A DNA stretch of 60,876 nucleotides, the filler included, from Basidiobolus ranarum (taxonomy: Eukaryota): assembly GCA_040143965.1 (NCBI GenBank). It is 3 parts of 3 records of this genome, joined end to end, with 100 filler letters (N's around TTAATTAATTAA, not from the genome) between each part and the next. Parts side by side here need not be neighbours in the genome. Positions count along the whole stretch, not along the records: positions 20,413 to 40,689 come from JASJQH010000232.1; 2 more parts are not named here. One strand, written 5' to 3'. A program made the translations under genes and the position numbers. Below the pieces are notes generated by a model, which saw nothing but the letters and a program-made list of their open reading frames with translations, had not been told where the DNA came from and made no database searches. Below, one piece after another: positions 1 to 60,876 of the stretch (positions within the stretch are counted from its first letter, which is position 1; the number at the start of each line of letters is the position of its first letter).

Positions 1-11
1 CCTCAACAGCC

Positions 12-2733
12 ATGAACTGTTACAGCGATAAAGAAGGTGAATTATTCATCGAACCAAACCTTTACGAAATTCGAGTCGGATGTCAGTAAGTATCTGTCCC
101 TTGATAATTATCACTTTGCGCCTTCGTAGGTTACTAAGTTCAGTGTTTCAATTCCACGTTATTAGAGAGTTGCCTAAACTTGACTTCCTTTCGGAATCTG
201 ATCCTCAAGTTGTATTGTTCGCAAAGGGTGGTCATAATCAAGAAAGATGGGTCGAGATTGGCCGAACTGAAACTTTGTGGAATGCGCCTAACCCGAAGTT
301 TGCTCAATCTTTCTTACTTGAGTATGAAAGTGATAAAATTCAGTACCTGAGGTATTTACGATACTGTGTGAATTGTTACAGTTAAGGTTATTAAGTATTG
401 TGAAACTTGTATCTACTGTATAGATTCGAAGTATATGACAAAGACTCAGATGTACAAGATATTCACGAAGCAACAATCATCGGTTCCACTGAAATTACCT
501 TCCAGCAAATTAGTATGTTGTAGTAAACTTATGACTGTGGTATTTTAACCGCTTGCTAATTGCCCTTTAATTCTATTATAGTTAGCACACCTACTCTTGT
601 CAAATCCTTAGTAAATCCGAAATTAGGAAACCAAGGGAAATTCGAATTCCTAACCCGAAAAGTCCCATCGTTCAAACATAGACTCACGTCAGTATTAAAT
701 ACATTCGATTACTGACTCAAGTATTTATACTCAACTCGACATAATAGGTTTCAATTCAATGCTAGCGAGCTAGAGAGACAGGTATTTGGATGTGTGGACG
801 CAATTTAGATGTCAATTCTATTAATCAATTCATTTAAGACTATGTTCATGAACAATGATCCGTTTTTCACAGTCAGTGCGCAAAGACATAGTAAGTAACC
901 AACTAGCCAATATATGCATATATATGTACACTTGATGAACCCATGAATTGATTTATAGATGGCGACTGGGTACTCGTATATCGTAGCGAAACATGCAGTT
1001 CCACGCATACTCCTCAATGGGAGGCCTTTGCCGGTAATGTGAATGACAGTAGTCTCATTCAAGCTGAAGCTAAATACAAAGTTTGCAGGGCCATTGTCGA
1101 GATTTACGGATGATGAACATAATGGGAAATTGCTCATTCAAGTATATGACTACCGTCGTAATGGCAGTATGTTTTAAAAACTCTTTCCAGCAAGGAGTTC
1201 CAGCTTATTGATATTTGTGAACTATTTAGGCCATGCTCTAATCGGTGAGATTCAAACTACCATCCAGGGGCTGATTGGAGCCAAAGGAAAGAGATTGGCA
1301 TTGGTAAACGAATTCAAGGAGAATCCCAGTCTTGGATACCTACATATCGCTGAGTTCTCGGTGGAGAGAAAATTCAAGTATGTTACTTCGTTGCTGACGT
1401 TTCGAAGAATATTTGGCTGATGTTTTAACCAGCTTTTACGAATATATCGTTGGTGGGGCTCATATCAATCTGAGCGTGGCCATTGATCTCAGCAGTTCTA
1501 ATGGTAATTGATAATGACGATCTCTTCATACATATTATTTATTGGTACAATGCATTTCTTAGGCGATCCTAAGAATCCTCAATCTCTTCACTACCAAAAC
1601 CCCAGAGAAAGCAATGAATATCAAAAGGCGATTTTGAATTTAGGTGAATTTAATTGAAAGCACTTAACATAGCACGTCCTTTCCTTAACCTCGTATATCC
1701 AGGAAATATTCTGGAAAGATACGATAAAGACAAGCATTTCCCGGTATGTTGAACCCTTGGCTACATTACCATAATATTCCACTAATTCTCGAGCGATCTC
1801 TAGGTGTTCGGTTTTGGTACAAAATCGAATGATATCAATCCTTCCCACTTTGTTACTCTTTCAGAAAAGGTAACTATACTGATTCCGCATCGATGATGAA
1901 GTTAAGTTTTAACCCGATGTATTGAATAGGCTCTTGGAATCAAAGGAATCCTCGATACATATGCCGAAGCTTTCTTGACCGTTCAGCCTTCAGAGCCCAC
2001 CTACTTCGCACAGGTGTTTGTTGATAATGCGCGTTTTTATAATGTATATACTAATATTCAAACTTATTCGGCAAGGTGATTGATGAAGCCTGCAACAGAT
2101 TGGAGTATGAGTTAGCTCAGGCTCGTAGAAACTCCTCCTATATCCAGAACTATCATGCACTTCTAATTATTACTGACGTAAGGATCATTTGTATATAAAT
2201 ATACAAGACACTTGCTGACATCCGTTTCATAGGGGAGGATCGACGATATGGAGAAGACAATTGCTTCCATTATCCGCGCTTCTGAGCTTCCGTTAAGTAT
2301 TATTATTGCTGGTGTAGGAGTAAATGATTTTTCAAACATGGAGATGCTAGACTCGGACGAAAAGCTATTATCGGTAAGGGTTCAATCCGTTTTGGTATCC
2401 ACATGAAGCATCCACTTATCTATTCCATACATACAGCTCAATGGCAAAACAGCCAAAAGGTAATGTTACAGTTGTGCTTTGATTGGAAGCCCTTTTCCTT
2501 ATAACCGTTTGTGAACAGAGATATTGTCCAGTTTGTTCCGCTGCATGAATTCCAGGGCCTGAACTCTCATAGACTCACTAGAGCTGTAAGTTAGTCTTAA
2601 TATGTTGCGACGTTTCATTTGGAGTTAACATGATTCTTGGAATACGCTCAAGGTTCTTACTGAGATCCCTGATCAATTCATGGAGTACATGAACAATCAA
2701 CAGATACCACCGCCAAAGCAGAGAATGCATTAA
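12..2733 (+). CDS. Copine (two C2 domains + vWA domain), many short exons; an upstream exon outside the window is possible
   Basis: Spliced exons give LDFLSESDPQVVLF..EIGRTETLWNAPNPKF (C2A), LLIQVYDY..LIGEIQTT (C2B), VAIDLSSSNGDPKNPQSLHY, LLIITDGRIDD, SELPLSIIIAGVG, RDIVQFVP, EIPDQFMEYM (copine vWA); TAA at 2731-2733. Confidence 0.92.
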
Positions 2734-3178
2734 CTTACTTTGAGTTATTGTTTAAGCCATGTACCTTTGTTAGGGCGACAAGTTGATGCCATAATATTCT
2801 TCATCACTACTGTATTACTTCTCGTAACATCACAATACTACTCTGAATATAACCCTGGTGTTACCGGATACAAATATCCGAATAAACCGATCTACAAAAG
2901 ATCTCATCAGACGATTCTCCAAAAACCGTGCATAATAGTGAGCGATGGGGTATTCACGAAGCGGACTTTTATATGGTTATACGCAAAATTGATTCAATGA
3001 TATGTATATTTATGCTAAATACAAGGTTGGAGGTAATGTCGGTGATTGTTTAACAAAGTACCGGTTGGCAATTCATATTAATGAAGCAAACAGGCAAGCA
3101 CGTTCGTTGGTACAGATTGTCGATGTCTTTCGCAAGTAGACTTGAGAGCAAGGCAAGGAATCCGACCAACTTGCTCCT

Positions 3179-3424
3179 TTACAGTAGTATATCTTGAAGT
3201 GTGGTTTCCCAATCTATAGAATCATCCGCTTGTTCCAGTACTTGGACCCCGATGATTCGCATCTTTTGAACTGTGAGAACAGGTTGAGGTGGATGAGGGT
3301 CTGTGGAGAGTGGCTCCATCAAGAACAATGTAACATGTACAAGAGACAGGCCTAGCAAGATACAGAGGCATATAAATACTCGAATTGTATTATCTGACAT
3401 TTGATTGAATTTGGTGGCAGACAT
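3179..3424 (-). CDS. Putative small single-pass membrane or secreted protein (81 aa), unknown function
   Basis: ORF with a hydrophobic stretch VFICLCILLGLSLVHVTLFLM, ccacaATG start context, pyrimidine-rich leader and TTTATAAG about 70 nt upstream; no family recognised. Confidence 0.4.
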   Translation of the reverse strand: MSATKFNQMSDNTIRVFICLCILLGLSLVHVTLFLMEPLSTDPHPPQPVLTVQKMRIIGVQVLEQADDSIDWETTLQDILL

Positions 3425-6400
3425 TGTGGAAGAGAAGATTGGTATTAGACGGGGATTAAGAATGACAATTAGATAGGATAGTGGCGCCAGACGGCCTTAT
3501 AAATGCAGGAAAGAGCCAAATAAAGAAAGGAAGATTTTTATATTATTTAGTCACTTAAACCTGATCAACTATCAGTAACTGGAGGAGAATGCAAGATATG
3601 AGGAGTGAATCAACCACTAGACATGAGTGGAAAAGCTGACATTTCTGCATTTGAAACAGTGGAATGATCCTAGTTATATTAGTAGTCCATGATTCCCAAT
3701 GTCGTAAGAGTGATGATGCCTGGACAGAAACATCCTTTTACCTTCAGAATAATTATCCGGCCTATCCGATTTCAGTGGTATTCGGGAGATTGAATAGTGT
3801 TTCAAGTGATCATCATGGAGACCCCACACTGAATCATACCCTACATCGAAAATAAACAATCCATTAGATCTGGGGCATCCTGTCATTAGCAACGAGAGCG
3901 AAGTTAAGACAACACACTTTAGCATCTGGGCCAGTGATTAGTCAAGGATGCAAAGGTTGATACGATCTTTGGATGCTGGGGCGTGGACATGAAAACAATA
4001 TGGGTTGCTATGAATAAGCACATCGTAGTGCCTCTCCTCTTAACCAATTGATACATGGTAAACAGCGGGGTTCAGCCAATTATTAGTTGGTCCTGTTGCA
4101 AAGCTTACTAGATGCAATCAACGTGACTAGTTGACGATCTGGGCGATGAGTTGTCTTTCGTGGTAGGCGGATGTCGGTTTCGTTGCAGTAACAATCAGCG
4201 TCATCCGGTTGATCGTATCTATATCCAAGGTCTATATGGTGATATCAGTTGATTCATCCTTCCCGTAGCAGCATGATAGATGTGGGGAGATCAAACACCA
4301 TATCCGTGTGAAGCTTGGATCCTTCAGGTAATTTTATCAACAAGGATCCAAATCCAAATCGATGTGGTTAGAGGTGCCACTGTTTAACCTCACTAGCAAG
4401 AGGGGATCTTTGATGGGTGAGGATGCCGGGATTGGTAAAGCAATGAGTAGCGTTGTGCAGTGATCCCTTCTTGCCCCTATCCATAGAGTATCTATTGGCC
4501 TATAAATTCGCTTGCCCAATTGCTCGAATTACAAGTGATCACCCCCACAACAACATCAACCAATGGATATATAGTCCCGCTTGTGGTAGCCATTTACAGT
4601 CCTCTTCTAAAGAGGGTTGTTTCCAAACCTGTCTTGGAGCGTATTTCTCCAAATGTCTGGCTATATTAGCGAGTTACTCTCCCTCTTTGGAAAGTCACGT
4701 ACATACATACAACTACGGCAAACATAGGATCATGTGTGCTGAGTTTTCATTTAGAAATCATAAATTTGCAATATTAATTTAATTTCATCGTCCATGCTTT
4801 GGTTGGTAAATATAGGAAATATTGGTATGAACGATATAGCACTGGTTGGTTTCAGACATTTAGGACAATGTCAGGCAAGGCCGCTCTTGTAATACGTGTC
4901 AAAGTAAACCGGTACCTCATGTCAGAAATTTAACTTCAACAAGTGGGAACATCAATCCGTGAGATTTTACCATGTGAACGTCAAAGCTCTTGAGATGGAG
5001 TGAATATAATGCAGGGCATAGTTTGTCTCCAATGCTAATTACTCGCAGAAACATAGTGGTCATAACCCACCGCTTGGTATTATCTTTGAGATGGAGTGTT
5101 TGGGTATTTGCAATTAGCAGATAGGTACAAGCTAGGGAGATTCGCCTGTGTTTAAGCTTCAACCAAGTGGTGTTGTGATCTAGCCTATCATTCATCGTGT
5201 CTGGCAGCTGCACTATATGAATATATTCACTCAACAACCTTCACCAGAAAGAGCCATTATTAGTAGGGTCAATTTGATATTCCGCTAATTATAGTATATA
5301 TATCATGTTGAAGTAGGATCCTCCAATCCAAACAGTGATCATGTTATAGTCAAATGTGTATTTCTAGTTACTCCCTGAATTGGCAAATTCAAGCACGACC
5401 ATCTGAGTTAATTTGATGCTCGTCAACTCTCCCTTAGGTAATTATATGTATAAGGAGACCAAAGCGACGACCATATATCCGCCTATTAGCAAACTCATAT
5501 AGCTTTGAAACCAACACATAAACCTCTTAAATCGCTTCGATTGCAATATTCATTAACAGGCTTCAATATTATTAGACTTTGTTTCATGTGAAAGCTAGAT
5601 TAAATCTATATGAAGCGTTTTTACATTGCAACCTCAGACCTAGTTTAAGCATAAATGCCAACGCCTTCATAAAATTAACAAGTATGTATTGCTTTAGGAT
5701 TCGGTCCGACTTGCCTGGATAAACAAGTGCTCAAATCAATGTATCACTTGCCTGTCTACCTATTAATCGGAATTCTAGACAAACTGCAAAATACAGATTG
5801 AGTCAGGCTGATATGTCTCCCTTAGTACAATTGCTTTCCGGACGTAAACTGGTTATTGAAGCAGGAGACTCCGTTGCCTTTATGAAGAATAATTGGACTT
5901 ACGGCTGCATTAAACTATGGTATCGCTGGAGGCCTTGTACATTCAGCCATCGTTTACAGATATATACTGAAGGTTATTCCGCTCGGGGTATTTGTAAATA
6001 TCTAAAGTTTTGAAACCTCGCATAAAGTTGAGGCCAACCGCATCTCAAACCTGTTATTTCGCTTCTAGATAGGATAAAGAATATATTAAAATCATCGGCC
6101 TTAAGATCTCTACTCTAGTAACCTTTCCAGAGTTCATAGCGATGGAGTAGTTCAACCTTGCAAATCCACTCGCAAGATTAATCTCCACTTTATCTGAGTG
6201 TGCTAAAAAAGTAGGATCAAATTCAGAGGTATCCTTATAAATGCTATATACTTCAATTGCTCTAAATATTACTGTATTGCAAAGATACAAGTGACATCTT
6301 TCCTCCACCGCTCACAACCATTCACGTATCATATTCTTAAGATAAATGTCGAAAGTCAAAACAAATAGTAAAAATGGCCGATGCCTATCGTAATTCATTA

Positions 6401-6465
6401 TTTTTTTTTGCGATAGGAATTTTATGAACAGAAAGCCAGAAAGTATTTTCAAACGACTCAAAAGG

Positions 6466-6997
6466 TTATTGTTTCAAGACGTGTGCGTTCGGTTGTAAAC
6501 ATTGCTCTTCGAAGCCTGTCAAATGAAGTATTTGAATCCCGTTTTTCTCGAGCTCCATAGCACCTGTACAATCCTCTACAAATTTAGGCGGCTCCAAAAC
6601 ACCCATCACTACTCGCTTAATTTTGGCCTCGATTAAACGTTCACAACAAGGTTTATTCCCAGAAAGACGAAGGCTACATGGCTCCATGGTAGTGTACATC
6701 ACTGCATCTATAGCTTCTTCTGGATTCGAAAGTTTTAAAAGACAGCATTCTTCAGCATGAGTATTTCCGGGCAATTCCCTGGAATAACCTTGGCTAAGAA
6801 TCTTTCCATCTTTGACCAATACAGCACCAACACAGTATGCTGTGTCAACCGGGATCGAAAGATTGGCCTGCTCAATTGCTTTCTTTAGAAACACAACATC
6901 ATCAGTAGTTTCCGAATCTGTTGAGAGCAAGAAAATGTTAAAAGAAAGTAGGTCGGTTTGTACGTAATTCTTATTTACCTGATCTTGTAGTATTCAT
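6466..6997 (-). CDS. Zn-dependent CMP/dCMP-type deaminase, Rib2-like (riboflavin-pathway DRAP deaminase domain), 2 exons
   Basis: Motifs YCVGAVLV, SRELPGNTHAEECCL, YTTMEPCSLRLSGNKPC; exon 1 6997-6979 (MNTTRS), GT-AG intron 6978-6918. Confidence 0.85.
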
Positions 6998-7346
6998 AGA
7001 GTATTGATTATAGGACTTCACGTAAGCTTGGCAAATAATAGCAATTTGTTCCACCTAACTATTCAGGGAATTTATTTTTATGCAGTAGTGCCAAAATCTT
7101 GGGTACACAAGTAACTCTAGATTTCCTAAAGGACTTCATGATCCATGTTGTGTTGGAATTGAATTATCACACAAGTGATCCCAATCAATAATTAGACCGA
7201 TTGACTGGCTTTTAGACGAGTACCAATAAAACAGATAATCTGGATACAGATTTAGGTTGAATCTACTGTGTACAAATCGGTTTATTTAGTTCATTTTGAG
7301 GAGCTCAAGCCTTTACTTTGCTTATCCCTTGTATGTCACTTGACAG

Positions 7347-9043
<1,697 letters not shown>

Positions 9044-9481
9044 CTTCATTATTGACGTGACATCTCTTGAAACTACTGAAAGCATGCGAATGGAGTGCTC
9101 CAGTATTTATTGACTTTAAGACATAGACTTCCATTATTCTCCCTTCTTTTAAAGGCCCACTCTTCCTCGCAAAAACGATCATTTCATTGAAGTAGGAAGG
9201 ATGAAGTTACACTTCTTTATTTTAACAATTATTTAATGGAACGCATAAAATAAATTGTGTTGAAAAGAAAGAGTAAGATGAAGAGATGGTGCGAATGTTT
9301 AGATTATAATCGATCAAGCCGAAGCTTCAATTTTGTCTAAAGAATGGAAAGAAAATGTTACATTGGTTGCTAATGTTGCCGAAAAAGTAAACGATAAACT
9401 GTTGATAGAGATTAGAGTGAGCATATTCTACTTGGAATTCCAGAGAGTTTTTAATGATTCTCGTAATCTGCTCCAATCTAG

Positions 9482-11304
9482 TCATTTCTTTTTCGAGCTG
9501 TCAGAATTGGGGGTATCATCGGTAGACTCCTTCGCAGGCCCGGTGGAACTAGTACCAAATGGACGTCCTTTGTCTTCCTGTTCACGTACAAACTCCTCAA
9601 TCAATTCGCGTTGGTGAGGCGTGATGGATCTATTAGATACGTATGTTAGTAACGCTACTTTCATTTTAATAGATCACTACAGCCATGTCAATGCGAAAAG
9701 AAAACCTTACCTTGGAATCTCTACTTTGAGTTTGACATATTGATCACCATGTGCGTTCTTGTTAAGCTTCTTGATACCTCTGTTTCTTAAAATACTAACG
9801 TCCTCTGGCTGGGTACCGACTGGGATTTTAAGTTCAACATCGCCATCCAAAGTAGGTACTCGAATACTACCACCGAGAATAGCGGTATGCAACGGAACTT
9901 TGGCATCAATAAAAACGTTTGGTCCCTCGCGTCGGAATATACTGGATGGCTTGACCCGGAGTCTTACGAACAGATCACCAGCCGTACCCTTACCAGACAC
10001 TGGCATATCACCTTCGTTAGACAACCGAATTTTAACTCCTTCATCTACACCAGCCGGAATATTTACGTTGACAGTCTTAGGTTTCTTAACTCTACCGACA
10101 CCATTACAGGTAGGACATTGACTACCAGGTGGAATATTTTTACCAGTACCGGAACAAGAGTTACAGGTGCTCGCAATCATTCCAATCCCAATAGAATAAG
10201 TGGTCTGGCCAGTACCACCACATACTTTACAGGTTTCCTTCTTCTTACCACTCTTTAATCCCTCACCATGGCAAGGGTCACAAATACTGATCGGAGAGAT
10301 CGTGATTCGCTTGGTAACACCTTTAACGGCTTCCAAAAAGTCAATGGCCAAGTTGACCTGAACATCGTCACCAACTGTGAACTGATTAGCAGGATTACTT
10401 CTTCTACCAAATCCGCCACCAAACATTTGACTAAATATATCATCAGCATTAAAACCGCCAGGGAAACCACCACCACCAGGAAATCCGCCAGCACCTGGAG
10501 GTGCATTACCATTGAATGCAGCATGACCATATTGATCGTAAGCTGCACGTTTTTGCTCATCTGACAAAACCTATATTTACAATAGATTAAGGCATGAGTG
10601 ATAAGCTAATAGAATCGATTACCTAAACAAACTGTACCTCATAAGCCTCCTGTATTTTGACGAACTTTTCCTGGGCTGCTTTGTCTTTATTGGTATCAGG
10701 GTGATATTTTTTAGCAAGCTGAAAGAAAACAAAGTTCAAAAAAAATGGTGAGGTTAACTAACAATCCATCAAATTTCAAGAAGACTATAAATACCTTATA
10801 GTAAGCTTTCTTAATATCAGGCTGAGAAGCATTACGGGTTACACCGAGAAGCTCATACGCATCTTCTTTCATTTCCTGATTTGGAGCTATATAAAAACGT
10901 ACGTGTAAGTGATAATAGAAAACAGCAACCTTTGATAAGTATCGTACCGGTACTATGAAAATAACTCTGAAAATTGGTTAGAATATTGCATAATAAGCAT
11001 TGAACAGCATAGCATTAATTTTACCTTCTGATTAGCTATGTTAGGAATAGTACCAAAAGTAGAGGTAGCTTCTATTTCAGTAAGGATAGATTTGAACCGA
11101 AGTTTGTTAAAAATCGAAGTGAAGAATCTGCAAGTGAAACAATTAATTACCTCGAAGCATGGTTGCATTGATGGGTAAGCGTCTATTAGTAGGAACACTG
11201 GAACTGAGAATCGATAAACCTCTACTCGATAAACGGATGCATGTTTTAGTTTTGCGTGCACAAAACTGAGTAATGACTGGGAAAGTTGACTGAATTGAAT
11301 GCAT
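9482..11304 (-). CDS. MDJ1: Mitochondrial type I DnaJ co-chaperone, multi-exon
   Basis: Arg/Ser-rich presequence [10 protein letters not shown]..; J domain with KYHPD; G/F-rich region; four CxxCxGxG repeats; DnaJ C-terminal domain. Confidence 0.9.
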
Positions 11305-13177
11305 TCTGAAGGAGTTTTTCTAGTGTCTATCTATCACAATATTTAGTGGAAGTCCACTGTTGAGAACCTAGTTTCGAAAAATCGGTTTACGAACCGAAAT
11401 ATTAATAGTTACAAATATCGCCAGTATTTTATCTTTCTCCGCAGCTCTCGCACCCCCACGCTTGAATATTGTTGGCGATTTCGGTGAGCCAAAAAAAAAC
11501 TGTACCTTGAAATTTTAGGGTCTTTTCCACGATTTTCCAATCTAATCCTTGAGTAGATAAATCATAGAACAATTTGGACATCTAGTCTGCAGATTTCCAT
11601 CATTCCCTTTTTCGTAACAATCCATGAGCAGAGTTGCTTTTCACCAAGTTAATGATTATCTTGTATATCTAAAATCACGATTCGGTTGGGTTGGGGTTGG
11701 GGTTAGGGTATATTCGATTTGATCTGAGTCGACCATCTAAGTGTAGATGACTGTGGTGTAGTCTCTACTGAATTCTTAACAAGAGATTTTTGCCTGATGC
11801 TTATATAGAAGTGGTTGAGTATTTTTATTCAATATTTCTTGCTATTTTCAAGAGATTTGTTGTGTATCGCAAACATCGCTTGAAATCAGGTATCTTTTTG
11901 GTTACGTAGTTGCTCTACTATCTCATCAGCAAGACCTCAATATATCTGGCATTACTCAGTAGAAAACTACATTGAAATAGAGAGAAATCCAACTCAACTA
12001 GGATACATTTTAATTCACCAATTATACGGTACCTTCTTATGTAAGGTGAGTATCTCAAGTTTCTAAAAACAACAAGAATCTTCGATAAATGAAGCTATGA
12101 AGTGAGTGCAAATGAAATAACTTTCGAGGAATTCCACGTTGTTTTACAAACCTAAAAGAAAAACAGGTTCTCATGGCAAACTCGTGCATTTGACCATACC
12201 TAATACGCTGATTGCGGTTCGTAAAGATCATTCTTAGACTTTCGGTGAGAATTATATAATGCTTACACATAATGGCTCCTCAAGCTGAACTTTTAACAAA
12301 GGCTTTATAATAAAGATTCGAATGTATGGAGAAACGCCAAGCAATATGCACTCTCTACTTCCGTTAATAAGAAACACTTGGAGGGGTAGATTATTGGATC
12401 GTGGCACATAGATCTGTGTCTGAAGTGGTATTCGATACTTGACAAAGCGTATCTAACTGCATATACTCATACTTGAGGATAACACAGTCAATATAGATGG
12501 AAATACAACCATAATACTTATAGGTTTCTGTGGGTAGCAAACTAAAAACACCTCAACAGTCATATACAAGCTTCCAGTGATGACCTGTCCTGTATATCTT
12601 GCCCACACCTAACTAAATCTAGTCTCTTTCGCGCACATAGAGCCACGACGAACTAACACTTAGGTGAAACGCTCATTGGATCCAGACTCTTTCATGTAAC
12701 AACTCAGATGATCGCAACTGAATATTCGCCAACATTACGTTATGTTAACTAAATATATGCAGATGGGGTTCGTGGGGTTAACGTTCGATTTGATGCCATG
12801 TGATAGGCGAAAACACACCATACATATAGGGACTGGGTACTGGATTTCCAAACATAGATGGACCACAGGAAGATCTACACAAAAAAAAAGAAGAAAAAAA
12901 AAGAAATATAAAAATCGCTTCCTAAATGGCCAATCATCGAAGATTATATGCCACTATTCGATTAAATTGGTAAAACATCCCTTATTTGTATTCTCAAATA
13001 TATTCTAATCAATTTTCATAGTTATTTTATTTATCCAGAAACAGATGATTTGGTTGCAAAAAAAAGTGATATGGGAGCGGGGATAAACTAGGTGCGAAAT
13101 TTGTTATTGGAATTGCGCTTAAGCTTCTAGTTTCAACTTCTTTAGTGGAGCCGGCTCATTTACTTTCTCTGCCTTGA

Positions 13178-15368
<2,191 letters not shown>

Positions 15369-16016
15369 GTACACCGCCTGCGCTTCATAGTTATTCTCAC
15401 CAGTCTTCGATAATCGACTAATGATTGTGGATTTTGATTTTACCATCTCATTATTGCTTTTGTTCACTTTTAATACCGCCTTTATATACTCTCTTTCCTT
15501 CGTGTACGCTATTACTTATCTTTTTATTTTATTTCAATTCATTCATTTAGTGAGCGAAATCTATTAAAGTAAACATAGAATCAGTCATAATGACATTTAA
15601 TATGATGGTAGTGTGGGCAAATGTGTTGTACAGATGTAACTGATCATCTCACTATTCGCTAGAATAAGTGTGATTTACCTAATTATTCTTCAAGACCGTT
15701 CTAACTCTCTCAAGGACTAACCTCTGCTATACACCTACTACTTTTGGGGTGTTTTTACTGAACAAAAATTTACCAATATCATTAATATGCATAACGCGAC
15801 ATTTTTTAGCCATTACTTATTTTTTAGCCTTACTTTTTAACCCTTATTTTGGAGTTATTTTCCACTCTTTGGTATAAAAGCCACATACTATTTCCACCTA
15901 GACGTATGTTAATTAAGCAAAAAACTACTAAGGCAACTTTTCGCAATTTCAACAAAATACGTACTTTTTCTACTAATATACTTGTTTTAAGAACTCCTTT
16001 TAAAAATGTTCTGATC

Positions 16017-16268
16017 TTAGGTACCCCCTACCCCTGCTCCCACCCGCCCTAATTTTTGCAGCGGTTCTTCAAGCAACTCGTCGAGGGTGTGTTTCATCTC
16101 ATAACAGCCAAAAACGTGATCATCGCTATATATCGCCTCCTTACCGCTATCACAACATTTCCTGGTTACTTTATCATCAGCTGCTTGAGGTAATGTGTCA
16201 AAAACGCCTACAGAGAGGGAGTCTCTGGCAAGTTGTTCAAAGTTCATAGCTATTGTTGTATTTTTCAT
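16017..16268 (-). CDS. Possible small hypothetical protein (83 aa)
   Basis: ATG-initiated ORF, more GC-rich than its flanks, with an AT-rich TATA-like tract near 16370; no family recognised. Confidence 0.25.
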   Translation of the reverse strand: MKNTTIAMNFEQLARDSLSVGVFDTLPQAADDKVTRKCCDSGKEAIYSDDHVFGCYEMKHTLDELLEEPLQKLGRVGAGVGGT

Positions 16269-17118
16269 TAATGTATAATGTATTCAAATGTTGCATTTCG
16301 CAATGTGTCAATATTGACACTGGAGTTTTAGATATAGTTGTCATAAAATAATTATTTTATAAACGATATTTATATAATATATATTATGTAATGACATATC
16401 GTACACGTGATGACTAGTGATTAGTCTCCCATTCTAGGAATATTACCTTGTCCCATCTATTTTCTCTGTCTTTGTTTAACTGGGTCGCAGTGATAGAGGT
16501 TAGATCAATAAACTGCGAGGAACTCAACTGTAACAATAGAAACATATTTTTGTACATGTCAAATATCCACAAACCAAGTTGACTTTGAAGTTAATTTGAA
16601 ATTATAAGATAGCATTGTTCTGTAGATATTTGTAACAAAATCCTATTGTTTTTTTGTTATTGGACTTCTCACTCAAGTCCAATATTATCACTTCAATTTT
16701 TCTCTGTCAACCTCTAATTTCACAATATTCATTACATAAAATTGGTGCTATGCAAAGATTGGTCACATATAGCAACTGGTGAAGTAGTTCATTTGAAAAT
16801 TCAGAAATTTTGATTGCTAACTTTTCATGCTTCTTGAAACTTCTAGGCATTTCAAGGGTAGAAATCTAAATATAGATACCAAAAATATATCATAAAACTT
16901 GAAAACAGTGCTCCAAATACTTTTCTTTTAATAATTCCAAATACTGTAAATTTCATTCAAAAAACGATCAAAGTGTATAGCCTTTTCCTATCGATCAGAG
17001 CCCAAACTTTGTAGTTGGAAATAATTTCTGCAGTCCAAAACCATTTAAGGGGCTATAACTTTGAGAAAAAATAGAGAGATTGAATTATGTTTGTAACCTT
17101 GTAAAGTGAATTAGAGAG

Positions 17119-17466
17119 TGGTAAAGTATTTGTGAGCCTGTTGGAAGTGGTTTGGAGAATTAGAGAAATTGGTGGTTTTCACTTGTTGATTTATTGAGTA
17201 GAAAGTTGACATTTGTAGTTTTGTCAAGATGTAAGCAAACTAACGTATAGAATATGTTAAGAAAGGTCTCAAAAACACGTGTGCAAAGTTTGGAGCTTCT
17301 AGCACAAGTTATCAAAATCTATATATCTGAGAACATCTAAGTTGGTGTCAATATTCTAAGTAAATTCCTCATGAGAATAATGAATAATATCTTAGTTCAA
17401 TATAAGATAACTAAGTACTAAGCTATATATGACTATATAGGTGTTTAGGCAAAGCTAATTTCAACA
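17119..17466 (-). mobile_element. Solo LTR of a Ty1/copia family (about 348 bp)
   Basis: TG...CA ends, closely similar to the LTRs at 39646-39992 and 59989-60333; flanks GAGAG/TAGAG form a 4/5 target-site duplication. Confidence 0.85.
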
Positions 17467-20312
17467 TAGAGTACATATTTAACTACCAGCCAATAAGTCT
17501 ATATTTGGGCTCATCTAAAGTTGATGACTGTAAGAGGTCATATATTCAGCAAGCCAACTCTAAAGACATTACTTAAAACAGTGGCAAAATGAGTTTAGGA
17601 TGGGCTTTGTCACCCTTCTATGCCAATGTAAGGCATTCTAATGAAGGGCCAATGCCTTAGTCTATGACCTGCTTACTAAAGGTTTATGATGGAATAACAT
17701 TGTAAACTAACTTACCGCATTGCATTGGTCTCGAATATTAATATAAATGTAAGCCATCATGTTCTACCAGTAGATGTATAATCACATAACCATATTTGGC
17801 TTACCAAGTATCACATGCAAGACTGGATTCAATTTAACCAAAGCAAGCATTTGAAAATTAAAAGTAAATAGAGAATCATCGTTGTCATCCTCCATTTCTG
17901 TGTATTTCTTTCAATTTCAGTGAAATGGTGCCAACGATCAGAGTACTCACTGGGCTTTTAGCCACTTGTGCACTGTATTAATAGCTAATCGTCACCTATG
18001 AGGATTCCATTGAATATGATGGAATTGATGGAAACGCGGCGTACTTCCAACGACGTGCAGTTGAGATGTATCTATTTTCTAGACCCCTCTACATTGCCTA
18101 TCGACTTTAGTGTAGACCACTCAAGGGCTTTATAAGCGGCGGTTGTAATTTCCATCACAAAGGTATGTCTCGGCTAAGTATGATTTCCCTGCTCTTTGTT
18201 GTGAGATGTGTTAACCATCTTACGAATGTCTAGTTGTATGTTGATTAGGATGCTCACAAATTGCGGAAACGCATCACCAAAGAATTAAGCGCCATATCAG
18301 TTGATATTCTACTTGGTAATTAGAGTCAGACTGATCTGATCCAATCTTGGCATAGATAAGGGTATTCCATTAAAGTAGAATTACTATAAATCACTTTTGG
18401 GTAGCAGCTCCGTATCTTCAATGGTATCCAGGGGTTGTGATGATTTCCAATCCAGATTTCGATCCAAAGTTAAAAATAGTCCATTCCGCAAGCAACTGTA
18501 TCTGAACGCGGGCTTCTTCTTCCACTAGTCAATGCATCATCAAACAATACACTTCCATCTGATACCGACAAATATATCCAGGATATTGAAGAGTTATTAA
18601 CGACCAGTTAAGCAAAGAAAATCCTTAATATCACGTTGAATCTTCAATACCCTCGCATCATCGTCTTGGGTACTTTCGAACTAAGATGGATACATTCGCG
18701 CGCTAATCGGAGCAATTTACAATGTTGCACTTATAATGACGCTATATCACGCCTATCTCATCCTTCATCGTAGCCATCAACAGCGAAGCCTTATCCTCTG
18801 GTAGAGGGTGAATCACAACATTAAGTGATATTAAGCTTGGTTACACGATATTCTCCATAGGAATGAGATGGTGAGGAGAAGGGAAAGGCGGTACTGATAC
18901 CAGCTGATCTTCTCAACCTTGGTACATGTGCATATCTTAGGTTCTAAGAGTAAGCAAGTTAAGCTTAATCCGAGGCTTCATGTGCATTAAGCTAAGTACG
19001 TGAACACAAAGCTCAGGAGCCATTTCACATACCTGATCAGCAGCATCACAAAGTTCTCTGGGTGAAACAGAGTACATTTAATTGGATAGAAGTCATCCGG
19101 CTGTTAGAAGAAAAGAGTATCTTCTTTGTTCCTTTCCTCACTACAAAGTCTCTAATCACTAAACAGGATTCTTTCTGTCACGCTGCAGAGAAAAGTTTAA
19201 ATATGACCAGCTGATCTCTACACTGTTGAGTCATTGTAAGACTCCAACCCTGTACTACACAACGTCGCAATCTAAACAACTCTAATTCCTCAGGAGCGGA
19301 GCCCTATGAATCCACTCGTATGATTCAACACTAATTCCGCCTCCAGCATAATGTGTAAGTCATAACCAATCGGTCGTCGCTCCTAGGCAGTATCGCCAGC
19401 TGGTATAAGACCTATGCTTAGTCTAGTGACCTCACACGATGCTGATTTGATTCTTGAACCATATAGCTCGGCCAATCAGAGGCAATGGTAGCCATCTGAG
19501 ACCAAAAAAAGTTTAAATTATTTAGTTGGTCCTAGCCGTGAAGGGTCGTGAGGTGAGCCTCGAATAAGACCCAAGATGAGATGTGGTGAGGCGAGCTTCA
19601 ATGCAAACATATAAGTTGTAGCCCGAGGCGGCAGACGAACAATCCCCTACACAAGGATCCTGAATCCCAGATACCGAATCTCGTAAAATGATGGTGGAGA
19701 TACTAAAATAGGCACAATAGCGGCGTTTTTTAGCACTTTGGTTGAAAGCCCCATTTACCCTTTCAATTCAGAAAATCCATCACGATCCCGCCCTTAATGA
19801 AGGTTCTGTATCCATCTGAAATGGATTTTGGCTGGGGCATAGTCATGATTGAGAGCCACGGGTTATCCCAAATACGAAACCGCGAATTTCAAATCTCTTC
19901 GTGAGCTCTGGGTGCTTCAGACCTTGGCCCTATGCAAATTCAGCATTTCTGTATGCGTTTGATCTTTCTCCCTCAATACTAACATGTCGACATGTGCATG
20001 AAAATGGGAGTTCAAACCTGATGTGAATTTTCATTGATGCTGCATGTGTTTCATCGATGGACAATATAATATGCACTTGAGTATACAGGGGCCTAGATTA
20101 GTTACTACGCATCATCATTTTGAAACAATAGACTTCGATGTTTGAAATTACGCCATTCCAGTAAATTCGATGGTACAACGGACAGCGTTTGGTATTTGCG
20201 ATGAGTATTGGATTGGGCAGCATATAATACTAGGTATATCTTGTGAAACTCTTGCTGTGCATTGAAAATAAAGCGCCTGTAGCCTAGTCAGTAATTCTGA
20301 TCATTATCATTG

Positions 20313-20412
20313 NNNNNNNNNNNNNNNNNNNNNNNNNNNNNNNNNNNNNNNNNNNNTTAATTAATTAANNNNNNNNNNNNNNNNNNNNNNNNNNNNNNNN
20401 NNNNNNNNNNNN
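20313..20412. other. Artificial contig spacer N44-TTAATTAATTAA-N44
   Basis: Exactly 100 nt with a six-frame stop linker in the middle; identical to 40690-40789. Confidence 0.97.
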
Positions 20413-20703
20413 TGTTTTTGATCATCCCAGGTTCAGTGATTGCTTGAAGTAGGGTTAGGGTTTATCCAAATTGAATTGCATAGCATGAAATCAGTTTATA
20501 AGTTTATGGGATACACGATTGCCCAAATCGGTGATTAAATGAATTCTATTTAAACATGTTATGAGTAGATTTCTTTTATACACGAAAAAAAAATCCACAT
20601 TTGAGCTGTATTTACTTCATTCGCGATGTCATTTCAAGCTACCTCACTGGACTCGTTCGTGTGACAATCTTTCCATATATTCCGCTTCTGCTTGAAAAAT
20701 AAA

Positions 20704-22116
20704 ATGACCGGTACCAACGAACAAGAAAAGAAGCAAATCAAACGTCCCAGAGGTTTGAAAAAGGCTTCTATGGCCAACAAGAAGGCCAAGGTAGAAGAGC
20801 CCGAGACCGACCTTAATGAAGAAGATATGACTTTGGTCATGGAAGGTGATGTAGACGAGGTTGAGGAACTCAGATTGATTTACGAAAGTGCTTGCGAGAA
20901 ATTAGCCGAGGATCAAGACAAGGGTAAGCTCCTCTTGAACGGTACTGTCCATGAAGCTGATCGTCTTTTACGTAACTGGGGAGAAGAGCCCGTACCAAGT
21001 AAATTCTATTTAACCTATGGTTCTGCTCTCTTCGACTTGAGCGAGTTACAAGACAAGCCTGAGGATGCCACCGAATACTTGAACATCGCCATCGAGCGTT
21101 TAGATTCTGCTCTCGAAAAAGCTAAAGAAGAAGGTAACGAGAAATTCTGGGAATTAAATTTTGTAGTAGGAAAAGCCTATTTGAGTAAGGTACCTTGACC
21201 ATCATACTTTATTTTAACTCTATTATTACCGTTATTTACCAAAGTTAACATTGAATATACTCAGGCACGTATCACTCGTGAAACTTCCAAGGAAGATGAT
21301 AGTGAGCTTGTGAAGAAAGCCTTAGAACACTTTGAGGTTGTATTTGACTCGATTCCAAAGGAAGATGAAGACGCTGAAGTATCTCGCAAGCTTAATGCTC
21401 TCAATGTCGCCGCTGAATTGATCCGTCTTTACACAGAAGTATACAATGATTGGGAGGAGAAAGAAAAGCTATACAAATGGGCTGAAGAGAAATTCACCAA
21501 CTTGCTTCAAGGTAAGTCCAAATCACTAATAGAAATCCTAAACTTAAGCTAACACCTATGATCCTGTTAGTCAATGAAAGTTACTTCCAAACCTTGGTTA
21601 GTCTCGGTGGCTGCTATTTGGCCATGGCAAATAGCCGACTTGAAAAACTTGATGATGACAAAGAAGAGGAGGAGGAAGATGAAGAAGAAACTCCCACTGA
21701 TGATTTGGCTAAAGAATATTTAGAGAAAGGTAAATAACCTTGGAGATGATGGAATATTTCATCAATTTCTAATCCTTCTTTGTCCTTTAGCTATTAAACA
21801 TCTTACCGCCGCTGAGAGTAGAATCGATGGTGGTGGCGTTGAAGTATCCAGACTCCTTACTTTGGTAAACTCAAGTTACATAGAAAAGTTTTTTATTGAT
21901 ACCACTTTAACGCAAAGTCTATTTCCTTAGCTTGGTGAAGCCCAAATTAACTTGGGTAACATGGAAGAAAATGAAGAAGCTCAGTACGCTCTATACCAAC
22001 AAGCTGTTGATAATTTGAAGAAGGCTAGCACTGTTGGTGGAGAAGACTTCGCACTTCCTGAACAGTTTGGAGACTTCTTGGAAGAATGGGAAAACGAATT
22101 ACAGGATGAAAACTAA
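20704..22116 (+). CDS. ETT1: Ett1/Nro1-like protein (enhancer of translation termination / Ofd1 regulator), multi-exon
   Basis: N-terminal KRPRGLKKA, LLLNGTVHEADRLLRN, FYLTYGSALFDL, acidic helical-repeat body, C-terminal LGEAQINLGN. Confidence 0.75.
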
Positions 22117-22377
22117 TCACCATCAACTAAATAAATAAAACTTCCAGAATATTACCTTACTCTTTGAAATTGATATTTTGAACAGATTCTTGGGAACAAC
22201 TAATATTTCGAACCAATCTAGTTGGTAAGTATTTATTTACTTGCAGATGAATTATGGTGAAAGTTTTAAAATGATGTGGAAGAATGGTGCTTAATAAGCC
22301 ATGTTTACTCTTCTTGTCTCCATTAAAAAGAATAAAAAATGTTTGAACTGTGAATGAGGTTATGCAGTCAGTTCGAT

Positions 22378-24200
22378 TTAAACGAAAGACTTGACGAACT
22401 CGGGAATGACAGTACGGAGCTTCTTCTCAGTAACTTCGGTGATTTGACCTTCATTCTTGATAGCATCGAGAATATCGGAGTGGTTAGCGGTCATATGAGG
22501 AAGGAAGTTGCTTTCGAATTCAACAATGCGCTTAACATCAACTTTGTCTAAGAAACCGTTGACACCAGCGAAGATAATGGCAACTTGTTGTTCAACTGGA
22601 AGAGGTCTGTATTGAGGTTGCTTCAACAATTCGGTGAGACGAGCACCACGGTTAAGTAAGAATTGAGTGGAAGCATCTAAATCAGAACCGAACTGGGCGA
22701 AGGCAGCAACTTCACGGTATTGGGCCAAGAAAAGTTTCAAGGAACCGGCAACTTGCTTCATAGCCTTGGTTTGAGCAGCGGAACCGACACGGGATACGGA
22801 AATACCGACGTTAATGGCAGGACGGATACCCTTGAAGAATAATTCAGCTTCCAAGAAAATTTGACCATCGGTAATGGAAATGACGTTGGTAGGAATATAG
22901 GCTGACACATCACCACCTTGGGTTTCAATGATGGGAAGGGCGGTCAAGGAACCGGAACCGAAGTTCTTGTTCATCTTAGCGGCACGTTCCAAAAGTCTGG
23001 AGTGAAGGTAGAAAACATCACCAGGGTAGGCCTCACGACCAGGAGGACGACGAAGCAAGAGAGACATTTGACGGTAAGCAACAGCTTGCTTGGACAAATC
23101 ATCGAAAACAATGAGGGCGTGCTTGCCGTTATCACGGAAGAATTCACCCATGGCACAACCAGAGTAAGGAGCCAAGAATTGAAGAGGAGCAGCTTCAGAA
23201 GCAGTGGCAGCAACAACAATAGAGTACTTCATGGCATCATTCTCTTCCAAAGTCTTGACGAATTGAGCAACAGTGGATCTCTTTTGGCCAATAGCGACAT
23301 AAACACAGTACAACTTCTTGGACTCATCAGTACCATCGTTCCACTTCTTTTGGTTAAGAATGGTATCGAGGGCAACAGCGGTCTTACCGGTTTGACGATC
23401 ACCAATAATCAACTCACGCTGACCACGACCGATGGGAAGCATAGAATCGATAGATTTCATACCAGTTTGCATAGGTTCGTGGACGGATTGACGGGGAATA
23501 ATACCGGGGGCCTTGACTTGAACACGTTGACGGACAGCATTGGGAATGGGACCCTTACCATCAATGGGGTTACCAAGGGCATCAACGACACGTCCAAGCA
23601 AACCTTCACCAGTAGGAACATCGACAATGTTACCGGTACGTTTGACGGTATCACCTTCCTTGATCAAACGATCGTTACCGAAAATAACGATACCAACGTT
23701 GTCAGGCTCCAAGTTAAGGGCCATACCCTGAACTCCAGAGGAGAACTCCACCATCTCATCGGCCTGGACGTTTTGAAGGCCGTAAACACGAGCAATACCA
23801 TCTCCAACGGAGAGGACACGACCGGTTTCGTTAATATCAGCAGCATCGGAAAGACCAAGGATACGTTCTTCGAGGATGGAAGAAACCTCGGAAGTAGCTA
23901 TACATAAACGTTAGATTATATTATAGGTGAGTGCATAATGGCAAAAGCTTACAAGGCTTGGCACCAGCAGTAGTTACAGAGCTGGAGGTAAAGAGTCTAG
24001 TGGCCATGGTAAGGGCACCAACATTGTGGCGAGCCTGTATTGGAAAGTGGTGAACTTTAGTATATAACTCCAGATACAAGTCTTCCGTATGCTCTTCCTC
24101 ATATATATAGAAACAGGAATAGTATAAAACTTACAACAGAAGCAACATTGCGAGCAATGGCTTGACGGGCAGCTACACGAAGAGCAGTATTTCTAAGCAT
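22378..24200 (-). CDS. ATP1: Mitochondrial F1 ATP synthase alpha subunit, 3 exons
   Basis: GDRQTGKT Walker [24 protein letters not shown]; presequence [22 protein letters not shown] in two short upstream exons. Confidence 0.98.
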
Positions 24201-24538
24201 TTTGACCAAACCAGAAGATGAGTGAAAAGCGAGGGAGAATAGACCGACTGAACAAACGTTAAATTTGGATCGAATCAGTGTGTAGTATGCAAGAGGTGTG
24301 GGGTAGAAATTTTTTATAGCGACCCATGCTACTGTTCACCATTTCCCCATCGGTTGTTGCCTCTTCACCCTTGATCCCATTCTCCTTGTATTTGAGATTT
24401 TGATGATTGGTCATTACATCCCCACCGTCTTGATTCGTGATGGGGCAGTTGAAGTTCGTATGCATCATCAAACACTCGTAACCCTAACCCTAAGATGGAT
24501 TGACAGATCTTGGAAAATATCGATAAATAGCCAAAAAG

Positions 24539-24754
24539 ATGGTTAAAAGAGGAAGTTTAAGCAAGTACGATATTTCCAAGGATTCAGAAGGAGTAACCAA
24601 GAATAGGAATTACGTAGAATATATTCCGGAAGAAAAGAGCAAGTTGATTTTAGATACACTTCAATCCACACCTCAATTTGACAAAGCCTTAAATTCATAT
24701 TTAAAACGAGTTTCCGGTCCAATCATTTTGGAATTGAATAGGACACAAAATTGA
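24539..24754 (+). CDS. Possible small hypothetical protein (71 aa) in the ATP1/PP2A-B intergenic region
   Basis: ATG after an A-rich leader (ccaaaaagATG), hydrophilic protein-like composition; no family recognised. Confidence 0.25.
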   Translation: MVKRGSLSKYDISKDSEGVTKNRNYVEYIPEEKSKLILDTLQSTPQFDKALNSYLKRVSGPIILELNRTQN

Positions 24755-24998
24755 TGAAATTCATCATCTCAATACGTGTTAGTATCTGCATTTGTATTTT
24801 CTGCTTGATCTAAATTATGCCCAGTGATAGTGATTACTAACTGCACTTAATGGGATTTTGAACTGCTAAAAAAAATCAAGAGGATTTCGCGGCCTTACAC
24901 AGGAACTTACCTAGTTGTTTTGTCCCTCCAACCTTTCTTTCCACCACTCCAGTTTGTAGTATTCCCCTCTTTTTTATTTATCTCTTTGAAAATTCAAT

Positions 24999-26920
24999 AT
25001 GGCTGAAGTTGATGGAGGATGGAAATTTGCCCAATGTTTTGGTGACAAGGGTGATGTCGAAGACATCTCCGAAGGTATGTTGAGAGTTTCTGGTTGTAAC
25101 ATGATGCTCCCCCCTAAGATGTCACCTGCTTTGAAGTTATTTGATAAGCTTTACCTTAATATGTTAACTTGAGCTTCACCTCAACACATACCCCTATTTT
25201 TTTTACTTTCATCTTGTACCGCCAGTACTGTCTGTGAAGCCCTTTCTTTTGCTCAAACTAACTTATATCTCAATATATTGTAGTCGACATTATTTCTACT
25301 GTAGAATTCGACCACACTGGTGATTATCTTGCTACTGGTGACAGGGGAGGCAGAGTAGTGTTATTCGAGAGAAACGATGGAGTAGGTTTATTTCGGATCT
25401 TGTGCTTTCCCCTGAAATAATATTTAACCATTATTACCCATAGAAAAAGGGCTGCGAATATAAATTTCACACAGAATTTCAATCCCACGAACCCGAATTT
25501 GATTACTTGAAGAGTTTAGAAATTGAAGAAAGAATCAACAAGATCAGATGGTGCAAGCGCCAGAATTCGGCCCATTTCTTGCTCTCTACAAATGGTACGA
25601 ATTTGGTCGAGAGATCTTTGATAAGAGTTTTATTGAATTAATTGGAGCAGTATTAATGTATTTCAATGCCAATTCCAGATAAAACCATCAAATTATGGAA
25701 GGTTTTCGAAAAGTCCTTGAAGGTTGTTTCAGAAAAGAATCTCACCGACGGCCTGCCTCGACCACTTTTGAACACTAGTTCCTTGAAACTTCCTAAGCTT
25801 ACCCATCATGATACCATTGTTGCTGCAGTACCTAGAAAGGTGTATGCGAATGCTCACGCTTACCATATCAACTCCATCTCTATCAACTCGGATGGGGAGA
25901 CGTACCTTTCTGGAGATGACCTCAGAATTAATCTCTGGAACCTGAATATCAGCGATCAGAGCTTCAGTATCCTTTTTTACTTTGACACATATATTACGTT
26001 GTTGTGTAGCACTGTCGGTGGTTGTTTTCCTTAAGTCAATCCCAATAGATATTGTTGATATCAAGCCCGCCAATATGGAGGAGCTGACTGAGGTGATTAC
26101 TGCTTCAGAGTTTCATCCATCACATTGTAATGTCTTCATGTACAGCAGCAGTAAGGGAACTATCAAGCTATGTGACATGAGAGAGGCTGCCCTTTGTGAC
26201 CGTTATGCGAAGAGTATGAACACTATCCCAGCTATTCTCACGATGATGCATTGCAGAGTTCTAACCATCTTCCTTCTTTTCCTTTTGTTCAATGTTAATA
26301 GTGTTTGAGGAAGAGGAAGACCCCAGTAGTAGGTCCTTCTTCTCTGAAATTATCTCATCCATTTCGGATGTGAAGTTCAGTAATGACGGGCGCTACATTC
26401 TCTCCCGTGACTATCTTACCCTGAAGATTTGGGATATCAACATGGACAGTAAACCGGTAGAGACCATCAACGTGCACGATTATCTTCGTAGCAAGCTATG
26501 TGATCTTTACGAGAACGATTGCATCTTTGACAAGTTCGAGTGCAACATCAGTGGAGATGGAAAGTATCCTTTTTGTCGAATTATCATGCGATTTTCTATG
26601 TTATTTCTTGTTACATTGTCCTTAATTCACACTTGCTTAGCTCCATTCTCACCGGTTCATACAGTAATTACTTCAACATCTTTGATGTGAACAACAAGAG
26701 TGAGGTCACTTTACAAGCAGATAAGAGTGCCTTCAAGGCCAAACGTGTTGGTTCCACCAAGAACAAGTTGAGTTTTGGTCGCGGAGGCAAGAATGGCAAG
26801 AAGGAGGATATTAATCCTGATACCATGGACTTCAACAAGAAAATCCTTCATACCTCATGGCATCCAAGGGAAAATACGATTGCAGTTGCCGCAACCAACA
26901 ATCTTTTTATCTTCTCGTAA
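24999..26920 (+). CDS. CDC55: Protein phosphatase 2A regulatory subunit B55 (WD40), multi-exon with two U12-type introns
   Basis: [93 protein letters not shown]. Confidence 0.97.
25967..26048 (+). other. U12-type (minor spliceosome) GT-AG intron
   Basis: 5' splice site GTATCCTTTT; branch TTTTCCTTAAG at 26025-26035, about 14 nt from the AG; splicing restores SF-N-IVDIKP. Confidence 0.9.
26564..26640 (+). other. U12-type (minor spliceosome) GT-AG intron
   Basis: 5' splice site GTATCCTTTT; branch TGTCCTTAAT at 26617-26626, about 15 nt from the AG; splicing restores DG-N-SILTGSY. Confidence 0.9.
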
Positions 26921-28311
26921 GTTAACCTTTACTCTCACTCTCACTAATATTGCTGTGTACTCACTTTTCCAACCCAATCATCTCTGTTCTTAGGCAAGCA
27001 CATTAATCACGATGTTAATCTTTTGAAAATACTCTTGTTTTTTTACTCAAACATGTTTTCTTTCGAGGCTTCTTTTTCCTTCTATTTAATCACCATCTTA
27101 CACCTTTTCCGCTCCCTGTATGTTCTTGTTGATACTTCATAGAACAGAAATTTAACTTCCTTTTCTTTTTTTTCCACCTCTTATTCTACACACAAAATTT
27201 GTAAATGTTTGAAAGTTTATATGTTCTCTACTTACGATAACCCTATCTTTTATTTGTATACCGGTGTAATAAACATTAGATACAAATCGATAATGTAGTG
27301 ATTGAGGCTGGGACTGAAACTGGAGCTAGAGCCAGAGCTGTGACGTATATATAGTTCTTTTTTGCTCTCTTTGTATCTTCTATTCCTAAGCATGATCCAT
27401 TGGTGATTTCTTTAAAGATGTTTTCTACTCTTTCAAATGGTTGTGTTTCAATCGGGTTGTTTATTTGTAATATATATACATATATAGTCAGAAATTCATT
27501 AGACTTTGTAAAGGTAATCAAGCCACTTTTCGCCATGTCTTTCATAATAGGCTTGTTCAGTGTAGTAACCAAATCTACTTGAGAAGGCAAATTTTACCTA
27601 ACATTGATATGTGACAAGTACAGTAACTTGAGTACAGACAGAACACAACTAATGGATTTCATAACGCGTCAGTCATGACCACATTGAAGTTGTACAATTC
27701 ATATAGCATTATAGAGACAGGCCCTCTCTCCCCAAAACAAGTATTTTAATTAATACAACCAAGTTTGGTGACAACTATTTCAAACCATTCAGTCACATTA
27801 TTTTTAGATAAAATCAACAAAATCTTCCTAATCGTAATTCTGAGTTTAGCATACGAGGGAATTAACCAGCAATGATAAAATTGTTAAGAAATGAGTCTAC
27901 TTAGATCATGTTCGCTAAATGATTATATGCAAATTGAATCAAGTGTAAATGCGCTACATTAGTCACTCAATAATCGTATATATATTGTAGGCACTTCTTA
28001 ATAAATTGATTGATCTTCTTTTTACAAATCACTGCTAATTTCTAACAAAAATCACTAGATCAACCTGTGAAATCAGTATAGTGAATGTTGATCAACACAA
28101 TAAAGTTGTACTTGGTGAGTATCGTTTGATATAGAAGTCTGTCTCCAAATAAACGAGTATATCAAGGGGTTGGCTAACTCTAAAATGCTCTCAGTGAAAA
28201 TATGATAACTGTTCCAACGATCTAATGGTCATTCGTTTATTGAGCAGAACTTCAAAGGTTTGTTATTCAAAATGGCTCTGCCACAACATATTTGTTCTAC
28301 TCTCAGTATCA

Positions 28312-28337
28312 TAACCCTAACCCTAACCCTAATCCTA
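28312..28337. repeat. Interstitial telomere-like (TAACCC)n tract
   Basis: taaccctaaccctaaccctaatcctag; shorter copies near 11687-11709, 20451-20463 and 24479-24493. Confidence 0.7.
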
Positions 28338-29455
28338 GACATGGTAAGCCTAAGCCTAATAGTGAAACACTCCGCAGCTATGTTGAATGCACTGTGATCA
28401 ATTACTGGAATGATCTTGTTATAGCAAAGTATAGCTTAAGTGAACATTGTAAAGTAACAGGTGCTATGATTCCATGACTTATTTCACGACCATATCTTTA
28501 CATTGAAGAATAAGCGAGTTACCTTCTTAACTGTCCTTGTAAAGTTTGCTTATCTAAACTAACTTCTGTCAAAATATACATACTCCAGTACCTTCAGTAT
28601 TCAATCAATTTCTGGAGACTTGGGGGTATTTGAAATAGTCAAGAAAGTCACTATATCAGTACCAAAAGCGAGTGAGACTTTTTGCAACTAAGGAAAGAGC
28701 TTCGTATTTTCAAATATCTTGGTTTTCTCTGAATTTTTTGGATGAATTCCAGTAGGTTATCCAAGTAGAAATATTACTTAGTCTCATAATAGAGGTTATA
28801 TTGTAGTAAAGAGGAAGTCGACCATGGTTAAAGTAACTTGTGTGTTCAGCTGTCTGTAGTGTATCTCAGATCATCGAAAGAAATAGTATTTGAAGGTTGA
28901 GGTTTGGTAAATGTTAACCGCTGTTATTACCGTAGATACGACAGACACATTAAGGACATTTTAGAGAGCGAAATAACTTGACTATTCCCTTGGTTAAAAG
29001 TGCAGTACCATAAACAGTTTTCTTGATTAAGGTGAACCTGTAGAGAAATATCTTTTCAAAAGTTAAAATCTTTTTATTCACGATAATAGGGTTTTTGATA
29101 AGCCTTTCCAAGAGTTTTCAAGGAGCTAACGGAAACATCATGTGACTCCGCAGCTCCAGAGTGGTACAATATTAAGTATAATGCTCTAGACATAGGATTG
29201 TCCACATAAATCATGGTATAATTTTCGGTTAGAAATTAGGGTTCAAATGTTTAATGCTCAGTTAGGGATTAATGTGGTGACCGTTCTGCTATATCCAATT
29301 AATCCACCACATTCACACAGAGTATTTGCGGGGAATTAGTTACGAAAAAAAGGGACCCTCTCCCCACAAAAATCTCCTGACTACTTGTGGTAAATATTCT
29401 ATATCTCCATTCCCTACTATCAAAAACACCATTATTCACCATAAGTAAAGCCTCC

Positions 29456-31980
29456 ATGAACGACTTGATTCCACTGGTGAATAAATTACAAGACGTTTTT
29501 AATACCGTCGGTAATGATCAGATTGATTTGCCACAAATTGTAGTCGTTGGGTACAGTTTTAAAGTTATCTCTAGATTGTATCTCATTTCATACTAATGTC
29601 AACCTTTTCTTCCCTTTTGACTTATTATTCTTGTCGAAAAATCACTATCATTGGAACAGCTCACAATCTTCGGGGAAATCTTCTGTATTAGAGAACATTG
29701 TTGGTAGAGACTTTTTACCTAGAGGAAGTGGAATTGTTACTCGACGTCCTTTGGTTTTTCAACTTGTAAACATACCTCAAGATTCTTTAACTCAAGAGTA
29801 CGCCGAGTTTCTACATATCCCTGATAAAAGATTTACCGACTTGAGAGATGTTCGTGCTGAAATCGAAAAAGAAACTTTGCGTATTGCTGGTTCCAATAAA
29901 GGCATCTCTAGAGTACCAATTCATTTGAAGATCTATTCTACTGAGGTTCTCAACTTGACTTTGGTTGACTTGCCTGGGCTAACTAAGGTATTGCTACGAA
30001 GAGCACTCTTATGCAAAGATATCCTACTAATCACTGCAATATATAGATTCCCATTGGTGATCAACCCACAGATATTGAAAAGCAAACCAGGCAATTAATA
30101 TTCGAATATATTGCCAAGCCCAATAGGTAAAGAAGCCCTGTAGCTAGTACAATACAGAATCATCATCTAATTCGCAGGTTACTTCTAAATTTAGTGTAAT
30201 ATTGGCTGTTAGTCCCGCCAATGTTGATATTGTAAATTCCGAAAGCTTAAAAGCAGCCAGAGAGGTAGATCCTGATGGTAAGAAACTGTGGTAATATATG
30301 TGGTTAAGTCGGATAGGTCACTGAGCATCATGAATATAGGCACACGCACTGTGGGTGTAATAACCAAAATCGATTTGATGGATGCCGGAACGAATGCCCT
30401 TGACATCTTAGCAGGCCGTGTTATCCATCTAAAACTGGGCTTTATAGGGGTTGTCAATAGAAGCCAACAGGACAATGTAGCCAACATAGCCATATCCAAG
30501 TCTCTCGAAAGAGAGTCGGAGTTTTTCAAATCCCATCCAGCATACAAAAATATAGCAGATAGATGCGGTACCGCGTATCTGGCCAAAACCCTTAATCACA
30601 TCCTAGTGAAGCACATCCGTGAAAAACTGCCTGACATGAAGACAAAACTCAACACCTTGATTGGCCAAACGCTACAGGAACTGAACACTTATGGCGATAC
30701 CTCTCTGTCACAAACCGCCAATCAAGGAGTGTTCGTTTTGAATTTACTTACTAAATTCTCCAATAGTTTTATATCATCCATCGATGGTACATCCCCCGAA
30801 TTCTCCACATCCGAGCTGTCTGGAGGGGCGCGTATTTATTATATTTTCAATAACATTTTCGGTGCTGCTTTGGATTCCATTAGTCCAGGAGGAAATCTTA
30901 CTTTACAAGACATCCGTACGGCTATTCGGAACTCGACCGGTCCTCGGGCGTCTCTCTTTGTTCCGGAGATTGCATTTGAGCTACTGGTTAAACCACAAAT
31001 CAAGCGCTTAGAGCATCCTAGTTTGCGTTGTGTCGAGCTCGCTTACGAGGAGCTCATCAAAATGTGCCACAATTCCAACGATAAGGTAAGATCTTTACAG
31101 TTATTGTAGTCATAAAGAGCGGATTCTAACACTTGGCCATTTATCTCCTAGGAATTCCGAAAATACCCCAAACTGTACGCCAAGATCATCGAGGTAGTAT
31201 CGGATTTACTCAGAGAAAGACTTGAACCGACCTCGAATTACGTGGAAAGCTTGATCAGTATTGAAATGGCTTACATTAACACCAACCATCCGGATTTTAT
31301 TGGTGGTAGTGGGGCTCTTGCAGCATTGGAACAGAAGACCCATAAGAAAAAAAGAGACCTGGAAAGACTGAAACGAGTAAGCGTCATGTTCCCGAGTCTT
31401 TCATCTCGCAACTCTCTAATTACATCTTGCTTACTAGACTAATCCGGCTCAGGTTACCGCCGTAGTGAACACAGTAAAGGAGGAAGAGGAGGTTGTTGGA
31501 GACAAAGGGAATACAGACAACGATAGATTCCTCAAGTATTTCTTTGGAAACAACAAAGAAAAATCGGAGGATGACACCCGAAAGCGATTCTCTGAGGATA
31601 TGGTTATGCCAGAGAAAATCAACCAGAGTAACTATCTGCAAGTCCAAGAGAACCCATTGACTCCTGAATCGGATGAAGAGAGAAATGATTTCTCGGAGCG
31701 TGAAGAAATGGAGACTCAACTGATCCGATCACTCATCACCTCTTACTTCAATATTGTCCGTAAATCCATTCAAGATCGCATACCTAAGACTATCATGCAC
31801 CTGTTAGTTAATCACATCAGAGAAAACATTCAAAACAGGTTGGTTTCCGAGCTCTACAGACAAGAAGCTTTCGAAGAATTATTGCAAGAGGATGAGAACA
31901 TCGTGGCTGAAAGGGATAAATGTAAAACCATGCTCGAGATTTACCGAAGAGCGTTTTCAATCATTAGCGAAGCTATCTAA
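29456..31980 (+). CDS. DNM1: Dynamin-related GTPase, mitochondrial fission type, multi-exon
   Basis: [41 protein letters not shown] (Dnm1-like rather than Vps1 GGARISFVF), C-terminal GED. Confidence 0.88.
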
Positions 31981-34569
31981 ACTCACTTGATTCATTAATG
32001 GCAATTTCATTTATATTAAAATCCACCAATAAGCATCTAATCTGATACTTTTCTTTATACCTAACGATTCATCATCTCCATCTCCATCCCCATCCCCGTC
32101 TGGTCCCTCAATCCTTTTTGTATATCTTCTTGTAAGGATCATTAAATTACATTCATATAGCCCAACCATATGAAGATTAAACCCACTCAAAGGACGAGAA
32201 ACCTAATTATGGGTATGTCTCAACTTGTTCATTAATGAGTTTAGCCATGGTTGACACGCATTACTGGATTGACAGATGCTCTTGTCAATGTCTATATTTT
32301 CAAATGCTCAAGCATCTACATGCTATTTGGAGTAATTGAGTAACCCGAATAGTCCTTGACTGATGCATGTTAAGGTAAAGGAGGAGAGGAGTGTCTGGGA
32401 TAAGCATTCGTCTATGCCGAATGTTCCTCGCATATGTTATTCAATGGATAACACAAAGCATTGACTACCATCCAGATCAATGGAAATACTGGTGGTATTT
32501 ACCAATGACCGATGAATCGAATGAGCTATTAGTTTCAGTATCTCTCCTAGGTATTCTCTTGAAGGGAACAACTCCAAGCTTGTGCTGATATCTCCTTTTT
32601 TGGTTGGTAAGCGAGTATATCTAGATTATTGTTACAACGCCATTGTTCTCACAATTGGATTCCATCAGTGGTTTTACGTGTCTCTTTAGTTGAAATCAAC
32701 TCATTTATCAAAGCTCTTTCCACTCGCTCAAATGAGAAGGCGTACAGATAAGTGATTAAGGGAAATTACTGAAAAAAAGGTACAGCCGATAAGTCTTGAA
32801 TATAGCTATTAAATACCATGCTTGAGGTTCGATGACTTGAGCATATCTATACTAATCCATACAGAAAGTGTCAACCATGCCATTTAGATCCCTTTCGTGT
32901 GGACTTTCTGTCTACATCAAATGAATTTAGTCAATTCCCTAATACAGCCAATTTGTTGAACACTTTGATGGGTTAGGTTTGATGTATGGTTGGTTCAATA
33001 TTTCCGAATTTCATTAATTTAAGTGTGCATCAGTAATTGCTATACAATTCTTAGTTTATGAGGCTGGCTCTGACTAGAGTAGGATTGGGATTGGAAACAA
33101 AATGTCACCCTCATGCAGTAAGTTCGTACGAAACACGAATTTAAACCAGAGCCTTGAAATGAATAGATAGATCATACGCAAGGGACTGAATATTGCTGAC
33201 TGCTTTACCGCAAGATGTAAGAAGATGCATGTCATACTTATCATATATGCCAACTATTTTTAATCAAACCTATGTTTAGAACCCTGCTATAGATTGAAAG
33301 TAGATACTCAGGCGGTGTAAAATCTGAATCCACAAACTGCAGAAGAATGCAATAAAATAACCTTTAATATCTATAAGACCATTGCAGCTTTTTGAGTCCA
33401 TATTTTCTTTGGTAATAGTCTCCTCATCACATTGTATCTTTAGTAGTTTGCAGCATGGTAGGATGGTAAATCATATTCCATTGGTCTACCGATCAAATGA
33501 AGTAACTGAGAAATAAACAACTCAACCGTTTCCAATCCTCGTTCATGAATCAACCAAGACACATCACGAGCATCTTAACGTGTGTTGACTCTGTTCCAAT
33601 CAAATGGTATCCTTAAAGTTCCTGAATTGAATCTAAAAATGGTATTTGGTAATTAAGATTTGTCTTGATTTGATTGGTTTCCGAGATAGAGTGATTCGAC
33701 CTCGCAGCCACATCTTTTGTCAGAATAGTGGTTTGGATTCTAACAAGTATTTGAGATTTCAATAACCACGTATTTCATTTACTACGCGCTCTACATATCT
33801 ATCGGAGAAAACATGGATGCAGCTTCTTCTACTCATGCTGTAACGGTTCAATTCGAATTGCTTTATGAATTCACATAGATTCACATATTCCTACATACTA
33901 AGGGGTATGGGAGTACATAATATTCATCAATCTTTTCGAATCTCTTCGAAGTATAATCATTTCACTTATCCTTAAATCGTTTCTTGGTGGTAGCAAGAAT
34001 TAAAAACCGGTTCGACTGATTTCGAGACATCACTTTATCTATAGAAGTGCCATAGAATGTCATACAAGTACAAATTATAGAATAGCTAGAATCCCGATCG
34101 AAGGGCCGCCATACCGTGTAATGGAAAGTAAGAGAGATCCAAGACTTTAATTTCAGGAACTATTAGTAAGTGAGCTATGAGATATGAGAAATAGGGGCTA
34201 GAGATCCTAAAGAAAAGGGGTAAAGAAAAAATTCGAACCCCTTATCCATCTTCTGTGACAAAGTGGAAGTTTAAGTTGAATGCCACAAAAGGGAATTGAT
34301 TGAAATTCATTGGTACACCTGCTACGCTTCTCGAGTACTTTCTATTTAAAGTGATCACATCTTCCCTAGAGAATCAATTATTACCAAGCCTTGTCTTTCT
34401 ACTGAGCTATTTCGCTTTTGTTTAATTGAAAATCAATTCCAATTGCTTCTTTTTACTTGATAACTTAACAAGTAAAACCCACCACTGGGTTGATATCATC
34501 ATTATATAATACTAGCTGAGTTTTGTATTATTCACATAGATTACCATATTATAGAATTCTCTCTGCGTA

Positions 34570-36338
34570 ATGTCTTCACCATATCCCTTTTCTTCCCCAC
34601 CTCAAGTGTCGCACTTCCTCGGTGCTGGCCCTCCTAGTATCCTAGGGCGTGGCAATGGAGCCGGAAAAGATCATCAGACACCTGCTCTTAGCTCTCCAAT
34701 ACCAAGTCCATACTTTTCCCCATACTCTTCTAGTTTTCAATCACCTACTATCAATAGTCCGTTTGTTGGTGCTAATTCTCCACATAATTTCGGACACTCA
34801 ATGCCCATTAATCTCCCGATACAAGATTCATATTATGGTGGAGGAACTCCCGCACAATCACCTCAACTCTATTCTCCTCACCCTTCCATGATGGATTCAC
34901 CAAGAATGGGCTTCCCTACTAGTCCGTGGTCACCAACAACCTCTTGGGCCAGTACTATGCTTCCATCCGGAATGGGGAATTCATGGCTTGGACTTGCAGG
35001 CATGGGTTTCCCTAGTCAGCCACGCCCAAAGCTTACAACCACTCTTTGGGAAGATGAAAATACCGTTTGCTATCAAGTGGATGCCAAAGGAATTTGTGTT
35101 GCTCGCAGACAAGGTAAGGGCAATTTTAACCTCAAATATTCCCATCTTTTTCTTTAAAACTAACTCGTTGATATTAGACAATGACATGGTGAATGGAACG
35201 AAACTTCTTAATGTTACTGGAATGTCTAGAGGAAAGCGAGATGGCATTTTGAAGAATGAAAAAGGAAGAGTTGTGGTTAAAGTGGGGGCAATGCATCTGA
35301 AGGGAGTTTGGTGAGTGCTTTGCTGACATATGATATCACCAAAATATTTCAGTTTGACTTATGATCAATTAAAATATCTTTAGGATTACCTTTCAAAGAG
35401 CTAAGGCTTTAGCTGCTCAATTCAAGATTGCTGATCTGCTATACCCTCTTTTTGCTGATGATCCATCACCTTACTTGTACAATCCTCATTGTCCACCGAA
35501 TATGGGTGGTCCTCAAATGTCAAACGTCTCTGGTGTTCACTCGTATATGAATGGTATGGGCTCACCTGGGCTTCCACAGAAATCCCAAATGCCATATCAC
35601 AATGCTATGGCTCATTTAGCCATGAGCAGTCCAAATATGTATGCATCTCAAGGGCATCCTCGTATGGGTTCAAGTCCAAGCATGAATAGCAACCTTCTAT
35701 CTTCCCCACCACAATTGGGAAGTGAAGAGAATGAAAATACCAATTCTGTGCATGATTCGCCAATCATTCAAAATCACAGTTATTCCAGAGACATACACAA
35801 TCCGTTCGTCTCTCCAGCTGAGCCTGGTACACGTGAATATGAAATATCTGGGAATCTACAATCCAATCCTAAAAAGAGGAATCTGGAAGATATGGAGGAT
35901 GGCTATTATGGTAACTTGGGGAGGACAATGTCCAATCCTCTTAGCAGAGGATTTGCCGCCTTTCCTTCACCCCTTTCTTTATCTCCTAGTTCCCTTCCCT
36001 CCCCTTCTATAGCACAATCAAACTCTACTTTTAATTGTGATGCGTCACCATTGATGAATAAGCGTATTAAGCTTCCAGATTCTGAGCAATTTAGACCTCA
36101 AGAATCCAATGACCAGGAAGAATACTTGAATTCCTTACATGGGGATTATATATCCTATGAGCGACCTACTTCCACGCCGGCATTCCAACAGGAATCCTTG
36201 GGATTATTATTTGATACTCTAAGTCCACCAGAGAGTGAAACTGATAACCAGTACGAGCCAAGTTATGACTCAAACCGATATGAAGACAATTCAACGGATA
36301 ATGGACAGCGATATAACATAGCAAACACAGTTCAATGA
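34570..36338 (+). CDS. APSES-domain transcription factor (StuA/Sok2/Efg1 group), 3 exons
   Basis: [68 protein letters not shown] flanked by S/P/M-rich low-complexity regions. Confidence 0.93.
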
Positions 36339-36699
36339 AGTAATAGCCGGTCCGTTTACTTCTACATTTCCTTTTGATTTTCTTTGTAACATTTTGACTT
36401 GTTTCTTGGGGTTTTTTTCTATATCTTCTTTATTTACCACTGTATGCCATTGAGGAGGAGCAGGACTTTGCAAGGGTTCTTATATTATATATCATTGTTT
36501 AGGTGTGGGTGTGGGTGTGGGTGTACATTGATAATTACATTAAATCTCATCATCACATGATTCTCTCCTTTCGATAATTAGATTCTAGATCGGAATTAAT
36601 TTGTTCCTTTTTGTATGACTTGGGTTTTTTCTATTTCCTTTTTGGTTCGGAATTTTATATATATAATAAGCTACAGACAAAGTGCAAGGAGAATTCGAA

Positions 36700-38046
36700 A
36701 TGACCAAATTAACCAACGCTAACGAGATATTGAAGTCAGTGGAGGAGTATTACGGAAAGGTACTAAACACTTCGAATGATCTGAAGACTGATGGTATTTA
36801 CTACGTTTGTTTATTGTTTACGTGTTAATCTTGTCACCTAAATTATTCTTTATACAGCCTGTACGACTTGTTGTGCTCCAGCAAAAGATATCCAAGATAT
36901 ATTGAAATTGGTCCCTGAGGAAGTTAAGGAAAAGTACTACGGGTGTGGAACCCCTTTACCTCTAGGGATTGAGGGTCTTAACCTACTTGACTTGGGCTCT
37001 GGTTCTGGAAGAGACTGCTATGTTGCTACACAATTAGTGGGTCCTACTGGGACTGTAACTGGTTCGTATGTTAACGTATTTCTGTTGCACGTACGAAGTT
37101 AACTTATATTTTGAGTAGGAGTCGATATGACTGATGAGCAACTAGAGGTCGCCCGCCAAAATATTGACCTTTATGCTGAAAAACTTGGATACCAACCTAA
37201 TTTACGTTTTGTTAAGGGTTTTATTGAATTCTTAAAAGGTAAATATTCCTTATTTCATGTGCTTCCTTTCTCTATACTAAAGCATCATTATACAGAGGCG
37301 GGAATTGAGGATAACAGTATTGACTTGTGCATTTCAAACTGTGTGGTGAATTTATCTCCCAATAAGGAACTGGTAATTGCTGGAGTCTTTCGTGCACTCA
37401 AGGAAGGAGGTATGTGTGAAAACTAAAGAGAATTTCTCCGCTTCAATCTTAACAGCTGTTTATTAGGAGAGTTCTATTTCTCCGATGTATACGCTGATAG
37501 ACCAGTACCTGAGGAAGTTCGTCAACATCCAATATTGGTAGGAGAGTGTCTTGGTGGAGCACTTGAAATTGAGGTAATTAAGGTTTCACTTGTAGTTTAC
37601 GCAAGGCTATTTTCATTGACCATCAAGTTTAGGAGTTTAAGAGGATTTGTCATAGTGTTGGTTTTATAGATACACGCATGCTCTCCAAATCCCCTATTGA
37701 AGTAAAAGATCCGGAACTTTTGACTCTAGTAGGGGATGTAAAATTCTATTCCATTACTTATAGATTGTTTAAGATCTCTACTTTGGAGTCATCTCGTAAG
37801 TTCCATGGTCATACTGCCACTTATCTGGGTACTATTCCTGGTCACCCAGATGATTATTCACTTGATGGTTGTACTCGCTTAGTGAAGGATCAACCCACTT
37901 CAGTAAGTGGTAATTCGGCAGAGATGCTTTCAAAGACTTGGTTATCTAAGTACTTCAAAGTGGAACAAAATTCTGAGAATACAGTAGCACCTGCTCCCAC
38001 TTCCTTTAAAAATGACAACTGTTGCGGTCCAAAGAAATGCTGTTAA
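36700..38046 (+). CDS. Arsenite S-adenosylmethionine methyltransferase (ArsM/AS3MT family), multi-exon
   Basis: EYYGKVL..DLKTDAC, KYYGCG, LDLGSGSGRDC, GVDMTDEQL, ISNCVVNLSP, GEFYFSDVY, GECLGGA, FYSITYRLFK; Cys-rich tail CCGPKKCC. Confidence 0.92.
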
Positions 38047-38121
38047 GCATCACCCAAATTGAATAATAAATCATCAATATGTTAGCATCACACAAATTGA
38101 ATAATAAATCATCAACATGTT
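38046..38121 (+). repeat. About 38-bp tandem duplication in the ArsM 3' UTR
   Basis: agcatcac(c/a)caaattgaataataaatcatcaa(t/c)atgtt twice, each copy with AATAAA. Confidence 0.85.
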
Positions 38122-38829
38122 CCACATGACTTATATGAATGAAAATTGGTCATAACTGACGGAAACGATGGAATTCCTTGAGTATTTCATATCTCTATAA
38201 ATGATGTTTGATTTTTAATCCAATATATAACCAGTCAGTATTCCAAATCAATTTCGATTCTGGCTTTGATTTGATTGTAAGTGTAGGTACATATCATTGA
38301 TCGTAAGTGTAGGTCACTATCATTGAATGAAGTGATCGATTATTCCATTCGAAACATATCGAATGTGTTTCGATAGTCTTATCGGATCTGCATATCGTAT
38401 AAAAAAACTTCTGATTCCTATTTCTAATAATATACTTTCATCAAATAGTGATTTCTACTGCTGGAATTAAATTACTTGTACCGATTGGAAAACTTTCTTC
38501 TGCCTCAAGCCCACTTCTAACATATTTGAAGGTTTCAGTCATTCAGTTCACTAGTGATGTTGATTTGGCTTTCATGCAAAAAGTGTAATCATATGGCTCT
38601 GGAGTAATGCTATGTAGGACAACAAAATTGAAATTCTGAAAATAGGTAATATAGGGATTTCAAATATATTTGTAGTCATAAATATATACAAATATATCAG
38701 ATGTGGCAACTATTTGGATTATCAAGTTTGGAGCTAAAATCCTTGTATAGAGTATTTCATAGTTATGAGTAACACAGTATTAAATCTTAGCCTGTGGTGT
38801 AATGGTATAAACTTGTTACAATTTCTCAA

Positions 38830-39480
38830 TGAGAACCATTAGTTCTTTCTGATTCTCCTAACCACTTCTAACAACTCCCAAAATACTCAAGCAGTTTATG
38901 AGCCATAGGCTTGGGCTTTTGGCAACACCTATCTCTTGAATATTTGAACTTTTCTGTTCTATGAAAAACTGGATGAAACCATTGTCTGCTAAGATGGTTT
39001 AGAAAGCTGTGGAAGATCTCTACAAAATATATTTCACTCCCAGTATGATATATTTAACAAGCAACTCTTTGACTTAACAATGGAGACAGGAGAAAACATT
39101 GAGATGCCAATCAATTGAGTTGTTAGTTTAGTGGATTTAAAGGAATGCATTGGGATACCTACTACAAGCCTAGTTATGGCTCTAGAGTCCAGGCTTAAAA
39201 ATCTAGTCTTACAGTATGAAATTGGCAGACTTTTGAGTGAAGATTATATAAATCAAGACCCACTTAAAAAGTGAAGAAATAATTTAGTAGGTTAATGGAA
39301 ACCTTCCTATAAAAATGGAAAGCAATATGAGACAAAGTGATTAGTATTCTGTATATATTATGAAAGAAATGGCCATATAAGAATAGTCTTCTTTTGAAGA
39401 ATTGTCAAAGAAAAAAGGAAATGTCTGGAGACGTAAGAATGACAAATAATCAATTACTCATTTCAGGACAATCCATGAAA
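38830..39480 (+). mobile_element. Degenerate copia 5' portion: LTR 3' end, PBS and pseudogenised gag
   Basis: 38830-38893 is the reverse complement of the LTR terminus seen elsewhere; then GTTTATGAGCC; then broken frames resembling copia gag (QLFDLTMETGENIE; decayed CCHC knuckle near 39350-39390). Confidence 0.65.
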
Positions 39481-39489
39481 ACTAATGGT

Positions 39490-40304
39490 CTAAGTATTTT
39501 GGGAACCTGTACAAAATGGCTTGTAAATGTAGAGAAATTGGTGGTTTATACATATTAATATATTAGGCTGAAACTTGACATTGATAGTTTTGTCAAGATA
39601 TTAGCAAATAAATGTGTAAAATGTGCTAAGAAAGATCCCAAGAGCTGTTAAAGTATTGGGGAGCCTGTTGGAAGTGGTTTGGAGAATTAGAGGAATTGGT
39701 GGTTTTCACTTATTCATTTTTTGAGTAGAGAGTTAACATTTATAGTTTTGTCAAGATATAAACAAACTAACATGAAAATGTGTTATGAAAGGCCCCAGGA
39801 GCATGTGTGCAAAGTGCGGGGCCTCTAGCACAAGTTTGAAAAGTCTATATATCTGAGGACTTCTAAATGGGTAAAATTATTCTAAGTAAATTCTAATTGA
39901 GAATAATGGAGAGTAGCTTAGTGTATTATAAGATAACTAAGTACTAATCAATATATGACTATATCAGAGTCTAGGCAATGCTAATTTTAACACTCTTCTT
40001 CAACTAAGTAGTCATATAAATTAATCATAACAAAGGTTTAATTTTCTCAAATATCTGTCTAGCTAATGGTTTGGTTAATATATCAGCAATCATGTCTTCT
40101 GTAGAGCAATAAGCTAAGTCAATAAACTTATTTTCCATAGTCTCTCTAATGAAGTGATGCTTAATATCTATATGTTTGCCTCTATTAAGAAACATGGAAT
40201 TTTTAGCTAATTTGATACAACTTTGATTATCTTGAAATATCAAAGTTGGTGAATTTTGAAAATAACCTAAATCTGTTAAGAGTTTTCTTAACCATGTTGC
40301 TTCT
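39490..40304 (-). mobile_element. Copia 3' end: RNase H remnant, PPT and full LTR (39646-39992), abutting an older truncated LTR (about 39490-39645)
   Basis: EATWLRKLLTDLG..IFQDNQSCIKLAKN..KHIDIKHHFIRE..DMIADILTKPL; purine tract GAAGAAGAG directly before TGTTAAAA; LTR ends TGTTAAA/TTTAACA. Confidence 0.9.
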
Positions 40305-40689
40305 TGTTGGATAATTGATCTTTATTCAACATCTTAGTTAACTTTAGGTATGATACATATATGAGAAACAGAAAGCAACATTTCTATAGCCCCTACATTG
40401 TAGATTGGAATATGCCTATATCTATATAGCAAGTATATTTTATAATCCCTACTTATCTATTATATCTTATTACACAAACTTTCAATATCTCAAACAATTG
40501 ATTTACTTTTCTGTTATATAAATCACCATGTACTCCTAAGGATAAAGTAATTCAATCACACTATCATAAGTTGTTTCTGTTGAAGTTTATTGTCTTTATC
40601 ATATATGTTATCCCTATCTTTATACACCTAACTATTTCATATATCACATATTAGTTAGTCAACATTATTTAGTCAAATATCACTTAGCT

Positions 40690-40789
40690 NNNNNNNNNNN
40701 NNNNNNNNNNNNNNNNNNNNNNNNNNNNNNNNNTTAATTAATTAANNNNNNNNNNNNNNNNNNNNNNNNNNNNNNNNNNNNNNNNNNNN
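40690..40789. other. Artificial contig spacer N44-TTAATTAATTAA-N44
   Basis: Same 100-nt structure as 20313-20412. Confidence 0.97.
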
Positions 40790-41269
40790 AGTAAATTCCG
40801 ATTGAGAATAATTGATAATATCTTAGTGAGTTATAAGATAACTAAGTACTAAGCTATATATGACTATATAGGTGTTTAGGCAATGCTAATTTCAACAATT
40901 TGGAGAGCTAGAAGAATTGGTGGTTTCAGCTGTGATTTATTTTGTACAAGTTGACATTTATACTTTTGTCAAGGAGAAGATAAACTAACATGCAGAGTAC
41001 AAGGAACATGTATGAAAAGTCTGAGGCTTTTAGCACAAGTTATCAAAATCTATATATCTGAGAATTTCTAAGTAAATTCCTCTCGAGAATAATGGGTAAT
41101 ATCTTAGTTCAATATAGGATAACTACATACTAAGCTATGTTTGACTATATAGGTGTTTAAGCAATGCTAATTTCAATAAATTCCTCATGAAGATATTGAA
41201 CAATAACATAGTGAAATTTAGGTAGTTAACTCTGACTATTTAGATGCTTAAGCTATGTCATTTTCAACA
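40790..41269 (-). mobile_element. Stack of three partial copia LTRs
   Basis: Repeated LTR terminus gcaatgctaatttcaa(c/t)a ending at 40897 and 41178, and a decayed copy ending at 41269. Confidence 0.8.
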
Positions 41270-41876
41270 CTATGCTACTCTAGTAAGTAACTTCTCAAGG
41301 CAATTAAATTGATATAGGCTGATAGTCCATAGGAAGATGCAGATAAATTGATGATTATACCCAGGAAAGTGCAAAGGGTATCATTACACACAAGCAACGT
41401 ATACGGGCACACAGATTGTCATTATTTACCACAAATATCAGCTCATATATTCCCGTGGTGAGTCTGTGATGGGTGATAGTGACATAGATCAAGAGTCATA
41501 TGATTACAATAGTGACTCGGGTTATTAAGCTAGAGATCACTCGAATTCATGTGAGCGTTGATCAACCACTGGTGTCCCCTAAATGATCTCTTCACTCTAC
41601 TACTACCAATGAGCTAACATGGTTGCTGTTCCACATAAAACGAAACGAGGGAATTTACTTGACATTGTGGCTTAGCTATTATCATAGTCTGAGGGGTGAC
41701 TTGTAATATATACTTGTCCTACTACATCACGAGTTCAATATATTCTCAACACATGAATGTTTGGTGTGTAAATTAACCTGGAGATAAAGAGAAACAATGA
41801 AAGAGTGAGACTTAGGGGGAACTATAAAAGATGTCCAAGCTACTGATTCAAAGCTTAACTCCTTTCCTATCTGAAA

Positions 41877-42095
41877 ATGAATACTGTCTTCGCTCGTAGT
41901 GCTATCCGGTCACGCTCAACCATCCTTGGGAACCTTCGTCGTAGCGATTATCATTTTGAGAATATCAAAGGTGACAATATGCCATTTTCATACAAAAACC
42001 GACGTGTCTTCGCTGTAAAAATGACCGCCTTCTGTGGACTCGGTTTTGCTTTACCCTTCGTTGCTTCGTACTGGCAACTGTCCAAGAGTCAATAA
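41877..42095 (+). CDS. COX8: Cytochrome c oxidase subunit VIIc (fungal Cox8)
   Basis: Arg-rich presequence, HFENIKGDNMPFSYKN, transmembrane FCGLGFALPFVASYWQLSK; TATAAAA at about 41823. Confidence 0.88.
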   Translation: MNTVFARSAIRSRSTILGNLRRSDYHFENIKGDNMPFSYKNRRVFAVKMTAFCGLGFALPFVASYWQLSKSQ

Positions 42096-42530
42096 CTTAC
42101 CATGTAAAGTTCTCAACATAAAGTAACCTAATAAATGTGATTCTTTCCAACAATATCTTGACTCAACATTGTTGATTTATGTTATTCGCAAACAAAATTA
42201 CTTGCTCATGGTATAGTGAGAAAATATATAAAAGAATTGGACTTCTATGCTGTTACCACAGTAAGCTTTTACCCGTCACTTTAGGGCTTAGTATGATGCA
42301 AATCTTGGGATACATTCACTTCTAAGCCAAGATCAGAGATACCATCTTAACGTACTAATCTCAGCCTATATTCGATATGGTAATTGTACTTGATTACTCT
42401 TCCTTTTCCAAATACGGAAAACGACATCTTGGATAGTGTCGGCTTTGATACCAAGTACTCGTGAAGATGAATGTATATATTTGTATCTCTTGTGCAAATA
42501 ATTTACCACTCACTGAATCAATATCTAAGA

Positions 42531-43097
42531 ATGGCTGTCTCCAAAAATCCATTTCGTAAAAATGGGAAAGAACCTCTGGGCGGGATCAACTGCTCCCAAA
42601 TTACTCGCTGGACTACCCTAACTCTGGGCAGGATATTCACTGATGATTCAAAGTCATTCACTAACCAAAGGATATTCACTGATGATTCAAAGTCATTCAC
42701 TAACCAAAGGATATTCACTGATGATTCAAAGTCATTCACTAACCCATTCAGGTGCATCATAAAGTGGGGCGAAGTAGAGCTTCTCCTGGAACGTATTCAG
42801 TTGCCACTGCCTACAATATTTCTAGGTGTTTACTATCTGGATGCTTTCAAACTCAGGTGCATTAAGTGTGACATACTTGAGAAATTGAATCTGGTTCATC
42901 ATCTTCTGCCACTTGGATTGATGATAGCCATGAAATTCCTGGATGATTCTCCTTATTCTACTCACTATTGGGCGACTTTAATGGGTTTAGAGATAGAGTT
43001 TGTGAAGGAGATCGAGAGGCGATTTCTATCCATCATTGAGTTCAAATTATACGTTACCAAAGAGCATCTTGAGCATTGGGTGAAGTTTTTAAAGTAG
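42531..43097 (+). CDS. Pho80/Pcl-type cyclin-like protein; N-terminal structure uncertain
   Basis: LPTIFLGVYYLD, LGLMIAMKFLDDSPYSTHYWA, EIERRFLSIIEFKLYVT; 42474-42529 looks like a 5' UTR intron. Confidence 0.75.
   Translation: MAVSKNPFRKNGKEPLGGINCSQITRWTTLTLGRIFTDDSKSFTNQRIFTDDSKSFTNQRIFTDDSKSFTNPFRCIIKWGEVELLLERIQLPLPTIFLGVYYLDAFKLRCIKCDILEKLNLVHHLLPLGLMIAMKFLDDSPYSTHYWATLMGLEIEFVKEIERRFLSIIEFKLYVTKEHLEHWVKFLK
42630..42744 (+). repeat. 39-bp exact tandem repeat, about 3 copies
   Basis: aggatattcactgatgattcaaagtcattcactaacc(aa) three times, reading RIFTDDSKSFTN(Q). Confidence 0.95.
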
Positions 43098-43230
43098 CCT
43101 TTTGACTATAAAATCATTATATTTCATGTAAATTTTATCACTCATCAATAAATTCTTCTTTCAAAATAGGAAAATTTTTACTTTCCTTATGTTCACGTTA
43201 ACATGATGAATTCCTTGGTTACTTCTAAAA

Positions 43231-44740
43231 ATGGCCTCACTTGTTCGCATACTAAGAAATCCTCTATGGAAACAGCAACGACTAACTTTGCGTAGTTTTT
43301 CTTCGACTTCTGTACAGCCAGACAGACGTGGTTCAAGGGTAGAGCTTGGTATTGAAGTAGACCAAACTGAAGGTAGTCTAAACTTTTCCACAAAATAGAA
43401 CAGTCCTTTTTCTCCACTTTGAAGTGAAACACTACTAAGAATAAGAGATATTCTTGGTCACTTGTATAACCTAACAAACCACCGAAAACTTGCTCAAACA
43501 TATCAACTTTTAGAATGGAACGCATACAAAATCTCTCCCGAGCTCACTTTTCAAGAGGGTGACTTGGTATTGTTAAGAGACCGTGCTAAAGGCCTGAAAA
43601 CTTTAGTGGGTCCAATTACTGCTGAGGGTAAATCGTCTATTTGAAGATATATATATATATATATTAGGTTGTTAAGTATTTTTGAGTCTAATGGTTTGAA
43701 TTTTCTACTCGTAGGTAGTATTGGAAGTCATCGTGGACAGATCAAACATTCTCAAATTATTGGACAATTACCACGTACCGAAGTTAGAACGCACAAAGGA
43801 AAGCCATTTACCATTCATAAGCCTACTTTAGAAGAGTAAGTTATAAAGGGAGATTTTTTAAAGTAGTGTACTACTAAACACCATTATTTAGATTTGTCTT
43901 ATTAGCACCCAGACATGCTACCCCATCTTATCCAAAAGATTCGAATATGATGGTATATACTCAGAAATATCCTTCCCCCTTTTCAATAATCCAACTTTTC
44001 TAAATTCCCTTTTCAAGACCATGATGTTAGATGTATTCCCTGGAGCTAGAATCTTGGAAGCAGGCACCGGGAATGGTGGATTGACATTATTTTTGGCACG
44101 TAGCGCATGTATCAACACTTTAGAAGGTAAACCGGGAGTGATTGATACGATAGATATACGTGAAGAGCACTCAAGAAAGGCAAAGCAATTAATTTCTCGA
44201 TTTGAACGAGGCTACTATTCACAATTCATCAATTTCAATGTTGGTACCATTAGTCAATGTTTAACCGAAAATCCACCCACCGAACCCTATGATGGTATTG
44301 CACTTGATATGCCCGAACCTTGGGTAGAGTTACCTAATGCCTTGAAATGGCTTAAGAATGATCGATTCTTGGTTTGTTACATCCCGAATCTAACTCAAGT
44401 ACTACAACTATTGAGTACTGTAAGAAAACTCAAATACCCTTTGGCATTAGAGAATGTGCAAGAGATCAACCTTAGAGAGTGGGATATTAGACCTACTTAT
44501 TTAAAGTCTAAACGTCCAGCGGAGCAATCACCAGCCATCGATATATCCGTCACAGATTCCATCGATATACCCGACTCTGAAGCCACTCAATCCATCAATA
44601 TACCCGAGTCTGGAGTCATTCAACCCATCGCGGAAGTAGAACCATGGGTGTGCAGACCCACCCATGATCCTGCTGGACATACAGCATTCTTAGTAAAATT
44701 AAGAAAGTGTATTAATATTAAGGCTGAAGAATCCAGCTAA
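43231..44740 (+). CDS. tRNA (adenine-58-N1)-methyltransferase catalytic subunit, TRMT61B-like, probably mitochondrial, multi-exon
   Basis: Presequence MASLVRILRNPLWKQQRLTLRSFSS; FQEGDLVLLR, HKPTLEEF, ATPSYPKD, LEAGTGNGGLT, LDMPEPW, HTAFLVKL. Confidence 0.87.
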
Positions 44741-45262
44741 GTTCATTCGCATTCACAATATTCATTCCCTTGATTCTCAGATAATCATTAAGGACATATC
44801 AGTAATTAAATGTCAGAATTTATCCGTAATTAGAGTAACAAATAAAAGGTAAATATTGGCTTATTTATTCAGTGAACTACGGTTGTTCCAGGACAACCAT
44901 TTGGATGTTACCGCCCCTAATTAAATTAATTGCAAGAAAATGATGGAGTTGGAAAGGGCGGGGATATAGTTTCTTACAATCGATCATCGAGTAAGTTATA
45001 TATGAGTTGCAATAACTGATTGAAAAAGTGCATTTACAAATGAAAGAAAAGGGAAGCATCCAGCGAAAGAGATTTGAATGGCATCCTTTTGTGAATAAGA
45101 AATAGTAAAATCTCTTTACAGGAAAAGTGGGGTGGGGATTTAGTGTGAGATACGTGGAATTTCCCAGCACTATCAGTAAACCAGCACTAAAATATCGTCA
45201 GGAAGTTCGCCATTTTTGGGGGGTGTTCAAATAACAATAGCAAGTATGAGTTTTTGGTAACT

Positions 45263-45859
45263 TTAACACGTTGGCTGTGAAGCTCTAGTCCACATGGAGA
45301 GGGTGGCGGTTATGGAAGCTGGTGATTTTTGGGGGGATTTTGTTGAGCGGGAAATCGGCTCACGATGCCTCATGTATTGTTCAATATAAAGCAGCCACTG
45401 GGAGAATTCTTCTTGACTTACATGAACGTCATATTGAAGTGTTGTCAAAAAACTCCTCTCTAATGCATTTAATTCCTCCCGAGAAATCCCCGTGATTTGT
45501 GACCATGTTTCATTTGTGTAGGTGCAATCCTCAAGCATTTTGTGAGCAAGAATTAATGCCACCACAAACTGCTTCGCCTCCGAGAACTCGCTTATATTGT
45601 TATTAATGGTAAGTTTACCGAACTTTTGAAGATATTTTAAAGCTAGAAGTACTATGGCTGGACTAGCATCGCTGTGTGTGATCACATTCTTGCAGAAGTT
45701 GCGAAATACTGGGTTTGGGGTGGGAATTTGGCTGCCAGTTAGTCTCCAGTTCCACATTTGATTTACCATCTGCGTAACAAAGTCAGAAATCAAAGTGTGA
45801 CTACCAGTAAGATGGGAAAGGTAAGGGGATGTTTTGAAGGGGAATTGTGTAGTAAACAT
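45263..45859 (-). CDS. Pho80/Pcl (Clg1-like) cyclin
   Basis: FRNFCKNVI, IVLLALKYLQK, VALILAHKMLEDCTYTNETWSQITGI, LNALERSFLTTLQYDVHVS. Confidence 0.85.
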   Translation of the reverse strand: MFTTQFPFKTSPYLSHLTGSHTLISDFVTQMVNQMWNWRLTGSQIPTPNPVFRNFCKNVITHSDASPAIVLLALKYLQKFGKLTINNNISEFSEAKQFVVALILAHKMLEDCTYTNETWSQITGISREELNALERSFLTTLQYDVHVSQEEFSQWLLYIEQYMRHREPISRSTKSPQKSPASITATLSMWTRASQPTC

Positions 45860-47058
45860 TTTGGAATGGGTCTAATGTCAAAGAATCAGCTAGGGAACGT
45901 CAACTAATTATGATCTACTATTCTCGAAGCACTGTGTGAGAGAAGAAATCTATGCAAATAGGTAACTACTAAAGCTGAGTTTGGCTATGAGGAAAGGGAT
46001 GGCTGCTGCTTATATATGTTGTTCTTTGGACCCGAACCAAATATTTTCTTATATGTTGAGTACTAATGTGTTGAATATTAATATATATGGATCAACTTTG
46101 ACAGGAGAGATCAATAGGAATTCTCAATAGAAATTCTCGAGGCAAGACAGTAAAAATGAAGCGAGAATCTGTAGACTTGACAATGACTCCGGTGGTGCTT
46201 CTCAATAATTCTGTATTCAGGAGGGAACAATAGAATGCATCGCGGAGACTGCAGAGATCTACCTTGGACTTGAGCCATAGACACAACTATTTTAACTATT
46301 AGCTATTTCAACCTGATCGGTGCAGATGACAAAATTTCCGTCTACCACATTCTAATCGCAGTATAACACTGCAAAGAACAATAACATCGTGTGGTTCATA
46401 GTATTGACGCGAGTTTCTGTTCACCCACACTGGAGGGTATGCTTACGCCTTTGATACAGTGGCGCAAAATTGACTTGTGCAGTTCCTCCCCCCCACAATG
46501 TCGGGGGGAAGGATTTGTGGGATCATCTCTTGATAACATCGGCCATACATACACACACACTCCACGAATTGTTTTTGATAACTGGAGAGAGCGATGAAAT
46601 ATCCTGAATAACAGCAACTCTTACGATGAAGAATGAATCAGTATTACCCATCGTCAGCGATTCAGGTTTTCTGTTCAGAGTAGCTGGTAAGGGTACATTA
46701 AAAGACTCACCCCCATCCCCTACCGAAGCTAGCATAAGACATATCTCCTATACAAGAAATATCACAGGCAGGAGATAAGCATTGAACTGGGAGAAGTTGA
46801 AATTGGTTCCATTTTAGTGTTCATTAGATTCTCAACATTTGTTTGTCATGGTTCTGCAAAGCAATACTCCCCCTTTTACGCATATAGAACTCAAGTGCAG
46901 ATAGAAACTGGAGAATAAGTCAAGGATGGCCGATTACATCAATATTGAATTATGGGGGGATACAGTGCTTTTAAACAGCCACTTTAACAACACTTGATCC
47001 GACTTTCATGAGAATATTCGTGGATGCAGAGGATCTATAGATATATAATAGACTGGTG

Positions 47059-47117
47059 AAATGATGTGTACTGAAATGATGTGTATTGAAATTATGTATA
47101 TTGAAATGATGTGTATA
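47059..47117. repeat. 15-bp tandem repeat, 4 copies, downstream of PHO8
   Basis: gaaat(g/t)atgt(g/a)ta(c/t)t repeated four times. Confidence 0.8.
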
Positions 47118-47221
47118 GAGCTGAAATTGTTTATGAAATATTATATATATTGGTACACATGTACATGTCTCTTATTCATCAGGGTGAGTGTGGGTGCGGG
47201 ATTCCATGTATCTGGGATAAT

Positions 47222-48897
47222 TTAAAGAATATAATCTCCATGGACGTCTATATCTCTTTTATGGAGACCCTTCATGGTTTGTTCATCACCACGGATCTGT
47301 GGGGCATTCTTTTTTAAGCTAGCAGTGATCTGATTCAAGTCTAATTGTAAATAGCTCCGAATAAACTCACCGATTTCTGTGTTCTCTCGATTACCAGCTA
47401 GCTGTTGAGAATTAGAACCATAAGCATATAGATTGACGTCTACTCCTGTGTGTCCATGGGTTGTCCATCCCAATTGTGCACGAAAATTGATCATTTCGGA
47501 CAAGTGGTGGCCATAATCAGCAGCTCCATGTTTGTTGACCAAGAAATCAAGCTCTTCTTTAGTAGCATCACTAATGCCCAGTTGTTCTTTAAGAATATTA
47601 ATGACAAACTCGGTTCTGTTCACTTGATCATACTGTGAGAGGACTTGACTCAAAGCATAAGATGAGCTCTTGCACTTCGAGATAACCTCAGGATACCAGA
47701 GATACTTAGGATAACTAGTAGTTACTTGGCGACCCACAGTGAACCCGCCAGTTTCGTGGTCACTGACCGAAATCATGACAGTTCCTGGGTGTGCATCAAC
47801 GTAACTTTTTACGGCGGCTACGGTGGCCTGGTAAGCAAGAATGTCATGAAGGTGGCCAACTGGATCATTATCGTGGGCTGCCATATCTATACGGCTACCT
47901 TCGACCATCAAAAAGAAACCCTTATCGCTACTTTCCGTAGCTTTGCTTAACACATCAAGTGCTTTTTGAGTCATTTCACTCAGGGAAGGCTGTACTTTTG
48001 GGTCGCGATCAATGTCGTAGGCCATGTGATCCAAAGCGAAAAGTCCCATCAAAGGGAGTGGTGAATCTACTTTTAAATCATCAAACTGTTTTCTAGATTG
48101 AACATATTCAAAACCACGTTTCTGAGCGTCTTGAATCAAGTTCTTTGTGTCCGGTCGACAACTTCCTTCAGTACTATTAGGTAAGAAAAAGCATCTTCCT
48201 CCTCCAAACATCAAGTCTACGCTAGGTCCTAATGTATAATCCCCTATTTGGTGCTCGGCAATAAGATGCTCTAAGTTACGATGCACCACGTGAGATGAGA
48301 ATGACGCTGGGGTGGCGTGTGTAATACGGCTAGTCACGACTAAACCAGTAAGCATCCCACTAACTTTGGCAGCCTCAAGAACTGTACCACAAGGCTCTTC
48401 TAATGGGTCGACACCGATAGCGTTGTTATATGTTTTCATGGCACAGGAAATGGCAGTAGCACCGGCTGCGGAGTCTGTTATCATACTCGAGTTGGATCTA
48501 GTTCTAGAAGCACCAACAAGGATGCTATCAAGAGGTGTCTGATATCCTATAGGAAGATCTTGGGACCACTGGTAGTAAAGGCGAGCGTACGTTTCGGAAG
48601 CAGGACCAAAGCCATCGGATATCATCATGATTACATTACGTTTCGGAGCAGCTAATAAGTAAGAATTGAATTAATACATTACTCAAGGTATAGAGGAGTC
48701 AGAGTGATAGCCCTACCTACAAACCGTGAGTGTATGAATACTGTAGAGCCTACGAGAACACTAAAAACAACCGCAAACCCCAGATAAATTAGAGGATTTC
48801 TTCGAATCGGACGGGAACCATTATGGATAAATTCCTCTCTTTCCTCTGGAGTGGAAGAGTTATTGACTGTGCTATAAGTCACTTTAGCTTTAGACAT
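47222..48897 (-). CDS. PHO8: Alkaline phosphatase, type II membrane (vacuolar), 2 exons
   Basis: N-terminal transmembrane helix; NVIMMISDGFGP, ITDSAAGATA, THATPASF, EGSRIDMAAHDND, SDHETGG, HGHTGVDV. Confidence 0.93.
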
Positions 48898-49575
48898 ATC
48901 TGAAGGGGAATAATTACAGAATAAAGATTTAATCTAAAAGACAGGTAACCGAGACTAGCACAGAGAGAAACACAAATAATCAAGATCTGGAAAAACTGGC
49001 ATTCCTGGATTTTATAGAAATTGATTAGTCAGATTAAGTGTGCTAACCCAAACCTATCAGTCATCTACAATCTACCAAGCCCCAGTACTCATCAGAAAAC
49101 ATCCACCTATCAATTCAATGCATAATCACTCAACCCCCAAGGAGCATACACAATATCACAGAATCAAGGCAATTCTCCGAAATTCATTTTAATCTTCTAT
49201 ATCCTATACCCTGCCAATGATGTCCTCTCTGGGCACCATGGAATCCGCATTTGTGACTGTAGTTTAATAGACCTATATGAAGATGATAAGCAGATGATGC
49301 AAAGTTACCCTTTCCAATCAAATTCACTGAGCCCGGTTGAGTCATCTTTACAACGCCAAACTTTGTTTCTTACTGATGTGAATCTAGTTCCATTTTTGGA
49401 ATGGATTATATTATATTTACACCGTGGTAATTGTCACTCATGCCTGACATTACTTAATGCTCTCATTTTCTAATTAAATAGTTGTTTTATTTACACCTTC
49501 TATTTAAATACAAAAATGGGGGTGGCTGTGAGATTTCTCGAGAATTGTCGTGACCAGAGGAAGAATTACTTCTAA

Positions 49576-51276
49576 TCATAATATATTCCGGAAGGCAGGG
49601 TTCCCTGAAACCTCTTTAATTAGAACACCCTGTTGTTCAGCAAGGTCGAATCGTTTGTTCTCCTGCTTCATGCTGATCTTCATAGCGAACGATAACAGAA
49701 TAGCCATTGCTAAAAAGCAAACGTTGACTAGATTACTACGTAGGTACTGAGGTGCTTCATCAGCTGTATAAAACTGACTCGCGATCATTCCTGAGGGGAG
49801 TTTTGTCGTTAATATGTTTGTTTCTAACAGCTATAATGAAATGTGAGCAAACAAACCTCCACAATTCCCAAATGCAATCACCATAGCGGAAGTGGTTGCT
49901 GCCTTTGTAGCTCCAATAACATTGTTTGTGACCCAAGATAGTAATACAGGTACACACGAAAAAACTCCCATGGCTGCTACGCACGCCGCAGCATATCGTG
50001 CTTTGAGCTCTGACATGGTGGACATCAGTACTAGCCCAACTATTCCTACTCCAGCTTGAATTATCAAATGGTAACCACGCTCTTTAGTACGGTCCGAATG
50101 GTACGACGTGGCCAGGGTAAATAAAAAGGCCAAGAAGTAGGGTGGGCAGGTGAACAGTTGTGCTGTTAAACTCGAGAAACCTAGACCTCGTACGATCGTT
50201 GGTAAAAATAAAGAAATAGAGTACACGGGCGTGTTGATACCGATATACATGAACATGTACATCCAAGTTTTGTAACTTCTAATGGCATTAATGAATTGTG
50301 CTTTGTCAAACTTCGATTCTGATACATTAGTAAAGTCCTGGCTCAATCGAGTTTCGGCTAATTCTCTTTCGGTTTCTGTTAACCATTTTGCTTGATGTGG
50401 ATAGTTGGGCAAATAAAACCTAAGTAAATGTATATAAATTAGGAATAGCGTCGATTACTCTGTTCTGCGATTTTCTTACCAAGTGATGATTCCAACCAGA
50501 ATAGTCGCCAAACCTTCAATGATAAAAATCCATTGCCACCCTTTTAGTCTACTCACTCCATTCATACGGCTCATAAAATACGCCAGAACTCCCCCAAAAG
50601 CCCCAGCTAAAGAAGCGGATGAAAAGAACAAGGCAAATCTTGTGCACTGTTCTCTTCTTGTGTACCAAAAAGTGAGATAGAAAATGATTCCTGGGAAGAG
50701 ACTTGAATTGAAGGGTTAGATCACTTGGCAGGCTTTAAAGGGAGTTCCACCAGCTCTTACCCCGCCTCAGCAACACCCAAGAAGAATCGAGCGGATAAAA
50801 GCCCAGCAAAATTGGTGACAGTAGCGGTAACCATAGTCACTGCACCCCAGCTCACCATGATTCTAGCGATCCAACGCGATGGAGAGAATCTCTTGATAAC
50901 CAGATTCGAGGGGATGTCAAATGCGATAAACCCTGCAGAAACAATGGTTAGCAAGTTCAGATAGCAACGCCACAAGACAGACTACAAACCAATGAAAAAC
51001 ACCGCAAGAACCCAAGCGTACTGTGAAGACGTCAGATTCAAATCATCCTCAATATGAATCAACCGTGCGTTTCCTAGGAAATTTGAGTTAAATCGGAATG
51101 GTTATGGAGGGCAGAGGTGGCTTACCTATATTAACTCGATCCAGGAATGAAAAGAAGTAGAGAAGACTCAGAAAGGGCATGAGTCGAAGGTCTAATTTCC
51201 ATTTAAGAGCCAGTGTTCTCTGTTTCAATTCTGCCTCTGGATTAGGCGAGGAGGTGCTATCTTCATTCGAGGACAT
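49576..51276 (-). CDS. MFS transporter, anion:cation symporter family (Tna1/Dal5-like), multi-exon
   Basis: KLDLRLMP..FSFLDRVNIGNAR, DIPSNLVIKRFSPSRW, RFFLGVAEAG, WQWIFIIEG, WLTETERELAETRL. Confidence 0.92.
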
Positions 51277-51706
51277 TTTCGAAATAGCGTTTGAGAAGAC
51301 ATTCGGAGAAACCTCACTATTTATTTAAAAGCAGTCACTCCATCGAGTACTTCATGTATGCACCCCTCATACGGCTAAGTTAAAGTGTATGTGAGCCCTG
51401 ATCGGTAAATAATTCTTTGGTCAAATCAAAGATATCTAGTCGAATGTGGTGCCTATGACTACAGCACTCTCAGTGTAGATGAAATATCAAAGTACTTGCT
51501 TTCATCCTGATAATGTCCATAGCCAACCATCTGTTCAAAATTACTCGTTGATTCTATATTTGTTATCTTATGCTAAACTAGTAAGCATCCCCATCCAACT
51601 GAGGATGATAAGCAGATCAAATTTCTATCGATGCTGCATATGGGGGGAGTCGGTCCAGTCTTTTACGAAAGAAATATTCCATTTTTTCGTAACTCTACCA
51701 ATAATA

Positions 51707-53514
51707 ATGTCCTTTCTTCGGATATCTAAGAACGCTACAGCTCTCTCAAAACTTTCCAAGAGCCATTTCTCTACTAGCTTAAGAATGTCTCAACAACCAG
51801 AGGGTCTTATCTTAGGTGTCTACAAGGACCTCAATCTTACTAATTCCGTCAAGGCTCTTGACGAGAAGGTACAGATCCAACTTACTGAGCAATTGAAGAA
51901 TTCCGGCGCTACCGGAAAGCTTGGTGAATTGAGAGTATTGTATGGTCTTGAGAATTTGCCCAAACAAGTAGCTGTTGTTGGTTTGGGTAAGGATGCCGAA
52001 GTTTCCGTAGCAGAGAACATGGAGAAAGCTCGTAAAGCTGTATATATGCCTTTACTATATTAAGAGCCTAATTGAGAAGTTATTAAACCCTTTTTCGTAC
52101 ACAGGCTGCTATTGGAGCTAGAGCACTTCGTGAACAAGGCGTCAAGACTATTGCGATCGACGCCATGAGTAGTCTCCAAGGTTTGTTTCCTACTTTTTAA
52201 AAATATACGCTTAACCTTTGGTACTAATATTTTTCATCGATCCAGGTGCTGCCGAAGGTTCTAAACTCGGTCTGTACAGCTTTAATGGCTTGAAGGCTCC
52301 CTCCTCCCGTAAACCCTTGGTGGAAGTAACTCCTTTTGAACAATCAGAACAAGAATCTTCTGCATGGAAGAGCGGACTTATTTTTTCAGAAGCTCAAAAC
52401 TTTGCTCGTATATTGGCTGAGACTCCTGCTAACCATATGACTCCTCGTTTGTTTGCTGATCAAGTCGCTAGCAAGTTATCTCCTTTGGAGAACGTGGAAG
52501 TTATTGTCAGAGATAGTGACTGGGCCGAAGAGATGAACATGGGAGCTTTCTTATCTGTTACTCGTGGTAGTGCTGCTCCCGCTAGATTTGTAGAGATTCA
52601 CTACAAGGGCGGAAAAGAGAATGAAAAGCCTTTGGCACTTGTTGGTAAAGGTGTAACCTTCGATAGTGGAGGTATCTCCATTAAGCCCTCCGCTAATATG
52701 CATCTTATGAAGGGTGACATGGGTGGTGCCGCTGCTGTCGCTGGTACCATGTTCGGTATTGCCAGTCTCCAGCTACCTGTAAATGTTATTGCCTGTATTC
52801 CCCTTTGTGAGAACATGCCTTCAGGTACAGCCACCAAGCCCGGTGATGTTATTACTGCGATGAACGGCAAAACTATTGAGGTATTAGTTGAATTCACTCC
52901 ATTCGCGCCTTTTAATATACTCACAATTTTAATCTTTGTAGGTTCTCAATACTGATGCTGAAGGTAGACTCATTTTGGCAGATGCCATTTATTACGCTAG
53001 TTCCACCTTCAAGCCTCACACTTTGATTGATGTTGCAACTTTGACCGGAGCCATGGTTATCGCTTTGGGCTCTGTTTTCTCTGGTGTTTTCACCAATTCC
53101 GACTCTCTTTGGAAGCAACTTGACAATGCTGGCCAAAACACCAGTGACGCTTTTTGGAGAATGCCACTCCACTCCGATTACTTGAAACTTATCAATGACT
53201 CTCCCGTTGCTGATTTGATGAATGTTGGTTCTCGCGCTGGAGGCTCATGCACCGCCGCCATCTTTTTACAGGAATTCGTTGCTGGTTTAGATGATGAAGA
53301 CATTGACGAATCGGAAAAAATTCGTTTTGCCCATATTGATATCGCTGGTACCATGGATAGTGGTAGTACCAATGGATACACTATCAAGGGAATGACTGGT
53401 ATGTATACATTACTAATTGACATCAGTGCTTGCCAAACTAACAAAATACTTTCTTTCAATCATATAGGTCGCCCCACTCGCTCCTTGATTGAATTTGCTA
53501 GAACCTTCCAATAA
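51707..53514 (+). CDS. Leucyl aminopeptidase, M17 family, multi-exon
   Basis: LVGKGVTFDSGGISIKP, MKGDMGGAA, NTDAEGRLILAD, DVATLTGA, AHIDIAG, GRPTRSLIEF. Confidence 0.95.
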
Positions 53515-53698
53515 GTTGGATCCAATTTTTTTTCAAATAAACCATAGCATTGTAGTATGACACATGAGCCATAACGTTGTAGTATGATTTTAGTATTTAT
53601 TGCTAGCTGAATAGTTCCAGGTATTGAAGTGAAGAAAAGACTGATTAGTGTATGCGAAAAACAAATTATGTTACAGCAGAAACGAGGTTGACGGGAAG

Positions 53699-55765
53699 TT
53701 AATGGTATTGCTTAATTAGAGCTGCCCAAACATGTGGATGTTGCCTCATGATAAAATTAATGGCATGTACTACTTCTTGAGGGGAACCGTGATTTTTCAA
53801 CTGTGTAATCAAGGTCTGACAAATCTTGACATCGGGGGCAACTCCATGTTCAGCCATCTCCTTAAAGAATACATTTTTCGCCTTGTCACTGTCTCCTATT
53901 CTAAACCAGGCCTCCATGAGAGAAGCAAAATGGTTACTATTTAACGGGTAACGACGTTTAACATAATCCCAGAAACTCGTTAAGAAATCGACATCAGATG
54001 CGAAACCACCAGAATCGAGGACCGAAGAGATATATGAAAGTTGTGCTTCTTTAGAGTAACCTTGTAATTGAATATGATTCCAAAGTTTCAATACGTCGTC
54101 GTGTCGTCTTAAGTAATTATAACATTTGAAGACAAGGGCGTAGATGTTACTATCTGGCTCTAAATTCCATTTCTTCAGCTGTTCGTAGTACTTCAGGGTT
54201 TGGTTGTAATTTTTCGAGCGAGAATGAAGTTCCATTAGTATTCGAATACTGTGAACGTTTGGTGGCACTCCGTTTTCAATCATCTCAAGGTAGAGCGAGT
54301 CGGCTAAGGTGGTCTTCTTTTGGCTACGACAAGCTCTGAGCAAACTGTAGTATATACTGGAATCAGGTTTGATTTGATAGCTTTGCATATCTTGGTACAA
54401 GTTCATGAGTGTATCAAAGGGTAGTTTGGTGTAGCCTTTACCAATCATAAGGTTGAACGTCTTGATGTTAGGTTGAATTTTGAATTGCTTCATTTGATTG
54501 TACAGCGATTGAGCTTGAGTAGCATCCTCTTCGATAGATCCGCGTATCAGGTTGTTGAGCAATACAACATCAGGTGTACATCCCTTGTTTACGCTATCGT
54601 TATACAATTCAACTGCCTTTCCCAACTGATTTTCATTGATATAAATGCTAGAGAGGATTTGGAGAGTAACGGCGTTGGGCTCTATGTTTCGTTCTACCAT
54701 CTCTTGATACATTTCCTTGGCCTCGTCCAAGCTGCTATGCTTCGCAGTAGCGTCAATCATTGCGGAGTATATGACAACGTTAGGCTCAACTTCATTGTCC
54801 AGCATGCTTTGAAGAATCTCCCTCATCTTTTGTATGTTGCCCTTCTTTGAATATAGAGAGATCAGCGAAGAATATGTAACTACATCTGGAATGACCTGAT
54901 GCTGGAGCATTTGCTCATAAATCTTTACTGCTTTAGATATCTCTTGTTTTTTGGTGTATAAATTAATTAGTGCGGTGAAGATACTAGCATCAGGTGTGAT
55001 ATCCTTTTCAACCATTTCATTATATAATTTTAAAGCGTGGTCGTATTTCTTTGTTTTGATATAAGCGGAGATCAATATCGAATATGTGTACAAATCCCAC
55101 TCGACAGAAGCCTCAGTCAAGTCAGCCATAACTCTGGAAAAAATATCAAGGTTACCGTGAACCTTAGAGGAGTGTAAAAGAATATTGTACGTAAAGATGC
55201 TAGGTTCAACTGATTCTTCTAGCATTCGTTCATATAAAGCAAAAGCTCTTTTACTATCAGTCTTTCCAACTAATTCGATATAATTATTGTAAATAAATCG
55301 ATTCAACGTCCAATTTCTCCGTTTTAACGCACAAATGACCTTTTCACACTCTTGAAGCATGCCAAGTTTGTTGAAAGCTCTAATCAGTCTACCATATTCC
55401 CAAATGCCATCCAGTTGAAAATTCGACTTGTCCAATTCCTCATAAAAGGCTCCCATTTTCTCTTTCCAAAATGGAGTAGGTTTCGATTGATTAAGAAGGG
55501 TTATAAGGTTCCCAGCTGCTTGTAAAGATTCTTGTTTGTTCTTTGAGGTGGTAAATAAGGTGAACTCTTCCGACCATTCTGAAGCTAAAGTGGTACTTTC
55601 GACTTTACTAACGAATTCTTGTTGTTGTGCTATGGAAGAAATATAGCGAACACGAAACGGACTCACTTGGTTATGAGAAAAAATGCACCGTCTCGAAAGT
55701 AAAAGGTTGTTACAGGGTGTCCGTGAATAAGTACCTCGAAGTCGTAGTATTTTTAAAAAAACCAT
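53699..55765 (-). CDS. Pentatricopeptide repeat protein, probably mitochondrial, intronless
   Basis: 688 aa with many 35-aa repeats (PSIFTYNILL, PDVVTYSSLI, PNVVIYSAMI); basic N-terminal presequence. Confidence 0.93.
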   Translation of the reverse strand: MVFLKILRLRGTYSRTPCNNLLLSRRCIFSHNQVSPFRVRYISSIAQQQEFVSKVESTTLASEWSEEFTLFTTSKNKQESLQAAGNLITLLNQSKPTPFWKEKMGAFYEELDKSNFQLDGIWEYGRLIRAFNKLGMLQECEKVICALKRRNWTLNRFIYNNYIELVGKTDSKRAFALYERMLEESVEPSIFTYNILLHSSKVHGNLDIFSRVMADLTEASVEWDLYTYSILISAYIKTKKYDHALKLYNEMVEKDITPDASIFTALINLYTKKQEISKAVKIYEQMLQHQVIPDVVTYSSLISLYSKKGNIQKMREILQSMLDNEVEPNVVIYSAMIDATAKHSSLDEAKEMYQEMVERNIEPNAVTLQILSSIYINENQLGKAVELYNDSVNKGCTPDVVLLNNLIRGSIEEDATQAQSLYNQMKQFKIQPNIKTFNLMIGKGYTKLPFDTLMNLYQDMQSYQIKPDSSIYYSLLRACRSQKKTTLADSLYLEMIENGVPPNVHSIRILMELHSRSKNYNQTLKYYEQLKKWNLEPDSNIYALVFKCYNYLRRHDDVLKLWNHIQLQGYSKEAQLSYISSVLDSGGFASDVDFLTSFWDYVKRRYPLNSNHFASLMEAWFRIGDSDKAKNVFFKEMAEHGVAPDVKICQTLITQLKNHGSPQEVVHAINFIMRQHPHVWAALIKQYH

Positions 55766-56089
55766 GGTCCACTAGAGTATTTAAAAAAAGAACACTACAA
55801 ACATTGGATAGTTATGTTATCTAACTGTAGACTACTTGGAGTAAAAAATTCTACCAAGCAATGATTTATTGCGTCTGTAGATTATTAAGATAACCATGGA
55901 TGGTAAATTGATTAACTATTCGATAATATAATCAAACTTCAAAGTGAAAATGGAACTTTATATAGTATTATATATATATGGCCTGGAATCAAGTTGGTCA
56001 AGAACAACAAATTACTTCACAACAGAGGATACAAAGTTGAACCCAAACATTGCTAATAAAGAATATAACATAGGACATGATGAGATAGG

Positions 56090-56948
56090 TCAAGCAATTT
56101 TATCCAATGGTCGATTAAATCCACCTCTTCTGTTCATGTACTGACGATATTGTCGCTGCTTTTTTATATCTGCAGCACCAGTATCGTTACCGGCGACATG
56201 TTTCCCCTACAGCTAAGAGTTAGTAAAGTAAAAATAAAATTATTTCCTGCTTTGGTACGCACCTTGGTACTAGTAAAACCACCGATACCCATAAGCGCCA
56301 TCATCTTTTGCTCATCATCCATCTCTACTTCAGTTGAGGCCTCTATAAATCCATGTTAGTGCTGCTAATAAAAAGGTGAACTATTCTTGCAATTTACCTG
56401 GTTCTGGAGATTTGACGCTAGTAACAGATAAAATTATAGAAGATAAAAAGTGAACAAATATTGGTTAAAATTTTGCTTAGTGATATGACTGTACCTTGGT
56501 GCTTTGGGCTTGGTTTCCCGTGAGTCTGAGAAAACAAAAAAATTTCTCTGTAAGTTGATTTGTTTACCAAGTAAATACAAAAGTTCAAAAGGAAAATACC
56601 TCTATGTTCATTTGAGCGGGTTTTACTCTCATGTTTTCTACGTTCAGGGGATCTATGTCTTCTGCTTGGGGATCTTGAGACTCGTCTTCTCCTATCTGAA
56701 GAACGTGATCTACGTCTTCTTTCGCGAGAGCGTGATCTATATCGTCGAGGGGAACGAGATCTATATCTCTTATTAGGGGAGCGAGATCTACCACGTCTAT
56801 CGGGAGATCGAGAACCTCTTCGACGTATAGGTGATCTAGATCTATACCTATCCTCTTCAGGATGGTCTCTATCGCGATATTCACCTGAACTTCTTGTACG
56901 ATTAGAACGGTAATCTACTGATGGACTACGACTTCGACTACGCCCCAT
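56090..56948 (-). CDS. SNRNP27: U4/U6.U5 tri-snRNP 27 kDa protein (RS-rich), 5 exons
   Basis: RS-rich N-terminus; spliced C-terminus [42 protein letters not shown]. Confidence 0.92.
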
Positions 56949-57735
56949 TGTGTGTAAAGTAAATGAGTATTCTTTCCCTCAAATTTGATAAATTAGGTTA
57001 TTACATAATTGGCACGTGAGCTAGGAAAAGTTGGAAAAATAGGATATCAGATATGAGTTTTCATATGGGGTAAATACCCATATTTACCTTAAATGGTGAC
57101 ACCGCAAAAATACGGCTACTTACAGAGAGGGGAGAGAGGAAAATCATCATGCTTAGTCCTAGGCTCTGTAGGAGGTGGTCGATTAATTAAGCATCATTTG
57201 AGTCATATGCGGTGTGTTTCGATTTGTTTCGGATGCTCTGAACAACACATAAGAGTTGCACATATGTAACATGAGCATACAAGCTTCAACGACTCAACGT
57301 AGTACTACTGTTCAAAAAGAGAGCCCCACATTTGAGCATGGTTATGTCTAATTAACAGTTCAGGTTACGGAGCCACCGGAGAATTATGTTAACAGTAGAT
57401 GGAGCTTGATTCTAACTGATCTGTGGATGAGTAAGTCTAGTGTTTCGAGAAGTACAGAATTGGTACAGAATTTTAAGTGGTCCAGACATTCTTTTCTGAT
57501 TAGTCCAGGTTTCCGAGCACACTTGAATACAAATTTTTGGTGACATGTTATACGTTCATCGTGCCATAAAGGAATTTCTTAGTATAACCGATATGCCCTG
57601 AAGCTTCAGGACCGAAAGCCCTGCGGTCTAGCTCCGAACTTTGGTGGCTACGTATCATTTTACCTATAAAAGTTATCACTGACTTGAACCCCGACCTTTA
57701 CGTCCTGCTCGACTTTTAGCTTCTCCTCTTGTATT

Positions 57736-59342
57736 ATGAAGCAAATCACAGTTCTCGGCGGAGGTATATCCGGACTTTCTACTGCTTGGTATTTAGCCAA
57801 AGCTCTTCCAGCAACCACTCGTATTGTACTCCTAGAACGTTCAAAGCATCTTGGTGGCTGGTTAAATTCTAAAAGAACTCACAACGATACTTTGTTTGAA
57901 ACGGGACCACGTAGTCTCCGACCCAAAGGTTACGCCGGACTCTTAACACTAAACCTAGTAAGTTTCTCGTGCTATTTCTTCAACCTAAGTGTTTAATATT
58001 AACCGAAGTAAAAAAACAAAAAGGTAAATGAACTGGGTATTTCTGACCAATTACTCGTTGCCAGTAAATCTTCCCCTGCTTCAAAGCATCGGTTAATTTA
58101 CCGTGGTGGTCAACTCAACTTACTACCTCATGACCTAGGGACTCTATTATTCAAGCAACCAAAGATTCTTCAAGGGGCTACACTTGCTTTTATGAAGGAA
58201 CCCTTCGTTAAAGCTCGTAGAGACGAGGAAGATGAATCTATTCACGATTTCATCGCTCGTAGAGTAAGTCCAGAATTCGCTGAGGATATTGTGGGTGCGG
58301 TGGTTCATGGAATTTACGCAGGAAGTGCGAAGAAATTAAGTTTAAAAGCCGTGATGCCATTCTTATTTGAGGCCGAAAGAAAGTATGGATCTATCATTTT
58401 AGGTGGATTGTTAAATCAAAAGACCGACCCTAGGGTTCAAGAATTTCAACTGAAGTTACAAAAAGAGGCTCCTTACATTTGGGAGAAGATTCAAAATGCT
58501 TCGGTGTTTTCATTCAAGGAAGGTATTCAAGCAATATCTGATGGCATTGTAGAGAACTTGAAGCGCTATCCCAATGTAACCCTGAAGACAGAGGTGGAAT
58601 GTGACAGGTTGGAGTTTGGAGAAGATGCCAAGGTACACATTTACTCTGCTTACTCATTGTAACTCCTTATATTAACTAGTAGTGTTAGGTGATCCTCAAA
58701 AACGGAGAGACGTACTCAAGTGATCATATTGTGAGTGCCATTCCATCCGTCAAGCTGTCTTCATTACTGCCTAAATCCATTCCTACTCTGAACAAAACTG
58801 TTGGCACCGACATTGGCGTGGTGAACTTGTCGTTCTCTGGTAAGGATGTCCTGCCAATTCAAGGCTTTGGATACTTGGTCCCTCCCATTGAGAAGGAACC
58901 TGTTCTTGGGGTTGTGTTCGACTCCTCCAATTTACCTGAGCAAGACCGTGGTAAAGACATCACTAGAATCACTGCTATGATGGGAGGTCACAGATTCCGG
59001 GAATTATTCGGAGAACCAGAGACTGCCAGTAAAGAACAGATACTTGAAATGGCCAAATCCACTATTTCTAGACAGTTAGGAATCCAGAAAGAACCTATTG
59101 AGACTCAAGTTTCGGTTCTCCCTGAATGTATTCCTCAGTACTTGGTTGGTCATCAAGAGAGACTTGTCAAAACCAATTCTGACTTGAAGGAGCTCTATCC
59201 AGATCAACTTAGTGTGACAGGTGCCTCTTACTTGGGAGTTTCTGTCAATGACTGTGTTGCCTCTTCCTACGAACTTGTTAATTCACTTGTTGCTTCCAAA
59301 TTTAAGGGTATCACTGGCTTAGAGAAAACCAGTAGATACTAA
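57736..59342 (+). CDS. HEM14: Protoporphyrinogen oxidase, 3 exons
   Basis: VLGGGISGLSTAW, FETGPRSLRP, HGIYAG, GFGYLVP, IPQYLVGH, GASYLGVSVNDC. Confidence 0.94.
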
Positions 59343-59387
59343 TCAAGTATTTTGTTTATATTTAGTTCTCATTAATCAATTTAATAA

Positions 59388-59425
59388 ACAATCAATTTAG
59401 TAAACAATCAATTTAGTAAACAATC
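59388..59425 (+). repeat. 16-bp tandem repeat in the HEM14 3' UTR
   Basis: caattta(a/g)taaacaat repeated about three times. Confidence 0.75.
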
Positions 59426-59456
59426 CATGGATTATGCCATTATCATATCTAAATAC

Positions 59457-60876
59457 TCATAAATTTTGTGTGTCAAATTTTCTTCCATTCAACACTGATG
59501 TAAGCAAATCCATTAAAGGTCTGGTTAATATGTCAGCTATCATACTTTTTGTTGAACAATAAGTTAAGTCAATATACTTACTTTCGATAGGCTCCCTAAT
59601 AGAGTGATGCTTAATATTGTTGCAGTATTTGGGGAGTTGTTGGAAGTGATTAGGAGAACTAGCTGAATTGGTGGCTTTCACTTATACATTTAGTGAGTGG
59701 AAGATTATCATTATAGTCTTGTTGAGTGGTAAAGAATGGATGCAAAAAGTGGTAAGGAAGGTTCCTGAAAGAAATAAAGCTTGGGGCCTCTAGGAAAAGT
59801 ATGAGAATCTCTATAGTTGGGAACTTCTAAGTTGGTAAAAATATTTCAATTAAGTTCCAATTGAGAATAGTGAGTGATATCCTATTGAAATATGAAACTG
59901 CCATTACAGTTTTTTGGAGCCTGTTTGAAGTGGTTTGGAGAGCTAGAGAAATTGGTGGCTCTCACTTTTTGATTTATTGGGTAGAAAGTGCCAAAGTATT
60001 TGGGAGCCTGTTGGAAGTGGCTGGGAGAATTAGCAAAATTGGTGGTTTTCACTTATTGATTTATTGAGTTGAAAGTTGACATTCATATTCTGTCAGAATG
60101 AAGACATACTAGCATGTAAAATGTGTTAAAGAAGCTTCCAGGAACATGTGTGCAAAGTTTGAGCCTTTAGCACAAGATTGAAAATCTATATATCTAAGAA
60201 TTTCTAAGTTGGTCAAAATACTCAAAGTAAATTCCAACTGAGAATAATGGTTAATATCTTGGTGAAATATAAGATAACTAAGTACTAAGCTAAATATGAC
60301 TATATGGATGTTTAGGCAATGCTAATTTCAACACACTCTCTCAACTAAATAGTATTAGTAACTAATCTTCCTGAAGGCCATGATTTCTCAAATTTCTGTC
60401 TAGCTAATGGTTTGGTTAATATATCAGCAATCATGTCTTCTGTAGAACCATAAATTAAGTCAATAAACTTAGTCTCTGTAAACTCTCTAATAAAATAATG
60501 TCTAACATCTATCTGTTTGCTTCTTTTATGAAAGCTAGGATTTCTAGCAAATTTGATACAACTTCAATTATCTTGAAATATTGTAGGTAGTGAATTTGAG
60601 AATAGACCAAATCTGTTAAGGGTTCTCTTGACCATATTGCTTCCTTTGTTGCTTCACAAGCAGCCACTTATTCTGCTTCTGTTGTTAAAAGTGCTATGGT
60701 AAGTTGTTTCTTTGAATCAAGATGTTTCTAAGAAGAAAATTCCTTAACTTAAAGACAAAGCCAGGAGAATGTTAAAGTATTTGGGAGCCTGTTGGAAGTG
60801 GTTTGGAGAATTAGAGGAATTGGTGGTTTTCACTTATTGATTTATTGAGTAGAAAGTTGACATTTATAGTTTTGTC
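59457..60876 (-). mobile_element. Nested cluster of copia remnants: two RNase H fragments and four LTR copies
   Basis: RNase H fragments at 59457-59618 (IKHHSIRE..MIADILTRPL) and about 60340-60715 (STEDMIADILTKPLA); full LTR 59989-60333 next to a purine tract; partial LTRs from about 59619, about 59899 and 60770. Confidence 0.9.

Follow-up and report, generated by a model that had tools for sequence, protein, structure and literature searches.

The locus considered here is the gene for the B55 (PR55/Cdc55) regulatory subunit of protein phosphatase 2A (PP2A) in Basidiobolus ranarum, the genus being one of early-diverging fungi. The coding part of the gene lies at positions 24999–27006, on the plus strand, of the window, by which we mean the whole stretch of DNA that was analysed (60,876 nucleotides). 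It consists of eight exons on that strand, at 24999–25074, 25284–25381, 25444–25594, 25679–25966, 26049–26213, 26302–26563, 26641–26916 and 26994–27006. The first seven exons were modelled by eye and from the reading frame; a short last intron was then added, because the last three residues of the public protein P0003 need it, and this brings the model to eight exons. When spliced, the gene encodes a protein of 442 amino acids that is identical to P0003 at 442 of 442 residues. The public name of P0003 is 'protein phosphatase 2A regulatory subunit cdc55 [Basidiobolus ranarum]', and it is colinear with the chains of human B55alpha in PP2A holoenzymes whose structures have been solved (E 8e-180, residues 3–439 corresponding to residues 3–443). 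It is 94–97% identical to other Basidiobolus B55 proteins and 78–84% identical to the named B55 proteins of other early-diverging fungal groups. The identity of the gene is thus well founded, both in the agreement over all 442 residues with P0003 and in the colinearity with human B55alpha, and an earlier note on this DNA, which had called the gene PP2A B55, was correct in doing so.

The surroundings of the gene are unexceptional. Reading frames elsewhere in the window match ATP synthase alpha (22378–23910, minus strand), DnaJ (9707–10570, minus), dynamin (29544–31980, plus), a GCD14-type tRNA methyltransferase (43892–44740, plus), alkaline phosphatase (47222–48670, minus), an M17 aminopeptidase (52215–52955, plus), a PPR-repeat protein (53699–55771, minus) and Nro1 (20665–21198, plus). 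The neighbourhood is that of an ordinary nuclear gene, and there is no splicing factor among the matched frames. An Rfam search of the window gave no matches, and hence no snRNA. The window also contains four runs of exactly 44 N (20313–20356, 20369–20412, 40690–40733 and 40746–40789), which lie in close pairs, one pair about 20.4 kb from the other, and represent masked or gap sequence.

Five of the introns of the B55 gene, all on the plus strand, are U2-like. These are intron 1 (25075–25283; 209 nt, phase 1), which has a GTATGT donor and a CTAAC branch; intron 2 (25382–25443; 62 nt, phase 0), with a GTAGGT donor; intron 3 (25595–25678; 84 nt, phase 1), with a GTACGA donor; intron 5 (26214–26301; 88 nt, phase 1), with a GTATGA donor and CTAAC upstream; and intron 7 (26917–26993; 77 nt, phase 2), which has a GTAAGT donor and precedes the 13-nt last coding exon. 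The earlier note had ascribed U2-like donors to the introns other than the two to which it drew attention and, within the B55 gene, this holds for all five of those remaining.

Introns 4 and 6 are the two candidates for U12-type introns of the GT-AG subtype. Intron 4 (25967–26048, plus strand) is 82 nt long and lies in phase 1, splitting the codon for N205, which corresponds to residue 213 of human B55alpha; intron 6 (26564–26640, plus strand) is 77 nt long and lies in phase 2, splitting the codon for N347, which corresponds to human residue 355. Both begin with GTATCCTTTT. The introns were scored by plain consensus match to the strings RTATCCTTT and TTCCTTRAY, as given in PMC8848931. The 5′ splice site is GTATCCTTT in each case (25967–25975 in intron 4 and 26564–26572 in intron 6, plus strand) and agrees with RTATCCTTT at nine of nine positions. 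The branch boxes, TTCCTTAAG in intron 4 (26027–26035, plus strand) and GTCCTTAAT in intron 6 (26618–26626, plus strand), each agree with TTCCTTRAY at eight of nine. In U12-type introns, the branch adenosine lies a short, fixed distance (roughly 10–20 nt) ahead of the 3′ splice site. The branch adenosines of intron 4, at 26033 and 26034, precede its 3′ end (26048) by 15 and 14 nt, and those of intron 6, at 26624 and 26625, precede its 3′ end (26640) by 16 and 15 nt. The two introns that the earlier note had picked out at these coordinates, from their common start and a TCCTTAA branch, are thus confirmed, with adenosines 14–16 nt before the end of the AG. Its reading of them as U12-type is likewise supported by donor (9/9), branch box (8/9) and spacing. 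U12-type introns are expected to lack a marked polypyrimidine tract, and such a lack is not evident here: at −23 to −4 the share of pyrimidines is 0.65 in intron 4 and 0.70 in intron 6, compared with 0.60–0.70 in the five U2-like introns of the gene.

The placement of both junctions can be followed on the human protein. Exon 4 matches residues 117–212 of human B55alpha and exon 5 matches residues 214–267; exon 6 matches residues 269–352, together with two residues past the aligned stretch, and the second residue of exon 7 falls on residue 357. The alignment with human B55alpha is gap-free at both junctions. Minor introns are reported to be biased away from phase 0 (PMC10639083), and the phases of introns 4 and 6, being 1 and 2, match this bias.

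It could be supposed that introns 4 and 6 are ordinary U2-type introns whose likeness to the U12 consensus has arisen by chance. The string GTATCCTT is not rare, occurring five times on the two strands of the 60.9-kb window where 2.29 copies are expected, and at least five copies were present in 9 of 100 shuffles, so that the donor motif by itself is unremarkable. GTAT-type donors are, moreover, common in the B55 gene (GTATGT and GTATGA). The full textbook branch string, TCCTTAAC, has three copies in the window, none of which is inside intron 4 or intron 6. A combined pattern was defined as RTATCCTT, followed within 25–300 nt by TCCTTRA and then, 8–18 nt later, by AG or AC; on both strands of the window it matches introns 4 and 6 only. 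This pattern is a loose one, with a mean of 0.264 matches in 500 dinucleotide shuffles and at least two matches in 12 of the 500. Chance is nevertheless to be discounted because both sites are the true intron ends of one gene, fixed independently by the protein frame and by the colinearity. A donor matching at nine of nine positions, and a branch box matching at eight of nine and lying at the right distance, are found in two real introns, whereas neither is found in the other five. Added to this is the same donor implied in a paralogue (P0010; see below), and the 237–249 introns of this kind that have been reported for the genus (PMC10639083, PMC11347168). We regard a chance likeness as very improbable.

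Several other sites carrying these motifs were considered as introns and rejected. The GTATCCTT sites at 6229 and 33607 on the plus strand have no adjacent coding frame, and the minus-strand site at 23857–23864 falls within the frame that codes for ATP synthase alpha. Apart from introns 4 and 6, no GTATCCTT or ATATCCTT site in the window is accompanied by a suitably placed branch box and acceptor, and those that were checked lie in an exon or are without flanking coding sequence. A 21-base string (catcagtga ATATCCTTTGGT) occurs twice on the minus strand, at 42675 and 42714; the two copies are 39 bases apart and hence constitute a short tandem repeat. As an AT-AC intron this string was rejected, there being no branch box downstream.

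The best reading of the sequence is that the Basidiobolus B55 gene has, in introns 4 and 6, two genuine minor-class introns of the U12-type GT-AG subtype, and we would put the probability of this at about 0.85. The sequence itself shows the U12-type motifs at the spacing given above, phases other than 0, and junctions that fit a conserved protein exactly. If the established model of minor splicing applies, the U11 snRNA would pair with the GTATCCTTT donor and the U12 snRNA with the TCCTTAA branch box, one adenosine being bulged; U4atac/U6atac.U5 would then catalyse removal of the intron, and the AG would be picked by its short, fixed distance (14–16 nt) from the branch. The working minor spliceosome that the earlier note proposed for this fungus has indirect support, from published data on the sister species B. 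meristosporus.

Basidiobolus meristosporus has featured in two recent surveys of minor introns. Larue and Roy (2023), who asked for at least two minor snRNAs as part of the evidence for presence, reported 249 putative minor introns in this species (0.554%), the highest density found in fungi; in Ascomycota and Basidiomycota they found none that was convincing (PMC10639083). Olthof et al. (2024) reported 237 minor introns (0.5%) in B. meristosporus together with genes for U11, U12 and U6atac, and in their survey basal fungi yielded several genes for minor snRNAs (PMC11347168). The likeness between those introns and the present ones is one of genus and of intron class, and the closest B55 protein of B. 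meristosporus (P0004) is 97% identical to P0003; the difference is that the minor snRNA genes are those reported in B. meristosporus, whereas the protein encoded in the window is that of B. ranarum. The B55 gene is not mentioned by name in the main texts of the two surveys, which leave the lists of individual introns to supplements and web databases (PMC10639083, PMC11347168). [quoted passage not shown]

A different possibility is that, despite their minor-type signals, introns 4 and 6 are spliced out by non-canonical or mixed machinery, either without a standard U4atac or with help from the major spliceosome, in which case they would not be strictly U12-dependent. In several fungal species from the lineages Zoopagomycota and Mucoromycota, Olthof et al. 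list high-confidence U11, U12 and U6atac but no U4atac; B. meristosporus has the same three and no high-confidence U4atac, and a non-canonical spliceosome is discussed (PMC11347168). Against this, the same paper describes a putative, divergent U4atac in B. meristosporus that is detected only at a lowered threshold (PMC11347168), and nothing in the window favours a non-canonical machinery. As regards a mixed machinery, the U2 snRNP contributes to the splicing of some mouse minor introns (PMC8848931), and the regions preceding the AG in introns 4 and 6 are as pyrimidine-rich as those of the U2-like introns. The branch boxes of introns 4 and 6 are, however, near-consensus, and in mouse it is boxes of this kind that are least U2-dependent (PMC8848931). 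On balance, we consider removal by such machinery to be unlikely.

There is also evidence concerning the donors at the same two positions in other organisms. Short predicted proteins are often single exons that have been read into the following intron until a stop codon is reached, and their tails therefore spell the donor. The donor type elsewhere was deduced in this way from two to four read-through residues per fragment, using the best 120 of 668 fragments for exon 4 and the best 120 of 769 for exon 6; being the best matches, these sets lean towards fungi that are close to the query. All 120 exon-4 fragments (of the 668) end their conserved part at position 205 and have S as the next residue, which is what A|GT encodes. 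The residues that follow are U2-like in 118 of the 120, mostly E, K, A, T, Q, R or M, and in the other two the tail is SIL, as would come from GTATCCTT. Of the two SIL fragments, one matches the B55 protein of Diversispora eburnea, which we take to be a glomeromycete, with 100% identity over 96 residues, and the other matches it with 96% identity over 83. At position 347, 50 of the 120 exon-6 fragments (the best of 769) end immediately beyond the split codon, the outcome to be expected of GTAA, GTGA or GTAG donors, and 67 diverge there with U2-like pairs such as CV, YV, SV and YA. The donors are thus U2-like in 117 of 120, and the three others comprise one fragment with the U12-like tail EYPF, one that is continuous and one without an anchor.

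The fragments were assigned to groups by their best BLAST hit to 76 named proteins. Those with U2-like donors fall near what are presumably Basidiomycota, Mortierellomycota, Mucoromycota, chytrids and Blastocladiomycota. A search of representatives produced one further U12-like tail, in P0474 and, among the fragments examined, U12-like donors elsewhere are confined to the two Glomeromycota-like fragments and a few that are unplaced. When the other exon ends of all the collected proteins were inspected, U12-like read-through was found only in P0010 and P0474, together with one chance match, and in no vertebrate-like sequence. Both intron positions are common to other fungi and to animal-like sequences. 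Invertebrate-like fragments have U2-like donors at the second position (...NDR|YV); vertebrate-like models break off at both positions, and in vertebrate-like sequences exon boundaries fall at human residues 213 and 355.

A metagenome scan, from which 80 B55 loci were kept, gave only loci that are continuous at residues 205 and 347, being cDNA-like or intron-poor. Some of these, which are genomic loci of other fungi (L025, L032–L034, L037–L039, L041–L044 and L049), are interrupted near residues 57/58, without introns at 205 or 347, and at least L032, L034, L037 and L044 are also interrupted near 25/26; 25/26 and 57/58 are the positions of B55 introns 1 and 2. In L053 and L060 the match is broken for about 250 nt at query residues 361–367, just downstream of the second U12 position, either by an intron elsewhere or by an insertion.

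The distribution of the two positions bears on the question of whether introns 4 and 6 are old or were gained recently as copies of a mobile intron-like element. Their lengths are alike (82 and 77 nt), and their first 11 bases are identical. Past the splice motifs, however, their interiors do not align, and neither folds better than its shuffles (z = −0.73 for intron 4 and −0.12 for intron 6). Introns are, moreover, present at position 205 in 120 of 120, and at position 347 in 118 of 120, of the best-matching fragments, which come from other fungi and animal-like sequences. Because introns 4 and 6 have only their splice motifs in common, they are not copies of one element, and a recent origin of this kind, which the shared positions contradict, is scarcely credible.

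From the sequences compared, the likeliest history is that Basidiobolus has kept old minor introns at both positions and the Glomeromycota have done so at position 205, conversion to the major type having taken place elsewhere. The direction assumed, minor to major, follows from a general argument that conversion runs this way (PMC10639083). Rhizophagus irregularis, and with it the Glomeromycota, resembles Basidiobolus in representing an early-diverging lineage with many minor introns, 205 being reported (PMC10639083). The Diversispora-like fragments (n = 2, with three read-through residues each) imply a GTATCCTT-type donor at the position of intron 4. In the B55 sequences that are like those of Basidiomycota, Mortierellomycota, Mucoromycota and chytrids, the positions and phases are identical to those of introns 4 and 6, whereas the donors are of the GTAAG, GTGAG, GTATG or GTGCG kind, and we infer that conversion has occurred in these.

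The situation in animals is of interest in this context. Baumgartner et al. (2019) described the human PP2A B55 family as consisting 100% of minor-intron genes, and suggested a link with the control of proliferation (PMC6865273); Jacquier et al. (2022) assayed the minor introns of mouse Ppp2r2b, Ppp2r2c and Ppp2r2d (PMC8848931). The statement in the earlier note that animal PPP2R2 genes carry minor introns is thus supported by both papers. The earlier note had proposed that minor splicing could be rate-limiting for B55; in Rhizophagus, Larue and Roy saw no link between minor splicing and proliferation (PMC10639083). What these sources say of B55 minor introns in animals and plants takes the form of family-level statements that do not give intron positions. 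The likeness of the Basidiobolus gene to animal PPP2R2A–D is therefore that of a gene family with minor introns (PMC6865273, PMC8848931), along with the vertebrate-like exon boundaries at human residues 213 and 355; the difference lies in the invertebrate-like fragments with their U2-like donors at the second position. It is possible, if rather doubtful, that both B55 introns predate the split between fungi and animals, occupying the same positions as the minor introns of animal PPP2R2, and that most fungal lineages independently rewrote them to the major type as the minor spliceosome was lost.

Two public gene models from the genus appear to be damaged at these introns. P0010, a B. ranarum paralogue of 352 amino acids, ends ...GDGKYPFSS, which is the read-through of AA|GTATCCTTT (compare positions 26560–26575 of the window) and so implies the same donor at the same place in the paralogue. 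The model was probably cut off by a gene caller that missed the U12-type intron. P0007, a B. meristosporus protein of 427 amino acids, is missing 15 residues just before the first U12-type junction by comparison with exon 4 of the window, and this gap looks like a mis-set splice site near the minor intron. Comparison at the B55 locus also brings to light public gene models with damage at minor introns.

It is already known that Basidiobolus has minor introns and that animal B55 genes have them too; to this picture the introns described here add a clean, well-anchored example. One short gene records type conversion at two sites, the introns carrying U12-type signals in Basidiobolus, and probably in Glomeromycota, and U2-type signals in most of the other fungi sampled. 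If the two introns do predate the divergence of fungi and animals, B55 would provide a compact, two-intron natural series for the conversion of minor to major introns, and Basidiobolus would be a fungus in which to test the control, by minor splicing, of the PP2A-B55 mitotic-exit phosphatase.
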